The notes below the pieces were generated by a model, which worked only from the letters and a program-made list of their open reading frames with translations, did not search any database and had not been told where the DNA came from. DNA of 64,000 nt. Source: Candidatus Dojkabacteria bacterium HGW-Dojkabacteria-1 (GTDB taxonomy: Bacteria > Patescibacteriota > Dojkabacteria > SC72). The position numbers and the translations under genes were made by a program. The first letter of the stretch is position 1. Each line of letters begins with the position of its first letter. Positions 1 through 64,000 of the stretch are shown here, one piece after another. The stretch lies in assembly GCA_002840365.1 (NCBI GenBank), contig PHAO01000001.1:15594-79593 (forward strand), in the 5' to 3' direction.

Positions 1-393
1 ATAGCTTGGACCATCATACTGTACCAGCATCTCAGGAGGGAAATATACATCTAAAAGTTTACACGCCTTTACTTCACTTACTCCAAATATATTACCCGCA
101 ATAAAGGTAAGTATGTTTTGAACATTTCCATCACTATCAAATATATCCCATGGGTACGCTATCCATACAAGATTTTTATCCTCATCTATCTTATAAACCT
201 TCGCATTATTACTATTCGAAAACTCAGTAGAGGAACCAATAGAGATACTGGAACCCGTCGATGACTCTGCAGCTATTTCTGTTGCAACATCGGCTAACTT
301 TAATCCTTCAACAGGCATAATATGAAAGACAGCTAGTAGATACCTTCCATTATTTACAGATTCGTCTCCTAAAAATAGATATTCTTTCTGCAT
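1..393 (-). CDS. rbcL: Ribulose-1,5-bisphosphate carboxylase large subunit, form II/III type. Only the N-terminal ~131 aa are present; the gene runs off the window start.
   Basis: The minus-strand reading from ATG (393..391) gives MQKEYLFLGDESVNNGRYLLAVFHIMPVEG...EIAAESSTGS...WIAYPWDIFDSDGNVQNILTFIAGNIFGVSEVKACKLLDVYFPPEMLVQYDGPS. The AAESSTG motif and the IAGNIFG...YFP..DGP block match archaeal/CPR form III RuBisCO. This reading frame is absent from the ORF track because no stop codon lies inside the window. Confidence 0.75.
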   Translation of the reverse strand, partial: MQKEYLFLGDESVNNGRYLLAVFHIMPVEGLKLADVATEIAAESSTGSSISIGSSTEFSNSNNAKVYKIDEDKNLVWIAYPWDIFDSDGNVQNILTFIAGNIFGVSEVKACKLLDVYFPPEMLVQYDGPSY

Positions 394-467
394 ACTAAAA
401 ATTTTTCAAATTATGTATAACATAAATCCTATCATACAGAAGATTCACAAACAAGGGGAAAACTGGT

Positions 468-537
468 TGCGGGGGTTGGATTCGAACCAACGACCTTCAG
501 GTTATGAGCCTGACGAGCTGCCACTGCTCTACCCCGC
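468..537 (-). tRNA. tRNA-Met with a CAU anticodon (initiator-like sequence). A lysidine-modified tRNA-Ile2 cannot be excluded.
   Basis: The reverse complement folds as a cloverleaf: GCGGGGTAGAGCAGTGGCAGCTCGTCAGGCTCATAACCTGAAGGTCGTTGGTTCGAATCCAACCCCCGCA, with anticodon loop CTCATAA. It closely resembles bacterial tRNA-fMet. Boundaries are within about 2 nt. Confidence 0.7.
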
Positions 538-578
538 GATATCAGCAGTTGAGATTATACCTTAACAAACAATGTATT

Positions 579-1034
579 TCAAATTCCCTTTAGAAGGAAA
601 TCCAACCAAGAATTAAGAGTAAATGTAGGTTCAAAGATATTACTTTGTTTTGATTCAAGTATTTTTTCTACATCACTAGATGCTTGATCCATAACATTTT
701 CAGGTATAACAAACACAATTTCTCCCGTATCTCCAAAATTAAGCCTATTTCTAGCCTCCCTTTCTAAATATTTATCCGTAGACATATCTTTCATACTAAT
801 TGAGAGATATAGATTTTGAATTCTCAAATCCTCCACTTCCCTTTCTGCTCTCTTAAGAATATCTAACTTTTGAAAAGTAATATTTACGGAATTATATACA
901 GACCAAAGAATGAATGCAGAAATACCAATAAGAAAAATCTTCACAAAGACAGAATCGAATATCTGAGGTAACTCCGAATTCCCTTTGTTAGATATACCTT
1001 CCCTATTTTTTCTAACTCTTATTACTTTCCCCAT
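579..1034 (-). CDS. Septum formation initiator family protein, FtsB/DivIC-like. It is a bitopic coiled-coil protein.
   Basis: It has a single N-terminal transmembrane segment and a coiled-coil region, plus a DKYLEREARNRLNFGDTGEIVF segment resembling the FtsB/DivIC conserved block (…EEIAR.ELG…KPGE). Confidence 0.45.
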   Translation of the reverse strand: MGKVIRVRKNREGISNKGNSELPQIFDSVFVKIFLIGISAFILWSVYNSVNITFQKLDILKRAEREVEDLRIQNLYLSISMKDMSTDKYLEREARNRLNFGDTGEIVFVIPENVMDQASSDVEKILESKQSNIFEPTFTLNSWLDFLLKGI

Positions 1035-1093
1035 ATATAGAAATATTATCAGAACAGGAAAAATACATCAAAATTAATCCATAGTTTTTATTA

Positions 1094-1123
1094 TTGATAT
1101 TATTTACGAGAGGGTGCTATAAT
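1094..1123 (+). promoter_or_regulatory. Sigma70-type promoter upstream of the recombinase gene.
   Basis: TTGATA at 1094-1099 is followed by an 18-nt spacer and an extended -10 TGcTATAAT at 1115-1123. This lies about 35 nt upstream of the 1158 start. Confidence 0.5.
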
Positions 1124-1157
1124 CTCATAGTTTATACACTAGGCTACTTTAAATTGA

Positions 1158-2057
1158 TTGTTTGATACATTGGAGAAGATAACAAACCCAGATTTTGCCA
1201 AACAACAAAATAACTTTATAGATGAATTAAGAAGTAAAGGTAGGTCAGAAGCAACAGTTATTGCATATGCAAAAGATATTGAACAATTGCTAAATTTTTT
1301 CTCATCAAGAGGCACCCTTAGACTTCAACAAACTTCTATTGAAGACTTAGAGTCATATAAGAAACATCTACAGGACAATAACTACACACCCAAGAGTATT
1401 TCTAGAAAAATTAATAGTACAAGAACCTTCTATAGATACCTCTTAGAAAACACCCATATCAAGGACAATCCTGCAGAAAAGCTTGCACATCCTAAATTCG
1501 AAACAAAACCACCCAGAGTACTCTCAGAGATGGAGTATAGAGCTCTTAGAGATGTCAGTAGAGTAGATATTAGACTCTACTCTATTGTAGAACTACTTTT
1601 ACAAACAGGTATAAGGATTGGGGAATTAGCAACTCTTACACTAGACGATGTAAGAAATACCAAAGATGGCATCAACTATATATACATAAAAGCATCAGGG
1701 AGTCACCCTGCAAGAAAAGTTCCTATTAACAAATCAGCAAAGAAAGCTATAGATGAATATCTTGCAATAAGGCCTGAGACAGAAGAAGATACATTGTATG
1801 TAACCAAAAATGGTAGACCTCTTTTAGTAAGAAATATTAGAACAACAATAGATAAGGCATTTGAGAGAGCTGGCATCAAGAACGCAAAGGTCAATGATTT
1901 AAGAAATACATTCATAGCACATCATCTCTCTAATGGTGTAAGTCTAGTTACAGTATCCAAGCTTGTTGGCCACAAGAGACTTTCTACAACAGAAAAATAT
2001 CTAGGATTAGTAGACAACAACAAGCCAGAAGCAGAGAAAAGCCTCAAAGATCTGTAG
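1158..2057 (+). CDS. Tyrosine site-specific recombinase of the XerC/XerD or phage-integrase family.
   Basis: The N-terminal SAM-like domain and the C-terminal catalytic region (...LRNTFIAHHLSNGVSLVTVSKLVGHKRLSTTEKYLGL) show the R..H..R..Y signature. The listed start is TTG at 1158; the first in-frame ATG is near 1216. Confidence 0.75.
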   Translation: MFDTLEKITNPDFAKQQNNFIDELRSKGRSEATVIAYAKDIEQLLNFFSSRGTLRLQQTSIEDLESYKKHLQDNNYTPKSISRKINSTRTFYRYLLENTHIKDNPAEKLAHPKFETKPPRVLSEMEYRALRDVSRVDIRLYSIVELLLQTGIRIGELATLTLDDVRNTKDGINYIYIKASGSHPARKVPINKSAKKAIDEYLAIRPETEEDTLYVTKNGRPLLVRNIRTTIDKAFERAGIKNAKVNDLRNTFIAHHLSNGVSLVTVSKLVGHKRLSTTEKYLGLVDNNKPEAEKSLKDL

Positions 2058-2089
2058 TTTCAACAATGATTTAAATGGGAATATTCAAT

Positions 2090-2163
2090 GGGAGTAGATG
2101 GAATCGAACCATCGACCACGGCTTTATAAGAACCGCGCTCTAACCAACTGAGCTATACTCCCA
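2090..2163 (-). tRNA. tRNA with a UAU anticodon, predicted to be a tRNA-Ile that decodes AUA.
   Basis: The reverse complement is GGGAGTATAGCTCAGTTGGTTAGAGCGCGGTTCTTATAAAGCCGTGGTCGATGGTTCGATTCCATCTACTCCC. It has a 7-bp acceptor stem, D-arm GCTC/GAGC, anticodon stem CGGTT/AGCCG with loop CTTATAA (anticodon TAT), and T-arm GATGG/CCATC. No CCA is encoded. Confidence 0.6.
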
Positions 2164-2215
2164 TAATTAATACATGCGATTTTACCAGAAACTATTACTT
2201 TTGTGCAGTACCTAG

Positions 2216-4738
2216 CTAAAAATTAATAGGTGGGAATGGACTTGGTGACTGAGGTTTCTCTTCTACTTTTTTATCCAAATCAGACCTTCTGTTTATATCA
2301 AGGTTTACGATATTTACATCCCTACCATATTTAAGTCTAGACATCTGTTTAATAATTCTTGCAACCTCAGTATTCGATTTCATATCAAATCCACTCTCAG
2401 GGAATTTAGGACCATACCTAGTATCCAACGAAAACGGACTTGGATACGAACCATTATTAAGCATCTTTACATAGTAATGACCCATTCCTTGATTTATTAA
2501 ATCTGTTGCTTTTACATATGATTCAAACTGAGGCTCTAAGAAATTTCCATCATCAGTACCACATCTTGCGATAAAGAGAGATCCAACGTTACCAAAAACA
2601 GCCCCTTTTATATTCTCAGGTAGCTGACCTATATATTGATGTGCAAGTGTGAGATTGAGTTTGTATTTTCTTGCTTCTGAAAGAATAGAGGTAAACTCAT
2701 CTGTAGCAAAATTTTGGAACTCATCTGCATAAAAGAAGAAGTCTTTTCTCTGATCTTCAGATATATTTTCTCTACTCAACGCAGCAGCTAGCATTTTTTG
2801 TACCAAGAGCAACCCCAAAAAGGACATATTCTCTTCACCTAAAAGACCCTTTGCTAGATTTACAATTAATATCTTACCTCCATCCATAACCTCTCTAAAA
2901 TCAAAGGATGATTGAGATTGCCCTATTACATTCCTAATCGCTAGGTTCGTAGTAAATTTATCAAACTTAGAGATAAAGTAACCCAAACTCTCAGATTTGG
3001 TCTTTTGATCTGTCTTTGCAACCTGGTCTACCCAATATCTTCTAACTAACTCATCTTTAATTATTGGAAGCCACTTTTCTTGTACCCATTTTTCATCCTG
3101 TAATATTCTAACTACCTCTATTAATGTCGAACCTTTTTCACTCATAGCAGTTAACATTGCATTTCTTACTGCCTGCTGCATCATAGGACCAACATATCCT
3201 TGATTATGAGGATCAAATAATCGTATAAGTAAGGCGATAAAGCTATTTACTATCTGATGCATATGCTGCTCATTGTAATATTCCATAATGTTTAAACCAA
3301 AAGGTCTTTCAAAATCTGCAGCATTGAAATATATAACATCCTCTACTCTCTCTGGTGGTATTCTTTCTAATATCATTTCAGCAGTTTGACCATGGGGATC
3401 TATGAAACAAACACCATCACCATTATAGATGTCTTGTATTATCATTCTTGTCATAAGCCAAGATTTACCAGTACCTGTTTGACCTAAAATATAACTATGC
3501 CTTCTTCTATCCTCCCTTTGGAAACATATCGCTTTTACCTTATCTCTAAACACATTGTTACCAACCCACACGGTATCTTTTGATTTAATATCAGAACTAA
3601 TGACATTGTCTGCAGGAATTTCCCTTGCAAGTAGCCAGTTAATATTAGGAGTTGTTATTTCTTTGTTAGGGAAGTGATATATAGTTGCCAACTCTTCGAC
3701 ATTCAGGATACTTACTTGTTCAATAGAACTTCTCCTATATACAACATCCAACATAAATTCCTTCTCTTGCTCCTTACCTTTTATTGATATTTTCTTAAAC
3801 CTATTTATCCCTGGGTTACTGAATTGGTCAAAGGCACCCACTATATTGTCCAAATGCATATTAGCAAGGGATTCATCAGATGCTGTTGTAACAATTCTAA
3901 TATCTGTATTAAAACCATTTTTAGAAACCTTTTTACTAATACCTTGTAATTTCTCCTGGCTTACATTTATTTTTTTCTTTTCAGGGTCTGAGTTGTTGTT
4001 CTCAACCTTTTTTACAAAAGAAGCACCATTCTTTTGCCACTTACTATCACTTGGAGAAATAACTACTTGAATCATAGCACCCTCCCCTTCAGACATTTTG
4101 CTTAGTGTACTAAGGATATTGGCAAGAGGATCTCCTGTAAAATCTTCAGATACTTTTATTGGATTATAGCTATCATCATCAAGTGCTAAACGTGTGAATG
4201 CAACTTTCGAATTATCTCCAAAGATGTTGTAATCATCTACCTTTTTAACATCTGCATCTTGATATGAACCTAGTATTTGTTTTTCAACTAAATCTCCTAA
4301 CTTCTTAGGGCTATATACATAGAATTTAATCTCTCCTGGTAATGCCATTATCTCAAAACTAATTGAATTACTAACTGTGAATTTCTCTGCAAAGCCCTTT
4401 CCTTTACCACCAATACCAACAAGATTAGCAAACATTTTTTCGGCCACTCCTACTTCTGTTTCGTTCCCTCTTGGTACACGAACCTCATACAAGGTCCAAT
4501 CTTTTGCTTTGTCGTTTCTATCCTTCTTTTGTAGTTTTTTTCTTATCCTAAAGAATGCAAAGGCTCCTAGTCCTGCAATCAAAACAAGAAGTACAAGTAT
4601 ACCCCATGGAAAAGTAAAACCAGAGCCTGTCATTTCGCCATATGTATCTTTTGGATATTGCTTTGGGTCCGCTATTATTACTTCATCATCTCTGTTTGAT
4701 GGCATTGGACCTATTTGAGCAAGAGTATATGATTTCAT
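2216..4738 (-). CDS. Type IV secretion-type P-loop ATPase (VirB4/TrbE or VirD4/TraG-like; FtsK-HerA superfamily) with an N-terminal transmembrane segment.
   Basis: Walker A GQTGTGKSWLM lies near residue 420 and Walker B FFYADEFQNF near residue 670, with a downstream LTLAHQYIGQL motif. A single transmembrane helix (FTFPWGILVLLVLIAGLGAFAFF) lies near the N-terminus. The layout (Walker A about 420 aa in) resembles VirB4, while the DEFxNF box resembles T4SS coupling proteins. Confidence 0.55.
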   Translation of the reverse strand: MKSYTLAQIGPMPSNRDDEVIIADPKQYPKDTYGEMTGSGFTFPWGILVLLVLIAGLGAFAFFRIRKKLQKKDRNDKAKDWTLYEVRVPRGNETEVGVAEKMFANLVGIGGKGKGFAEKFTVSNSISFEIMALPGEIKFYVYSPKKLGDLVEKQILGSYQDADVKKVDDYNIFGDNSKVAFTRLALDDDSYNPIKVSEDFTGDPLANILSTLSKMSEGEGAMIQVVISPSDSKWQKNGASFVKKVENNNSDPEKKKINVSQEKLQGISKKVSKNGFNTDIRIVTTASDESLANMHLDNIVGAFDQFSNPGINRFKKISIKGKEQEKEFMLDVVYRRSSIEQVSILNVEELATIYHFPNKEITTPNINWLLAREIPADNVISSDIKSKDTVWVGNNVFRDKVKAICFQREDRRRHSYILGQTGTGKSWLMTRMIIQDIYNGDGVCFIDPHGQTAEMILERIPPERVEDVIYFNAADFERPFGLNIMEYYNEQHMHQIVNSFIALLIRLFDPHNQGYVGPMMQQAVRNAMLTAMSEKGSTLIEVVRILQDEKWVQEKWLPIIKDELVRRYWVDQVAKTDQKTKSESLGYFISKFDKFTTNLAIRNVIGQSQSSFDFREVMDGGKILIVNLAKGLLGEENMSFLGLLLVQKMLAAALSRENISEDQRKDFFFYADEFQNFATDEFTSILSEARKYKLNLTLAHQYIGQLPENIKGAVFGNVGSLFIARCGTDDGNFLEPQFESYVKATDLINQGMGHYYVKMLNNGSYPSPFSLDTRYGPKFPESGFDMKSNTEVARIIKQMSRLKYGRDVNIVNLDINRRSDLDKKVEEKPQSPSPFPPINF

Positions 4739-4806
4739 AAAAGAATGGACAGATTAAACATATCTATTATACAAAGAATATCACACTTGAGGATTGTAAT
4801 CGAGTA

Positions 4807-5103
4807 TTAAGAAGGAAGTTCAGCACCCCTTCTCTTGGAGTTTATGTAATTTTTCCAAACTAAAGAACTAGTTAAATCATTACCTAATTCGGGGAAATCT
4901 TTACCTACTTTTTCATCATTTAAAGCTGATTGAATTTGGGAACCTACTTTATGAGATTCTAAAGGTTGAATACCATTGGTTGGAGCTTGTGTCGCTGGTT
5001 GAATATTGTATTCACTTTCTACTCGTGGTAGTTCTGCAGTCAAAGGGGAAGCCCCTCCCTCTACTACTGGCAATTGTTGTATTAATTCTTTTTCGTTTAT
5101 CAT
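4807..5103 (-). CDS. Hypothetical protein of 98 aa with low-complexity, Pro/Gln-rich sequence.
   Basis: It is an open frame co-directional with its neighbours and has no recognisable motif. Confidence 0.3.
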   Translation of the reverse strand: MINEKELIQQLPVVEGGASPLTAELPRVESEYNIQPATQAPTNGIQPLESHKVGSQIQSALNDEKVGKDFPELGNDLTSSLVWKNYINSKRRGAELPS

Positions 5104-5115
5104 AACCTATAATAA

Positions 5116-5565
5116 TTATATCATAAATTCTCTCTTTTCCAAGTGTAACTCTCTTTCTAAATCTCTTTTCTTCTCCTGAAGTTTTTTCTCATACTTTTTC
5201 TTACCTCTTGCTAAACCAATTTCTACTTTAAGATTAGGACCTTTAGAATAGATACTCAAAGGAATCAAAGCTAAGTTTCCCTGCTTCACTTTACTCTCTA
5301 AGTATACCAATTCTCTCTTTTTTACCAAGAGCTTTTTAGATCTCGCAGAATCATAATCAGGGGATCCATCGTATTTGTACTTAGGGATATCTGCATTTAC
5401 AAGCCACAGCTCTCCCCCTACAACCTTTACATACGAATCTCCTAAATTACACCTTCCATCTCTTACAGATTTTACTTCTGCACCAGTAAGAGAAATTCCT
5501 GCTTCTAATTTTTCAAGCACTTCATAATTAAAAAGGGCTTTCTTGTTAACAATTTTCATGCCCAA
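5116..5565 (-). CDS. smpB: SsrA-binding protein SmpB.
   Basis: The N-terminus KIVNKKALFNYEVLEKLEAGISLTGAEVKSVRDGR matches the SmpB consensus (…IA.NKKA…Y.I.E..EAGI.L.G.EVKS.R). The length fits (149 aa) and the C-terminal tail is basic. Confidence 0.85.
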   Translation of the reverse strand: MGMKIVNKKALFNYEVLEKLEAGISLTGAEVKSVRDGRCNLGDSYVKVVGGELWLVNADIPKYKYDGSPDYDSARSKKLLVKKRELVYLESKVKQGNLALIPLSIYSKGPNLKVEIGLARGKKKYEKKLQEKKRDLERELHLEKREFMI

Positions 5566-5587
5566 TTATATCATCAAAAGGAGGGAA

Positions 5588-7867
5588 CTATAATCGAATC
5601 TTCCAAACAGTGGAAGAGTCTAACATATACAAAGTTTTTTGATCTCTGTTTACAACAAAGTCTCTTACATTTTCAAACACCTTTTCTCTACTACCCCTAT
5701 ACACATATTGATTTCTTAAAACAGCTTGATTAGGATGCCTTATCTCTCCTCCACCCTCTATTGGCTTAACCAATCTAACAATTCTCCTATCTTCACTATC
5801 AAAGACATACAAATCATAGTTTAGGTCTCCTCTTGTATATCCATATGTAAGATTTTTAAACTCTCCATCTAATCCTACAATGTCTAATCTTGCAGGAATT
5901 TGTTTACTTTCAAAATAGCTATAGATATACCTCTTTAATCCGTCTGCTCCTGAAGTAAGTATATATACACTCAAATCAGCCATAATGTCATTCGCTTGTT
6001 TTAAAGATTCTTCCTTAATATATCCAAAAGAAAGACCATATCCTGTTCCAAAATTGTTAGATTTCAACAAAACTCCTGCATCTCTATCTAGGATATATAC
6101 ATTGTCTGTATCAGTTAATACCGCAAATTCAGCAATATCATTTGCCCCAATATTATCAATCCCTAATCCTGTTAATTTTGCAAATGGTTTGAATCCTCCC
6201 TCACTATCATACTCTGCTCTTACTACACCAACTTTCAAATCTACAACAAAAATACCACTTCTACCCGTATATATCATTGTAGGTTCTTGGAGTATTCGAT
6301 CAGGGTCCGACAATCTTAGAACTTCTTTGTTGTAAAGTGAAACTCTAAATACTGCCTTAAGTCCAGAATCTACTACAAGAAGATACTCGTTTGCTCTTGA
6401 ATCTTGATAAATTGCAATATCTTGAGGTTTAGAACCCTCACCAAAAGCAAGCCTAGTATCTATGAATGATTCAATAGATCCATCGGAATCTACAAGACCG
6501 ACTCTCTTGTAAAGGTTATCTTGAATACCCAAGACTCTTCCTTCAAGCTGTTTTAATTTTTCAGAATCTTTCTCTCCTAGTTTTTCAGGTATATTTCCAA
6601 GTTCTGACTGTGCTTTAAAAAGTAGCATTTCAGCACCACTCCTATCTGTTCTCGCTTTCTCTTCAGCAGATGTAACAGACGTTTCTACACTACTAAATAT
6701 TTCATTTGCTTGTTTACTAATAGCCCGTGCTTCTTTCTGATCTATTGTAAATTTTGCACCACCAACGATAACTACAATACCTAAGAATACTAGTCCAGCA
6801 ATCTTAAATCTCTCTATCTTCTTGTTCTTTATCTTGTATCCATCTACTTTAAAACCTTTGAATTCATTCTTTCTTGCGAGATTTATATCTGACTGAGAAA
6901 ATTTTGCAGATACTTTTTTGTACCACCTCTGCTTTGCAAATTTCTCATTTAGATTAAGAAGTATGCCTTTGCTAATTCTCTTTATCGAGTACCATACCTT
7001 TCTAAAAATTTCTTTAACTCCTTCAAACAGAGGTTTTAATTTAGCAAGCATTGGAGATACTTTTTCTCCAATTCTAAGCAAAAATGTTTTTAATGGTAGA
7101 AACCAATTCTTCAAATCAAATCTCCTTTCTTGCCTTACAGCCTTAGCTTCAACCTCTTTTTTTTCAACAACTATCTCACCTTTTTCATCTATTTTCACAT
7201 CAGACTCAATTAGCGCTACTTCCTGTTCATCTAATTCCTCTCCCTTTGTGAATATTAATATGCCTTCCCCATCTCCTAATTCGTGAGCCATATCATCCAA
7301 TCTTTCTAGTATAGATTTTGAATTTGGAAGACCAGTTAAACTACTCATACTGTTTTTAACAAAACCCTTGGTAGAAGCAAGAAGTATATCCTCTTCCTCA
7401 AGTAGTAAACCTGCTGTTTTAGCACCTTTTTTGGAGAGCATCTCATGTATATCAACTATCTTTCCCTTTTTGTAAATATATATGTCACAATCACCCAAAT
7501 ATCCTACATACAGACCAGATGAGCCTGAAACAAATACAGAAAAATTAATGTCTACACCATGATCAGAAATATTTTTGTCATTTGTAATTAATTGCTTTAT
7601 CCTTCTTGTTGCTTCATTTAGAGCTATCTTCAATGCTTCATTTGTAGAATCAGCTTTCGAATATTCAAAACCATCAACTAAACCATCCCATGCAAATTTG
7701 GCAATGTTAGCCCCTGGAATATCAACTTCGCTTTTAACCGAGAGAAGTCCATACATTTCGATATTTTTGTCGTGCTTACTTCTAACAGGTCTAGTATAGT
7801 GGAATACTCCTGTATAAAGCTTCTTTTTGTCTGAATTGTTTAAGTATTGAGAGGCAGTAATATACAT
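5588..7867 (-). CDS. Large bitopic membrane protein, hypothetical. It has a possible degenerate PP2C-like N-terminal domain and a repeat-rich extracytoplasmic C-terminal region.
   Basis: The cytoplasmic N-terminal ~200 aa contain ...VFVSGSSGLYVGYLGDCDIYIYKKGKIVDI..., reminiscent of the PP2C GDSR block. A transmembrane helix (IAGLVFLGIVVIVGG) follows at about residue 350, and the C-terminal 400 aa are rich in G/D/Y repeats. Confidence 0.45.
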   Translation of the reverse strand: MYITASQYLNNSDKKKLYTGVFHYTRPVRSKHDKNIEMYGLLSVKSEVDIPGANIAKFAWDGLVDGFEYSKADSTNEALKIALNEATRRIKQLITNDKNISDHGVDINFSVFVSGSSGLYVGYLGDCDIYIYKKGKIVDIHEMLSKKGAKTAGLLLEEEDILLASTKGFVKNSMSSLTGLPNSKSILERLDDMAHELGDGEGILIFTKGEELDEQEVALIESDVKIDEKGEIVVEKKEVEAKAVRQERRFDLKNWFLPLKTFLLRIGEKVSPMLAKLKPLFEGVKEIFRKVWYSIKRISKGILLNLNEKFAKQRWYKKVSAKFSQSDINLARKNEFKGFKVDGYKIKNKKIERFKIAGLVFLGIVVIVGGAKFTIDQKEARAISKQANEIFSSVETSVTSAEEKARTDRSGAEMLLFKAQSELGNIPEKLGEKDSEKLKQLEGRVLGIQDNLYKRVGLVDSDGSIESFIDTRLAFGEGSKPQDIAIYQDSRANEYLLVVDSGLKAVFRVSLYNKEVLRLSDPDRILQEPTMIYTGRSGIFVVDLKVGVVRAEYDSEGGFKPFAKLTGLGIDNIGANDIAEFAVLTDTDNVYILDRDAGVLLKSNNFGTGYGLSFGYIKEESLKQANDIMADLSVYILTSGADGLKRYIYSYFESKQIPARLDIVGLDGEFKNLTYGYTRGDLNYDLYVFDSEDRRIVRLVKPIEGGGEIRHPNQAVLRNQYVYRGSREKVFENVRDFVVNRDQKTLYMLDSSTVWKIRL

Positions 7868-7872
7868 GTATA

Positions 7873-8130
7873 TTAACCTAAAAGAATTATAAAGGTTGCT
7901 AACAAAGCAACAACCAAGGATACCAATAAATTAATATATACCAAAGCCTTTATCTTCCCAGCATTTTCCGATTCTACAGTATCTACCAATATCTTAACCT
8001 TTAATACGAGCATCAGTGAGTAAAAGATATTCCCTATCAAGATCACAATCAAAGGTAACTTAAGGACATCACCAAGATTAATAGTGAATCTCATCGTATC
8101 CTCAAAAAGTTTTTCATATATTCCATCCAT
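7873..8130 (-). CDS. Small two-transmembrane membrane protein.
   Basis: It is 85 aa with two hydrophobic helices, and its stop is adjacent to the start of the upstream bPH gene. Confidence 0.4.
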   Translation of the reverse strand: MDGIYEKLFEDTMRFTINLGDVLKLPLIVILIGNIFYSLMLVLKVKILVDTVESENAGKIKALVYINLLVSLVVALLATFIILLG

Positions 8131-8131
8131 C

Positions 8132-8764
8132 TTAGATACCTCCTTTTTGTTTAATTTCTAATAAATCGTTCAAGATATCCTGCATGTCTCTTGGTTTAGG
8201 TAGCATTGTTAATACAAAATCTACTCCATGACCTGCAGTATCAATATCCAAATTACCAACATCAAAGAATGTTCCTATAAAACCTACATGCTGATGTGTA
8301 ATATCCTCTATCTTTTCTAATTGAGCTTCAGAGTATGAGTGGAAAAATGCGTTGTTCATCTTAACAATTACAATTCTCTGATCAGTCACAATATGAATAG
8401 TGTAATACCATTTAAGAAAGGTTGTAAGGAGAAGGGTGGAAGCAACCCCTATCGAAAGAACGAACATGCCTGTATACAATATTGGTGTACCAAGGATTGG
8501 GAAAGAAGAAGACAGTAAAAGCAAAATCAAAGGCAAAAGAAGAACTAGTAATGATATGAATAAATCGGGGACATAAGCAATCCAATGCCTTCTAACCATT
8601 AATACTATCTCTTCATCCTTGTCTCTTCCGTAGAAACTGATTTTTTTAGGAAATGCAGAAAAACCTGACAGACGAATTTTTTTCTCTTCCTCATACACCC
8701 TATCAACGAAAGATTTGTTTGATTTAAGGAACTTTTTGGGGATATCTTTTCTAAGCTGTTTCAT
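8132..8764 (-). CDS. Membrane protein with a bacterial PH-like (bPH_2/DUF304, YdbS-like) domain.
   Basis: A basic N-terminus is followed by two transmembrane helices and then ...YTIHIVTDQRIVIVKMNNAFFHSYSEAQLEKIEDI..., typical of membrane-flanked bPH domains. Confidence 0.45.
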   Translation of the reverse strand: MKQLRKDIPKKFLKSNKSFVDRVYEEEKKIRLSGFSAFPKKISFYGRDKDEEIVLMVRRHWIAYVPDLFISLLVLLLPLILLLLSSSFPILGTPILYTGMFVLSIGVASTLLLTTFLKWYYTIHIVTDQRIVIVKMNNAFFHSYSEAQLEKIEDITHQHVGFIGTFFDVGNLDIDTAGHGVDFVLTMLPKPRDMQDILNDLLEIKQKGGI

Positions 8765-8804
8765 ACCAAAAGGATATCAAAAAACTCCCTATTTAACAAT
8801 ATAT

Positions 8805-10628
8805 TTACTTCTTATGAATATTTATATGTACGAACCCACTCTGAGGTATTCTTAAGTGGCCTGGTGCACGTAGGTTAAATATTGTTTTAAAGTCATTCCC
8901 ACTCATGGTTATAACTCCAGCATTAGTTGTAAATACAACGGAAGTAGAGCTACCATTACTACTGGATACTATAGCAGAGGATACGGAAGTTACTGGTTTT
9001 GCTGCTAAAGATCTTAATTCTGCATGAGTATATGGGTTACCTGTTGAGTGACATGCATCAAATATTGGCACTATCCTACTATCATTTCTATTCTTTGCCA
9101 CCCATACTTGATACGCATTAATTAAATCTGACATTTCTGCCTGGGAAAGCCATGGATTTCTACCACACGTTGAACTTGTCTCGCTATATGTTTGCCTGTA
9201 CCACGCTTTGTAGAACCAAGATACATTAGAGAGTCTGTCCCATGCCCTACTCATCCAATCACCATTTCCAGTGCCATCTGTAGTATCCCAACCTATTTGA
9301 TTACCCCAACCTCCATGAACGGCTGCATACTGCGCAGAGAATACTGCACCTGCAGCATCGGTAAGAACAATACCTCTAGTTGCTTCAACAGCTGTTTTCC
9401 ATGCCCCAGTTTTAGGCGAAGGACCAGCTACCTGACAACTTTCTGTTGTACATATTGCTTTACGACCATTCTGTGTATAGTTAATAGCATATGTTCTTGC
9501 AGCTATTGCCTGGGCTTTTAATACCTCCATAGGCCATGACTCAGGAACTTCTTGAATTCTCAAAAGATAATCATCTTCAAAATTGAGGGTACCATATGTT
9601 GTAGTTGGTATATTGACCATAATATTTTCGATAGCACCACTTACAACAACAGTGCCTGTTCTAAAGACCCTTCCTGGATAGTATGCACCAAGAATTTGCT
9701 GATAGTTTTGTCCTGCATTTGCCCTAGCTCTTGCCCCCCACTGACTCATTCCATTCCTGTGTGTGTAAGCACCAATTGAGAAAACCCCAAAGGAACCAAC
9801 GGGTGCGTTTGCGTTAAATCCCGCTAATGTTGAGTTGTAATCTCCACTAATAGGGACAGAATCAGGATTTACATGTGTACCTCCCTGCCTTACGATTATT
9901 AATTGATATTGTAAATCTGATAGTTCAGCAGAGAGACCATTAATCGTTTTTACGACATTTTTCTTATTAGCCAATTCACTATTCAATTCTTTCTGAAGCT
10001 TGTTTCTCTCAGCTAAAACCAATGCATATGAATCATCTAAATCTTTCTTCTGCTCATCAAGTTCTTTCTTCTCAAGCTCTAGACCTTCTTTCATTTCACT
10101 AAGCGATGTAAACTCCCCATTTATCTTCTCAATATCAGCTCTTAATATTGATATTGCACTCTTTTTAACAAAAAGATTCTGTAAAAGATTGTCTAAATTA
10201 CTAAAGGAAAATATTAGCTGTGCACTATCATGCCTTGATTGCATATATAACTCTGTAGAAACCATATCAAAAAGTTCCTTTTTAACATTTAGTAACTCCT
10301 GTTTTTCATCTATTAGTTTTAATTTCTCTTCAATAGCTACATTTTTAACATCAATCTCTTGTTGTAATTTGGTTATTTCAGCATTCAAAAGATTAACCTT
10401 TTCACTTAGAGTGTAATTACTCCCACTTATCTCAGCTATTCTTTTCTCGATATTAGAAAGAGAAGATTTGTTTTTGTTCAATTCTTCTGTCTTCTTGTTT
10501 ATCTCATTCTCTAACTCCTCTATCGTATTCGAATATACAGGAGAAGACCAAGAAAGCACGAACAGTGCTACAAAAGATGAAAGGAGGGAAAGTATTAAAA
10601 ATTGTTGAGCAGATCTATACCTGGACAT
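8805..10628 (-). CDS. Secreted SpoIID/LytB-domain protein (putative peptidoglycan lytic transglycosylase) with an N-terminal coiled coil.
   Basis: A signal peptide MSRYRSAQQFLILSLLSSFVALFVLSWSSPVYS is followed by about 200 aa of heptad-rich coiled coil. The C-terminus carries ...LKAQAIAARTYAINYTQNGRKAICTTESCQVAG...AVHGGW, matching the SpoIID/LytB amidase-enhancer domain. The start was trimmed to the ATG at 10628. Confidence 0.65.
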   Translation of the reverse strand: MSRYRSAQQFLILSLLSSFVALFVLSWSSPVYSNTIEELENEINKKTEELNKNKSSLSNIEKRIAEISGSNYTLSEKVNLLNAEITKLQQEIDVKNVAIEEKLKLIDEKQELLNVKKELFDMVSTELYMQSRHDSAQLIFSFSNLDNLLQNLFVKKSAISILRADIEKINGEFTSLSEMKEGLELEKKELDEQKKDLDDSYALVLAERNKLQKELNSELANKKNVVKTINGLSAELSDLQYQLIIVRQGGTHVNPDSVPISGDYNSTLAGFNANAPVGSFGVFSIGAYTHRNGMSQWGARARANAGQNYQQILGAYYPGRVFRTGTVVVSGAIENIMVNIPTTTYGTLNFEDDYLLRIQEVPESWPMEVLKAQAIAARTYAINYTQNGRKAICTTESCQVAGPSPKTGAWKTAVEATRGIVLTDAAGAVFSAQYAAVHGGWGNQIGWDTTDGTGNGDWMSRAWDRLSNVSWFYKAWYRQTYSETSSTCGRNPWLSQAEMSDLINAYQVWVAKNRNDSRIVPIFDACHSTGNPYTHAELRSLAAKPVTSVSSAIVSSSNGSSTSVVFTTNAGVITMSGNDFKTIFNLRAPGHLRIPQSGFVHINIHKK

Positions 10629-10664
10629 TAAAGAAATTATACCATGAACACACAAAAGGCAAAG

Positions 10665-10982
10665 TTAGGCTCCGACAAACTCAAGAATTGCTACAAGTAT
10701 TGCTCTAATTAGAAAAAGAAATACCAACCCTATTACTGCCCATGTTAGAGTTCCTTGTGCTTGCTGTTTCTTTGCAGGATCTCCACCGGAGATAATCCAC
10801 ATGTATCCACCATAGATTAGCATTGCGACTGCAATTAGAGCACCAATAGGCATAATTAAATCAAAAAGATTTTCAATAGGTCCAAATATCTCCTCTATTC
10901 TTGGAGGAGCAGCATTTGAATATTGAGCATGTACAGGAGAGACAAAAAGCTTACTAATTCCTAATACTATACTTTCTATCAC
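10665..10982 (-). CDS. VirB2/TrbC-like (T4SS-type) pilin-family small membrane protein, paralog 5.
   Basis: A signal-like N-terminus (…VSPVHAQ) is followed by two transmembrane helices separated by the conserved loop YGGYMWIISGGDPAKK. It shares the core motif A.A..IY.G(Y/F).(Y/F)I.(S/A).GD(P/E).K…A(V/I)(V/I)G(L/F) with its four neighbours. Confidence 0.5.
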   Translation of the reverse strand: MIESIVLGISKLFVSPVHAQYSNAAPPRIEEIFGPIENLFDLIMPIGALIAVAMLIYGGYMWIISGGDPAKKQQAQGTLTWAVIGLVFLFLIRAILVAILEFVGA

Positions 10983-10984
10983 AG

Positions 10985-11260
10985 TTATATTCCCAAAAAA
11001 TTATCTAATATGAATTGTATAACAGATGGTGCTAAAAATACCAGTATCATTCCTAAGAGAGAAAATATCAATGACCTGTTTGCTGCAGCAATCTTTTTTT
11101 CATCACCCATAGACACTATATACTGAAAACCAGCTACAACAATCATAATGACAGCAAAAAGAGCTGCAAAATTAATTGCCCAGTTAAGAAGCTCAACAAT
11201 GAAGCCTGCTAAATCTGTATGTGTTACTGTCTCAATTTTAGTTATATCTATCACTTCCAT
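10985..11260 (-). CDS. VirB2/TrbC-like pilin-family small membrane protein, paralog 4.
   Basis: It is 91 aa with two transmembrane helices and the loop AGFQYIVSMGDEKK, matching the same paralog motif. Confidence 0.5.
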   Translation of the reverse strand: MEVIDITKIETVTHTDLAGFIVELLNWAINFAALFAVIMIVVAGFQYIVSMGDEKKIAAANRSLIFSLLGMILVFLAPSVIQFILDNFLGI

Positions 11261-11267
11261 AGTTAAT

Positions 11268-11298
11268 AAAAAAAGAAGGCCCCAAAAGGGGCCTTTTT
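11268..11298. terminator. Intrinsic bidirectional terminator hairpin between pilin paralogs.
   Basis: AAAAAAAG, then GGCCCC-AAAA-GGGGCC, then TTTTT: a perfect 6-bp GC stem flanked by an A-tract and a T-tract. It lies directly 3' of the 119-aa pilin gene on the minus strand. Confidence 0.6.
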
Positions 11299-11311
11299 CA
11301 AATTCTAAGAA

Positions 11312-11671
11312 TTACTTCAAAATGTTTGTTAATACAAACTGAACAAGCATTACTGCAATAAAACATACAACTAGACCTACAATTGCGAATGTCAATGTTT
11401 TTGTTGCTTTCTCTACTTTTCCTTCATCTCCACTAGCTGAAATGTACATGTATCCAGAGTAGATTAACATACCTACTGCTGCTAATGCTGCCAAACCGAT
11501 TGCCCAGTTAAGCATTGTGATAATCCATGAGTCGAGTGTAGACCCTACCCCATCTATACCACCCAACCAATCAGAGGCTCTCTTTTGTGCAAAAGCTTCT
11601 GTTAAAAGGCCTGAGAATGCAACATATGTTGCAACAACACCACTTGATATCTTTGCTAAAGTATTCTTCAT
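11312..11671 (-). CDS. VirB2/TrbC-like pilin-family protein, paralog 3. This is the candidate major subunit.
   Basis: It has a clear Sec signal peptide (MKNTLAKISSGVVATYVAFSGLLTEAFA|Q), then two transmembrane helices with the loop YSGYMYISASGDEGK. It has its own upstream AT-rich region (11672-11738) and a strong terminator immediately downstream. Confidence 0.55.
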   Translation of the reverse strand: MKNTLAKISSGVVATYVAFSGLLTEAFAQKRASDWLGGIDGVGSTLDSWIITMLNWAIGLAALAAVGMLIYSGYMYISASGDEGKVEKATKTLTFAIVGLVVCFIAVMLVQFVLTNILK

Positions 11672-11738
11672 TTTGTATTTATATAATATTATATTTAGCT
11701 ACCAGATTATATTATAGCTAGAGCACAAATTGCAACAC

Positions 11739-12080
11739 CTAGCTTAGAATATTATCCAAAAGAAATAGTACGATCGTTCTTGCTAAAAAAACTATTACCA
11801 AGCCAACGACTGCTGCTGTTAGTGCACCACTACCCTTTTGTATCTTCTCTGGATCACCACTTGCTGTGATAAACAAAAAGCCAGCATAAACAATCATAGC
11901 AACCGCAACTAGCGCAGATAAACCTACCAATGCATTTAAACCAAAAATTACAATATCCATAAATCCCTCGAAAGTTGTAAATCCATCTTTAACGACTGGA
12001 GCATTGAAGGTATATCCACCAATAGTAATTCCTAAAGGTATTACGTTTTTCTTTCTATCTTCCACCGATATTAATACCAA
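11739..12080 (-). CDS. VirB2/TrbC-like pilin-family protein, paralog 2.
   Basis: It has two transmembrane helices with the loop YAGFLFITASGDPEK. It overlaps the upstream paralog by 26 nt, so the true start may lie downstream. Confidence 0.45.
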   Translation of the reverse strand: MVLISVEDRKKNVIPLGITIGGYTFNAPVVKDGFTTFEGFMDIVIFGLNALVGLSALVAVAMIVYAGFLFITASGDPEKIQKGSGALTAAVVGLVIVFLARTIVLFLLDNILS

Positions 12081-12387
12081 ACAAATTACTTATTAAAAGC
12101 AATATAGCTACAGACATAAGAATAAATAGAAAACCTATTATTGCATTTGTGATAACCTCTTTTCCCTGCTTAAGCTTATCCGGGTCTCCCTGGCTTGTCA
12201 TAAGCTGATACGCTGCAAAAGCAAGTAATGCAAATACAGAAAATACTGCCAATGGGATAGCTAAAGATATTACTGAATCCATAAAACTACCGACATCAGA
12301 TGATTCTGAAAGGTTATTTACTTCTTTTAATGCATCACTAAGTGAGTTCGCGTATATTTTTGTACTGTTAATCATAAACACTCGCAT
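12055..12387 (-). CDS. VirB2/TrbC-like pilin-family protein, paralog 1.
   Basis: It has two transmembrane helices with the loop YQLMTSQGDPDK and the same downstream A(I/V)IG(F/L) block. Confidence 0.45.
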   Translation of the reverse strand: MRVFMINSTKIYANSLSDALKEVNNLSESSDVGSFMDSVISLAIPLAVFSVFALLAFAAYQLMTSQGDPDKLKQGKEVITNAIIGFLFILMSVAILLLISNLFGINIGGR

Positions 12388-12419
12388 TATACTAAAAAAA
12401 TGATATATAGAAAACTAGG

Positions 12420-15400
12420 TTATAAAATAGCATCTTTACATATGTGCCTGTAATCACAATATTTACATTTAAACATATCTGGAGTAGCTTCAAAATCCTT
12501 TTCTTTAATACTATTAATTACTTCATATACATTTTCTGAGGCTCTTTCCTTTCTTTTTTCAGAAATATCTACCTCAATTTCACTACCATGCTCTACGAAT
12601 ACATACTTAGCGCTTACTACTTTTACTCCAAGACTTTGTTCTGCAAATATTGCATACAGAGGTAGTTGCAAATCCTTCTTTATATCAGTTTTACTCTTTT
12701 CTTTACCTGTTTTGTAATCAATTATCTCAACATGGGCAACCCCATTAACAGTATCTACCAAATCCATCCTATCTATCTTTCCTACAAATGAACTGTCCTT
12801 GAGATTAACTGTAAATGATTCCTCTAATCTGTATGGTACCTGTTTCTTTTTATAAACTTTCTTGTAAAACTCCTTCATCATTTTTTCTCCACTCTCTTTT
12901 CTTTTTTCTTCGTGACTCTTACTTTCATAACCAAAAGATACCCAATGCTTGTTAAACAGGGTTACCAAATCTTCCTCAGTTGGCAAATCTGACAATCCAA
13001 GACCTTCCTTTGCAATCCTAATCATATTGTAAAAATCTCTTAAAGCATTATGTACCGTTGTACCGAAAGATAAAGAAGCACTAGGTTTAGAAGGGAGTTG
13101 TAATACATACGCATACTCATACTTTTTTGGACACTCCTGGTATATATTTATCTGAGAGTAACTAACTCTTTTACCTACAGATAATTTCATATCCCTAGGT
13201 AGAATACTATCTTCTTTTGCTTCATACATACTTCCAACTTTATCATTTTTTTGAACCTTTGGATTATTAAATTCTTCAGAAATATCTCTATCAAGTAATT
13301 CATAAAGGAAGAGGCTACCCTTTTTCTTCCTTTTAGCACCTCCATAGAAGTTCGCAGCTGTTAAGAATAGCTTCTCTTTTGCACGAGTAGAACCGACATA
13401 GAAAAGTCTTCTTTCCTCTTGTAGATGTTCTTCTTTTTCATCTAATCCGGATAGTGATTCTTGTATAAGGCCATCTGGTATTGGAATAGTATCTCTCCTA
13501 GTTTGTGATGGGAACCTATCTGAAACAAGGTTAACAAGGAATACGCAAGGAAATTCTAATCCCTTTGCACTGTGAACAGTCAATATATTAACAGCATCAT
13601 AATCAGACATTTCCATTTGATCTACAAGCGGTGACTCCCCTATCTCTATACTGTAATTAAGATAGTCTACATATTCATATATGTTTGAATCTGCATTGTT
13701 TTTTTCATATTCTTGTAGATAATTAAAGAATTTCGAAATATTGGTAACTTTAAATTGTGTTTGTTGCGAATCCTCCTCTAAAAGACTATCTATATATCCA
13801 CTCTCTTTTGCGAAGTCATATAAAATTTCTCCCGTACTTTTACCCTCTTTTATTTTCTTAAAGCTATCATTTAATATCGTCAAAAGGAGAGATAAGCCTG
13901 CCCTTGCATTTTCAGAAAGTATTTTATTAAGGATATTACTTGAATTTATATCAATAGATTCAGAATCAACCTCTCCTAATCTAATCTCTAGCAAATTTTC
14001 TACTTCCTCTAATACACAAACCCTATTCTCTCTAGCTAACCTATTTATCTCTATAAACTCTCTTGCAGAGATATTCCATATTGGGAGTGTAAGCAGTTTG
14101 TAAACAGAGATTTCATCCTTGTAGTCTACAAGAACTTTTAAAAAAGCAATTAAGAATTTAATCTCATCTCTTGAGTATAATCCTCTTGAACCACCAACTT
14201 TATATGGTATACCAACATATCTAAGATTTTTGATTATTGTATCTGCATGAGCATTAGCTCTTACTAAAATTGCAATATCTGAAAATTTATATTTTCTATC
14301 AGGTATTAACTCTACAAAGCTAGCCTGCCCTTCCTTGTCAAATTTCTGAACCCTATCTGAAACATTTCCCTCACCATACCCTGTTAGTTCTAAGATTTCC
14401 TTTGCTACCCACTCTGCCTCACTATCCTCATCTTGTGCTACAACCAAAGATACAACATCATCATCTTCTTCAAATGCGATTTTAGATATTAATCTCTTCT
14501 CTATCTTTTCGGTTACTTCTAATCTATATGGATTGTTGTGTGATATTAAAGAATATGAAGCATCTAATATCTCTTGACGAGAACGATAGTTTTCGGTTAA
14601 TACAACCTCTTTAGCCTTAGGATATAGCTGTTTAAATTGTAGAATATTTGAAATAGCTGCTCCTCTGAATTTGTATATTGCTTGATCATCATCCCCTACT
14701 ACAGTTAAATTAGGATTTATCTTTCCTATCTTTTCTGTATCATTTTTAGGGTCTAACCCACAAAGTATATTAACAAGTACATTTTGTGTATGATTTGTAT
14801 CTTGGAATTCATCAACTAGTATGTATTTAAATCTTTCCTTATACTTCTTAAGAACATTTGGTTTCTCTCTAAAAAGACGTATGGTAAGAATTATTAAATC
14901 TCCGAAATCTATCTTAGAATTCTCTATCTTTAATTTTGTATATTCATCGTATACAGTAGCTAATTCTAAAATGTCAGCATATTCCTCTTTTTGTTCCTTT
15001 GTTCTTTTAGGAAGTTTCTTTGCAAAAGAAATATAGTCTGTGGGAGAGACATCTTCATCTTGTAATCTAGAGAAGTGTTTAAGGATATCATCAATGAATT
15101 TTGTAGGGTTACCATGAGGTCTAAATTTGTTGAGTGAGAATTTAAAAAGATTCTTTCTAAAGAATATATAGCTTTGAGCAGAAGACATCATAGAGTAGTT
15201 TGTATCTAACCCTATATATTGTCCCTCCTGTCTTAATATTCGATCACAAAAAGAATGAAAAGTTGATATCCATATATCTCCATAGCTTAAAGGAAGATTC
15301 TCATCTACTCTGCTGAGCATTTCTTCCGCTGCTTTGTCTGTGAAAGTTAGGGCAAGTATTTCGTTTGGTTTTGCCCACTTGCTATTTATTATATGCAATA

Positions 15401-15512
15401 TTCTTTGTGTAATTACTGCAGTTTTTCCAGTTCCCGCACCAGCAATTATTAAAAGTGAACCTCTCTTGTGTTGTACTGCAATTTTTTGTTTCTCATTCAG
15501 ATTTATATTCAT
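12420..15512 (-). CDS. ATP-dependent helicase/nuclease: a UvrD/PcrA-type superfamily 1 helicase fused to a C-terminal RecB-like PD-(D/E)xK nuclease with a Cys cluster (AddA-like).
   Basis: An N-terminal UvrD Walker A (LIIAGAGTGKTAVITQRI) is followed by the helicase motifs. The C-terminus carries ...IIDYKTGKEK... and CKYCDYRHICK, matching the Cas4/AddB-type Fe-S nuclease signature. Confidence 0.75.
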   Translation of the reverse strand: MNINLNEKQKIAVQHKRGSLLIIAGAGTGKTAVITQRILHIINSKWAKPNEILALTFTDKAAEEMLSRVDENLPLSYGDIWISTFHSFCDRILRQEGQYIGLDTNYSMMSSAQSYIFFRKNLFKFSLNKFRPHGNPTKFIDDILKHFSRLQDEDVSPTDYISFAKKLPKRTKEQKEEYADILELATVYDEYTKLKIENSKIDFGDLIILTIRLFREKPNVLKKYKERFKYILVDEFQDTNHTQNVLVNILCGLDPKNDTEKIGKINPNLTVVGDDDQAIYKFRGAAISNILQFKQLYPKAKEVVLTENYRSRQEILDASYSLISHNNPYRLEVTEKIEKRLISKIAFEEDDDVVSLVVAQDEDSEAEWVAKEILELTGYGEGNVSDRVQKFDKEGQASFVELIPDRKYKFSDIAILVRANAHADTIIKNLRYVGIPYKVGGSRGLYSRDEIKFLIAFLKVLVDYKDEISVYKLLTLPIWNISAREFIEINRLARENRVCVLEEVENLLEIRLGEVDSESIDINSSNILNKILSENARAGLSLLLTILNDSFKKIKEGKSTGEILYDFAKESGYIDSLLEEDSQQTQFKVTNISKFFNYLQEYEKNNADSNIYEYVDYLNYSIEIGESPLVDQMEMSDYDAVNILTVHSAKGLEFPCVFLVNLVSDRFPSQTRRDTIPIPDGLIQESLSGLDEKEEHLQEERRLFYVGSTRAKEKLFLTAANFYGGAKRKKKGSLFLYELLDRDISEEFNNPKVQKNDKVGSMYEAKEDSILPRDMKLSVGKRVSYSQINIYQECPKKYEYAYVLQLPSKPSASLSFGTTVHNALRDFYNMIRIAKEGLGLSDLPTEEDLVTLFNKHWVSFGYESKSHEEKRKESGEKMMKEFYKKVYKKKQVPYRLEESFTVNLKDSSFVGKIDRMDLVDTVNGVAHVEIIDYKTGKEKSKTDIKKDLQLPLYAIFAEQSLGVKVVSAKYVFVEHGSEIEVDISEKRKERASENVYEVINSIKEKDFEATPDMFKCKYCDYRHICKDAIL

Positions 15513-16381
15513 TGCTTAGCAAGTTCTTTTAATTTTTCTATTTCCTCACTCATTGTTGATGCACTCTTTAAAGCTGGTGTTTCAAGTATGAATGGGATAT
15601 TAGTAAACTCTTTTCTGTGGAGAATTTTTCGAATAGTATCACTACCTAATTTCCCATCTCCCAAATTTGCATGCCTGTCTTTGTTAGAACCATGAAGCAT
15701 CATAGAGTCGTTTAGATGAATAGCCTTTACCCTCTCAAAAGTTAGTGTCTCACCTATTTCCTCTACAATACTATCCATATCATTGTTCCAATCATATCCT
15801 GCAGCATATGTATGCTGAGTATCTAATACAAACCCAACTCTCTCTCTCCCTTTGGAACCATCTCTCATTTGAAAAAGCTCTGTAAAACTTCTACCCATAT
15901 TTCCACCAGTTCCTGCTGTAGATTCGATAAGTAACCACTGTTTTCCTCCCACTTCATCTAATACCCAATCAATACCGTAAGAGATTCTTTCCAGGCTGTC
16001 TTCATAATTGAGCTCCTTTTGAGAACCTGGGTGAAAACAAACTCCCAATATTTCTACATCCAAACCTTCCTTCTCTATTAATTCCCCCACTCTATTTGCA
16101 AAATCTAAGTATACTGCTAATCCCATTTTTCCTAGATGAAATAGCTGCTTATCTTTTCTAGCAAGATTTGTAAGATATATTCCATGTATTAAAATCTTTT
16201 TTACGATACTACCTTTCAGTGTTTTCACAAACATATTAATATCTTCCTCGGATATCTTCTTGGTTACCCATCTCATAGGGGCAGTAGGCATCATTTGAAT
16301 ACTGTTTATCTGATACTTATCACCCTCTTTTATTGCATTTTCAATTCCCCCACTTGAGGATACGTGTGCTCCTAGATACAT
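15509..16381 (-). CDS. nfo: Endonuclease IV (AP endonuclease family 2).
   Basis: The N-terminus MYLGAHVSSSGGIENAIKEGDKYQINSIQMMPTAP and the downstream H/D/E metal-ligand pattern (HGIYLTNL…HLNDS) fit Nfo. The ATGA at its stop overlaps the start of the helicase gene. Confidence 0.8.
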   Translation of the reverse strand: MYLGAHVSSSGGIENAIKEGDKYQINSIQMMPTAPMRWVTKKISEEDINMFVKTLKGSIVKKILIHGIYLTNLARKDKQLFHLGKMGLAVYLDFANRVGELIEKEGLDVEILGVCFHPGSQKELNYEDSLERISYGIDWVLDEVGGKQWLLIESTAGTGGNMGRSFTELFQMRDGSKGRERVGFVLDTQHTYAAGYDWNNDMDSIVEEIGETLTFERVKAIHLNDSMMLHGSNKDRHANLGDGKLGSDTIRKILHRKEFTNIPFILETPALKSASTMSEEIEKLKELAKQ

Positions 16382-16424
16382 AGTATATTGTACCCAAAAA
16401 GTTAGTATATATACATATACTTTG

Positions 16425-16433
16425 TGATATAAT
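16425..16433 (+). promoter_or_regulatory. Extended -10 promoter element for the tRNA-Ser gene.
   Basis: TGaTATAAT at 16425-16433 lies about 13 nt upstream of the tRNA 5' end. Confidence 0.45.
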
Positions 16434-16446
16434 CTTGCTGTTATAT

Positions 16447-16538
<92 letters not shown>

Positions 16539-16548
16539 GAATGGTATA

Positions 16549-16803
16549 ATGTCTGTTATGAACAAGAAGCCCCAATTACCCCACAAAATTACTAAAGACA
16601 TTTCTTTCGCTTTATCTTTAAATCCCAAAACTAAAGACCTTTGGGATAGTATCACTCCCCTAGCTCGTAATGAATTCATTTGTTGGATTACATCCGCGAA
16701 AAAAGACGAAACTAGAAAAAAGAGAATTAGAAGATTGTGTGAAGAATTGTTAGAAGGAAAAAGAAGACCATGCTGTTGGCCAGGCTGTCCTCATAGGAAG
16801 TAA
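16549..16803 (+). CDS. YdeI/OmpD-associated (OmdA) family small protein with a Cys-rich C-terminal tail.
   Basis: ...ARNEFICWITSAKKDETRKKRIRRLCEELLEGKRR matches the OmdA domain consensus (..efi.Wi.sAKk.eTR.kRi....L..Gk). It is followed by PCCWPGCPHRK. Confidence 0.45.
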   Translation: MSVMNKKPQLPHKITKDISFALSLNPKTKDLWDSITPLARNEFICWITSAKKDETRKKRIRRLCEELLEGKRRPCCWPGCPHRK

Positions 16804-16840
16804 TATCCGCAGATATCTAACCTTTTGGCTTACTAGAGAT

Positions 16841-18757
16841 TTGAAATTACTAAAATACAAGAAAATTAAATTTTTCCTACTCTCAACTATTGGTATACTA
16901 ATACTTCCTTTTCTTTTGCTCTTTGCAATAACAGAGTACAACATATACAAATACCCCGCAGAAATAAATCCTTCTGAAGAATTTTGTATTGAGGGATATT
17001 TTCTCTTTCCCAAATTTTACCGTATAGATTCTTCTTTACCTGCAGAAATAGAGATTAACAAAGATGTAAAAATCTTTGAAAAATACAGAATACTAGCAAG
17101 AGAGATATGCCTTCTTCCAACAGAGATACTTGGAGAATCCAATACATATACAATCAGCTTCACATATCTTTCAAATCCTCCGTTGGACATATTTCAAAAA
17201 CAAATAGAAGTAACTACACATGAATATCCAAAGATTGAAGAAATTCAGATTGAAGAAAATGTAAATATAGATCAAGTACTAGAATATGAATTAACATATG
17301 AAAGCTCTTTACTTGAATATTATATATTCTCAGATGAAAAGAGCGTTCAGTGTGAAAAAGAAAGTCTCCTACTCAAATGTAGTATTGGGGAGCTAAATCT
17401 AAACTACGAAGACACTTATGAATTACAACTTGTAAGCATATATGAAGGAAAAGTAGTGAAAATCCTAGATACAAGAATTGTAAATACCCTCTCCTCTCTA
17501 AAGATTGAAAGCTCAAACATTCCATCTAATGGCATATTTCAATCTACTAGCATACAAGAGTTACAACTCTCTCTTAACAAAGAAATTGAGAGTTCCTTTA
17601 GAACAGAAATAACGGATGAAAGTGGGAATGAAATAAGTCATACATCTTCTTTGAATACTAATACCCTCTCTATTTCCCCATCTCAACAATTTCTACAGAA
17701 TACAAAATATTTTTTGAGAATATATGAAATAAAAGCATTAGATGGAAGTCGTCCGGAAGGGGGAGAATTTTTGATTGAATTCTCTATCGATGATGGGCCT
17801 AGTATAAAAAGTACAAACTTAAAAACAGGTTTTAGTAGTACAGGCGATATCGTACTCACCTTCAACCAGGATATAAGTGGTTCACAGGATATAAAGAGAT
17901 ATATTAAATTAAACTCTAGTACTGATTACAATTTCAGTATTAAGGGAAAACAAGTCACACTTAAACCGAATGCAAACTTAATTACATGTGCTAATCAAAG
18001 AGTTGATATTTCAAAAGGAATCATCAGTACAACAGGACTAATCTCCTCGAAAGGCTCTAGTTATACATTCAAAACTAAGTGTGAAAGAGTTGCTAGAATT
18101 GGGACTTCAGTACAAGGTAGAGGAATATTTGCTTCATATTTTGGTAACGGAAGTAAGAAGATCTTACTCTTTGGAGCAATGCACGGCTCAGAAGCAAATA
18201 CCAGAACTACTATGTCAAAGTTAATCGCAGAATTAGAAGTAAACAGCTCTAGAATACCAGAAGATAAGACCGTAATTGTGGTTACAACTTTCAATCCAGA
18301 TGGTATTGCTAATAGAAGTAGATTTAATGCAAATGGGGTTGATTTAAATAGGAACTTTAATTCTTCTAATTGGACACAGGGAACATATTTTAAGGAAAAT
18401 TTCTATCCAACAGGGGGCGGGCAATATCCTTTCTCTGAGCCAGAAAGTATTGCAATCAGAGATTTAGTTATCAGAGAAAATCCATATATCTCAATCTCTT
18501 TTCACTCAGCAGCAGCATATGTAGTACCCTCTAACACATCAAGAAGTGTTGAACTTGGCATACTCTATGCACAGCTCTCAGGTTATAAATATATTGCCCC
18601 TGGTACACAAGGGGCTTTTACATATGATATTACAGGAACATTTGAAGGTTGGGCTGGGCAGAATGGTTACAATGCAATGGTTATTGAATTAGCAAGTGCG
18701 TACAATGATGAGTTCAGTAGAAACAGAAATGCTATTTGGAAAATGATAGAGCAATAA
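16841..18757 (+). CDS. Membrane-anchored M14-family zinc carboxypeptidase (gamma-D-glutamyl-diamino-acid peptidase-like).
   Basis: The C-terminal domain carries the M14 signatures FGAMHGSEANT, TFNPDGIA, VDLNRNF and SFHSAAAYV. An N-terminal transmembrane anchor and about 350 aa of beta-rich spacer precede it. The start codon is TTG. Confidence 0.6.
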   Translation: MKLLKYKKIKFFLLSTIGILILPFLLLFAITEYNIYKYPAEINPSEEFCIEGYFLFPKFYRIDSSLPAEIEINKDVKIFEKYRILAREICLLPTEILGESNTYTISFTYLSNPPLDIFQKQIEVTTHEYPKIEEIQIEENVNIDQVLEYELTYESSLLEYYIFSDEKSVQCEKESLLLKCSIGELNLNYEDTYELQLVSIYEGKVVKILDTRIVNTLSSLKIESSNIPSNGIFQSTSIQELQLSLNKEIESSFRTEITDESGNEISHTSSLNTNTLSISPSQQFLQNTKYFLRIYEIKALDGSRPEGGEFLIEFSIDDGPSIKSTNLKTGFSSTGDIVLTFNQDISGSQDIKRYIKLNSSTDYNFSIKGKQVTLKPNANLITCANQRVDISKGIISTTGLISSKGSSYTFKTKCERVARIGTSVQGRGIFASYFGNGSKKILLFGAMHGSEANTRTTMSKLIAELEVNSSRIPEDKTVIVVTTFNPDGIANRSRFNANGVDLNRNFNSSNWTQGTYFKENFYPTGGGQYPFSEPESIAIRDLVIRENPYISISFHSAAAYVVPSNTSRSVELGILYAQLSGYKYIAPGTQGAFTYDITGTFEGWAGQNGYNAMVIELASAYNDEFSRNRNAIWKMIEQ

Positions 18758-18969
18758 ACAAACTATTGACATCTCAAACTATTAGTATGAGAATATAAAT
18801 AGGTAATTGCCCAAGATCCCCTCTACCTGTTCTTCAATAAAAATAATTTATAGTATAAAAGTTTGTTTGAAGCTTGGACTCTCCTTTTTATTTAATTTGT
18901 TAATTGATATATAAGCATAATAAGGAATATATGCATAAAGGTCTTTGCTAATTTTAATAAAAATTAAAT

Positions 18970-19560
18970 ATGAAACAGATCTTAGCTAGTGCTATGATCA
19001 TCGCCGCTTTAGGAGCTTTAGTGGTGAGTTCAACAGTAGCACTTTTTAGTGATCAGGGTGTCATATCTGGTAATACAGTAGCGACGGGTACACTTGAGTT
19101 GACTTTAAATAAGTCTGCAGGTAAACCATTCACTATTACCGATGGATATCCTGGGTATGAGACCGGTTGGGAATATATGGATATTTACAACACCGGTACA
19201 ATGCCTTTCGAAGCACATGTCTCCTTTGAAAAGACTGCAGGGGATGATGATCTTTACGATGCTTTAATGATTGATATGCACGCTTCGGGTGGAGATGGAC
19301 TTTGTAACACTTCAGATTTTGGTGAGAACCTAATCTATAGTGGATACCTTAAGGACTTTCCATTCCAGAAGTTAGTGAGTGTATATTGGCATTTAGCAAA
19401 TGAAGATGATGCTTCAGGTTCACCAGCAGACAACATTAGAGCTGGATGGACAATGAGAGTTTGTCAGAAGTTAAGTATTGATAGCGGTGCAGGAAATGAG
19501 ATTATGGGTAAATCCGTAACCTTTTCTGAAATCGTAGATGCAATGCAAGACAATGATTAA
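18970..19560 (+). CDS. TasA/camelysin-like secreted protein carrying a SipW-cognate class signal peptide.
   Basis: The N-terminus MKQILASAMIIAALGALVVSSTVALFSDQGVISGNTVATGTLELTL matches the SipW-cognate signal motif (…A.FSD.…N.…GTL.L). It is 196 aa, the same size as CalY/TasA. Confidence 0.6.
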   Translation: MKQILASAMIIAALGALVVSSTVALFSDQGVISGNTVATGTLELTLNKSAGKPFTITDGYPGYETGWEYMDIYNTGTMPFEAHVSFEKTAGDDDLYDALMIDMHASGGDGLCNTSDFGENLIYSGYLKDFPFQKLVSVYWHLANEDDASGSPADNIRAGWTMRVCQKLSIDSGAGNEIMGKSVTFSEIVDAMQDND

Positions 19561-19571
19561 TTCTTAACAGG

Positions 19572-19600
19572 GGCTGCATCGAAAGGTGCAGCCTTTCTTT
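19572..19600 (+). terminator. Intrinsic terminator or attenuator between the TasA-like gene and sipW.
   Basis: GGCTGCA-tcgaaagg-TGCAGCC is followed by TTTCTTT. Confidence 0.55.
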
Positions 19601-19604
19601 AAAG

Positions 19605-20120
19605 ATGAAAAACAATATATTAAATACAATCTATTGGATATTGATTCTTTTTGTCGTACTAGTTGCAATCATTCCAGCAATATCTGCCTTCAATCTTAAA
19701 CTACCTTTTAGTTTGTATTCTGTAGAAACAGGCTCTATGGAACCAGTAATTAAACCTGGTGATTTGATTTTTGTAAAAGAAGAAGAAAGATATCAGGTTG
19801 GAGATATAATCTCTTTTACAGATCAACGAGGCGGAGGAATTACGACAATAACTCACAGAATAGCTAGTATAAATGAAGATGGAACCTTTATGACAAAAGG
19901 AGATGCAAACAGTGGAGTTGATGCAGATTCTGTGAGAAGCGAAGATATCGTAGGTAAGTATTTCTTTAGAATTCCACTACTAGGATATATTATTAGTTTT
20001 GTAAAAACACCCTTAGGATTTTTAATACTAATTGCAATACCAGCAATAATAATTGCGTATGAAGAATTTAGAAAGATTGTTAAACATGTTTCTAGCAAAA
20101 AGGAAAACTACCAGAAGTGA
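19605..20120 (+). CDS. sipW: Signal peptidase I of the SipW (archaeal/eukaryotic, S26B) type.
   Basis: It carries the catalytic Ser box VETGSMEPVIKPGDL, the His box ITHRIASI and KGDANSG. It has an N-terminal transmembrane helix and a C-terminal transmembrane helix. Confidence 0.75.
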   Translation: MKNNILNTIYWILILFVVLVAIIPAISAFNLKLPFSLYSVETGSMEPVIKPGDLIFVKEEERYQVGDIISFTDQRGGGITTITHRIASINEDGTFMTKGDANSGVDADSVRSEDIVGKYFFRIPLLGYIISFVKTPLGFLILIAIPAIIIAYEEFRKIVKHVSSKKENYQK

Positions 20121-20140
20121 AGAGCTTTTCTCACTTCTGG
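20111..20140 (+). terminator. Perfect 10-bp stem-loop overlapping the sipW stop codon. It is a possible terminator but lacks a clear U-tract.
   Basis: CCAGAAGTGA-agagcttttc-TCACTTCTGG. Confidence 0.3.
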
Positions 20141-20204
20141 TGACATGATTTTACCCAATATTATCCCCTAGTACAATACAAGCGAATATTGTATATTGAA
20201 AAAT

Positions 20205-20507
20205 ATGGATGAAAAAACTGAGAAGAAGATAAATTTCCTGTATGGAATATTAATAACCTTAGGAACTATCGTAGTTGGTCTTGTTAGTTACATCTTCTAT
20301 ACCGAAAATACAACCCTATTTAAAGAACCTAATAGATGCGAATACAATGGTTGGGCATATGCAGACAAAGAGGTGTACGATTCTGTAGATGGTTGTAATA
20401 CTTGTTTTTGTTACGATGGGGAGGCAATCTGTACTGAAAAGGCATGTACAAATACCAATGAAGTTAAATATTGTGATGATGGTACAGTTTGCCCCGTAGA
20501 GCTTTAA
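20205..20507 (+). CDS. Small membrane-anchored Cys-rich protein (8 Cys), hypothetical.
   Basis: A single transmembrane helix is followed by ...RCEYNGWAYADKEVYDSVDGCNTCFCYDGEAICTEKACTNTNEVKYCDDGTVCPVEL. The ATG at 20205 is preferred over the upstream TTG. Confidence 0.4.
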   Translation: MDEKTEKKINFLYGILITLGTIVVGLVSYIFYTENTTLFKEPNRCEYNGWAYADKEVYDSVDGCNTCFCYDGEAICTEKACTNTNEVKYCDDGTVCPVEL

Positions 20508-20570
20508 ACTTGCTTTCCCTACTACACTAATGTACCTTTAATGTATATATAAACTTTATTAAAGGAATGT

Positions 20571-21377
20571 ATGGAAAATATAAATGAAAGTATTTCCACC
20601 CCTCCTGAGCAAGTAATTCCACAAGAAGTTAAACCCAAAACAGACAAGAAATCTCTAATACTAGTATTAATAATTGTAGTTCTTTTTGTATTATTGCTAA
20701 TTACTGGTGGGCTTTTTGCATATAAGAGTGGATTACTGAACAATATTTTGAATATACAACAGCAGGAAGATGAAGATATTGAAGAAGAGCAACTAGAAGA
20801 TGAAACTTCCATTATGAAAACAACTTTTGAAGGAGAAACCATAAGTGCTTTGGTACCAGATGGCTGGACAGTAGAAGAATACTACGACGGTGAAGGGACA
20901 GAATCTCTCGTAGCGGGTGTTACATATGAAGGTTTTACTGGTCTGAAGATAAAGAATGGTACAAAGGAAGTCTTTTCTGTTAGGGCCGTTTCTGGAATAG
21001 GCGTTATTGGTTGTCCAATGTATGCAAAATTTGCTGATTACAATCCTACACATTTAGCAGATAATCAAGCAATGGCAAATGAAATTGATGAAACGATGAA
21101 TATCACTGACTACACAACTGCCCAATACGTAGAATTTAAATGGCTAGACAAAACCTTTAGAAGGATTGGCACAGGATATTTTTACGATGACGTACCAAAC
21201 AATGCCTTCTTTGAGGCACCATGTATGCAAGGAATTGTTACATTTACTGGTTTTAAATTTGTTGATTCTTTCGGTTACGAAAGTAATGCATACTTCTTTG
21301 GAGCAGTAGAGAATGTTACTGAGGATGAATTACTAATGGTAGATGAAATACTTGAAAGTATGAAATTAGTTAACTAA
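20571..21377 (+). CDS. Membrane-anchored hypothetical protein with an acidic linker.
   Basis: The N-terminal transmembrane helix is followed by Q/E/D-rich low complexity and then a globular domain. No motif was recognised. Confidence 0.45.
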   Translation: MENINESISTPPEQVIPQEVKPKTDKKSLILVLIIVVLFVLLLITGGLFAYKSGLLNNILNIQQQEDEDIEEEQLEDETSIMKTTFEGETISALVPDGWTVEEYYDGEGTESLVAGVTYEGFTGLKIKNGTKEVFSVRAVSGIGVIGCPMYAKFADYNPTHLADNQAMANEIDETMNITDYTTAQYVEFKWLDKTFRRIGTGYFYDDVPNNAFFEAPCMQGIVTFTGFKFVDSFGYESNAYFFGAVENVTEDELLMVDEILESMKLVN

Positions 21378-21907
21378 TTAAATACCTCTACGAGATCTAC
21401 TTTTACATCAACAGAGGAAGATATTAAATTATCTCCTTTCTCTCTGTCTCTGTACTCATACCATATACCATCTATACAAAGAGCTATATATTTAGCCTCT
21501 ATGAGCATTCCATCAACAACTACCTGATTGTTACTAAGCATATTGTTTGTACGACTATCAGAGCTACCTTTTAGAAAAGTTCTTGAATAACCATCAAGTG
21601 GTCTTTCATATATCCTCGCGAGTACGGAAAGAGGTATTCCCCCTTCTCTTGATACATTAAAGTATGCATATGTAAGACCAGGAATATCCGTCCCTATCTC
21701 TGCAGAGATGTATGAACTAGAATCCTCATATACAGTACCTCTTTTAAGGAAAAAATTGTGTTTAGAGAGTCTTTCAATAGAAAGAAGGACTTCTAATAAT
21801 CTTTGATAGTCTTGGGGGATGTCAGAATCTCTACTCTCTGCATTTTCTAAATATGCATATCTATCTGAGTTTTCATTCTTACTGAAGAAGTTCTCTACAA
21901 GATTCAT
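21374..21907 (-). CDS. Hypothetical protein of 177 aa.
   Basis: It is an open frame convergent with the preceding gene and has no motif. Confidence 0.4.
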   Translation of the reverse strand: MNLVENFFSKNENSDRYAYLENAESRDSDIPQDYQRLLEVLLSIERLSKHNFFLKRGTVYEDSSSYISAEIGTDIPGLTYAYFNVSREGGIPLSVLARIYERPLDGYSRTFLKGSSDSRTNNMLSNNQVVVDGMLIEAKYIALCIDGIWYEYRDREKGDNLISSSVDVKVDLVEVFN

Positions 21908-21930
21908 AATGTTCTAAGAATACCATAAAA

Positions 21931-22340
21931 TGGTGGAGACGGTGGGATTCGAACCCACGTCCAAAAGTTAAGAACTGTGCCATATACAAATGTATTTAGA
22001 TTTATATAGCCAAACAAAGCTAAAAATCTAACAAAAAACTCTGTTTGCTCAGTAATTGTATTCAACTAATATCCCCTACTGACAAGAGATAGTAGCTATA
22101 CCCTAGTAACGACTATCTAACACACTAACTAGAGATAGAAGTGTTAGACACTAACCGAACTTAATCAGCTAGACTTAAGCAAAATTGTAAGCATATAAAG
22201 GTGCAGTGAATGCAGCCCTTAGCTTACTTGCAAAAGCGTTAAGTTTGTTTTCTACACTTATCTGTGCTTTAGTTTTACGAACTAAAAAACGATTTGTGAC
22301 AAACAGCCCCTATGACTTCTGTCGAAAGCCTTACGTCCCC
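21931..22340 (-). ncRNA. ssrA: Transfer-messenger RNA (tmRNA, ssrA).
   Basis: The minus-strand 5' end GGGGACGTAAGGCTTTCGAC and 3' end GTGGGTTCGAATCCCACCGTCTCCACCA match the tmRNA tRNA-like domain consensus. An internal open frame ...ASKLRAAFTAPLYAYNFA-TAA (stop at 22177..22175) gives a Mycoplasma-like ...NFA tag ending. The length is about 410 nt. Confidence 0.85.
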
Positions 22341-22360
22341 ATATTCTTAAAGAACGCTAC

Positions 22361-22369
22361 ATTATACCA
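22361..22369 (-). promoter_or_regulatory. Extended -10 promoter element for ssrA.
   Basis: The minus strand reads TGGTATAAT about 20 nt upstream of the mature tmRNA 5' end, overlapping the 3' end of the upstream methyltransferase gene. Confidence 0.4.
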
Positions 22370-22374
22370 TTTTC

Positions 22375-23100
22375 TTAAGATTTTTTGGATACCTCCCAAA
22401 GGGATATTGCTGTTGCAACAGAAAGATTTAAAGAATCAATATTGTCCGAATGAGGAATATACACACTCTGTCCCAATTCCATATACCTATCCTCTAATCC
22501 CTTAGATTCATTGCCGTGGATAATAGTTAGGGGTTTTTTAAATTGTACCTCCCCTATTTCCTTTGCTCCCTTAAGCATAAAAGGGTATATATTTTGATTT
22601 GGATATTTCTTTAAATATTCCTCTATGGAATCAAACATCTCGAAGTTAATATGAAAGAGAGCACCCATTGTGGATCTAACAACCATTGGATCGAAGATAT
22701 CTCCTGCTGGTTTTACTATACCTAAGTTCTTAAAGTCAAACCCTAGCATTGTCCGAATAACTGTCCCTATATTTCCTAGATTCATAGGATTAACTAATAC
22801 TAGATGATTTTCATCCTTTGTTAATTCGGATTCATACTTCTTAAAGACCCCTACTACATAGGTATTTTCTTTAACTGCAATCTTCTCTATTGCCCTGTTA
22901 GAGTACTCAAAAGGTATGCTCTTTTGCATACATAGATCCATAATCTCCTTTATACCTTCACTCTCCTGCGTATCTGTCTTAAAAAGAACCTGATATACCT
23001 TTTCAGGATGCAACTTGAGCAACTCTATCACAGGGAAAGCTCCAAAAGCATATGAGTAATCGAATTTCTTTTGATACTTCTTAACTTTAGGTAAAAACAT
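22375..23100 (-). CDS. SpoU/TrmH-family RNA 2'-O-methyltransferase.
   Basis: The SPOUT motifs LVLVNPMNLGNIGTVIRTM, IIHGNESKGL and IPHSDNIDSLNLSVATAISLWE are present. Confidence 0.7.
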   Translation of the reverse strand: MFLPKVKKYQKKFDYSYAFGAFPVIELLKLHPEKVYQVLFKTDTQESEGIKEIMDLCMQKSIPFEYSNRAIEKIAVKENTYVVGVFKKYESELTKDENHLVLVNPMNLGNIGTVIRTMLGFDFKNLGIVKPAGDIFDPMVVRSTMGALFHINFEMFDSIEEYLKKYPNQNIYPFMLKGAKEIGEVQFKKPLTIIHGNESKGLEDRYMELGQSVYIPHSDNIDSLNLSVATAISLWEVSKKS

Positions 23101-23101
23101 A

Positions 23102-24055
23102 CTATTTCTTGTTTAAAATATCTTTCAATATATCATCTGCACAGGCCTTACCCTTGCTCATTTCCCATTTTTCTTTTCTAAGTATCAAATATGCCTCTTC
23201 GACCTTTTTCTTTGTTTCTGAGAGTATCAGGTTCTTTCTGAGAAGCTCCTTTTGAGCCTCTTCTTCACTCTTGTATATTTCATATATGCTGTACATAAAG
23301 CCATGGAGTAACACTAAGTAACTTAAGAACTTTGCTAATGTTGAAAGATTAAGCATTAGGTAATACTCAATATTTAAGAATGGTAAGAAAAATATCTGTG
23401 AAAGAATCGCAAATGTTAAGGAGAGTATGAGCCAGAACTCAAAGTTTCTGTAGTACATTCCCTGACTTCTTACATATCCAACAAGTGTTAAGATATATAC
23501 TCCAAGTGCAATCATTTGCATTACAATAGCGAAGATATATTCACTGTACCCACTAAAGATGTTTGAAAATACGGAAATTAATATTACGAATATTGAAAAT
23601 ACAAAAAATATTCCTAAAAATACAAATCTTTCGTTAATATTTTTCTCCTTATGTTCTTCTCTAGCAAATATCCAACTTAAGAAGAATATGAAGGAGAGGA
23701 ACACTCTAGAAAGAACTACGCTACTTGGAAATATTTCCGTGTTTTTTATTACAAACAAATCAGAGAAAACATCTAAAGAAATCAATATATGTAAAACATC
23801 AAGCAAGGATACAGCAAAGAAACCTATCGCTAAAAGCAGGAAGTTAAAAGAATTTCTTTTTGTAATAAAACGAAGTAATGCAAGCGACCCAATAAAGAAG
23901 GCAAAGATTCCTGCAAACAAATCAAGTATTAACTGAAAGTCTGTAATCCATTTTAAATTCCCAGCTACATATCCAAATGTAAGAAATGCGATTACACTTA
24001 GAAGTATAAAGATTTCTCTTTTCTTTACATCATTTTTTGTAAATTTTTGTATCAT
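23102..24055 (-). CDS. Polytopic membrane protein (about 8 transmembrane helices) with a C-terminal coiled-coil tail, hypothetical sensor-like.
   Basis: Hydrophobic helices run throughout, and the C-terminus EEAQKELLRKNLILSETKKKVEEAYLILRKEKWEM is coiled-coil-like. Confidence 0.45.
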   Translation of the reverse strand: MIQKFTKNDVKKREIFILLSVIAFLTFGYVAGNLKWITDFQLILDLFAGIFAFFIGSLALLRFITKRNSFNFLLLAIGFFAVSLLDVLHILISLDVFSDLFVIKNTEIFPSSVVLSRVFLSFIFFLSWIFAREEHKEKNINERFVFLGIFFVFSIFVILISVFSNIFSGYSEYIFAIVMQMIALGVYILTLVGYVRSQGMYYRNFEFWLILSLTFAILSQIFFLPFLNIEYYLMLNLSTLAKFLSYLVLLHGFMYSIYEIYKSEEEAQKELLRKNLILSETKKKVEEAYLILRKEKWEMSKGKACADDILKDILNKK

Positions 24056-24064
24056 ATGTATATT

Positions 24065-24607
24065 TTAATACATGAGTTTAGAAAAAGATATTTTTTCATT
24101 CCTCTCTGCGTGAGGAGCACAAACAGTAACTACCCCTTTTTCACTTTGAGATATGTAGTAGCCAGTACCATTTATGGATATGTACAAAGGATCTTGGGGC
24201 ATTACTATTAATTCTTCAGACTCTCCTGAAAGAAATGACATATCTACTAGATCGGAACAATCATATGGACCACTTTTGCAAATCTCATTACCAAAGTTCA
24301 CACACGCATTATCTTTTGGTATTTGTTCTGGTATTTCTCCAAAAGTATTGTTGTATGCACTTACATGGGTAAGTATGGCTGATATATCTGCTGTTCTTTT
24401 CATATTCCTAGCTTCAGCAGCCTCCTTACTTGGATTAATCGCTAGAAGGGCTAAGAGCCCCATTACAACGAAGGCAGAGAGAACTACTAGTATTTCTAGG
24501 ATATTAAATCTCTCATTCTTTGGTGTCTTTTCTTTTTCCTTTTTTACAGGAACAAAGTTTATTGTCTCTACATTTCGGGCAGCTTGATCCATAGCTACAT
24601 AATACAC
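24065..24607 (-). CDS. Type IV pilin-like protein (prepilin-type N-terminal domain) with an atypical leader.
   Basis: ...KNER-FNILEILVVLSAFVVMGLLALLAINPSKEAAEARNMKRTADISAI resembles the class III signal/N-methylation domain (GFTLIELLVV...), with Glu at +5. The leader is long (33 aa) and has R rather than G at -1. Confidence 0.5.
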   Translation of the reverse strand: MYYVAMDQAARNVETINFVPVKKEKEKTPKNERFNILEILVVLSAFVVMGLLALLAINPSKEAAEARNMKRTADISAILTHVSAYNNTFGEIPEQIPKDNACVNFGNEICKSGPYDCSDLVDMSFLSGESEELIVMPQDPLYISINGTGYYISQSEKGVVTVCAPHAERNEKISFSKLMY

Positions 24608-24759
24608 ATTTAGGAATCTTTTTTACATAGTTTTAACTATCTCCTATAGAGTGATAATTAAAAGGATATAGTAATCATACAGCTAAAAAGGTTGTTATAA
24701 CAACATTTAAATTGTTGTCCACATAAAAGGTTTTTGGGTGAATAAGTTGGAGTAACTAC

Positions 24760-24844
24760 GGAGAGGGTGGGATTCGAACCCACGGTACGGAAACCGTACA
24801 GCACTTTTCGAGAGTACCCTATTCGACCACTCTAGCACCTCTCC
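24760..24844 (-). tRNA. tRNA-Ser (CGA anticodon), type II.
   Basis: The reverse complement is GGAGAGGTGCTAGAGTGGTCGAATAGG-GTACT-CTCGAAA-AGTGC-TGTACGGTTTCCGTACC-GTGGGTTCGAATCCCAC-CCTCTCC-G. It has a long variable arm, and no CCA is encoded. Confidence 0.8.
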
Positions 24845-24880
24845 AGTGCATAATTATATCAAAAATAGTGAAATAACAAG

Positions 24881-25570
24881 CTATATCTCCTCGAAAGGAA
24901 TATAGTCACCATAGGTTAGACGGTCTATCCTACCCTGCTTTCTAACATCTTTGTACAAAACCTTGTCTTGAAGTAATACAAAAATAGCATCCTTATCTGC
25001 CTCTCCAAGAAGCAATATCAAAGCTTTTGGATATCTAAGTCTAGTTTCAATTATTAAAAAATACTGCCCATTCTTAATTGAAAACCAAAAGTTATCAAGC
25101 ATAAACCACTCATAGAGTCTATTTCCTGTGTCTACTCCCCTTGTAGTAATTTTGTGCTTAACAGTATTTGGCTTGTTAGTACCAGCTACATATACAAAAA
25201 ATAGAAGAGCAATTATACATGCCATTAGGAAATAGTTTCCTAATATTGCCAAAAACAGTACAAAAAAAAGAGATATGGCCAAGACAATCATGAAAGATCT
25301 ATTTTCAAACTTGATTTCATACCTATCAGGAGCCTCCCATTCGAAAAGCTTTACATTTTGTATAACCTTCTTGGTAGGAATATCACTCTCTTCTAATACA
25401 ATCTCCTTTTCTACAATCTTTTTTCTCTTCTCCGCTTTTTTCTTTTTAATCGCTTCTTCTTTTAATTTTTGTATCTCCTCTTCCCTTTCTCTAAGAGACA
25501 TTTCTCCAGAGATTATCTTAAAAATATCTGATATTTCAGTTTCAAATCTATTCTTTTTCTTCATACGCAT
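24881..25570 (-). CDS. Hypothetical membrane protein with a Lys/Glu-rich N-terminus and two transmembrane helices.
   Basis: It is an open frame with a charged coiled N-terminal 70 aa followed by two transmembrane helices. Confidence 0.4.
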   Translation of the reverse strand: MRMKKKNRFETEISDIFKIISGEMSLREREEEIQKLKEEAIKKKKAEKRKKIVEKEIVLEESDIPTKKVIQNVKLFEWEAPDRYEIKFENRSFMIVLAISLFFVLFLAILGNYFLMACIIALLFFVYVAGTNKPNTVKHKITTRGVDTGNRLYEWFMLDNFWFSIKNGQYFLIIETRLRYPKALILLLGEADKDAIFVLLQDKVLYKDVRKQGRIDRLTYGDYIPFEEI

Positions 25571-25588
25571 ATTATATGTATTTATGAG

Positions 25589-25987
25589 TTAGATAACAAA
25601 TGAAGCTATAACAAGTACTAACAATATCCCTACTCCCCAAAAGATATCTAATATATGGAAAAAGTTCAAAAGGACAACAAGAAATATCCCTATGGTTAGT
25701 AAAATTCCGAATTTAACACAATTTGTTTTTACAATATCTGTATTTTCTTTTTTTAGTATTAGTAGTGAAAATGCATATGCAATTAAAGATAGAGCAGATG
25801 AAAGAAAAATAAAGGATCCCATTGTAAATACGGAAATATTTAATAAATCGTAATCCCCTTCTACATTAAAAGGTAAGAATGTTCCAAGTGAGAGTAAATA
25901 CAACAAAATCACAACAGAGAAAACAAGAAGAAAAACTAATGATAAAAGGAATTTAATATTTCTTTCTCTATAAGTTTTCTCTTCCAC
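25589..25987 (-). CDS. Small polytopic membrane protein (about 4 transmembrane helices), hypothetical.
   Basis: It is hydrophobic throughout and co-directional with the upstream gene. Confidence 0.35.
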   Translation of the reverse strand: MEEKTYRERNIKFLLSLVFLLVFSVVILLYLLSLGTFLPFNVEGDYDLLNISVFTMGSFIFLSSALSLIAYAFSLLILKKENTDIVKTNCVKFGILLTIGIFLVVLLNFFHILDIFWGVGILLVLVIASFVI

Positions 25988-26032
25988 TTTGAAAAGTAAT
26001 AATCTAAGAAATTAATTTTAAAGGATATCAAT

Positions 26033-26761
26033 ATGAATATCTTAATTATAGAGAAATCTAAAACTATTTCATACATTTTAAAAAAGAGTTTAATTGCATA
26101 TGGATATAACGTTACAGAAGATAGTGGAAGTTTTAATGTAGAGAATATTGTAAGAAGGAATATATTTGAAATATTAATTTTAGATACAAATATAACAGGT
26201 ACTTTTAATACAATAGATATACTTAAGAAAGTAAAAAGATTTAAAGATATTGAATGTAAGATACTTGGCATATGTAGTACAGGTGGATGGAGGGATAAGG
26301 TAAATTTCTTAAATAATGGTGGAGACGATGTCTTGTCTTACCCATTCCCTATGCAAGAATTAATAGCTAGAATACAATCTCTTCTTAGAAGACCAAAAAG
26401 CTATATTGATAATCAAATATATATTGGAGATGTTGTTTTGGATACTAGAAGTAAAACTGTATCTGAAAAAGAAAAAGATGTTGATTTAAGGAGAAAAGAG
26501 TATGAACTTTTTGAGTATCTTGTTAGGAACAAAAATAGGACTGTAAGTAGATGCGAATTACTAGATCATGTGTGGGACTATAGAAGCTATACTGGTTCAA
26601 ACACTGTTGATGTACATATAAAAAGAATAAGGGATAAAATATCCAATAAAGGAATAATTGAAACTGTACATGGACAGGGTTACAGAATTAAGGATAGAAA
26701 AAATCCTAAAGCATCATTGGCATTACAAGATGTACAAAATCAGGATCATCAGCTATCTTAA
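26033..26761 (+). CDS. OmpR/PhoB-family winged-helix transcriptional regulator with a degenerate (atypical) receiver domain.
   Basis: The C-terminal trans_reg_C domain is present (RKEYELFEYLVRNKNRTVSRCELLDHVWD...TVDVHIKRIRDKI...TVHGQGYRI). In the N-terminal receiver-like domain the acidic pair is replaced (IIEKS), the Asp in ILILDTN is retained, and the conserved Lys is replaced (SYPFP). No histidine kinase is adjacent. Confidence 0.7.
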   Translation: MNILIIEKSKTISYILKKSLIAYGYNVTEDSGSFNVENIVRRNIFEILILDTNITGTFNTIDILKKVKRFKDIECKILGICSTGGWRDKVNFLNNGGDDVLSYPFPMQELIARIQSLLRRPKSYIDNQIYIGDVVLDTRSKTVSEKEKDVDLRRKEYELFEYLVRNKNRTVSRCELLDHVWDYRSYTGSNTVDVHIKRIRDKISNKGIIETVHGQGYRIKDRKNPKASLALQDVQNQDHQLS

Positions 26762-27827
26762 ATACCCCTGGTTTTACTGTTTCACTACATTCAAAGATAA
26801 TATCTTCACTATCTAAATGGTTTAATACATCAGAAAGCAATCTAGAGCTAAATGCTATTTTAAGGGAATCTCCCTCTATATTCCCTTTAAAAGTACTTTT
26901 GTTACTACCTAAATCTGTTTGTGTTGCAGAAAGAGTAACAGAATCACCTTTAGAATCAATATCTAGTATTAACTTATTTCCTAATACACTCTTTGCGATA
27001 ATGTTAGTAATCTTTAAAGAATTAAGAAAATCATTCTTACTTAATTTTGTAAGTGTTTTATAACCAGTAGGAATGATTTGTCTATATTCAGGAAATTGTC
27101 CATCTATCAATCTTGATACTAAATCAATATCTCCATATTTAAACAGTATTTGATTCCTATCTTCAATTAAATATACTTCTATCATATTATCTTCACCTAT
27201 CTCAGTTACAATATGAGCCAATTCTAAAAGAGCTTTAACAGGTACTAAGACATTAACATCCTTTTCAGAATTTACATCCAACTTTACTATTTGTCTTGAA
27301 AGTCTTAATCCATCAGTTCCAACAAAAGAGATACTATCTCCTGAAATTTCTAACAGAATACCTGTTAATACGGGTTTTATATCATCACTAGCTGCAGCAA
27401 ATGCAACCCTATTTACAGCCTTTACTAATAGATCTTTAGGTAGTTTTAATAAAGGTTTATTATCAGTAACAGTAGCTACAGCAGGAAAATCATCTGCAGG
27501 CATGGTGTTTAAACTTGCAAAATTTCCTGTACTTGAGATATTAAAGTTTTGATTATCCAAAGTAACATCAATAACCTCACTTGGAACACTATTTACAAAT
27601 TCTGTTAGCTGTTTTGCAGGTACAGTTATCTTTCCTTCAGATTTAACATCTGCTCCAATCCAAGTATTTAAACCTATCTCTAAATCTGTAGCTGTGATAA
27701 TTAATTTACCTTTACTGCTTTCAAATTGAACATTATTAAGTATTGGTAAACCAGGTTTACTACTTACTACCCTACTAACAATATTTAGATACTTTGCAAA
27801 GGTATCTTGATTACATGTAAATTGCAT
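26706..27827 (-). CDS. dnaN: DNA polymerase III beta subunit (sliding clamp).
   Basis: The N-terminus MQFTCNQDTFAKYLNIVSRVVSSKPGLPILNNVQFES is classic DnaN. It is 373 aa and lies immediately downstream of dnaA. Confidence 0.85.
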   Translation of the reverse strand: MQFTCNQDTFAKYLNIVSRVVSSKPGLPILNNVQFESSKGKLIITATDLEIGLNTWIGADVKSEGKITVPAKQLTEFVNSVPSEVIDVTLDNQNFNISSTGNFASLNTMPADDFPAVATVTDNKPLLKLPKDLLVKAVNRVAFAAASDDIKPVLTGILLEISGDSISFVGTDGLRLSRQIVKLDVNSEKDVNVLVPVKALLELAHIVTEIGEDNMIEVYLIEDRNQILFKYGDIDLVSRLIDGQFPEYRQIIPTGYKTLTKLSKNDFLNSLKITNIIAKSVLGNKLILDIDSKGDSVTLSATQTDLGSNKSTFKGNIEGDSLKIAFSSRLLSDVLNHLDSEDIIFECSETVKPGVFKIADDPDFVHLVMPMML

Positions 27828-28263
27828 TTTATGTCTTTAAAACAAATATTATATATAGGCAGTAGTAACTAGTATATTCTACTTAATCTTAATGTAGTTT
27901 TCTACTCTTTTATTTAATTAATATATTAAGTTGTAATAGTAGTAGAGAGTGTGTATATGTTTATAACCTTCCTATCTTACCTCGATATTACTCCTTGTAA
28001 TAATAGTTTATAACGCCTACTCTATCTGTCGAAAACTTTTAACTACCTTTTTATTAAATATTCTTTAACTGTATTCTTTCTCTTATCTTTTCTCTGTGGA
28101 TTCAAATTGTGTATTCCTAAGGATAACAGGCTATTTATTGTGAATATTAAAAACCTTTAACAAAAGCATTTCTAATTAAAAGGTAGTATCTAAAACAAAT
28201 CTTATTTTGTGGAATACACCCCTGTTATTCGTAAGATACCCACACCTATCCACCACATATACA
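27828..28263. other. dnaA-dnaN intergenic region with several degenerate DnaA boxes. It is a candidate oriC or DnaA-regulatory region.
   Basis: This 436-bp AT-rich spacer contains near-consensus boxes: TGTGGATTC (28096-28104), TGTGGAATA (28209-28217) and cTATCCACc (28247-28255). Confidence 0.45.
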
Positions 28264-29736
28264 CTATTGTTGTGTAATTTCTCTCATACAAAGATCTATT
28301 TTTTCTGCAAAACGACTATCTTTTTCCATTCTTTTGGATATTTGTTTGTAAGCATGTATTACGGTTGTATGATCTTTTCTATTTACCTCTTTTGCCACTC
28401 TCTCAAGAGGTAAATCCAATTCTTTTCTAAGTAGGTACATTGCTACTTGTCTTGCAAGCGCCATATACGAGGTTCTTCTTCCTCCTTTAATATCTGCAAT
28501 AGGAACATCAAAAACATTAGATACAGATTTAATTATCTTTTGAGGAGTAATCTTTATCCTTTTACTTTCAATATCTACATCTAAAATTTTTAAGACATCT
28601 TCTGAGGTTATCTTTTCTCCAAGGAGCATTAATGTAATAACTTTGTTTAAGGATCCTTCTAACTCTCTTACACTACTATCAATATTTTTTGCTATTAAAT
28701 CGATAAACTCCTCTGGCACTTTCGCTCTCTTTTCGAGAACACCCTGTTTCAATATTGCTATTCTTGTTTCATAATCAGGCATTTGTATATCTGCTACCAT
28801 ACCTCCTTCAAATCTAGACCTTAACCTATCAGTTATATTACGTATCTCTTTCGGTGGCCTGTCTGATGCTAGCAAAATCTGTTTGTTTGCATGATATAGA
28901 GTGTTAAATGTATGGAAAAGCTCCTCTTGTGTTTTAGGTAGTGTTTCTACAAACTGAACATCATCAATCATTAATAGGTCTACTTCTCTATACTTTGATC
29001 TAAAATCTTCATTTCTTTTTGTTCTAATAGCTTCAATCATTTCATTAAGGAATTGCTCTATCGAAACATATACAACTTTTTTATCTGGAGATTCTTTTAA
29101 CAATTGATTACCAATTGCTTGCATAAGGTGTGTCTTTCCAACACCAGTATTTCCATAGAAAAAGACGGGATTATATGCTCTACCCAAATCTTTAACTACC
29201 GCATGTGCAACTGCCTCTGCAAGCCTATTATGTGAACCAACTACAAAGGTTTCAAATGTATATTTAGGATTAAGCTTCGAATATGTAAGTGCATCTTGAT
29301 ATTTTTTCTTTTCATTCTCAGAAGCAGAGAAAAGATCTATATTCTGACTACCAGTATTCAGAAACTGATATCTACTCTCTTTCCCCTTTTCCTCTATTGA
29401 AGATTTAATAAAAAAATCGATCTGTAAATTCTGTCCAGTAGCTTTAAGAAGACACCTTTGTAAGAGATTTTTGTAATCGTTTTGTATTAACCCTCTTTTG
29501 AATTCGCTCGTACATGAGAAAGTTGCAACTCCGTTATCTATTCTTTCTAAATATGTATCTGCAAACAAAGATTTATACTCCACCTTATCAAGAACCATTC
29601 TTAGGTTCTCAGAAACAATTTTCCATATATCATCATTATCCATCCTTTCGAAAGACTCTACTCTACCCTCTTCAATATTTGGTTTTGGAATATTCTCCAT
29701 ATATTTTTCAAAGTCTATTTTATCCATACTTAACAA
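28264..29736 (-). CDS. dnaA: Chromosomal replication initiator protein DnaA.
   Basis: It carries the AAA+ Walker A GNTGVGKTHLMQAIGN, the sensor motifs, and a C-terminal DNA-binding domain (…ALARQVAMYLLRKELDLPLERVAKEVNRKDHTTVIHAYKQI). Confidence 0.9.
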   Translation of the reverse strand: MLSMDKIDFEKYMENIPKPNIEEGRVESFERMDNDDIWKIVSENLRMVLDKVEYKSLFADTYLERIDNGVATFSCTSEFKRGLIQNDYKNLLQRCLLKATGQNLQIDFFIKSSIEEKGKESRYQFLNTGSQNIDLFSASENEKKKYQDALTYSKLNPKYTFETFVVGSHNRLAEAVAHAVVKDLGRAYNPVFFYGNTGVGKTHLMQAIGNQLLKESPDKKVVYVSIEQFLNEMIEAIRTKRNEDFRSKYREVDLLMIDDVQFVETLPKTQEELFHTFNTLYHANKQILLASDRPPKEIRNITDRLRSRFEGGMVADIQMPDYETRIAILKQGVLEKRAKVPEEFIDLIAKNIDSSVRELEGSLNKVITLMLLGEKITSEDVLKILDVDIESKRIKITPQKIIKSVSNVFDVPIADIKGGRRTSYMALARQVAMYLLRKELDLPLERVAKEVNRKDHTTVIHAYKQISKRMEKDSRFAEKIDLCMREITQQ

Positions 29737-29821
29737 AGTATATACAATATATAAAGGCAGTTAGGGGGCAGTGCTATGGTCGATTGGGACTGATATTCCA
29801 TTATATTGATTTTCAAAAAAA

Positions 29822-29830
29822 TGTGGATAA
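29822..29830 (+). promoter_or_regulatory. Perfect consensus DnaA box in the dnaA-rpmH intergenic region.
   Basis: TGTGGATAA at 29822-29830 lies within a 242-bp AT-rich spacer. Other partial boxes are nearby. Confidence 0.5.
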
Positions 29831-29978
29831 AGGAATAGGAATATATATTTTAACCTTTCTAAAAGAGACTTTTTTCTGTTACACTTTTTATCTAAGTTAC
29901 TTAGAGCTATTTTTGTCATCTCATGATAATACAAATATTTGCCATATGTATAGATGTTAATATATAATAGGCTCGTTT

Positions 29979-30161
29979 ATGAAAAGAACATATCAACCAA
30001 AAAATTTGAAGAGGATCAAGAAGTTCGGTTTTATGTCAAGAAACAAAACTTCTGCAGGAAAAGCTGTACTCAAAAGAAGAATCAAAAAAGGTAGGAAAAA
30101 TCTTTCTGTAAGTGATGAATACAAAACTTTAAGAAAGAAGCCTACTTCAAGAATTAGGTAG
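29979..30161 (+). CDS. rpmH: 50S ribosomal protein L34 with a short C-terminal extension.
   Basis: MKRTYQPKNLKRIKKFGFMSRNKTSAGKAVLKRRIKKGRKNLSV matches the L34 consensus. About 16 extra C-terminal residues follow. Confidence 0.8.
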   Translation: MKRTYQPKNLKRIKKFGFMSRNKTSAGKAVLKRRIKKGRKNLSVSDEYKTLRKKPTSRIR

Positions 30162-30176
30162 TGTATACTTAAACAT

Positions 30177-30509
30177 ATGCTTCCAAAGAAATACCGATTA
30201 GAACCAAAGAATCTCCAAAAGATTTACAAAGAAGGTAAGAAGTTCCGTGGCGAATATGGAATGCTTGTTGTAAAAGAATTAAATATTAACAATCCCCAAT
30301 TTGCTTTTGTAGTTAGCAAAAAGATTGGAAATGCTGTTCAAAGGCACAAAATGACTAGACTACTAAGACAGATAACTACAGAATTTTTAACAAAGGTCGA
30401 AGATAGTAAATTAGCATCTCAGTATATAGCATTTAAGTATAGTGATAACTATGAAGAACTTAAAAAAGAGTACCTTAAACAGCTTAAGGATGCTTTTAGA
30501 ATTGCCTAA
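30177..30509 (+). CDS. rnpA: Ribonuclease P protein component.
   Basis: It is basic and 110 aa, with an RnpA-like FAFVVSKKIGNAVQRHKMTRLLRQ motif. It lies between rpmH and yidD. Confidence 0.8.
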   Translation: MLPKKYRLEPKNLQKIYKEGKKFRGEYGMLVVKELNINNPQFAFVVSKKIGNAVQRHKMTRLLRQITTEFLTKVEDSKLASQYIAFKYSDNYEELKKEYLKQLKDAFRIA

Positions 30510-30750
30510 AGGATTTGAACTTCTCCTTATTCGTATTTACCAGAAAACTCTCTCACTTGATCACGGATACTTAGGAAAGGTTTATCCTAATCTAAGGGCA
30601 TGTAAATTTTCCCCTACTTGTTCTGAGTATGGGTATGAATCAGTAAAAAGGTTTGGTTTAATTAAGGGTAATTATTTGGCTCTAAAAAGATTCCTAAGAT
30701 GCAATCCTTGGAGCAAACCAGGACAATATGATCCTGTACCTGAAAAATAA
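30490..30750 (+). CDS. yidD: Membrane protein insertion efficiency factor YidD.
   Basis: LLIRIYQKTLSLDHGYLGKVYPNLRACKFSPTCSEYGYESVKRFG matches YidD. The start was moved to the internal Met at 30490 to give the usual ~85-aa length. Confidence 0.75.
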   Translation: MLLELPKGFELLLIRIYQKTLSLDHGYLGKVYPNLRACKFSPTCSEYGYESVKRFGLIKGNYLALKRFLRCNPWSKPGQYDPVPEK

Positions 30751-30759
30751 TTAAGTTTA

Positions 30760-31650
30760 ATGTATAATGCATCAGATTTTTATTATTATTCTTTTATTCG
30801 TATGTTAGCAACCATTTGGAATACTGTTCTTTTTAACCCCGTACTTAATGTAGTAATACTTTTGTATCATTACTTGGGTGATAACCTAGGTTTAGCAATA
30901 TTAGCGATTGCCGTCATTGTAAGAATACTTCTTACACCCTTAGTCAAAAAACAAACAGAGATGACTAAGAAGATGGCAAACCTAAAGCCCGAGTTGGATA
31001 AGCTACAGAAAAAATATGCAAACAACAAAGAGAAGCTTTCTCAAGAGCAGATGAAACTTTACAAAAGAGTTGGGTATAACCCACTTGGTTGTATCGGTAC
31101 TTTTATCCCCCAACTTATTATACTTTCTGTTCTAATCGGGGTTATTAGAGCTGTAACAGATAGCAATCTTGATGGTCTGTATACCTGGGTTAGAGAGTTA
31201 ATAGGTATTAACAATGGGTATATAGTTAACCCTCAATTCCTTTTCTGGGACTTAACGAAATCATACAATGGTATGTCTTCAGAATTTGGTAGATTTGCAG
31301 CAGAGAGCCTACCATATGTTGTGTTAGCTGTTTTGGTAGGTATTGTTCAATATGCTACAACAGCATTTACACAAAAAATGAATGCACCTACTACACCTTC
31401 TAAAAAAGAGAAGAAGAAAGGAGAAACAACCCCAGAAGATATGCAAGCTCAAATGCAAAAATCTATGATGTTTATGTTCCCTCTTATGACAGTATTCTTT
31501 ACTATTAGTATGCCAGCAGCTCTTGGTTGGTATTGGATGATTCAATCTGTTATGTTAGTTGTACAGTATTTCACCTTAGATTTTGATAAGACTAAAAGGG
31601 GAGTACAAAATCTTTGGGATGTTATATTCACTAAAAAGAAAATAAATTAA
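30760..31650 (+). CDS. yidC: Membrane protein insertase YidC (short, Gram-positive-type).
   Basis: LAILAIAVIVRILLTPLVKKQTEMTKKMANLKPELDKLQKKY... matches the YidC/Oxa1 core, with five transmembrane helices. The start may be the Met at 30802. Confidence 0.8.
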   Translation: MYNASDFYYYSFIRMLATIWNTVLFNPVLNVVILLYHYLGDNLGLAILAIAVIVRILLTPLVKKQTEMTKKMANLKPELDKLQKKYANNKEKLSQEQMKLYKRVGYNPLGCIGTFIPQLIILSVLIGVIRAVTDSNLDGLYTWVRELIGINNGYIVNPQFLFWDLTKSYNGMSSEFGRFAAESLPYVVLAVLVGIVQYATTAFTQKMNAPTTPSKKEKKKGETTPEDMQAQMQKSMMFMFPLMTVFFTISMPAALGWYWMIQSVMLVVQYFTLDFDKTKRGVQNLWDVIFTKKKIN

Positions 31651-31664
31651 GGAAAATATTTAAT

Positions 31665-32183
31665 ATGAAAGATATTGTAAAAAAAGAACTAGATACTCTT
31701 CTCGAGCTAATGGGAATAGATGCTCAGTATGAGATAGAGGTTGAGAAAGTTGGAGAAACTTCATACATAAAGATTCTTTTTGATGGAGAGAATTTAGGCT
31801 ACCTTATCGGCGGTCATGGAAAGCACTTAGATTCTTTGCAGTATGTGCTTAGCCTTCTTACTAGGAAGAAATTAGGAGAGGATGATGATTACAGAATAAT
31901 ATTGGATGTTTGTGGGTACAGGAAAGAAAGAGATGAAAAACTAGAGAAGTTTGCTATGCAAAAAGCAGATGATGCAAGAATTCTAGGAGAACCAGTAGAT
32001 CTTCCCCCTATGAAAGCATCAGATAGGAGAGTTGTACATATGGCATTACAGGTATTTGATGATATTAAAACAGAAAGTATAGGAGAAGATAGAGATAGGC
32101 ATATTAGAATTATTCCTACATCTGAAGCAGAAATGGATATTATATCCGAATCTGAAGAAGCAGAAGAAGAAAGTGAGGAATAA
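31665..32183 (+). CDS. jag: Jag/KhpB-like RNA-binding protein with KH and R3H domains.
   Basis: It carries a KH-like GYLIGGHGKHLDSLQYVL and an R3H-like PMKASDRRVVHMALQ. It sits in the conserved position after yidC. Confidence 0.7.
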   Translation: MKDIVKKELDTLLELMGIDAQYEIEVEKVGETSYIKILFDGENLGYLIGGHGKHLDSLQYVLSLLTRKKLGEDDDYRIILDVCGYRKERDEKLEKFAMQKADDARILGEPVDLPPMKASDRRVVHMALQVFDDIKTESIGEDRDRHIRIIPTSEAEMDIISESEEAEEESEE

Positions 32184-32207
32184 AGCATTCTTTGTTAAAA
32201 TGTATTA

Positions 32208-33575
32208 ATGAATACATTTTTAAAAAAGTATTATCTGTATATCCTCTACATACTTCTTGTCTCTATATCAATATTTCTTTGCTTTGAAAATCTCCCTAAG
32301 GGAATCTTTTTAATTATCCTTTTTACTTTTTGGTTTCTGTTTTCCTTAAGAAAGAAGGGGTATTTACCTACCCTACTAACACTGTTTATCCTATTACCAT
32401 TTAATATAACCTTTCAAATACCAGAGAGTATAATACACTCTCAACCATATATTGCAGGCTTTTGGGTTAATTACCTAGTTCCCACCCTCTCTATACTTGA
32501 TGTATTTGTATTACTTCTACTAATACAGCTCTATGTACATAGGAAAAAGATATTTAAAAAGGTACTTTTTGATAAATATATATTAATATTTTTTGCACTT
32601 TTATTAATTCAAAACCTTTTTGTTCAAAATTTTCTAACATTACTACTTTCAATTAGAATCTCTGTCTATTTATTTACCTCTATCATTTTACTTCTATCTA
32701 TAAAACAAGAATTTAAATTGAAAGACCTGTTACAAAATAGATATATAAAATTCACTTTAATATCATCTATTCTTATTCAGGGAAGTATTGGTCTCTACCA
32801 ATTTTTAAAGGGTACATCTGTTGGGCTATACCTCCTTGGAGAATCAAAAATTGTAAGTGGAATGTATGGATCTAGTTATATTGATATTCAAGGAGAAGCA
32901 TTTTTAAGAGCTTATGGTACCTTTCCTCACCCCAATATTTTAGTGGGTTGGTATTTGCTTCTATTTTTCATTTGTATGTACATATATTCAAAAACGAAAG
33001 AAAAAGGTTACCTTTTTTCTATACTATTAATTCTCCTTTTCTCTATCTTCACTTTCTCTCGTTTAACTATTCTTCTTCTCCTTCTTTTTACAATTATTTT
33101 TGTTGTTAAATTAATATCTGAAAGAAAATATATATTCTCAGTATCTTCTCTACTCTTCTATCGATTTTTAAATATCTTTAGTGGGGATGATAACAGTTGG
33201 AGTGATAGGGTTAAACTTCTTAAATTAAATTTAGATATTTTAAAAGAGAACTTTCTTTTGGGTACAGGACTAGGTAGGTCTCTACTCTTCTATGAAAAAG
33301 ATATACCTTTTACTAGTGGAGGGAAGTTGCTACTTCAACCTGTTCATAATATATGGTTACTCAATTTGATTGAGTTTGGGATATTAATTGGTACATACTA
33401 TCTTTTTCTTCTTTACAGATACTTTTTGAGAGGTATTAAAATCAATCTGTTCAAAGTATTAATATTAGTTTCAATATTGGTAATTGGAATGTTTGATCAC
33501 TATCTTTTTACTTTACCTCAGGGCAATCTGCTTTTCTTTTCTTTCTTGATATTACTAACTGACTTAAGACGATAG
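32208..33575 (+). CDS. O-antigen ligase (Wzy_C/WaaL) family polytopic membrane protein.
   Basis: It has about 12 transmembrane helices and a central periplasmic loop ...GEAFLRAYGTFPHPNILVGWYLLLFF resembling the Wzy_C signature (…R..G.F..PN.LA.YL). Confidence 0.55.
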   Translation: MNTFLKKYYLYILYILLVSISIFLCFENLPKGIFLIILFTFWFLFSLRKKGYLPTLLTLFILLPFNITFQIPESIIHSQPYIAGFWVNYLVPTLSILDVFVLLLLIQLYVHRKKIFKKVLFDKYILIFFALLLIQNLFVQNFLTLLLSIRISVYLFTSIILLLSIKQEFKLKDLLQNRYIKFTLISSILIQGSIGLYQFLKGTSVGLYLLGESKIVSGMYGSSYIDIQGEAFLRAYGTFPHPNILVGWYLLLFFICMYIYSKTKEKGYLFSILLILLFSIFTFSRLTILLLLLFTIIFVVKLISERKYIFSVSSLLFYRFLNIFSGDDNSWSDRVKLLKLNLDILKENFLLGTGLGRSLLFYEKDIPFTSGGKLLLQPVHNIWLLNLIEFGILIGTYYLFLLYRYFLRGIKINLFKVLILVSILVIGMFDHYLFTLPQGNLLFFSFLILLTDLRR

Positions 33576-34101
33576 TGGAAAGAAGTGCTAGCCACATTAG
33601 ATACTCTGGATATGCTACATATGAAAGAGAGGTATATATAGAGACAGCAAGAGCGGAAAGATTGAGAATTAAGTATAGGGCAAGTAGTCTCTTAAAGTAT
33701 TTTCTACTGAATGAACGAAGAATTAATAACCTGGTCAAAGGGTATATTAGGATGAAGATTATTGCAAAAATCCAGTGTAGTACTCTATTAAAATCCATTT
33801 CATTTCCTGTTAAAGGGTATATCCCTACCCCTATTAGAGCAAATGCGGAAATAGCATGAAAGTTGTAATATGTTTTTCTTACTTTTTTGTACTTAGGATT
33901 AGTAATTGCATCAAGTCCGCATAGTAATCCTGTTATAATTGCAGATATATTGAAATATGTTCCTGTTCCAAATATCAAAGCATAGTCACTTACGGCATAC
34001 CCTGTTCTTAAATCAAGAAATTCGAAAATGTGAACAGGAAAAGTACCAAGTAAGTAAAGGTTTGAAAGGGTAAAATATATTATTCCAACTATGTCTAACA
34101 T
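33508..34101 (-). CDS. Polytopic membrane protein, hypothetical.
   Basis: The open frame was trimmed to the Met at 34101 because the longer ORF would read through the tRNA-Ser gene. It has about six transmembrane helices. Confidence 0.4.
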   Translation of the reverse strand: MLDIVGIIYFTLSNLYLLGTFPVHIFEFLDLRTGYAVSDYALIFGTGTYFNISAIITGLLCGLDAITNPKYKKVRKTYYNFHAISAFALIGVGIYPLTGNEMDFNRVLHWIFAIIFILIYPLTRLLILRSFSRKYFKRLLALYLILNLSALAVSIYTSLSYVAYPEYLMWLALLSTIVLSQLVISRKKRKADCPEVK

Positions 34102-34141
34102 TGGTATAAAGATATCATTTGACGAAAGAAAATGTAAGTAT

Positions 34142-34229
34142 TGGCGGAGAGAATGGGATTCGAACCCATGGTACATTGCTGTACGCACGCTTTCCAAGCG
34201 TGTCCTTTCGGCCACTCAGGCATCTCTCC
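34142..34229 (-). tRNA. tRNA-Ser (GGA anticodon), type II, with an encoded CCA.
   Basis: The reverse complement is GGAGAGATGCCTGAGTGGCCGAAAGGA-CACGC-TTGGAAA-GCGTG-CGTACAGCAATGTACC-ATGGGTTCGAATCCCAT-TCTCTCC-G-CCA. Confidence 0.8.
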
Positions 34230-34240
34230 CAATCAAAAAC

Positions 34241-34317
34241 TGGCGTACCCGGCCGGAATCGAACCGACAACCTACTGCTTAGAAGGCAATTGCTCTATCC
34301 TATTGAGCTACGGGTAC
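34241..34317 (-). tRNA. tRNA-Arg (UCU anticodon), with an encoded CCA.
   Basis: The reverse complement is GTACCCGTAGCTCAATAGGATAGAGCA-ATTGC-CTTCTAA-GCAGT-AGGTT-GTCGGTTCGATTCCGGC-CGGGTAC-G-CCA. Confidence 0.8.
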
Positions 34318-34361
34318 ATAAAACATGCAATTTTATCAATAAATTGATTGAATTGAAAGCT

Positions 34362-36197
34362 TTATTCCGTAATTTTCAACTCAACAATAGTTACTAATAC
34401 CCCTCCCCTTCTATTTGGGAACCTCTTAAGGAACTCAGGATAGTTACTTGGTATAAATTGTATCTCTGTTTTTTGATCTGAATAGTCAAGAGTCGTAATA
34501 TATTCTAATCCTTCTGACCATCTCATCCCTTTCAATTTGTTCTCAATTTCTTCCTTACTTACCTTTGGCCTTATAGATGATTGAGCTTCGAGTTTAATTT
34601 GAACTGAATCCTTTACTGTATCGTCTACTGTAAGTTTTTTCTCAACCTTATCACCAAGTACTAACTCTATATCATTCTCACTCTCAAAGAGGTTGTTTTC
34701 TATTGCCTCTTGTCTTAGCAATTCAGTTAATCCCTCATTTAGATTCTTTGTTGAGTAGTAAGTAGCGGTACCCTTAATTGTTACATCTAAGTTAACAATA
34801 CTTGCTTCTTCCCCTACTTTTTTATCTGTCTTTATACTTTCTTTATCTACTTCACTCTTAATACTGTTCTCTATGATTTCCCAACTCTTCTCTTTGCCTC
34901 TTAATTCAGATTTTACCTCCTCTATTGCAGTAGTACTTAATCTCTCTATCGCTGTGTCTAGGTCTTGTTGAGAAAGAACTGTGTATTCCTGCTTGCTTCC
35001 ACCAGTAAATGCTGCTGAGTTAAGACCGTATACCTCGGAGACATTGTAACCAGCAACAGAGAATGGTCTACTTGCAGCTATGTTATACTCTTCCCCTATA
35101 TCTGCTGCTGTAACTTCAATAGTTGACATTGAATTACAGTTCATCTCTACGGCACTATTTGTTTTGTATGAATATTTATCAGTAGTTATTGTATGTCCAT
35201 TACTTATCACAACCTTTGGAGAGGTTTCGTTACAACCACCACCTTTCCAATATGTAATAGTGACAGAGCCTTTTGCTTTTTCTCCTTTGTATGCTTTCCC
35301 TGTTGGATTAATAGTGTCTGAAAGACTTTTAGTTGCCTCACCTGCTTTAATAGGGATTTTTAGATTATCGAAATCTATTTCTTCAATGTTTGCATCTCCA
35401 GTAAAAGTCTTCTCTATCTCTACACTTTTTGCTTCCACAAAAATCTTTACTTTAACAAGAGGAGCCATCTGATTATATATAGCGAAGGAGACTCCAGGAA
35501 CAACCAAGAGTAATCCAATTGCTACAAAAAGTATTCTTAAGAATTTTTTATCCTTAAAATCTATCTTAATACCTTTAAATTTAGAGAGTACACTCTCTCT
35601 ATTTACCAAAGGTTCTCTTCTTCTATCAATTGGAGGATTTTCAGTAATTGGTATTGAAGCAAAATCTTTTCCAGCAAGTGACTCTTCTTTCTCTGCTGGT
35701 AAATCGCTATCTATTGAAATAAAGGATTCGTTATTTTTTTCTTTCTTTGGAACATATCTTTCTTCTCTTGATTTATTAATAGCGTTGTTAACCCTCTCTT
35801 CGAAGGAAGATGCTTTTTTTAATGCTTCTTCTTCAATGGCTTCCTCTACTTTCTTTCGTGGTTTACTACTTTTAGATTGTAATTCGAGTTCTTGTTCAAC
35901 CTCTATCCAATCCTCTTCGGTTGGAAGTGATGGTGTTTCTATTACCTTAATTCCTGCTAAATTACTGTTTCTTACCCCTGTTGGATTCTGTATTATCTGA
36001 GCAATGAGTAGTTTACCCTCTTTTTGAGCAACTTCGTTAATAACTTTTAGGTTAATTGGACTTATTAAAAGATCTGTTTGATCTGTAAAAGTTAATACAA
36101 CTCTCTCTGCTTTACTCTGATGTATTTCTTTAACCACATCAGTAAGCTCATGTGTACCATTTATTATTATTTTCTTTATATTGCTCTTGTCTTCCAT
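34362..36197 (-). CDS. Large bitopic protein, hypothetical. A cytoplasmic N-terminal domain and one transmembrane helix are followed by a ~370-aa extracytoplasmic domain.
   Basis: The transmembrane helix FLRILFVAIGLLLVVPGVSFAIY lies at about residue 215. It lies immediately 3' of the actin-like ATPase gene. Confidence 0.45.
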   Translation of the reverse strand: MEDKSNIKKIIINGTHELTDVVKEIHQSKAERVVLTFTDQTDLLISPINLKVINEVAQKEGKLLIAQIIQNPTGVRNSNLAGIKVIETPSLPTEEDWIEVEQELELQSKSSKPRKKVEEAIEEEALKKASSFEERVNNAINKSREERYVPKKEKNNESFISIDSDLPAEKEESLAGKDFASIPITENPPIDRRREPLVNRESVLSKFKGIKIDFKDKKFLRILFVAIGLLLVVPGVSFAIYNQMAPLVKVKIFVEAKSVEIEKTFTGDANIEEIDFDNLKIPIKAGEATKSLSDTINPTGKAYKGEKAKGSVTITYWKGGGCNETSPKVVISNGHTITTDKYSYKTNSAVEMNCNSMSTIEVTAADIGEEYNIAASRPFSVAGYNVSEVYGLNSAAFTGGSKQEYTVLSQQDLDTAIERLSTTAIEEVKSELRGKEKSWEIIENSIKSEVDKESIKTDKKVGEEASIVNLDVTIKGTATYYSTKNLNEGLTELLRQEAIENNLFESENDIELVLGDKVEKKLTVDDTVKDSVQIKLEAQSSIRPKVSKEEIENKLKGMRWSEGLEYITTLDYSDQKTEIQFIPSNYPEFLKRFPNRRGGVLVTIVELKITE

Positions 36198-36201
36198 TTC
36201 A

Positions 36202-37455
36202 TTAGGCGTCCCAATTTATATCATACTTCTTTTTATCTATCTCCATATCGTATACAAACTTTGCTAAAGATGCTGGAGTTATATCATATATATTTTCGAG
36301 TTCCCCACTATTATCTCTTACACCTCTTAATTGATTTGGAGTGAACATTTCTATCTTTGGTACAACTGTAAAAGGTAAGTATTTTTTCCATGGGAATTCA
36401 AGCATTACCTCCTTAATATCTGGAAGTAGAGCTCCTCCTCCACATAAATATATTTGAGAAGGTAGTATATCCACATCCTCACAGCTTTCAAGGGCAACTT
36501 TAAGTGTTCTCATCCAAAGGTTTGCAGTTGAGTACATTACCTTTTGTACCTGCCTTGAGACTTCTTTTGGTAATTCTTTGTTTGAGTACTTTATCTTCCT
36601 TATCTCTGCATGTCTAAAATCTGTATCTGTTAATTTTGCCAATTCTTTAGTAAATACCCTACCTCCAAATGCAAACATCTGAGTTTCTGCAATATTTCCA
36701 TCTTTTACAATTGCAACATCTGTAGTACCTCCACCGATATCTATAAAAATGGCCGAAAAGGATGGATTCTCTACTCCTGAGTGAGCTCTTGCTACTGCAA
36801 AAGGTTGTGATACTATACTTAACACACTTAAGTTAAGGGTATTTGCTACTTTTCTTAAAGCTTCAGTGTATGTTTTTGGTGCAAATGATGCATAGAAATG
36901 AAGCCTTACATCCCTACCCTTGTAACCAATTAATGTATTTACAGGCATTCCTCCAATTTCCAAACCCGTCGGAGTTATATGTAATATTTCAATATCTTCA
37001 TTTCTTAAGCCTGTTCTTTGACTTAAATCCCCTTTCCCATCTGCTACAATTTGTGCTTTTATCTGTGCAATTATCTTCTCTTGTTCTTTCTTTGTAACTT
37101 CCTTCTCGTGACTTTCTTCTCGTTGATAGTTAACTACTATTGATACTCCCTGTATATATTCTCCTGCGATTCCCATTATTACATTCTTTGGGTATTCTTC
37201 CTCTTTTAATGTACTGAGTAATTCTCCAATGGAGAGATTGCAATTCTCAAGAACTGTATCTAGATTTGTAATGATTCCACTACGCATAGCATGCTGTTGT
37301 TGCAAAATCCTAGATACTCTATTTACATACACACCTCCTTCATCCATTGTGAAAAGTAAACTCTTCACACTTTCGGTACCGATATCTAGTGCTACTACAG
37401 AGTTTTTACCATCTAAAAGGTTTACTTTTGATGTTTTAAAAGGCAGCTTTATCAT
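36202..37455 (-). CDS. Actin-family ATPase of the FtsA/PilM type (cell-division protein FtsA-like).
   Basis: It carries the phosphate-1 motif VVALDIGTESVKSLLF, the phosphate-2 motif IFIDIGGGTTDVAIV and the adenosine motif YLCGGGALLPDIKEVM. At 417 aa its length favours FtsA. Confidence 0.6.
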   Translation of the reverse strand: MIKLPFKTSKVNLLDGKNSVVALDIGTESVKSLLFTMDEGGVYVNRVSRILQQQHAMRSGIITNLDTVLENCNLSIGELLSTLKEEEYPKNVIMGIAGEYIQGVSIVVNYQREESHEKEVTKKEQEKIIAQIKAQIVADGKGDLSQRTGLRNEDIEILHITPTGLEIGGMPVNTLIGYKGRDVRLHFYASFAPKTYTEALRKVANTLNLSVLSIVSQPFAVARAHSGVENPSFSAIFIDIGGGTTDVAIVKDGNIAETQMFAFGGRVFTKELAKLTDTDFRHAEIRKIKYSNKELPKEVSRQVQKVMYSTANLWMRTLKVALESCEDVDILPSQIYLCGGGALLPDIKEVMLEFPWKKYLPFTVVPKIEMFTPNQLRGVRDNSGELENIYDITPASLAKFVYDMEIDKKKYDINWDA

Positions 37456-37501
37456 CTTAAGGAATTATATCATATGACAATACAGAAAGAAGTTTATTTC
37501 T

Positions 37502-39199
37502 CTATATTGTTACAACAAGTATGATGGGTTCTCTTTCAGTTTTCTTGTATATATGTTTACTGAGTGTTTTCTCTATGTTTTCTTTAAGTTCTTTTATTTC
37601 AAACTTGTTCTTCTTCTTTGAGAATCTTATCCAATCTCTATGAATGTCATATATCATTGTTTGTATTTCATTGAGAAGTTCTTGGGAAGCTTTCATATAT
37701 ATGAAACCTCTTGATACAAACTGAGGTCTACTAATTATGGCTTTATTTTTCTTACTTAAATTCAAAACTACAACAAACATTCCATATTCTGCAAGTTGTT
37801 GCCTATCTTTTAATACAATATCTCCTGTGTCTCCTACTCCTAAGCCGTCGATTAATATTGGCTTTGACTCTATTGGCTTCGATTTAATCCAGTTTCTTCC
37901 ATTGAAAGTCCAAATTTGTCCATCTCCTGTAAGTAGAACATCTTCATCTCTCATACCCCACTCTACATAGTTTTTCTTGTTGAAATATCTAAATGTTAAA
38001 GGCCCGTGTATTGGCATTACCTCTTTCGGTTGAACAAGATCATACATGATTTTCATATCCTCTTGATTACCATGGCCTGTTGAATGTATTTTAGTTTCAA
38101 TACTGTCCTTTACTAAATCTGCCCCCAAACTTATTAATCTATCAGTCATTTTCTCTATGCTTGAGATATTTTCGGGTATCTCTGAAGAAGACATTATTAC
38201 TAAGTCTCCTTTCTTTATCTTTATATATTTATGCTCATTAAGTGATATCCTATTAAGTGCTGCGAATCTTTCACCTTGACTACCAGTTGAAAGAATCATT
38301 AGTTGGTTATCTTTGTATTTTGGAATATCCCTTTCCTTAATTATTAAACCTTCTGGGATTTTAATATACCTTTGGGCATGAGCAATAGATATGGATTGTT
38401 CTAAGCTCCTACCAGAGATTACAATCTTTCTGTTTGTTCTTTTTGCTATCTCAAAAAGAGAGTGTAATCTTGTTAACAGAGATGAGAATGCTGCAACGAT
38501 GACTCTACCCTCTACTCCATTTATTACTCTCTCCAAGTTCTTAAAAACCTCTGTTTCTGAGGGGGCTTTGCCAGGTTTACTTGCATTAGTACTTTCCATT
38601 AATGCAAGATCAATTTTCCCTCTAAGAGATTTTAATTTTGCATAGTCAGCTTCTAATTCACTTGTTGGTTGGGTATCTATTTTGTAATCTCCAGAGAAAA
38701 ACACATTACCCTTGGGGGTTTCTACAAAAATTGAGAATGCATCTGGAATACTATGGTTTATACCTATAAAGGTGGCTTTAAAATTTCTACCTAAGTTAAT
38801 TTTTGTATGTCTTGTAACACCGAAAACTTTAGTTTTACTCTTCAAGTTATGTTCCTCTAGCTTTGCTTCGATTAATGCTTTCGCAAAAGCTCCTGCATAT
38901 ATTGGGGGGAAATCTAGAGCTGGAAGTAACCATCTCAAAGCCCCTGTGTGATCTAGGTGGCCATGTGTTATAAAGATACCTTTTACCTTATGTTTGTTTT
39001 TCGTTAAGTATTTAAAGTTTGGTATTAGGTAATCTATTCCGTACATTTCTTGCCCTGGGAATGAATATCCTGCATCTACAACAACTATTTCATCTCCATA
39101 TTCTAAAAAATTACAGTTTCGTCCGACTTCTTCCGTTCCTGACAGTGTACAAAGTTTTAATTCTTTGTCTCTAAAAAATTTGTTTTTAATATTATTCAT
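37502..39199 (-). CDS. rnj: Ribonuclease J (metallo-beta-lactamase/beta-CASP family).
   Basis: It carries HGHLDHTG (the HxHxDH motif), beta-CASP motifs and a C-terminal domain. The start was trimmed to MNNIKNKFFRDKELKLCTLSG at 39199. Confidence 0.8.
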   Translation of the reverse strand: MNNIKNKFFRDKELKLCTLSGTEEVGRNCNFLEYGDEIVVVDAGYSFPGQEMYGIDYLIPNFKYLTKNKHKVKGIFITHGHLDHTGALRWLLPALDFPPIYAGAFAKALIEAKLEEHNLKSKTKVFGVTRHTKINLGRNFKATFIGINHSIPDAFSIFVETPKGNVFFSGDYKIDTQPTSELEADYAKLKSLRGKIDLALMESTNASKPGKAPSETEVFKNLERVINGVEGRVIVAAFSSLLTRLHSLFEIAKRTNRKIVISGRSLEQSISIAHAQRYIKIPEGLIIKERDIPKYKDNQLMILSTGSQGERFAALNRISLNEHKYIKIKKGDLVIMSSSEIPENISSIEKMTDRLISLGADLVKDSIETKIHSTGHGNQEDMKIMYDLVQPKEVMPIHGPLTFRYFNKKNYVEWGMRDEDVLLTGDGQIWTFNGRNWIKSKPIESKPILIDGLGVGDTGDIVLKDRQQLAEYGMFVVVLNLSKKNKAIISRPQFVSRGFIYMKASQELLNEIQTMIYDIHRDWIRFSKKKNKFEIKELKENIEKTLSKHIYKKTEREPIILVVTI

Positions 39200-39252
39200 G
39201 CCAATGATTATATCATACCATCTGAAAAACAGCTTTCTGAAAAGAAAAATTG

Positions 39253-39261
39253 TGGTATAAT
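39253..39261 (+). promoter_or_regulatory. Extended -10 promoter element for the valS leader.
   Basis: TGgTATAAT at 39253-39261 is followed by the GGGGGG transcription start region. Confidence 0.45.
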
Positions 39262-39267
39262 GGGGGG

Positions 39268-39465
39268 TCGTTAATACAAGAGTAGTCACCTTGGAGACAT
39301 TGGGAAGAAATCTTTAAGAAATTAGAACCCACAGAGACCTTACTGTAAAGAAGGTTAATGAGCTCAATATTAATATATTGAGGAAGTAAGGTGGTAACGC
39401 GATATTCGCCCTTACATTAGAGTGTATCTATGGTACGATATATTCTAGTGTGAGGGCCTTTTTAA
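39268..39465 (+). promoter_or_regulatory. T-box riboswitch leader (tRNA-Val responsive) upstream of valS.
   Basis: The conserved T-box sequence AAGGTGGTAACGCG lies at 39388-39402. The Stem I region has AGAGA/GA elements and a candidate specifier CT-GTA-A (the GTA Val codon at 39345-39347). A terminator hairpin GCCCTtACA…TGTgAGGGC plus CTTTTT (39405-39463) overlaps the alternative GTG start. Confidence 0.7.
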
Positions 39466-39482
39466 TATATATACTTAAGTGT

Positions 39483-41759
39483 ATGAAAAAAGAAATACCT
39501 AAAGCTTTTGATTCGAATTCAAAGGAAAAAGAAATATACAAAATTTGGGAAAATTCAGGCTTATGCAGACCAGAGGGAATAGAAGAGCTGCTTAAACAAA
39601 ATGGTTTGAAGATAAAGAGTCCTTTTACAATTGTTCTTCCTCCTCCCAATGCTAATGCTAATTTACATATAGGGCATATGTGTGGGTATTCTTTCCAAGA
39701 TGCTATGGGTAGATATCAAAGAATGACAGGCCATCCTACTCTACTCTTGCCGGGTAAAGATCACGCAGGTATTCAAACAGAGACTTCTTTTACAAAGGTC
39801 TTGAAAGAGAAAGGTATAGACAAGTGGGAAATGGGAAAAGAAGAGTTTTACAAACAGTGCTATGCATTCTCAATGGGAAATGCTTCAAACGCAAGAGAAC
39901 AGGAAAAGAATATCGGTTTAAGTGCAGATTATACAAGGGAATTGTTTACTCTAGATCCTAAATTAACAAAGATTGTCTATGATACCTTTTATAAAATGTA
40001 CAAAGAAGGGTTAATTTACAGAGACAAAAGGATAATAAATCAGTGCCCTAATTGTAAAACTGCCCTTGCAGATATCGATACAGAACATGAAGAAAGGAGA
40101 GGTATTTTTGCATATATTGTTTATCCCTTTGTTGAGGAGGAAGATAGGAAGAGAGCTAAAGAAAAGTTTGGAGTTGAAGGTATTACTGTTGCAACTACTA
40201 GACCAGAGACTATGCTTGGTGATAGTGCAGTTGCTGTTAATCCTCAAGATACAAGATACAAAGAGTTTGTTGGTAAGAAAGTCCTACTCCCTATCGCAAA
40301 TAGGGAAATACCAATAATTGCTGATTCTGATATAGATATTGAACTTGGAACAGGTGCTCTGAAAGTTACACCAGCCCATTCTCCTGTTGATTTTGAAATT
40401 GGTAAAAAGCATGGCCTTGAAATTATCAATGTTATTAATGAAGAGGGAAAAATGACTGGTAGTATACCTGAAAGATTCTTAGGTATGGAAACAGTAGAGT
40501 GCTCAAAAGCTTTAGTTAAGGAATTAAGTGAAAAGGGTTTGTTGATAAAGATTGAGAATATTAAACATGAGATAAGTATTTGTGAAAGATGCAGAACAGC
40601 TATAGAACCCATTATCTCCAACCAATGGTATGTTGATGTTAATCCTTTAGCTAAAAAGGCCTTAGAAGTACTAAAGCAAGGAGAAACGACAGTTATACCT
40701 TCTGGTCAGCAAAAGGCATTAGAACACTTCTTTAACAATATCCAACCATGGTGTATATCAAGACAGCTTTGGTGGGGTCAAAGAATACCTGTTTGGTATA
40801 GTGGTAGTAAAAAATTGCATGATTGGTTAAGAGAGAATGAAGGAAAGGATATTGCTGAATTTAAAAAGGAGACTGGTGAAGAAGCTCGGGGAACGGGGGA
40901 AATATATCTTGGAGAAAATGCCCCTGATGATTTTGGAATATGGGAAGCTGAAGAAGATATGTTTGATACTTGGTTTAGTTCTGGGCAATGGCCATACTCC
41001 ACTTTGGGAGGTATAGGGGGAGAGGATTACAAAAAATACTATCCTACTCAAGTTATGGAAACAGCTAGGGATATTCTTTTCTGGTGGGTTGCAAGAATGA
41101 TGATGATGGGTATATATACAACAGGAAAGACACCATTTTCTACAGTCTTTCTACATGGCTTAATTCTTGCTGCTGATGGTAGTAAGATGTCAAAGTCTAA
41201 AGGTAATGGTGTTGAACCTACCGAAGTTATTAACAAATATGGAGCAGATGCTCTACGTCTTTGGTACTTTAGTGATGCACTACCAGGGTCTAATGCACCT
41301 GTTAGAGAAGAAAAGATAAAGGGAAATAGGAATTTTGTTAACAAGATATGGAATGCTTCCAGATTTATCTTGATGAATATAGATGAATCAGAATTAGAAA
41401 AAATATCTAATCATGAATTAGATATGTCTTTGTCAAGAATTAAAGAAACTCAAGAGCATACTATAAAGGTATTAAAATATCTTGAGAAATTCCAATTTAA
41501 TCTAGGAGCGGAAGCTATTAGAGAATTCTTTTGGCATCAGCTATGTGATATATGGATAGAGGAAATTAAGGGAGAGATAAAGGATGAGGAAATAGGGTCT
41601 GAGGAAAGAGTTGAGAAACTAAGTGAATTACTTTGGATTCTTAAGAGTAACTTAAAGATTATGCACCCATTTGTTCCTTTCATTACGGAATCAGTCTGGC
41701 AAGAATTAGTAAATCTAGAGCTTGCAGAGGGGATATTAATGGGAGAGCAGATATCATAA
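39483..41759 (+). CDS. valS: Valine--tRNA ligase (short form).
   Basis: It carries the class I HIGH motif (PNANANLHIGH) and the KMSKS motif (GSKMSKSKGN), together with the editing domain. The ATG at 39483 is preferred over the GTG at 39450, which lies inside the T-box terminator. Confidence 0.85.
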   Translation: MKKEIPKAFDSNSKEKEIYKIWENSGLCRPEGIEELLKQNGLKIKSPFTIVLPPPNANANLHIGHMCGYSFQDAMGRYQRMTGHPTLLLPGKDHAGIQTETSFTKVLKEKGIDKWEMGKEEFYKQCYAFSMGNASNAREQEKNIGLSADYTRELFTLDPKLTKIVYDTFYKMYKEGLIYRDKRIINQCPNCKTALADIDTEHEERRGIFAYIVYPFVEEEDRKRAKEKFGVEGITVATTRPETMLGDSAVAVNPQDTRYKEFVGKKVLLPIANREIPIIADSDIDIELGTGALKVTPAHSPVDFEIGKKHGLEIINVINEEGKMTGSIPERFLGMETVECSKALVKELSEKGLLIKIENIKHEISICERCRTAIEPIISNQWYVDVNPLAKKALEVLKQGETTVIPSGQQKALEHFFNNIQPWCISRQLWWGQRIPVWYSGSKKLHDWLRENEGKDIAEFKKETGEEARGTGEIYLGENAPDDFGIWEAEEDMFDTWFSSGQWPYSTLGGIGGEDYKKYYPTQVMETARDILFWWVARMMMMGIYTTGKTPFSTVFLHGLILAADGSKMSKSKGNGVEPTEVINKYGADALRLWYFSDALPGSNAPVREEKIKGNRNFVNKIWNASRFILMNIDESELEKISNHELDMSLSRIKETQEHTIKVLKYLEKFQFNLGAEAIREFFWHQLCDIWIEEIKGEIKDEEIGSEERVEKLSELLWILKSNLKIMHPFVPFITESVWQELVNLELAEGILMGEQIS

Positions 41760-41769
41760 AGGGAATGAG

Positions 41770-41847
41770 GATGGAGAGAGTCCGCGATATTGAAATCGTG
41801 ATGTATGGACTCTCTCCATCAGGTTGAGAAGCTAAGCTTTTCAACCT
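41770..41847. terminator. Two adjacent stem-loops between convergent genes, forming a putative bidirectional terminator.
   Basis: The first is GATGGAGAGAGTCC…(23-nt loop)…GGACTCTCTCCATC (41770-41820). The second is AGGTTGA-GAAGCtaaGCTTtTC-TCAACCT (41821-41847). No clean U-tract follows either. Confidence 0.35.
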
Positions 41848-41865
41848 AGAGTGGATCACCTCCTC

Positions 41866-41985
41866 TCAGTGGCCTTTCTTGCCATTTGTCTCCCTTGTGG
41901 GTTTCTGTTTCTTCTTTTCCTCCTCTTTCGAGGCTAAAGAAGATAACTTTGCCTTACCCTTTTCAGGATACGAAGAACTGGACAT
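41866..41985 (-). CDS. Small Lys-rich protein of 39 aa with a strong ribosome-binding site, hypothetical.
   Basis: The minus strand reads AAAAGGAGGTGGATT-ATG, then MSSSSYPEKGKAKLSSLASKEEEKKKQKPTRETNGKKGH, then TGA. The coding strand is purine-rich. It is not in the ORF track because it is shorter than 60 aa. Confidence 0.4.
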   Translation of the reverse strand: MSSSSYPEKGKAKLSSLASKEEEKKKQKPTRETNGKKGH

Positions 41986-42122
41986 AATCCACCTCCTTTT
42001 CTACTTTTATCAAAAAGATTTTATTTTGAAAACTGACAATTAACACGTCTTATAGTTTTAGTTATAAACGTTCAAGTTATGGTTAGTTCTAATAACCACG
42101 ATTTAGTTATATAATACTCACT

Positions 42123-43568
42123 ATGAACAACAAAAAACTGTATATTACAACAACACTCCCCTATGTAAATGCTGAACCACATATCGGTCATGCCTTGGAA
42201 TTTGTTCAGGCAGACGCCATCTCAAGATATTTTAAATCCAAACTTGGAAAAGAAAATGTATTCTTCAATGTTGGTACCGATGAGCATGGTCAAAAAATGT
42301 TTAAAAAGGCACAAGAGGAGGGTTTAGAAATACAGGAGTTTGTTAATAAATACGCTCAAAGATTCAAAGATTTCTGTAAATTGTTCTTTGTTGATTATGA
42401 TTTCTTCTATAGAACTTCAGATGAAAATCATCATAAAGCAGCTCAAGAATTTTGGAAAAGATGTAAAGAAAAGGGAGATATATACAAAAAAAGATATAGT
42501 GGTAAATATTGTGTCGGTTGTGAAAGATATATTACAGAAAAAGAGCTAGTTGATGGAAAGTGTCCTGACCATGGAACTGAGCCAGAAGAGAAGGATGAAG
42601 AGAACTATTTCTTTAAGCTTACTAATTACAAAGACCATCTATTAAAGTGGTTGGATTCTAATCCAGAAGTTTTAAAACCTAAACAGAAGAGAGAGGAATT
42701 AAAAAGAATTATAGAGGAAATTGAGGATATAAGTATATCAAGATTAAGAGAGAATCTTCCTTGGGGAATTGAAGTTCCAGATGACCCTGAACAGGTTTTC
42801 TATGTATGGTTTGATGCATTAACTAACTATGTTAATGTTATTGGTTTTGGAACAGATGAAGAAAAATTAAATGAATGGTGGCCAGGAATACAGCTCTTTG
42901 GTCCTGATAACTTGAGATTTCAAGGAGTTATATGGCAAGGAATGTTGGCTTCTGTTGGATTAGATCACAGTCAGAAGCTTCTAGAGCATGGTATGGTACT
43001 TGGTCCTGATGGTACTAAGATGGCAAAAACAAAAGGTAATGTAATCTCTCCGTTTGATCAGGAAGAGAAGTTTGGAGCAGAAATTGTAAGATTCTATCTT
43101 CTTGTTGGTATCCCAACATTTTCAGATTCCGCTTACAAAGAAGATGATTTAATAAATATGTATAATTCAAGATTGGCTAATAATTTTGGTAATCTGCTTA
43201 ACAGGGTAATCCATTTAGCCCAAAGCAAGGGGGTAGAGATTAACAAAGAGGAATTGGTTGAACAAGATTTTAAGAGAAAGGTTGATTCTATGAGAGAAGA
43301 GATAGAATCATATTACAATGATTATGAGATAGCTTTAGCTGCAGGAAAGATAGATGAATTAGCTGATTGGGGGAATAAATATATAACTGAGAAGGAGCCA
43401 TGGAGTAAAGAATTAGATTTTGATACTTGTCAAAATATCCTTAACAATCTTGGCTATCTCCTAAAAACCGTAATAGAACTATATTCTCCTATTGTTCCAG
43501 AGAGTTGTAGTAAAGCTAAAATAGCTCTTGAGAGAAATGAAAAGATTATTCTTTTCAACAAGATATAG
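42123..43568 (+). CDS. metG: Methionine--tRNA ligase (short form).
   Basis: It carries the HIGH motif (NAEPHIGH), the KMSKS-like GTKMAKTKGN, and CxxC knuckles (CVGCERY…CPDHG). Confidence 0.85.
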   Translation: MNNKKLYITTTLPYVNAEPHIGHALEFVQADAISRYFKSKLGKENVFFNVGTDEHGQKMFKKAQEEGLEIQEFVNKYAQRFKDFCKLFFVDYDFFYRTSDENHHKAAQEFWKRCKEKGDIYKKRYSGKYCVGCERYITEKELVDGKCPDHGTEPEEKDEENYFFKLTNYKDHLLKWLDSNPEVLKPKQKREELKRIIEEIEDISISRLRENLPWGIEVPDDPEQVFYVWFDALTNYVNVIGFGTDEEKLNEWWPGIQLFGPDNLRFQGVIWQGMLASVGLDHSQKLLEHGMVLGPDGTKMAKTKGNVISPFDQEEKFGAEIVRFYLLVGIPTFSDSAYKEDDLINMYNSRLANNFGNLLNRVIHLAQSKGVEINKEELVEQDFKRKVDSMREEIESYYNDYEIALAAGKIDELADWGNKYITEKEPWSKELDFDTCQNILNNLGYLLKTVIELYSPIVPESCSKAKIALERNEKIILFNKI

Positions 43569-43607
43569 TTGCTATATACTATAGTTAGTAAAAGTAAACA
43601 CTGCCCA

Positions 43608-44165
43608 ATGTTTAAAAAATATGTAGAACCAAAATCTATTAACTTCCTAGAGCCTGTTAATCAGGAATCTGATATGCTTGCAGGTGCCTTTACTTGGGTT
43701 GCAACTGCAGGAAAGAACCTTCTCATTATAGTTGAAATTGTTGTTCTTGCTGCTTTCTTTGCAAGATTTATTATGGATGGTAGGAACAATGATTTAACTG
43801 ATAAGATAAATGAACAGGTAATTGTCTTGGAGAATGACACCTGGAGACAGAGTGCTATTAGGTATGATAATTTACAAAATTTGTTTTTTGATATTAATAA
43901 TCTGGAGAAAGGTCAACAACTCAACTCAAGTGCTATCTCAGAAATATTAAGTAATATTCCAATGACATTAAATGTACAGACTTTCTCTTTCAATGGTTCG
44001 AGAGTTAGTCTTGCTTTGACAACACCAAACTTTGCAGCTCTTAAGAGTTATGAGGATTCGTTGAAAAACAATACATACTACTCGGATGTAAGATTCAATA
44101 TTAATAAATCTGGAGATGAATTGGAGGTAAATGTAACCTTTATACTTAATGATACAAAATTATAA
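43608..44165 (+). CDS. PilN-like type IV pilus assembly protein.
   Basis: The N-terminal motif SINFLEP resembles the PilN INLLP PilM-binding motif. One transmembrane helix follows, and the remainder is extracytoplasmic. The ATG at 43608 is preferred over the TTG at 43569. Confidence 0.5.
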   Translation: MFKKYVEPKSINFLEPVNQESDMLAGAFTWVATAGKNLLIIVEIVVLAAFFARFIMDGRNNDLTDKINEQVIVLENDTWRQSAIRYDNLQNLFFDINNLEKGQQLNSSAISEILSNIPMTLNVQTFSFNGSRVSLALTTPNFAALKSYEDSLKNNTYYSDVRFNINKSGDELEVNVTFILNDTKL

Positions 44166-44167
44166 TT

Positions 44168-44776
44168 ATGGCAGATAGCAAGAGGGTAGAATTTGTAAGA
44201 TTAATTAAAGAGGCTCCATCTAAACAGGTGGAGAATGTTTTTATCGGTTTAACATATGTTCTTGCTATTTTACTTCTTGTTTTTGCAATAGTTCCAACTA
44301 TTAATACTATTTTTCAAATAAATAGGGAGATACAGGAAAAACAGACTGTGTACAATGCTTTGGAAAACAAAATAATAGCTCTTTCAAGTTTAGATGAGCA
44401 ATACAATGAAAATAGTGAAAAATTTAAAGATTTAACTCTACTCTATCCAACCTCTGGAAATTTTAGCCTATTCCTTTCGAATATTGATGCGGTTGTAGCT
44501 AGAAATAATTTTGTATTAGATGCTATTTCTTTTTCTGAATATGATAGGGATACTTTCCAGATAAACACTTCGGCTATTAAACCATGGTCTGTAAGAATAG
44601 CGGTCAGTGGTAAGAAGGTTTACCTTGTTACGTTCCTTAGAGAACTTGAAGCCATGCCGATGTTTCCTGTAATTGAGAGTTTAGCATACGGAACAGATGT
44701 AGATGATGAAGGAAATACGAAATATTCTATTACTTTGAGAATATATCATGTAGAAAATCCTAAGTTTTATGAATAG
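44168..44776 (+). CDS. PilO-like type IV pilus assembly protein.
   Basis: It is bitopic, with a coiled-coil segment followed by an alpha/beta domain. It lies immediately after the PilN-like gene. Confidence 0.45.
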   Translation: MADSKRVEFVRLIKEAPSKQVENVFIGLTYVLAILLLVFAIVPTINTIFQINREIQEKQTVYNALENKIIALSSLDEQYNENSEKFKDLTLLYPTSGNFSLFLSNIDAVVARNNFVLDAISFSEYDRDTFQINTSAIKPWSVRIAVSGKKVYLVTFLRELEAMPMFPVIESLAYGTDVDDEGNTKYSITLRIYHVENPKFYE

Positions 44777-44781
44777 ATAAT

Positions 44782-45024
44782 ATGGAAGTTGTAAAGAAAT
44801 ATATAGTAGGAATAGTGTTACTTTTGGTCATTGTAATAATATGGCTTGGTCTTCTTTTTCTCTCTGACACAATTTTTTCAACCGTTAATCCTAAGGCTGA
44901 CTCATATGTTAAACCAATAAATAAGGAATTTGATATGGAAATGTTAGAGAAAGTCTCTGAAAGAACAGAGAGTAGCTTCCCTGTAACCCCTTCGGAATTC
45001 TTTGATTTAACAAACGAAGATTAA
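44782..45024 (+). CDS. Small single-pass membrane protein of 80 aa (candidate PilP-like or accessory).
   Basis: It has one N-terminal transmembrane helix and is translationally adjacent to the PilO-like gene. Confidence 0.35.
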
Positions 45025-46109
45025 AGATTTATATAATCATCAAGTTTTTTCTCTGAAGATTTGTCTTTAAGTTTCTTTAAAGCTTTTGCTTCAATTTGTC
45101 TAATTCTTTCCCTTGTTACTCCAAATTCTCTTCCAACTTCTTCTAAAGTTCTTGTAACTCCATCATCTAGACCAAATCTCAAAGAAAGAACCCTTCTTTC
45201 TCTATCTTGCAAAGAATCTAATATATCTCTTAGTTGATTCTTAAGATATTCTGAAGTTGCAAAATCCTCTGGGCTTTGTGACCATTCATCTGGGAGGATA
45301 TCTTGTAATTTACTGTCCTTTTCGTCTCCTATTGGTGTTGCAAGAGAGGATGGATTCTGTTTAATCTTCCTAATCTCTGCGACCTTGTCTAGTTCAATAT
45401 CCATTTCTTTTGCAATTTCCTCATCACTTGGTTGTCTTCCCAGTTTAGTAGTTAAAATACTGTTTACTTTATTAAATTTGTTTATTGTCTCTATCATGTG
45501 TACTGGTACACGAATAGTTCTTGCTTGATCGGCTATTGCTCTTGTTATGGCCTGTCTAATCCACCATGTAGCATATGTAGAGAATTTAAAACCTTTGTGG
45601 TAATCAAATTTTTCAACAGCTCTCATTAAACCTATATTACCCTCTTGGATTAAGTCTAGAAGTTCTAAACCACTCTTGCTGTATTTTTTTGCAATACTTA
45701 CTACCAACCTTAAGTTTGCTGTAATGAGTAATTGGCCTGCTTCCTTATCTCCATTCTCAATTCTTTTAGCAAGTATAACTTCTTCTTCTCCTGTAAGAAG
45801 AGGAATCTTTCCTATTTCATACAGGTATGATCTAATTGCATCTGTTGAAATAGTGGATTGAATTGTCTTAAGTATTCTAATTTTCTTTTCTAATGTAAGT
45901 TCTTCTGCACTCTTCACTTGATCTTCTTCTGGTTCTAATACCTCAATATCATTCTCTTGTAGTTCTTTGAATATTTCATCTAGAAGAACAACATCTTCTT
46001 CTATTGTTGGAAATACTTCTAAAATATCTTCCTGACTGAGAAACCCCTGTTCCTTACCTTTAATAATTAATTCTTTTATATTGATAGCCTTTTGAGAAAG
46101 TTTTGCCAT
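45021..46109 (-). CDS. rpoD: RNA polymerase primary sigma factor (sigma-70 family).
   Basis: Region 1.2/2 is present ([27 protein letters not shown]…[29 protein letters not shown]), together with regions 3 and 4. Confidence 0.85.
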
Positions 46110-46134
46110 TTATATATATGGTATAATTTAATAT

Positions 46135-46479
46135 ATGAATAAAGGAATAAATAAAGAAAATTTAAATGAAAGAAAACAATTTTTTATAGACATAATCGCT
46201 AAATTTTGTGATAAGTGTGGTACCCCTTATACTGGAAGTAACTTAGAAATAATTCAAGACAACAATATCTCGAGTATTATACACTTCTCATGTAGTAATT
46301 GTAAATCTAATCATATTGCTACTTTTATTAAACCAATGGGTATAAGTAATAGGATGCCAATAAATACGGACTTAGATATTGAAGAAATTGGTAAATTTGC
46401 TTCTAAACAAGAGACTTCTCTTGAGGAAATATTAGATATATATATTTACCTAAAAGAAAAGGAAAAAATAGTTATCTAG
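46135..46479 (+). CDS. Small zinc-ribbon protein (CxxC…CxxC), hypothetical.
   Basis: It has CDKC and CSNC pairs 25 residues apart. It is the only plus-strand gene in a long minus-strand block. Confidence 0.4.
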   Translation: MNKGINKENLNERKQFFIDIIAKFCDKCGTPYTGSNLEIIQDNNISSIIHFSCSNCKSNHIATFIKPMGISNRMPINTDLDIEEIGKFASKQETSLEEILDIYIYLKEKEKIVI

Positions 46480-49479
46480 CTATCTTTGCCACAATATATT
46501 AAAACTTTCATCTGAAGCTAATTCGAATCTTCTACTTAATTGATATCCAATACTACTAAGGTTATCTCCTTTTTCTAATTCCCAACTGCTTGGATATATA
46601 ATATTTAGATTGTATGCATCTTTCCTACTTCCAGGTTGTTTATAGATATTAACATCCATACTGTAGTGAGTATCATTTCTCAATATAGGGAATGAACTAT
46701 CATTATTCTCATTGCTGATTCTATATGTAATCTCCAATGTCTTATTTTCTTTGATAGGAACATTAAACCATCCTCCAACTACTTTGTAGCCGCCCTCGTT
46801 ATATATGTCATATCGGTTATCCTTGATACCAGTGATTCCCATTAAGGTTGCATTAACAGGTAGGAAAATTCTTACATAGTTTATATATTCACCTTGTGGG
46901 TATGTGTTTATACTAGAATCATTTTGTATAGCTATTTGATACTTGTAGTCTATTGTTTTTTCATCCTTTATGTTTATATCCAGAGTATGATTTTTCTTTA
47001 TATACAAATTTGCCTTATTCCCTCCCCAGTTCCAATCAATATTAATAGGGGCAGATAGATACTTAGAATCCATATTCCCATCCCAGTTATTTTCATCAAA
47101 ATATGACTTAGCTAAAGTATTTTTAAATGTTGCTTGTAAATGTTTTTCTGTTAGAGACTCAGTAATTACATCTGAGATATCCTTGTATTGGGCAAAGTTC
47201 GATGAAAGGAGCTTTGTAACAGATTCATTTGCAAGATTTGCTAAGAAGGTTGCCTTTCTTGTTGAACCAGGGGTGAACTCTGTATGCATCTCGAAAATCT
47301 TTGAGTAAAGATTGGAAGAGGTTATTATCTCTGATTCTCCAGGTACTTCAATTCCTCCCCACTTATCTAAAAGCTTCTGTAAAAATACCGTATCTATGGT
47401 AATTATCCCATCAATATCGTTTCCTTTACCAAGATCATATACAAATTGCTCGGTACTGGTCATTACAGAATCTAAATTAGGATCCCAATTAACAAGAGAG
47501 AATGTATATGGAGTTTCTCCTAATGCCCTTATCATTGATACAGGAGCTCTGTAGGTATATCCCTTAACTCTTAGTGTACCCTCTGCGTTGTAAATATCAT
47601 CTACAAAAAGCTCTCTTATTTGTCCTCCCTCTATTGCTACTACTCCGTAGCTTGATATCCATCCTCCAGTTCCCCTTATCTCGCCATCATTTTGTAGTAA
47701 TATCACATATCTTTTTCTTTCATCTACTCCAAGTAAATCTGGTAAGAATTGTGATACCTTTTCTAAAGGTACAACCATATCATTTACTTGGGTTATCAAC
47801 TCCTTGTATCTAAGAACAGAATCTTGTAGGAATTTTGGAAAATCTCTTGTATTTACCGACTCTATCAAACTCTTCGCAAGAGTCATTTTATATATTCCTT
47901 CCTTTATATTGTATTGATTATCATCTATTGCTAAAAGATACTCCCTGTACTCCCTTGTCGTTGATGGTTGAGAGCTGTCAAAGGTTACAGCAGGCTCAAA
48001 ATCTTTTACATACTCACCAAGGGGTCTAAGTCCAATTACTAAGTCTTGTGCACTGTCTAGTGCATATCTAGTACCTTGTATGACCTGGCTTGTATTGTTG
48101 TAAAACTCCCTGTTATTAGTAAAAGAAAATAGCCAGAAGAGTCTTGAAAGATTGTTTTCAACCCTTGTTAGGTTTTTGGATATTTGTACAGTATCTTGTT
48201 GTATTGAATCAAAATCTAATTCAGCAAAGGATTTCTGTAGGTTATTAGTTTGAGAATATATTAAATATGAACCAAGTGAAATTCCTAGTACTGGAGAAAT
48301 TAAGTAATATATTGCTATGAAAGAAACAGCTAATACAGAGAGTAATTTGAATATTTTAGTATAGCTAATTTCTTTAAAAAGTCCTTCTGATTCTGAACCA
48401 CGGAATGGTTTTAGAAGTTTTTGTACAAAAAGACCTAATTTTGTGTTTGAAACATTAGAGACTTCTTCTGTTTTTCTCTTTTTAACATCCTCTGTTTTTC
48501 CAATTTCCCATTTTTTATCAGATTTGTCATAGTATGCTTTAACTTGTTCAACAACACTCTCTTCTAGTGGAACCTGTTGTTTCCATGAAAACTGTGTAGC
48601 ATTTGGAGCAGGAATATACAAATCTTGTAAAACATATTTGTTATCTTCTCTTTCTACAAACTTTATTGCCTTCGCTTCAACATCTAATTCTAATAGTTTG
48701 TAAGAAAGAGAAAGAGTAGTATAGTCGTTTTTGTTACAAAGAGATATTACTTCTCCTTTTGTATTATCCTCAAATGTTAATTTCAATATTCCATATACCG
48801 CATCACTCTCATGTATTATATTGTGTAATTCTAATCCTTCTCCTGAGATTTCAATTTGAGGTTTTTGTGTTGCATCCACAAAGAGGTGATCTAGAGTATT
48901 ATCAGTTAGCTGACTTATTCCTTTCCCAACCAAAGTTCCAAGTCTTAAAATTCTTACATTTGCTTTTGTTTTATCTACAAACTCTGCAACGAAGTTCTCT
49001 CCATACCTTTGTAATTCTAGTGGGGAATACGGTGTTGTTTTACCGGATTTTTCATCATTTAATCTATTAGAAAGCTCCCTATTTAATCTAAGTGAGGTTA
49101 CTAAAGATATTTTAGCTTTGTATTTCTGAGAAGCTGTTAAACTTGTACTAAGATAGTCAGATTCTGCTAAAAAGTCCTTACTATCAACATTTTTTGCTTT
49201 CTCAAGTGATTCCCCTAAGAGGTAGAAGAGATAGTCTATTCTAGCTATTTTCTCATAGAAATTCTTTAAACCTTTGAAATCTATAAAGCTAACTTTTCCA
49301 GTATTTCTTAATTCAGAGAAGTAGAGCTTTGATTGTGCAGTATATTTATCAATAATTACTACCTGACTTCCTTGTTCTAATAGTGTTTTGGAGAGTAGAT
49401 ATCCAAGATAGTTTCCTCCATGCACAATAATAGATACTGGAACTTGTCCCTTTATTTTTGTTAAATCTGTATTACTCAT
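46480..49479 (-). CDS. Large membrane protein: an N-terminal NAD-dependent epimerase/dehydratase-like Rossmann domain fused to a transmembrane helix and a large DUF4012-like extracytoplasmic domain.
   Basis: The N-terminus carries VSIIVHGGNYLGYLLSKTLLEQGSQVVIID (a GxxGxxG Rossmann motif). A transmembrane helix lies at about residue 385, followed by about 600 aa of extracytoplasmic domain. Confidence 0.55.
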   Translation of the reverse strand: MSNTDLTKIKGQVPVSIIVHGGNYLGYLLSKTLLEQGSQVVIIDKYTAQSKLYFSELRNTGKVSFIDFKGLKNFYEKIARIDYLFYLLGESLEKAKNVDSKDFLAESDYLSTSLTASQKYKAKISLVTSLRLNRELSNRLNDEKSGKTTPYSPLELQRYGENFVAEFVDKTKANVRILRLGTLVGKGISQLTDNTLDHLFVDATQKPQIEISGEGLELHNIIHESDAVYGILKLTFEDNTKGEVISLCNKNDYTTLSLSYKLLELDVEAKAIKFVEREDNKYVLQDLYIPAPNATQFSWKQQVPLEESVVEQVKAYYDKSDKKWEIGKTEDVKKRKTEEVSNVSNTKLGLFVQKLLKPFRGSESEGLFKEISYTKIFKLLSVLAVSFIAIYYLISPVLGISLGSYLIYSQTNNLQKSFAELDFDSIQQDTVQISKNLTRVENNLSRLFWLFSFTNNREFYNNTSQVIQGTRYALDSAQDLVIGLRPLGEYVKDFEPAVTFDSSQPSTTREYREYLLAIDDNQYNIKEGIYKMTLAKSLIESVNTRDFPKFLQDSVLRYKELITQVNDMVVPLEKVSQFLPDLLGVDERKRYVILLQNDGEIRGTGGWISSYGVVAIEGGQIRELFVDDIYNAEGTLRVKGYTYRAPVSMIRALGETPYTFSLVNWDPNLDSVMTSTEQFVYDLGKGNDIDGIITIDTVFLQKLLDKWGGIEVPGESEIITSSNLYSKIFEMHTEFTPGSTRKATFLANLANESVTKLLSSNFAQYKDISDVITESLTEKHLQATFKNTLAKSYFDENNWDGNMDSKYLSAPINIDWNWGGNKANLYIKKNHTLDINIKDEKTIDYKYQIAIQNDSSINTYPQGEYINYVRIFLPVNATLMGITGIKDNRYDIYNEGGYKVVGGWFNVPIKENKTLEITYRISNENNDSSFPILRNDTHYSMDVNIYKQPGSRKDAYNLNIIYPSSWELEKGDNLSSIGYQLSRRFELASDESFNILWQR

Positions 49480-50122
49480 CTATTTGTGCGCTATCAAAAA
49501 TTACTGATATTGGAAGGAGATATCCTTTAATATTCAATGTATACCCAGCTCTTATAACGATTGGTAAGGTTAAATTCTCATACTCTTCCGATTGTAATGA
49601 TATTTCATACTCACCTTCGTTTAATTCTAAGTTTGTTATTGGAGCAGACTTAAGAAATTCTGAGTTCATAAAGACACGCGCGTCTTGAGAATTTGTTGTT
49701 ATAGTAAGCTTTCCTTTGTTTGGAGTATAGGTTTTGTCTTCTTGGTAATAAAGAATAGTTCCATGCATTACATCATCTGGTCCAATTTCTAAATTGATTC
49801 TTGAGGTAGAATTTTTTGTTAGTATTACCTTGAATGTATGTGGTTTGTAATATCCTTCTTGTGTAGAAATTTTGTTTAATTCAACTTCGTACTCTCCAGC
49901 TACTAAGCTTTGTATGTTAAGAGGGGTTTCTCCATATTCCTTACCATTTATTTTTACATTTGCTTTTCCGTAAGGAACAGTAATTTCTAAGGTAGTATTT
50001 TGATAGAAGCTTTTAAGTATTGGTACGTGTTTTAAGATATCCTCTGGTTGGATAAAGAAGAGTAGAATTGAGACAAATACTACAATAGATGAAACTATCA
50101 GGGCAGATTTCCATTTTTTCAT
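49472..50122 (-). CDS. PEGA-domain protein (membrane-anchored, two PEGA repeats).
   Basis: An N-terminal transmembrane helix is followed by VKINGKEYGETPLNIQSLVAGEYEVEL and VFMNSEFLKSAPITNLELNEGEYEISL, matching the PEGA repeat. Confidence 0.6.
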   Translation of the reverse strand: MKKWKSALIVSSIVVFVSILLFFIQPEDILKHVPILKSFYQNTTLEITVPYGKANVKINGKEYGETPLNIQSLVAGEYEVELNKISTQEGYYKPHTFKVILTKNSTSRINLEIGPDDVMHGTILYYQEDKTYTPNKGKLTITTNSQDARVFMNSEFLKSAPITNLELNEGEYEISLQSEEYENLTLPIVIRAGYTLNIKGYLLPISVIFDSAQIDE

Positions 50123-50167
50123 ATGTATTCATTATATGAAAGCACTCTGCGTTTGTCTACAAAAGGA

Positions 50168-51376
50168 TTAGTAAGAATATTTAGATTCTGGAGACTCTTT
50201 CTTTTCCTCTTCCTTCCTGTTTGAGCGGTAGTGAATGAATACTATGAAGGCTAGAACAAAAGCAATACTAAAGATCAAGGCAAAATACCTATATGCCCCT
50301 GTTGTTAGAATCGCAAATGAGCCAATGACTAAAGATACAGAAGTCTCAAGTAGTAATACCTGTTTACTAGAAAGATTTAGCTTTAATAGTCTGTGATGTA
50401 AGTGAGATGTATCATTAATTCTCATCAATTCTATTGGGTTTTTAGGTTTGTAAGTAATTGCCCTATATGCAAGAACATAGATAGCGTCTAGTATTGGTAT
50501 TGCTAAAAGCATCAATGTTGCAGAGAATTTTAATCCAGCAATTAGAGCTAAAACACTTATTAAAAACCCATATACAGATTTACCACTTGATCCTGACATT
50601 ACCTTTGGAGAAGGATATGCAAAGTAAAGCAATGGGATTAATCCTCCAGCAATTAAAATACTAATACTTGATGAAAAGAGAGAAAAGGTTCTAACTCCAA
50701 CGATAAAGAGAAGAAGGAATATAACTAAGGAGTATGATTCTACAAGTCCAGGTGAGCCCCCCACCCATTTAACCGAATTAATACAGAGTAATATCCAAGC
50801 TATTAATATTAAATCTCCAGGAAATACAAAAGATATTGGTATAGAAAGAATATTTGCACTCCACGTGTATGCAGTTAGGTTTAATAAATCTTCTGAGAAG
50901 AAGCTAATATTTGCTAAATCTATAATTGAGAAAGCAATAATACTTGCAGCTACGAATTGGTAAAGAAGTTGAATTTTTGAAGAAAGGTTAAGTACATCAT
51001 CTAGTAAACTACCTACGATTAATATTGATAGAGCAAGGACAATTGGTATTGTCATAGCATCTAATCTAAAGAGAAGAAATATTGCTATTAATATTGGGAT
51101 TGTTATTGCTAACCCTCCTAGTGCTGGTGTTTCTACATCGTGTATAGCTTTCTCTGGATTATCAAAATCCTTACCATTACGCCCTTTCCCTGGTACATAT
51201 GTTATTTTATATTTTTTAGCAAAGTATCCAAATATGGGTGTTAAAAATAGGGAACCTAGAAACCCTATTAAGAAAATAGGCCAATAGTTAAGATATTTTT
51301 CGTACTCTGTTGCAGTAGCAAAATCATTTATTCTTAATATTTTTTCTAAGAAATTTGTTGCAATTGAGAAGTCCAT
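50168..51376 (-). CDS. Glycosyltransferase family 4 polyprenyl-phosphate HexNAc-1-phosphate transferase (MraY/WecA family).
   Basis: It has about 10 transmembrane helices and the motifs ETPALGGLAI, LLDDVLNLS, INSVKWVGGSPGL and a His-rich loop SHLHHRLL, resembling MraY/WecA cytoplasmic loops. Confidence 0.6.
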   Translation of the reverse strand: MDFSIATNFLEKILRINDFATATEYEKYLNYWPIFLIGFLGSLFLTPIFGYFAKKYKITYVPGKGRNGKDFDNPEKAIHDVETPALGGLAITIPILIAIFLLFRLDAMTIPIVLALSILIVGSLLDDVLNLSSKIQLLYQFVAASIIAFSIIDLANISFFSEDLLNLTAYTWSANILSIPISFVFPGDLILIAWILLCINSVKWVGGSPGLVESYSLVIFLLLFIVGVRTFSLFSSSISILIAGGLIPLLYFAYPSPKVMSGSSGKSVYGFLISVLALIAGLKFSATLMLLAIPILDAIYVLAYRAITYKPKNPIELMRINDTSHLHHRLLKLNLSSKQVLLLETSVSLVIGSFAILTTGAYRYFALIFSIAFVLAFIVFIHYRSNRKEEEKKESPESKYSY

Positions 51377-51378
51377 AT

Positions 51379-51834
51379 TTAGAATGAATAAACTAATTTG
51401 AAAAATATTACTGAAAGGGACATTGTAGAAAGTAATACTGCTACCAAAAGTAATTTTGACAGCTCCCTTTCACGATGGTAATACTTGTTTGCAAAAAGAA
51501 AACCCGATATTAGGATTAAAATACTTAAACTTGGTAGAAAATATATCCAGAATGAATCTACTAATCTTAAACTAAGTGAAAAGAAATAACCAAGTACTGG
51601 AATTCTAGAGGGGAGAATTTCAAGGTTTAATATAGAATATATCTGTGTAGATATTAAGGATATACTCATCACTAGTACAAACCACATAAGTAAATCTTTC
51701 ATAAAACGATGTGTTTCAAGCCCAGAAAGCCATAGCTCATATTGATCTTTGTATTTGTAATATATATTTTGAGGAGGATTTTTAAGTCCAAAATCTAATT
51801 GTTTTTCTTTTTTCTCCTTCTCTTTCTTTTTCAT
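51379..51834 (-). CDS. Hypothetical membrane protein of 151 aa.
   Basis: It has a Lys/Glu-rich N-terminus followed by four transmembrane helices. Confidence 0.4.
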   Translation of the reverse strand: MKKKEKEKKEKQLDFGLKNPPQNIYYKYKDQYELWLSGLETHRFMKDLLMWFVLVMSISLISTQIYSILNLEILPSRIPVLGYFFSLSLRLVDSFWIYFLPSLSILILISGFLFANKYYHRERELSKLLLVAVLLSTMSLSVIFFKLVYSF

Positions 51835-51872
51835 TGTCCTGATTATATCACCTAGAGAAGAGTAAAGGGATA

Positions 51873-52607
51873 TTAGTGAAGTCTATGATTATTAAGAATT
51901 TCAATGTATTCATTTAATGATAGCTCTGCTGGACGGAGATTGAAGAACTTTCCTATTGAATCAAAATATACACTGTTTCTTAAATTGTTTTTTAAATTTT
52001 TTCTAGGTTGTTTAAATGCATGATGTATTAATTGTTCTAAATTCTCAATATTTTTAATATTCATATCATTGGGTGTAAAAGAAACAAAAGAACTGTTTAC
52101 ATTTGGTTTTGGTCTAAATGAATCAGGAGAAATATCAAAATATTTATTAAAGTCTGCATAAATTGCAGTAGTAAGTGAGAGTATATTATATGGTTTTTTG
52201 TATATATACTTCTCAGCTACCTCTTTTTGGATAATGAAGAAAGCTTTGTTAGTAAAAGTCTTGTGTTCTATTATCTTCCTTATAATAGGCTTTGAAACAT
52301 TGTATGGTAGTGAACCAAAGTATGTGAAATCCTTTTCTTTGAAAATATTTAAGTCCAAATCTAGAAAATCTCCTGTTATAACCTCTATTTTAGGAAATCT
52401 AAGCTTTAAATCATTTGCTAATGCAATATCTTTTTCAACAACTATTACATGTTCAAAATTTGCAACAAGATCTTCGGTAAAAGAGCCTAACCCTGGTCCT
52501 ATCTCTACAACCGATTTCGTTTCGTTTTCTAATACTTTGTTAACAATATGGTTTTTTAGGTTTTTGTTTACGAAAAAATTTTGACCTAATGATTTTTTTG
52601 CTTTCAT
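51873..52607 (-). CDS. rsmA: 16S rRNA (adenine1518/1519-N6)-dimethyltransferase.
   Basis: SLGQNFFVNKNLKNHIV…VVEIGPGLGSFTEDL matches the KsgA/Dim1 motifs. Confidence 0.8.
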   Translation of the reverse strand: MKAKKSLGQNFFVNKNLKNHIVNKVLENETKSVVEIGPGLGSFTEDLVANFEHVIVVEKDIALANDLKLRFPKIEVITGDFLDLDLNIFKEKDFTYFGSLPYNVSKPIIRKIIEHKTFTNKAFFIIQKEVAEKYIYKKPYNILSLTTAIYADFNKYFDISPDSFRPKPNVNSSFVSFTPNDMNIKNIENLEQLIHHAFKQPRKNLKNNLRNSVYFDSIGKFFNLRPAELSLNEYIEILNNHRLH

Positions 52608-53534
52608 CTATACTCTAAAGTCCCAAATATTTTTACTTTTAGTAAATTTCTTACTGCATTCTTTACAATGGGCACTTTCTTTCTCAATTTTTAGAAAACC
52701 TTTGCAAAGAGGGCATACCAATATATCTTCTAAGGTAGAATTCTTTGATGTTTTAAAATCTCCCTTGTTAACTATACTTTTAACAAAAATACTTGGAGAA
52801 GTTTGACTCCAAGAAAAAGCCTTTTGAGAAATACGTTCTAGCAAAAGGAGTAACCTTACACCAAGTATCTTTTTAAGTAGATTTAATCTTAAAAAAGAGG
52901 CTCCTCTCTCCTGAATTACAATGTATCCACTTTCTCTTAGAGTTTCCTTCATCCATTTGGGGTGATAGTTGAGAAATGGTACATTAGAACCTTTTCTAGC
53001 CCCTTCGTAGTTTTCTTTTGTTGGTTGTTGATATGGTTCTTTGTTAAATATTGTAAAATCAAATTTTAAGAGAGCCTTTATCATTGCTTTTAGGTGCTTT
53101 TTGTTTGCATATTCCTGTATATATACAGAGTTGTTACTAAAGACTCTGTGAGCCTCTTTAAAATAGTCTGTAGGCCTGTCAATGTGGTGAAGTACCCTTA
53201 CCATTAAACCTCCATCGAAAGTATTATCTTTAAACGGAAGATTGTATGCATTTGCGGCAATTAATATTGTATTTGGGTAATTCTGTTTAATATATTCATA
53301 GTTGTTTTGAAGTGTTTTTAGAGAATAGTCGATAATGACGGGGTTTGAATATTTTTCATAATATGTTGGAGTTAATCTCCCATATGATCCTCCAATATCG
53401 ATGAACCAATTCCCCTCATTTCCCTTAAGTAGAGAATCTAAGGCAATATGCTCTGATTTGTTCTCGTATTCTCTATTCTTCCAATACTTTCTGTAATCGT
53501 AATTAAGAGTATCATAGTTTGCTATTTTGCTCAT
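52608..53534 (-). CDS. Class I SAM-dependent methyltransferase with a C-terminal Trm112-like zinc ribbon.
   Basis: Motif I is FIDIGGSYGRL, and the C-terminus carries CPLCKGFLKIEKESAHCKECSKKF. Confidence 0.6.
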   Translation of the reverse strand: MSKIANYDTLNYDYRKYWKNREYENKSEHIALDSLLKGNEGNWFIDIGGSYGRLTPTYYEKYSNPVIIDYSLKTLQNNYEYIKQNYPNTILIAANAYNLPFKDNTFDGGLMVRVLHHIDRPTDYFKEAHRVFSNNSVYIQEYANKKHLKAMIKALLKFDFTIFNKEPYQQPTKENYEGARKGSNVPFLNYHPKWMKETLRESGYIVIQERGASFLRLNLLKKILGVRLLLLLERISQKAFSWSQTSPSIFVKSIVNKGDFKTSKNSTLEDILVCPLCKGFLKIEKESAHCKECSKKFTKSKNIWDFRV

Positions 53535-55242
53535 ATTTTTGTTTTTCTTTAGTTAAATTTTGGTATTCAGAGAGAAGTTTTTCACTTTCTTTTTGTTCTC
53601 CTTTAGCTTCAGCTACCGCTATCTTAACATTATACTCTTTCTCTTTCTTTGAAAAGTAATCTTTAACAATATTATTGTAAAGATCGTCTAATTCCTTTAA
53701 ATCGGTTTCTTTTTCGGAGAAAGAAAAAATGGCATCTTCGATAATTTGTTTTAAGGTTGTACCTTCAAAATGTTCAAGTAGATCTGCTCTTGTTGTTGTA
53801 TCCTTTTTACTTATATACAAAAGGATTTTATATATATCAGAATAGTCTTTAAAGTATTTGATGTCGTGGTACTTCGGAAGTTTTATCTCATTGAAAAACA
53901 GCAATTGCCTTATGTAGACTGCTTCTCTTGATATTTTCCTCTTGGAATTTTCACTAAAGGGCAAAATCGCACGATTTGGTTGTTGTAGAGCCCTTTTGTT
54001 GGGCATTTGGATTTTGCCTATTTGACGGGCTTTTTCCACATAGAAATTTCGATTTGTGGATACTACTTCGTTTTTGAGCATCCTCTCTACCCATGAAACA
54101 GTCTTTTGATAATCTTGCAGATTGCTGAGGTTTTTATCTTTTATATACTCTGTAAACATGTAGGTAAAGGTGTCAATTCTCTTTTTAATAATTTTGAAAA
54201 ACAATTCGGGTTGTTTAGATATTAATTCATCTATATCCTTGTAAGGAGACGTGTTCGCTGCATATGTACTTAGGCCTAGCTCTTGGGAGAGTAGAAATCC
54301 CCTTTCTAGTGCTTGTTGACCTGCACTATCATTATCAAATAGAAAAAGGATGTTCTTAGAAAGTTTAGAAAGCTTCTCGAGTTGTTCTTTTGTAAGTGCT
54401 GTACCAAGTGGAGCGACGATATTTTTTACGCCTATTTGATGAGCAGAGATTACATCTGTTGTTCCCTCACAAACTATTGCTAAATCTAGCTTTCTAATCT
54501 CTTGTCTTGATTCATACTGTCCATAAAGATTATCCTTTTTGTGATATATTTCAGTTTCTGGAGAATTCATATATTTTGGACCGAAATCGTTACCTGGAAG
54601 TACTCTTCCTGTAAATGCAATTACTTTTCCAGAGCTTGATCTAATTGGAAACATTATTCTAAGAAAGAATTTTGATCTTATCTTTCCCTCCTTTTCAACA
54701 AAAATCCCAGATCGTAAAAGCTCCTCTTTAGAATATTTTGTTTCTTTCTGGATATAGTCTAAAAGGCCATTACTATCAGAAGAGAATCCAATACCAAAGG
54801 TTTTTATACTTTCATCTGTAATACCTCTTCCTTTTACATATTCCAAAGCTTTAATATTTTTGGGGTTATGAAGAGATTTGTAGAAAAAGATTGCAGCCCT
54901 TTTGTTAATCTCTTCTAATCTTGAGTATCTTGTATTATCTTTTGGTTTAACAAGTTCTACTCCAGCTTCTTTTGCTAATTTTTCTAAGGTTTCTGGAAAA
55001 TCTATATGTTCAATGTTCTGAACAAAATTAAAGATGTCACCAGATGCACCACAGCCAAAGCATTTATATCTTTGAAGTTCAGGACTAACTATAAAGGAGG
55101 GAGTCTTTTCAGAGTGAAAAGGACAAAGGCCAGAGAAGTTTTTACCAGCTTGTTTTAATTGAACATATTTTCCAACTATATCTACAACGTCTAAACGGCT
55201 TCTTATTTCTTCAATTTGATTCCTATTTGAATCCATATGCAA
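53512..55242 (-). CDS. dnaG: DNA primase.
   Basis: It has a zinc-binding domain (CPFHSEKTPSFIVSPELQRYKCFGCGASGD), a TOPRIM domain (IVCEGTTDVISAHQIG…LFDNDSAGQQA) and a C-terminal helicase-interaction region. Confidence 0.85.
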   Translation of the reverse strand: MHMDSNRNQIEEIRSRLDVVDIVGKYVQLKQAGKNFSGLCPFHSEKTPSFIVSPELQRYKCFGCGASGDIFNFVQNIEHIDFPETLEKLAKEAGVELVKPKDNTRYSRLEEINKRAAIFFYKSLHNPKNIKALEYVKGRGITDESIKTFGIGFSSDSNGLLDYIQKETKYSKEELLRSGIFVEKEGKIRSKFFLRIMFPIRSSSGKVIAFTGRVLPGNDFGPKYMNSPETEIYHKKDNLYGQYESRQEIRKLDLAIVCEGTTDVISAHQIGVKNIVAPLGTALTKEQLEKLSKLSKNILFLFDNDSAGQQALERGFLLSQELGLSTYAANTSPYKDIDELISKQPELFFKIIKKRIDTFTYMFTEYIKDKNLSNLQDYQKTVSWVERMLKNEVVSTNRNFYVEKARQIGKIQMPNKRALQQPNRAILPFSENSKRKISREAVYIRQLLFFNEIKLPKYHDIKYFKDYSDIYKILLYISKKDTTTRADLLEHFEGTTLKQIIEDAIFSFSEKETDLKELDDLYNNIVKDYFSKKEKEYNVKIAVAEAKGEQKESEKLLSEYQNLTKEKQKYEQNSKL

Positions 55243-55263
55243 ATTATACCAGTTTTATGCCCT

Positions 55264-56211
55264 TTATATGCACTCTAAGCCTGTATTTTGTATTTTGCAT
55301 GTAATTTGTCCAACCCCTGTGTTTTGGCTAGAGGATATTTTAATCTCTTCACCATTAATTAAAAGTTGTGTGCTTTGTACTTTTCCAGTAACTAATGTTA
55401 GTTCTCTTTCGAGTGTAAATTCTTGTTGAGTATTTGGATCCAGTATTTGAGAAACCTTGTTTACACCATCAATATCTAGTTTTATCCATGATGCTGCATT
55501 TGATATTTTCAATTCCACTTTATATTCATTTGTAGCTTCTTCCTGTTCAGTTATTTCATCATCTGCTTGAACTACATAGAGGACTTTGAGAGTCTTTGTG
55601 GTCTCAAGTTGATTGTTTGAATTTTTTTTTGATGTAATGCTAATTGTATTTACACCCTCTTTAAGTTCTATTTCTTTTTCAAAGTACCCTAGGGAGTCTG
55701 TTTCGACTGGTTCTCCATTTATTGTTACAGAGGAAGTTGATTCTGTATTTCCCTTAACAATGACGAAATTTTCTTCAGTCCTATGTTCATCAAGAGGCTC
55801 TACGATTGTTAATTGTGGAGGTGTTTGAAATTTGAATATTTGATAACCAATATATCCAACAACCGAAAGAAAGAATACTACTAGTAATACAATGGCAAAT
55901 ATTTGTGGGGTTATACCAATTTTAAAACTATTTTTTCTTTGAATTACATTTTTCTTCTCCTCTTCCCTTTTTCCGTTCTTTAAATTACTTCTTCTGTATA
56001 TTGCAAGAAGTTTCTCAACATCTAAACCAAGATACTTGGAATATATTTTGATAAAGCCGGAAACAAAAACCTCTGAATCAAATTTTTCATATTGATTGTT
56101 TTCTATGTATTCGAGAAATCTTTTTTGAATCTTTGTGTCTACAGATACTGTATTTAAATCCTTACCTAAAGATTCTCTCTTGTTTTTTAATACTTCTCCT
56201 GCTGTAATCAT
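55264..56211 (-). CDS. RodZ-like bitopic protein (HTH_XRE with an extracytoplasmic beta domain).
   Basis: The N-terminal HTH (ITAGEVLKNKRESLGKDLNTVSVDTKIQKRFLEYIEN) is followed by a transmembrane helix and then a periplasmic DUF4115-like beta domain. Confidence 0.55.
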   Translation of the reverse strand: MITAGEVLKNKRESLGKDLNTVSVDTKIQKRFLEYIENNQYEKFDSEVFVSGFIKIYSKYLGLDVEKLLAIYRRSNLKNGKREEEKKNVIQRKNSFKIGITPQIFAIVLLVVFFLSVVGYIGYQIFKFQTPPQLTIVEPLDEHRTEENFVIVKGNTESTSSVTINGEPVETDSLGYFEKEIELKEGVNTISITSKKNSNNQLETTKTLKVLYVVQADDEITEQEEATNEYKVELKISNAASWIKLDIDGVNKVSQILDPNTQQEFTLERELTLVTGKVQSTQLLINGEEIKISSSQNTGVGQITCKIQNTGLECI

Positions 56212-56233
56212 GGCTAAAAGAGTATATCAAACT

Positions 56234-58435
56234 CTAGTAATCTTGTGTTGATTCTTCACCTAATATTTCCTCTGGAGAGTTTACAAGAACATCTCTTGGC
56301 TTAGAACTGTTGTCATGTTGGGCTGCAATGGCTCCTGCCTCTTCAAGCTGCTCGATTAATCTAGAGGCTTTGTTGTAACCAATTTTAAGTCTTCTTTGAA
56401 GTAGTGATGCAGATGCTTTTCCTTCACCAATGACAATCTTAAGTGCTATTGCAAATTCTGGTTCCCTTTCTCCACTTGATGATCCAGGTTCTGCCTGTGG
56501 CCTTTCGATTGCACTCTTGAGCTCTTCTGAATATACAGGTGTTTCATCACTGATTTGAGCTTTAACCTGTTGAATGATATCTTCTGTGTCCTCTGTTGAG
56601 ATGAAGGTTCCTTGGATTCTGATAGATTTAGGCATTGTCTGATCTTTGAAAAGCATATCTCCACTTCCAAGCAGATTCTCTGCTCCTGTTTGGTCAAGGA
56701 TTACCCTTGAGTCCATAGAGGATGTTACTGCAAATGCCATTCTTCCAGGGATATTTGATTTTATTAATCCCGTAATTACCTCTACAATTGGTTTTTGAGT
56801 TGCAAGTATTAGGTGTACTCCAACAGCTCTACCCATTTGTGCAAGTCTTTGAATTTTAGGTTCAACCTCTTTTCCTGCAACGAGCATTAAATCTGCCATT
56901 TCATCTACCACAATTACAAGATATGGCATTGCTGTATATCCAATTTTCTTGTTGTATTCTGTTATCTTTCTTACTCTCGCTTGCTCAAGCATTCTGTACC
57001 TTCTCATCATTTCCTCTATGGACCAGTTAAGAGCATTCACCACTAGTTCCATATCGGTAATAATTGGGGTAAGAAGATGTGGAATTCCATTATATGGAGT
57101 CATTTCTACTCTCTTCGGGTCTACCATTATTAATTTCATTTCATCGGGAGTTTTTGTTAGAAGTAAACCTGCAAGAATGGCATTTATACCAACAGATTTA
57201 CCAGTGTTTGTCGCACCTGCTACTAGTAAATGAGGAATATTTACCAAGTCTTTAATAACTGTTTGACCTGCAATATCTTTTCCTAAAATCATTGGCAATT
57301 CGTATTTGTCAGCTTGAGAAAGAAGCTTTCTAGCCATTTCTTTTGCATATACAAAGTTTGGTGTTTTGTTAGGTATTTCTATACCTACATATGAAGTACC
57401 TGGAATTGGAGTCTCTATTCTAATGAGCTCCTTATTGATCATTAAAGATACGGCCAAATTATCAACTAAGCTCTTAATCTTTGCTACTCTAGTATCTGCA
57501 GCTAGACTTAATGCGTATCTTACTACTGTAGGTCCTATTTCTACTTTTACAGCTTTCGCAGCTATTCCGAAATTCTTTAAAACTCTTTCTATTACCTGAG
57601 AATCATTTTTGTATGCTTCTTGGTTCTGTGTTGCTTTTTGTGGTTCTTGTAAATTGTCAATCTTTGGATATACCCAGTTTGGATACCTTGGTTCTGAAGG
57701 GGAAACGTGTTCCGTATTTGTTGTATTGGTAGTGGTTGGTGTCTTGGAGCTAATATTTGAAAAATCAATATCATTTTCTACAGATCCTGAAATTACCGGC
57801 TCAGATCCCTGTTGGACGTTTTCTTCCTCTAACAATGGGATTTGTTCATCATCTTCTAGCCCACTTATTATCAATTTTTCTCCCTTTCCTTCACCACTAA
57901 ATTTGTCCTTCATGTCTCCTAACTTAATATTGCTAAACATTTGATGTAAGAATGCTGTAATTTCCTCTAATTTAACACCTGTAATAAAGGAGAAGGCCAC
58001 TATTAGGAGTATGAGTAGTATTACAAGCTCTATTATATTTCCAAATGCATTGTTAATTGTTAAATGAAGTAATCTACCAAATGTCCCACCAGCTCTTTCT
58101 AATCCTTCAGGATTCTCTAAAGCTTCTTTAGGTAGCCAGAATGTAAAAAGAGTATTAAGAGTTATTGCTAAGAGAGAGACACCTGCTATCCTCGATGGAT
58201 TTTTTGCACTCTTACCTTTAGTTAAGAGACTTATTGATATCAAAAGAACAGCTATACCCCAAATGCTTGATGGCCATCCTAGTAATCTTGATATATATAT
58301 GAATATATGTGCTTGCTGTCCAACTATGGGTGCAATGAGTAATGCTATACCTAATACAAAGAGTATTAATCCAAAGAATATCTTTGTTTCTGAGCTCTTA
58401 ATATTAATATTTTCTTTCTTTTTCTTGCGGGGCAT
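56234..58435 (-). CDS. ftsK: DNA translocase FtsK/SpoIIIE.
   Basis: N-terminal transmembrane helices are followed by a linker and a motor domain with Walker A VAGATNTGKSVGINA and Walker B VVDEMADL. The C-terminal gamma domain is ASASLLQRRLKIGYNKASRLIEQLEEAGAI. The start was trimmed to MPRKKKK at 58435. Confidence 0.8.
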   Translation of the reverse strand: MPRKKKKENINIKSSETKIFFGLILFVLGIALLIAPIVGQQAHIFIYISRLLGWPSSIWGIAVLLISISLLTKGKSAKNPSRIAGVSLLAITLNTLFTFWLPKEALENPEGLERAGGTFGRLLHLTINNAFGNIIELVILLILLIVAFSFITGVKLEEITAFLHQMFSNIKLGDMKDKFSGEGKGEKLIISGLEDDEQIPLLEEENVQQGSEPVISGSVENDIDFSNISSKTPTTTNTTNTEHVSPSEPRYPNWVYPKIDNLQEPQKATQNQEAYKNDSQVIERVLKNFGIAAKAVKVEIGPTVVRYALSLAADTRVAKIKSLVDNLAVSLMINKELIRIETPIPGTSYVGIEIPNKTPNFVYAKEMARKLLSQADKYELPMILGKDIAGQTVIKDLVNIPHLLVAGATNTGKSVGINAILAGLLLTKTPDEMKLIMVDPKRVEMTPYNGIPHLLTPIITDMELVVNALNWSIEEMMRRYRMLEQARVRKITEYNKKIGYTAMPYLVIVVDEMADLMLVAGKEVEPKIQRLAQMGRAVGVHLILATQKPIVEVITGLIKSNIPGRMAFAVTSSMDSRVILDQTGAENLLGSGDMLFKDQTMPKSIRIQGTFISTEDTEDIIQQVKAQISDETPVYSEELKSAIERPQAEPGSSSGEREPEFAIALKIVIGEGKASASLLQRRLKIGYNKASRLIEQLEEAGAIAAQHDNSSKPRDVLVNSPEEILGEESTQDY

Positions 58436-58612
58436 TGTAGTAAATTTTGAATATATATAATAATAGAGGAATATATACTTTTTGACAAAGGTTTTCCAGT
58501 GATATAATATCTTTAATATCCAGACAATGCAAAGTGTAAAAAACCTTTGACTATATTGCACAAATATGATAAACTCCCCAGAGTTACCTAATTTTGCTTT
58601 AATTGACGGGGT

Positions 58613-58646
58613 TATTGCTGTTTTTATAAACCATTTCTAGTATGGT
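58613..58646 (+). promoter_or_regulatory. Candidate promoter upstream of rpoB.
   Basis: TTGACG (58613-58618) is followed by a 17-nt spacer and then ATAAAC, a TATAAA-like -10. The match is weak. Confidence 0.3.
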
Positions 58647-58699
58647 TTGTGTACCCCCTCGTGCATGCATGTAATTTATAACCTATAAATAATTGTCCT

Positions 58700-61600
58700 A
58701 TGGTAGAACCCAAGCGTAACAGAGCTTCCAGAATAAACCTAGGGAAAGGATTCTCCTCAACATTTGAGATCCCTAGCCTGATAGAAGCTCAAAAGACCTC
58801 CTTTAAGGATTTCTATGAGAGTGGGTTCAAGAGACTATTCGATGAAATTAATCCTGTTAAGGATACTATGGAACGAATGTGGACTCTTGAATTTAAATCT
58901 TTTAGATATGGAGATCCATACAGAGGTATTGAGGAGGCGATTGCAAAAGGTCTTTCATACGAACTTCCAGTATATGCTACTGTACAACTTCTAAACAACA
59001 AGACAGGAGAGATAAAAGAGCAAGAAATATTCGTTGCTGATTTACCCATGATGACTGATGATGGGGCTTTTGTCGTAAATGGTGTTAGAAGAGTTGTTAC
59101 ACATCAGATTGTAAGAGCAGAGGGAGTTTTGTTTGAGGAAGCGGATGCTTTACCTTACAAATCTCTTTACAAGGCAAGGTTAATGCCTGGTAGAGGTCCA
59201 TGGTATGAGATAGAAGTAAACAAATACAACGTTATCTCTATGCGTATCCTTCCTAAGAGACCAAGAGTTTTAATTACTGAATTCTTGAGAGTATTAGGAT
59301 ATGAAAGTGACCAAGAGATATTAAAGCTTTTCAAAGATGTAGATACTAACGAAGAACATAAATATATTGAGGCAACATTGGCTAGAGATTTCACCAAGAG
59401 TAAGGAAGATGCAATTATAAGTATATATAACAAATTAAGACCAGATGAATCTGTTACTTTGGAAAGTGCAGAGAAATATATAAAGAGTAATTTCTTTAGT
59501 AAGAGAAAATTTGATTTAGGAAAGATTGGAAGATACCAATTAAATAGAAAATTAGGAACATCATATGATGTAAATAATCCCGATGAAGCAGTACTCTATC
59601 CAGATGACATTATCCAAATAGTTAGAAAGTTAATAAAGATAAATAATGGAGTTGAAGCTCCAGATGATATTGACCATCTTTGTAACAGAAGAATTAGAAG
59701 TGTTGGAGAAGTTTTGGAAAGGCAGTTGCTAGCAGGTATTAGAAGATTAGAAAAGAATATCAAAGATAAGATGAGTTTGTATGGTCAAGATGCAAAGGTT
59801 ACACCATCTATGCTAGTTGGTACAAAGCCTATTGCTGCATCCATTCAATCCTTCTTTGGTGCAAACCAACTTTCAACATTCATGGATCAGACAAATATTT
59901 TGGCAGAACTTGAGAACAAGAGAAAAGTTACCGCAGCTGGACCAGGAGGTATTGTAAAAGAGAGGGCAACATTCTCTATCCGTGAGGTTCATAACTCTCA
60001 ATATGCAAAATTCGACCCTGTTACAAGTCCTGAAAGTGCAAATATCGGTGTTGTTACACAATTATCAATACTTGCAAGGATAAATGAATATGGATTTTTA
60101 GAATCTCCTTACAGAAAAGTAATAAAGGAAGTTAAGAATACAAAAGCAGATTTGCTTAACAGAATATTAGACGAATCTATTGCAGGTATTGCAAAGAAAG
60201 GTAGTAGAATTACAAAAGAGGTGGCTGAGAAGATTTCAGCACAGAAGAATATTAAAGGTGTCAAAGTAGTACCATTTGTATCAGAAGAGATTGACTATCT
60301 TGATTCATTGGATGAAGAGGATAAATATATAAGTATTGCTACAATTCAAACTGATGAATACAACAATATTACAGAAGCTCTTGCTCCTGTAAGACATGAA
60401 GGTGATTTCCTTTTGGAAGATGTAAATCTTGTTACACATGTAGATGTTTTGACATATCAGCAAGCAGGACTCGGAATGGCACTCATTCCATTTGTATCAC
60501 ATGATGACGCTATGAGAGCCTTGGCTGGTGCAAATATGCAAAGACAGGGAGTACCTTTGATTAAGCAGCAAGCACCTCTTGTAGGAACAGGTGTTGAAGA
60601 AATTGTTGCAAGACAATCAAACTGGAGTGTCTTTGCACAGGAAGAAGGGGAAGTTGTATATGTTGATGCAGGAAGAGTATCTGTACAATACAAGAAGTCA
60701 GGATTACAAGATTACAAACTCGTTACCTTCTATAGATCAAATGATAATACCTGTTTTAGCCAAAAACCTGCAGTACAACCTGGTCAAAAACTTAAAAAAG
60801 GAGATGTAATAGTTGATGGACCAACATGTCTCAATGGAGAATTAGCAATTGGTACTAACCTTAGGGCAGCATTAATGTTCTATGAAGGTTACAACTATGA
60901 AGATGCTGTAGTTATCTCAGAAAGAGTTGTAAGAGATGATTTACTAACATCAGTTCACATTAGAGAACATAAGGTTGAAGTAAGAGATACAGAATTAGGT
61001 CCAGAAGTAATTACCGCAGATATTCCTCATGTAAATGACAGAATATTACAGAAATTAGATATGGCTGGAATAATTCGTGAAGGAATGAAAGTTAAAGCTG
61101 GGGATATATTAGTAGGTGTCATTGCTCCTCGTGGAGAGAAAGAATTAACTGCAGAAGAGAGATTGCTTAGAGCAATCTTTGGAGAATCTGCAAGTGATGT
61201 AAGAGATAACTCTCTAAGATTACCTCACGGAGAAGAGGGTATCGTTATCCATACACAAAGGCTGTCTACAGACAAGGGAGACAAGTTACCTCCTGGAGTA
61301 TTAGAAGAGGTTAAGGTATGGGTTGCAGATACTAAGACATTAGGATATGGAGACAAAATATCTGGAAGACACGGAGACAAGAATACTGTAGCAGCTATCA
61401 GACCAATTGAAGATATGCCTTTCACTGCAGATGGAGAACCTGTTGATATTGTATTAACTCCTACATTCCTTAAGCGTATGAATATGGGTCAGGCTGAGGA
61501 GGTACACTTTGGATTGTATGCAAAACTTCTCAAAGAGAAGTTCGCATTCCCTCTTTTTGAAGGTGTAAACATGGAATGGTTGGAAAAGGAGATGGCAAAG

Positions 61601-62047
61601 AATGGTTTCAAAGTTGAACAGAAAGTAGATCTTTATGATGGAAGAACAGGTAAGAAGTTCCCAAGAAAAGTTACTGTGGGTATAAAGTATACACTTAAGT
61701 TACACCACATTGCTGACGAAAAAGTACATGCAAGATCAACTGGACCATACACTGCAGTTACACAGCAACCTCTCGGAGGAAAAGCTCAAAGAGGTGGTCA
61801 GAGATTTGGAGAAATGGAAGTCTGGGCATTGGAAGCACATGGTGCACCATATGCACTACAAGAGATGCTTACCATTAAATCTGATGATGTAAAAGGTAGA
61901 TCAAGCGCTTACAAAGCCATTATCCATGGTGAAAAGATAGAGAGTGTAAATGTCCCTGAATCATTCAAGGTATTAATCAAAGAATTAAACGCTCTATGTC
62001 TTAATATGGAATTAATTTCTAAGAACTCAGAGGAGGTCGAAGAATAA
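58700..62047 (+). CDS. rpoB: DNA-directed RNA polymerase subunit beta.
   Basis: It is 1115 aa with conserved RpoB blocks throughout, including …GRHGDKNTVAAIRPIEDMPF… and …GGQRFGEMEVWALEAHGAPYALQEMLT…. Confidence 0.9.
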   Translation: MVEPKRNRASRINLGKGFSSTFEIPSLIEAQKTSFKDFYESGFKRLFDEINPVKDTMERMWTLEFKSFRYGDPYRGIEEAIAKGLSYELPVYATVQLLNNKTGEIKEQEIFVADLPMMTDDGAFVVNGVRRVVTHQIVRAEGVLFEEADALPYKSLYKARLMPGRGPWYEIEVNKYNVISMRILPKRPRVLITEFLRVLGYESDQEILKLFKDVDTNEEHKYIEATLARDFTKSKEDAIISIYNKLRPDESVTLESAEKYIKSNFFSKRKFDLGKIGRYQLNRKLGTSYDVNNPDEAVLYPDDIIQIVRKLIKINNGVEAPDDIDHLCNRRIRSVGEVLERQLLAGIRRLEKNIKDKMSLYGQDAKVTPSMLVGTKPIAASIQSFFGANQLSTFMDQTNILAELENKRKVTAAGPGGIVKERATFSIREVHNSQYAKFDPVTSPESANIGVVTQLSILARINEYGFLESPYRKVIKEVKNTKADLLNRILDESIAGIAKKGSRITKEVAEKISAQKNIKGVKVVPFVSEEIDYLDSLDEEDKYISIATIQTDEYNNITEALAPVRHEGDFLLEDVNLVTHVDVLTYQQAGLGMALIPFVSHDDAMRALAGANMQRQGVPLIKQQAPLVGTGVEEIVARQSNWSVFAQEEGEVVYVDAGRVSVQYKKSGLQDYKLVTFYRSNDNTCFSQKPAVQPGQKLKKGDVIVDGPTCLNGELAIGTNLRAALMFYEGYNYEDAVVISERVVRDDLLTSVHIREHKVEVRDTELGPEVITADIPHVNDRILQKLDMAGIIREGMKVKAGDILVGVIAPRGEKELTAEERLLRAIFGESASDVRDNSLRLPHGEEGIVIHTQRLSTDKGDKLPPGVLEEVKVWVADTKTLGYGDKISGRHGDKNTVAAIRPIEDMPFTADGEPVDIVLTPTFLKRMNMGQAEEVHFGLYAKLLKEKFAFPLFEGVNMEWLEKEMAKNGFKVEQKVDLYDGRTGKKFPRKVTVGIKYTLKLHHIADEKVHARSTGPYTAVTQQPLGGKAQRGGQRFGEMEVWALEAHGAPYALQEMLTIKSDDVKGRSSAYKAIIHGEKIESVNVPESFKVLIKELNALCLNMELISKNSEEVEE

Positions 62048-64000
62048 TGAATAACAAAAGAAATATATTTGAAAATTTTGAGGCTCTAAAATTAACTCTC
62101 GCTTCCCCCGAACAGGTATTAGACTGGTCATATGGAGAAGTAACAAAAGCTGAAACAATTAACTATAGAACATTTAGAGCAGAACCAGATGGTCTTTTCT
62201 GTGAAAAGATCTTTGGTCCTACAAAGAACTATGAATGTTACTGTGGTAAGTACAAGAAGATTAGATATAAGGGGATAGTATGTGATAAATGTGGAGTTGA
62301 GGTAACAACCAAGGACGTAAGAAGAGAAAGAATGGGTCATCTTAAGTTAGCAGTACCTGTTGCCCATGTTTGGTTTGCATATGGTATTCCAAACAAGATG
62401 TCTATTGTTCTTAATATGTCACACAAAAAGCTTCTCTCTGTCATATATTACACAAGATATATGGTTGTAAATGTTGAGACTGAGAAGAGAAAAGATATTC
62501 TTGTAAAGATAGAAGATTTAAGAAAGAGTGACATTGAAGGTTTACAAGCAGAACTTGATGAAGAGTTAAAAGTTACAGAAGAGATGTTCAACAAGGATTT
62601 GAAATCTTTGAAGAAAGAAAAAGAAGGTTCTGATTTTAAGGTAAGCCAACTTGATCACAAGAAAAAGCAAACTCTTGCAAAAACAAGAAGAGAATATGCA
62701 GAAAGGCAAGAGGAGTTAGATGCCTTCTATGTAAGACTCCAACAAATTGTTGAAAAGATTGAAACAGGATCAGTACTAACAGAAGACGAATATATAGACT
62801 TACAGGATAGAGACTTACTCTTCTTCGAGGCAATGATGGGTGCAGAAGCAGTTAAGAAACTTCTTGAAAGTTTAGACATTGAGAAAGAATTAAAGAGTTT
62901 AAGAAGATCAGCAAAAAAGGAGAAGGGAGACAAGAAGGCTGCAACTATAAGAAGAATTCAATATCTTGAAGGTTTTAAGAAGAATGGTATAGACCCAAGT
63001 TGGATGGTCATTGATATATTACCAGTACTTCCACCAGACCTAAGACCAATTATTCCTCTATCAGGAGGGAAATTTGCAACCTCTGACCTAAACGATTTAT
63101 ACAGAAGAATCATAAACAGAAACAATCGTTTAGCAAGATTAATAGAGATAGGTGCTCCAGATGTAATACTTAGAAACGAAAAGAGAATGCTTCAAGAATC
63201 TGTAGATGCAGTTATCGATAACTCACACAGACCTTCTAAGCCAATGATGAATAACAAGAGACTCCCTTACCAGTCATTAACAGATGATTTAAGAGGAAAA
63301 AAGGGTATCTTCAGAAAGAACTTACTCGGAAAACGTGTTGACTATTCAGGTCGTGCCGTTATCGTAGGAGACCCAAGTTTGAAATTAGACCAATGTGGTC
63401 TACCTAAATCAATCGCTTTAGAAATGTTTAAACCATTTGTAATTCACCAACTTTTAGAACAGGAAGCTGCACCAAATGTAAGAATTGCAAAAGATATGAT
63501 AGAAGAAGAGCAAGATATCATTTGGGACTTACTTGAAAAAGTTATAGACGGAAAACCTGTATTACTAAATCGTGCACCAACACTTCACAAGTATAGTATT
63601 CAAGGATTCTATCCAAGACTGGTAGAGGGTGAAGCTATTAGATTACACCCACTTGTATGTAAAGCGTTCAATGCAGACTTCGACGGAGACCAAATGTCAG
63701 TACACCTTCTTCTTACAAAGGAAGCTTTGGAAGAAGCAAAGAGAGAAATTATGGCATCAAAAAACATTGTAAATATTTCAAATGGACAGGTATTAGCAAC
63801 TCCCGCAAAGGATATGTTGATAGGGTTCTTCTTAATGACAGATATGAATGAAGTGGAAAATCCTAGAATGTTTGCATCTACAGACTTAGCAATTAAGGCA
63901 TACGAGAGAGACATTCTTGATATTAACGAGGCTATTCTTGTAAAGATTAATGGTGAAGTTGTAAAGACTTCTGCAGGAAGATGTATATTTAATACCGCAC
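62047..64000 (+). CDS. rpoC: DNA-directed RNA polymerase subunit beta-prime (5' portion; the gene runs off the window end).
   Basis: The ATG overlaps the rpoB TAA. The N-terminus is MNNKRNIFENFEALKLTLASPEQVLDWSYGEV…, with the zinc finger CYCGKYKK…CDKCGVEV, then …NADFDGDQMSVH (the catalytic DFDGD motif) near 63680. Confidence 0.9.
   Translation, partial: MNNKRNIFENFEALKLTLASPEQVLDWSYGEVTKAETINYRTFRAEPDGLFCEKIFGPTKNYECYCGKYKKIRYKGIVCDKCGVEVTTKDVRRERMGHLKLAVPVAHVWFAYGIPNKMSIVLNMSHKKLLSVIYYTRYMVVNVETEKRKDILVKIEDLRKSDIEGLQAELDEELKVTEEMFNKDLKSLKKEKEGSDFKVSQLDHKKKQTLAKTRREYAERQEELDAFYVRLQQIVEKIETGSVLTEDEYIDLQDRDLLFFEAMMGAEAVKKLLESLDIEKELKSLRRSAKKEKGDKKAATIRRIQYLEGFKKNGIDPSWMVIDILPVLPPDLRPIIPLSGGKFATSDLNDLYRRIINRNNRLARLIEIGAPDVILRNEKRMLQESVDAVIDNSHRPSKPMMNNKRLPYQSLTDDLRGKKGIFRKNLLGKRVDYSGRAVIVGDPSLKLDQCGLPKSIALEMFKPFVIHQLLEQEAAPNVRIAKDMIEEEQDIIWDLLEKVIDGKPVLLNRAPTLHKYSIQGFYPRLVEGEAIRLHPLVCKAFNADFDGDQMSVHLLLTKEALEEAKREIMASKNIVNISNGQVLATPAKDMLIGFFLMTDMNEVENPRMFASTDLAIKAYERDILDINEAILVKINGEVVKTSAGRCIFNTA

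Follow-up and report, generated by a model that had tools for sequence, protein, structure and literature searches.

The 64-kb window, by which we mean the whole stretch of 64,000 nt that was analyzed, comes from a contig of a Candidatus Dojkabacteria (CPR) bacterium and contains valS (ValRS; 39483–41759, plus strand) and metG (MetRS; 42123–43568, plus strand), both assigned with NCBIfam, and an RNase J gene is located immediately upstream of valS. The spacer between valS and metG was originally predicted to hide a minus-strand gene of 39 codons, opened by one of the strongest Shine-Dalgarno (SD) matches in the window and followed by two stem-loops. The elements of the spacer are as follows, in the 5′ to 3′ direction of the minus strand.

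42027–42032, minus strand: −35-like hexamer TTTTCA, 17 nt upstream of the −10 hexamer, read from the sequence
42004–42012, minus strand: putative extended −10 element TGATAAAAG, member consensus TGnTAtAAn
41990–41999, minus strand: SD1, AAAGGAGGTG, matching the complement of the 16S 3′ tail over 10 nt, with GGAGG at 41996–41992 followed by GATT and ATG
41866–41985, minus strand: small ORF of 39 aa plus TGA, translation MSSSSYPEKGKAKLSSLASKEEEKKKQKPTRETNGKKGH, intact in 20 relatives
41853–41864, minus strand: SD2, AGGAGGTGATCC, perfectly complementary over 12 nt to the 16S 3′ tail GGAUCACCUCCU
41821–41847, minus strand: HP2, a 13-bp hairpin formed by a 13-nt palindrome (41821–41833 / 41835–41847)
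41770–41820, minus strand: HP1, a 14-bp outer stem GAUGGAGAGAGUCC / GGACUCUCUCCAUC (perfect inverted repeat, 41770–41783 / 41807–41820) with a 4-bp inner hairpin

The 39-codon frame ending in TGA was thus confirmed, as were the 14-bp perfect stem and the second stem-loop between the ORF stop and the valS stop. No Rfam covariance model matched the spacer at the gathering score, and the E-value mode gave only chance matches (E of at least 0.11).

The ATG start codon of the ORF is at 41985–41983 with aaaaggaggtggattATG upstream of it, and the TGA is at 41868–41866. Since 57 ORFs of at least 30 aa are present in the 8 kb around the locus in this AT-rich genome, the length of 39 codons is by itself within chance. 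The ORF and a strong SD are intact in 20 relatives spread over the whole ValRS tree, and all 20 members have an ATG or GTG start with GGAGG 5–9 nt upstream. The conservation with synonymous-site variation that had been suggested as a check was indeed observed: the entropies at codon positions 1, 2, and 3 of the 13-codon core are 6.4, 7.8, and 17.1, respectively, and both SNPs in the ORF of near-identical strains are synonymous. The purine-rich composition of the coding strand and the pyrimidine-rich composition of the plus strand are also as described. The wobble-aligned antisense frame of the relatives has stops at differing places and no conserved start or SD. Two other frames were rejected as genes. 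A 54-aa plus-strand ORF (41879–42043) mirrors the conservation through coinciding wobble positions and is broken and startless in relatives, and a 58-aa minus-strand ORF (41683–41859) that starts inside SD2 is not conserved, its frame in the relative L011 stopping after 4 codons. Because of the conservation, SD, promoter, codon-position pattern, and broken antisense frame, we consider on sequence grounds that the 39-codon ORF is almost certainly a genuine minus-strand protein-coding gene, in line with the original prediction. It is hidden only in part: gene callers annotate it in some public assemblies of the contig but miss it in others with the same intact ORF (L006).

The suggested check of whether the same spacer keeps the ORF gave a positive answer for the 20 relatives above and a negative one for about half of the relatives, in which valS lacks the module and a simple hairpin is present in a spacer of ~95 nt. 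The module was lost many times among the relatives and is therefore not essential. Where present, it always adjoins the valS stop codon, with metG in either orientation.

Putative promoter elements precede the ORF. TGATATAAT, TGATATTAT, TGATATAAA, TGTTATAAA, TGGTATAAA, and similar sequences occur 6–9 nt 5′ of GGAGG in at least 16 of the 20 members, and TTTTCAAA, TTCCAAA, or TTTACAAA is found at the same distance as the −35-like hexamer in most of them. Transcription is predicted to start near 41997, so that the mRNA would begin at SD1 and have a 5′ UTR of ~12 nt. The arrangement GGAGGTGGAT-N-ATG is conserved in most members.

The encoded peptides are 26–51 aa long and share a conserved core, E-E-K-K-K-Q-K-P-T, with variation mostly at third codon positions. 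In one alignment, Q27 and K28 are invariant, and E23 and P29 are present in at least 90% of the rows; in a second alignment, K28 and T30 are invariant, and Q27 and P29 reach at least 90%. The N-terminal residues are highly variable yet encoded by pyrimidine-rich codons (Ser, Phe, Pro, Leu, and Thr). The family, which is tiny and has no name, was found only in Dojkabacteria, as ~25 clusters among 5.8 billion proteins, and a profile search of 1.84 billion representatives retrieved only the micro-protein family itself. A search of four family members against Pfam and NCBIfam with E values up to 10 gave no match except a chance hit to DUF3896 (E = 0.13); the family has no match in Pfam, NCBIfam, or Rfam and no homologue of known function in any of these searches. 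A metagenome scan with the pattern GGAGGTGATCN{10,40}TGGAGAGAG yielded, among the matches listed, unrelated GC-rich sequences and no further family members. AlphaFold2 prediction on the family alignment gave one short helix and no confident fold (pLDDT 62, pTM 0.17). The peptides are Lys-rich with a pI of 9.9–11.3 and a GRAVY of −1.5 to −2.1, values at which a hydrophobic transmembrane segment, as in type I toxins or small membrane peptides, is absent. A ribosome- or nucleic-acid-associated factor, as had been suggested, would be compatible with this basic composition and the absence of a confident fold, and a dispensable ribosome- or RNA-associated factor appears to be the most likely identity of the peptide.

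Besides SD1, the module contains a second complement of the 16S tail. With the 16S tail taken as GGAUCACCUCCUUUCU, as assumed from its universal conservation and the SD usage in the window, the longest complements among the 75 GGAGG sites on both strands of the window are SD2 (12 nt) and SD1 (10 nt), and the next-best ones are 9 nt. The ribosome-binding signals of the module are beyond chance, and the claim that SD1 is among the strongest SD matches stands, SD1 being the second longest. On the ORF strand, SD2 reads (A)GGAGGTGATCC; it starts 2 nt past the stop codon, and its GGAGG core starts 5 nt after the first base of the TGA. Its plus-strand complement, GGATCACCTCCT at 41853–41864, had been regarded as an incidental 16S-like string that merely mirrors the end of the ORF. 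Neither part of this description was borne out, since GGATCACCTCCT is located just after the stop codon and is thus outside the ORF, and the string is kept in 19 of the 20 members whatever the reading frame.

No ATG, GTG, or TTG is present at a usable spacing from SD2. SD2 occurs as a single copy per locus, always in this spacer, and its positions in the 19 members cover all three frames and range from 33 nt before the stop codon to 51 nt after it. In the long forms, SD2 is inside the ORF, 24–33 nt before the stop, and the hairpin begins ~7 nt downstream; here its codons are GGA/GGG-GGT-GAT, and they do not show the synonymous variation of the Pro and Thr codons. In L011 and L043, the motif includes the stop codon (AGG AGG TGA). 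In the MINI clade, the motif is 49–51 nt beyond the stop. The C-terminal tail of the peptide has been shortened in three different ways with the nucleotide motif kept throughout. Complementarity to the 16S tail extends up to 15 nt (GAAAGGAGGTGATCC) in relatives, and the lone variant, GGGGGUGAUC, retains the pairing through a G·U pair. This comparison suggests with high confidence that SD2 is under nucleotide-level selection. In the long form, which is probably ancestral, SD2 also encodes Gly-Gly-Asp, and part of its conservation is therefore coding.

HP1 ends 10 nt from the valS stop codon, and a covariance model built on it finds one copy per locus. In the alignment of HP1, 96.3% of the cells are paired and 10 of 18 pairs are changed on both sides, compared with 36–51% paired cells in slid controls. 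When read on the ORF strand, G·U pairs outnumber A·C mismatches (9 vs 4 overall and 7 vs 1 in the stem core), which favors the ORF strand as the transcribed one. The tract following HP1 on this strand is a weak U-tract in the window (CCUCAUUCCCUUUAUG) and a clear one in L090, L092, L093, L094, L027, and L031, U-rich tails being present after HP1 in many relatives; the valS strand has no U-tract after HP1 or HP2. Because of the covariation and the G·U preference, HP1 is assigned as a structured terminator of the micro-gene on the ORF strand, which we consider likely. The earlier proposal of a bidirectional terminator is supported as regards a real structure and only partly as regards action in both directions. 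A terminator scan tool reported none at the locus, the 23-nt loop of HP1 being outside its 3–8-nt loop criterion. HP2 is variable in sequence and length but constant in position among the relatives, and it is absent in L009 and L010. Two further roles for HP1 were rejected. A mini-ORF inside it (ATGGAGAGAGTC...) has differing frames through loop indels, and the letters of the inner loop, considered as an anticodon mimic, vary (UUCAAU, UUUAAU, UUUUAC, and others). L010 has kept the ORF and SD2 but has no hairpin, and L020 has kept the hairpin after deletion of the ORF, which indicates that the ORF and the hairpin are separable and each maintained.

The two ends of the micro-gene mRNA are predicted to pair with each other through a closing helix.

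41984–41993, minus strand: 5′ strand of the predicted closing helix, GGUGGAUUAU, comprising the 3′ part of SD1, the spacer, and the AU of the start codon; from the MFE structure
41850–41859, minus strand: 3′ strand of the predicted closing helix, GUGAUCCACU, comprising the latter half of SD2 together with the linker ACUCU; thermodynamic prediction with controls

The helix in the MFE structure has 10 bp, including three G·U pairs, and is present in the MFE structures of all eight members displayed. Ensemble calculation gave 10–21 expected base pairs in 14 of 18 members, compared with 1.4–8 for dinucleotide-shuffled 3′ elements. For 11 of 20 members, a duplex energy between −20 and −26 kcal/mol was calculated; the z value is −3 to −5 for ten of these and −2.7 for the remaining one. 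Pairing is stronger between cognate than between non-cognate ends (p ~0.002), and among 75 GGAGG-containing segments, the gene's own translation initiation region (TIR) is the top-ranking partner of the 3′ element. The pyrimidine-rich N-terminal codons pair with SD2 in the predicted folds. L009, L012, and the three MINI members have only a weak helix or none. With partners that hardly vary and a register that differs from lineage to lineage, covariation of the helix could not be scored column by column. L016 was considered as a compensatory double change, which its MFE structure does not support. Since the 3′ partner overlaps SD2, the strands of the helix are pseudo-symmetric, each consisting of GGAGG, a GAUC-centred core, and then pyrimidines. 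On the same strand, the 3′ segment of the helix is similar to the 16S tail, and it is able to pair with SD1 and the AUG.

In STAB-SD elements of the cryIIIA type, a long SD-like sequence without a start codon in the 5′ leader presumably binds the 16S 3′ end and protects the downstream mRNA. SD2 is likewise complementary to the 16S 3′ end over a long stretch (12 nt in the window, up to 15 nt in relatives) and has no start codon, but it is located at or after the end of the ORF rather than in a 5′ leader, with only ~100 nt of hairpins downstream. Ribosome standby sites are upstream of the initiation region and are not sequence-specific SD matches. SD2 would resemble them as a proposed 30S-binding site away from a structured initiation region, giving access once the structure opens, whereas it is 3′ of the ORF and would be brought near the TIR only by the predicted helix.

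Pairings between 5′ and 3′ UTRs that control translation or decay have been documented for icaR (PMC3868564) and hbs (PMC5737220). In the icaR mRNA of Staphylococcus aureus, a UCCCCUG motif in the 3′ UTR pairs with the mRNA's own SD (PMC3868564). The micro-gene similarly has a 3′ pyrimidine motif complementary to its own SD region, from which a block of initiation would be expected. This conserved 3′ complementarity was predicted with shuffled, non-cognate, and genome-wide controls; L009, L012, and the MINI clade show it only weakly. Unlike icaR, the micro-mRNA is ~240 nt long and encodes a peptide of 26–51 aa, and its 3′ partner adjoins and overlaps a perfect SD-like sequence. In the hbs mRNA of Bacillus subtilis, a strong SD blocks RNase J1, and a 14-bp interaction joins the 5′ UTR to the 3′ UTR (PMC5737220). 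As with hbs, the micro-gene encodes a small basic protein on a short mRNA that is presumably expressed at a high level, with a very strong SD close to the 5′ end and a predicted long-range 5′/3′ pairing, in an organism with RNase J. The hbs mRNA has a long structured 5′ UTR and a 3′ partner that is not SD-like, whereas the 5′ UTR of the micro-gene is predicted to be ~12 nt, and its predicted pairing includes the start codon as well as the SD itself.

Coding selection, frame-independent conservation of the motif, and the covariation and strand preference of HP1 are shown here; the best explanation combines them with a transcription start, a 3′ end, a closing helix, 30S docking, and a peptide role that we infer. 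In this explanation, the micro-gene is a self-contained minus-strand transcription unit of ~240 nt, convergent with valS. Its initiation region (SD1, AUG, and pyrimidine-rich first codons) would pair with the 3′ element (purine-rich last codons, SD2, and the linker ACUCU) to form a panhandle mRNA, in which both SDs are hidden and the 5′ end is base-paired. A 30S subunit or a terminating ribosome may dock on SD2 via the 16S tail and compete with the closing helix, by which SD1 would be freed. Translation of the micro-ORF would then depend on ribosome access, and the closed or ribosome-bound RNA would be protected from 5′-exonucleolytic decay, the RNase J gene being upstream of valS. We rate the chances of the whole statement, closing helix and ribosome-dependent opening included, as about even. 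The helix with its ribosome-dependent opening, taken as a component from modeling, is proposed more tentatively, at slightly below even.

Other explanations of the locus are less likely. A reading without a gene, in which the ORF arose by chance within a purine-rich spacer and the hairpins alone are functional, as a bidirectional terminator, agrees with the commonness of ORFs of such size in an AT-rich genome and with the relatives that have a simple hairpin in a ~95-nt spacer in place of the module. Against it, 20 lineages have kept the ATG, SD, promoter, and open frame, and their substitutions follow a third-position pattern; L010 and L020 separate the ORF and SD2 from the hairpin; the codon-position entropy, member conservation, and broken antisense frame bring this reading close to refutation, and we give it hardly any weight. 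It is also very unlikely that SD2 acts in the manner of prfB or dnaX, as a stimulator of programmed frameshifting or a translational pause site in the ORF or at its end. The long forms, with an SD-like sequence in the ORF 24–33 nt before the stop and a hairpin ~7 nt downstream, and the stop codon embedded in the motif in L011 and L043 would suit such a site. The GGT-GAT frame is, however, offset by 0, +1, or −1 depending on the lineage, the stretch separating the motif from the hairpin has no slippery heptamer, none of the three frames stays open beyond a few codons, which leaves no extended product, and the motif of the MINI clade is 49–51 nt past the stop. The fixed frame relation, slippery site, and trans-frame product of a prfB- or dnaX-type site are thus absent.

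The RNA itself could be the product, as a small ribosome-binding RNA that acts as a sponge or sensor for the 16S tail, with the peptide irrelevant and the ORF translated only as part of the mechanism, e.g. for opening the structure, or as a leader or arrest peptide. The presence of two 16S-tail complements of exceptional length in one RNA of ~240 nt points in this direction, as do the variable N-terminal residues whose pyrimidine-rich codons pair with SD2 in the folds, the retention of the motif through three different truncations of the C-terminal tail, and the lack of a predicted fold of the peptide. Against it, the Q-K-P-T core is invariant or nearly so as amino acids with free third positions, indicating selection on the peptide sequence itself, and the ORF strand downstream holds only valS antisense, with no gene for a leader peptide or attenuator to regulate. 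We regard this explanation as unlikely. Somewhat less likely still is a function on the plus strand, where GGAUCACCUCCU(UUC) in the valS 3′ UTR would mimic the 16S 3′ end after two h44/h45-like hairpins and either pair with the valS SD, as in icaR, or titrate a binder of the 16S tail such as the protein Era. The identity of 12–15 nt to the universal 16S 3′ end, the constant position of the module at the valS stop regardless of metG orientation, and possible read-through of valS transcripts, given that no U-tract follows the hairpins on that strand, are in its favor. The G·U pairs in HP1 and the closing helix instead favor the ORF strand (9 vs 4), to which hand-counted G·U pairs of the MINI clade add; the variant GGGGGUGAUC keeps the 16S-tail pairing but spoils the plus-strand mimic (GAUCACCCCC), and valS has no module in about half of the relatives.

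An extension of the preferred explanation, the minus-strand unit with its closing helix, is that the micro-mRNA serves as a sensor of free ribosomal subunits. SD1 and SD2 would be mutually hidden in the pseudo-symmetric helix, a free 30S subunit on SD2 would unlock SD1, and the Lys-rich peptide would be made only in the presence of idle subunits and act back on ribosomes or on the neighboring truncated ValRS and MetRS. We offer it as a speculation with a low probability of being correct.

The locus defines a lineage-restricted micro-protein family and shows a nucleotide motif kept while the overlying reading frame changed three times; it also suggests that SD-like sequences at 3′ locations deserve attention. 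An mRNA with two extended SDs, one of them without a start codon, and with ends predicted to be able to pair is not known to have been described as a design of its own. Should both the closing helix and the 30S docking be real, they would provide a compact and easily testable model for the coupling of ribosome binding to the structure and decay of an mRNA. Few regulators are known in CPR bacteria, whose genomes are tiny, and their small proteins and mRNA-level control are almost unexplored. If the sensor reading is true, the locus would amount to a minimal loop through which a CPR bacterium with a tiny genome feeds back on its translation capacity.

The valS-metG spacer of the window spans 363 nt from the valS stop codon to the metG start, and a gene for RNase J directly precedes valS on its upstream side. 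The statements of the original prediction on the small minus-strand ORF, its Shine-Dalgarno (SD) sequence and the two stem-loops were correct throughout, except for the location of GGATCACCTCCT: this plus-strand string, taken as the complement of the ORF end, lies at 41853-41864, just past the stop codon. aaaaggaggtggattATG stands immediately 5' of the ORF.

Features of the valS-metG region (window coordinates).
39450/39483-41759, + strand: valine--tRNA ligase (valS), 758-769 aa; NCBIfam, 829.9 bits, profile positions 2-686 of 860
41770-41783 / 41807-41820, downstream of the ORF: perfect 14-bp inverted repeat (hairpin HP1)
41821-41847, downstream of the ORF: 13-nt palindrome (hairpin HP2)
41985-41866, - strand: small ORF encoding MSSSSYPEKGKAKLSSLASKEEEKKKQKPTRETNGKKGH
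42123-43568, + strand: methionine--tRNA ligase (metG), 481 aa; NCBIfam

A 39-codon frame is by itself ordinary in the window. The ribosome-binding signals of this micro-gene are not: when the window's 75 GGAGG sites (both strands) were ranked by their match to the complement of the 16S tail, the longest (AGGAGGTGATCC, 12 nt) lay after the ORF and the second longest (AAAGGAGGTG, 10 nt) before its ATG, while all remaining sites matched over 9 nt or less. These two sites are designated as SD2 and SD1, respectively. The relatives collected via MetRS were Candidatus Dojkabacteria (WS6, CPR/Patescibacteria) MAGs. After a tblastn search with the peptide, the valS-metG spacers of 36 related species were examined; in 14 species the minus-strand ORF is intact and has a strong SD. 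Searching 5.8 billion proteins with a profile yielded 25 clusters of 37-64 aa, none of them named; six of the clusters led to further DNA loci. The summed entropies at codon positions 1, 2 and 3 of the 13-codon core (18-sequence alignment) were 6.4, 7.8 and 17.1, respectively, and the core codons interchange freely (GAA/GAG, AAA/AAG, CAA/CAG, CCN, and ACN). The antisense frame was also inspected because its wobble positions coincide with those of the sense frame. It shows mirrored conservation (AVGFCFFFSSSFE); as a gene it was rejected, being broken at differing places and lacking a start or SD that is conserved. Among near-identical strains, the ORF has two SNPs, which are both synonymous, and the non-coding stretch upstream has eight. 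The conserved frame and SD, the third-position variation and the synonymous SNPs lead to the conclusion that the micro-gene is a real protein-coding gene, as had been proposed, and the reading that no gene lies here is rejected. It had also been described as hidden, which is true of one public assembly, where the identical intact ORF was overlooked, but not of another, where gene calling has picked up the 39-aa gene. In 16 or more of 20 members, an extended -10 element (TGnTAtAAn) is located 6-9 nt 5' of GGAGG, with a -35-like TTTTCAAA or TTCCAAA ~17 nt further upstream, and the 5' end of the mRNA would therefore be at the SD.

The peptides occur in a long form of 46-54 aa (...GKLTSLSSKEEEKKKQKPTAGVGRKKGGD[PQR]S.KRNGH), a short form of 35-40 aa, to which the window's gene belongs, and a mini form of 26-31 aa. 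Hand alignment with the long-form sequences suggests an 11-nt insertion in the window's short form, which brings in a stop. Because the three forms are interspersed with each other and with lineages lacking the module (ORF, SD2, and hairpins) on a neighbour-joining tree of ValRS, their distribution suggests an ancestral gene that was repeatedly truncated and lost. The ORF is deleted in L020, which retains HP1 and half of HP2; L010 lacks the hairpins and retains the ORF and SD2; and the ~95-nt spacer of module-less lineages carries a simple 7-bp hairpin. valS is the constant neighbour, convergent in every case; the arrangement of metG varies, being divergent in the window type and co-directional, 51 nt upstream, in L088, L090, L092, and L093. 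When 1.84 billion representatives were searched exhaustively with a profile, no homologues beyond the family itself emerged, and Pfam and NCBIfam gave no family match. AlphaFold2 (pLDDT 62, pTM 0.17) predicted one helix at residues 17-25. The peptides are strongly hydrophilic and basic (GRAVY -1.5 to -2.1, pI 9.9-11.3), a composition with which a ribosome- or RNA-associated function would at most be compatible. The interval from the first ORF to SD2 contains, in the mini clade (L027, L031, and L058), an additional SD (AGAAAGGAG) and another, tiny ORF: an ATG-TGA start-stop in L027, MNNPGSFNTERR followed by a stop in L031 (terminating AGG AGG TGA within SD2), and MLFNNNTL followed by a stop in L058 (terminating 1 nt before SD2).

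SD2 reads [GA]A[AG]GGAGGTGATC[CA] on the ORF strand, which complements GGAUCACCUCCUUUC, the universal 16S tail, perfectly; it is present as a single copy per locus confined to the valS-adjoining spacer. It lies within the ORF in long forms (translated as Lys-Gly-Gly-Asp), encloses the stop codon in another frame in L011 and L043 (AGG AGG TGA), begins its GGAGG core 3-5 nt past the first base of the stop codon in the window type, and is located 49-51 nt beyond the stop in mini forms. Its codons in eight long forms are GGA or GGG, then GGT, then GAT, without the synonymous scatter of the nearby Pro and Thr codons. The sole variant, GGGGGUGAUC, retains full pairing with the 16S tail via one G.U pair, and no start codon follows SD2 at a usable distance. 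Since SD2 is kept in 19 of 20 members in differing frames and positions relative to the stop, these comparisons indicate nucleotide-level selection independent of coding, and the original view of the string as incidental does not hold.

In a 14-member alignment of HP1, 96.3% of cells were paired and both sides had changed in 10 of 18 pairs, compared with 36-51% of cells paired when partners were slid by 1-3 columns. The covariation score was 0.335 versus 0.186 for shuffles, with 0 of 500 shuffles as high, and an HP1 covariance model found exactly one match per locus. HP2 is variable in sequence and length. The G.U pairs of HP1 favour the ORF strand by 9 to 4 (7 to 1 in the stem core), and mini-clade variants have four more on this strand by hand count. 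Because this bias and the pyrimidine- or U-rich ORF-strand tails after HP1 in many relatives favour the ORF strand, and the valS strand of the window has no U-tract after either hairpin, HP1 is most plausibly the small gene's own terminator. Of the bidirectional terminator originally envisaged, the stem-loop structure is supported and termination on the ORF strand is probable, whereas termination of valS is at most putative.

Whole predicted transcripts were folded from SD1 to just beyond HP1. The initiation region (TIR; SD1, AUG, and the first codons) was predicted to pair with the 3' element (last codons, SD2, and the linker ACUCU) in all eight members displayed. The predicted closing helix of the window joins GGUGGAUUAU (41993-41984) and GUGAUCCACU (41859-41850) and contains three G.U pairs, again consistent with the ORF strand. 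The first half of the 3' element (GGAGG) would pair with the pyrimidine-rich first codons (Ser/Phe/Pro/Leu-rich), and the second half (GAUCCA-CUCU), 16S-tail-like on the same strand, covers SD1 in the predicted fold. L094 has a 14-bp predicted pairing of UGAUCAUUUCUUUU with AAAGGAGGUGAUCA. In 11 of 20 members the duplex energy was between -20 and -26 kcal/mol (z versus shuffles of -3 to -5 in ten of these and -2.7 in the eleventh), and the partition function gave 10-21 expected inter-window bp in 14 of 18 members versus 1.4-8 with dinucleotide-shuffled 3' elements. Cognate ends paired better than non-cognate ones (-20.0 versus -18.2 kcal/mol, permutation p ~0.002), and the micro-gene's own TIR was the best partner of the 3' element among 75 GGAGG-containing window segments (-26.1 versus -14.2 ± 3.7 kcal/mol). 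These energy models and controls predict a closing helix between the mRNA ends, which L009, L012, and the mini clade show weakly or not at all. L016 was a tempting compensatory case, which folding did not bear out.

The reading in which the RNA alone is functional and the peptide irrelevant is weakened by the near-invariant Q-K-P-T core. Placement of a 16S-tail mimic on the plus strand, in the valS 3' UTR, is likewise weakened, as the G.U bias is towards the ORF strand and the GGGGG variant also speaks against it. Programmed frameshifting at SD2 was rejected because the frames are inconsistent among members and both a slippery site and an extended product are absent.

Several observations concern the surroundings. 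The ValRS of the window is short (758 aa) and, because the match covers only profile positions 2-686 of 860, lacks the C-terminal coiled coil. A different MetRS, 554-579 aa long and in most cases with an Anticodon_3 domain, occurs in relatives that combine the long peptide form with co-directional metG (the MetRS of the window has 481 aa). At the metG start (42083-42125, + strand) the window has no SD, and metG seems to be leaderless or nearly so: its ATG at 42123 follows a perfect TATAAT (42110-42115) at a distance of 7 nt; a TTATATAAT-type element directly 5' of metG is also retained in ORF-less relatives. The spacer is ~1.1 kb in L038 and L042 (valS end ~2875/2835, metG start 4001) and 95-400 nt elsewhere. 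The window has six tRNA genes and a tmRNA gene (21931-22340, - strand; tag peptide VENKLNAFASKLRAAFTAPLYAYNFA). A metagenome scan returned, among the matches listed, an unrelated and very widespread GC-rich element (L099 2023-2120, + strand; L096, L103, L106, L117, and at least ~50 other loci) of the form CACAAAATCTGTG...GGCAAC...GAAAGGAGGTGATCCA-GTG TCT AGA GTG ATA TTG GAG AGA GGT GTC GGG ACA GTC..., which comprises a perfect 15-nt SD, GTG, and an ORF of ~18-19 codons (MSRVILERGVGTV...), for which four loci gave no Rfam match. A second recurrent group among the matches listed (L098, L100, L104, L105, L107, and others; ...GATCCGCGGAGGTGATCACCGCGATG(A/T)ATGGAGAGAGATGGTGGAAGG...) probably belongs to conserved coding sequence from an unrelated organism.

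In the proposed mechanism, the two ends of the short mRNA would pair, hiding both SD sequences and leaving the 5' end base-paired. Docking of a 30S subunit or terminating ribosome on SD2 would uncover SD1 by competing with the helix, and the closed or ribosome-bound mRNA would be resistant to RNase J. Among documented cases, the closest are the 3'-UTR/SD pairing of icaR (PMC3868564) and the hbs mRNA, with its strong SD, RNase J1 blockage, and 14-bp 5'/3'-UTR interaction (PMC5737220), while the pairing of the micro-gene itself is predicted. In sequence, though not in position, SD2 is similar to STAB-SD stabilisers. The locus is richer than originally proposed: it holds a conserved, Dojkabacteria-specific micro-gene, and its mRNA probably has an unusual, self-regulating architecture.
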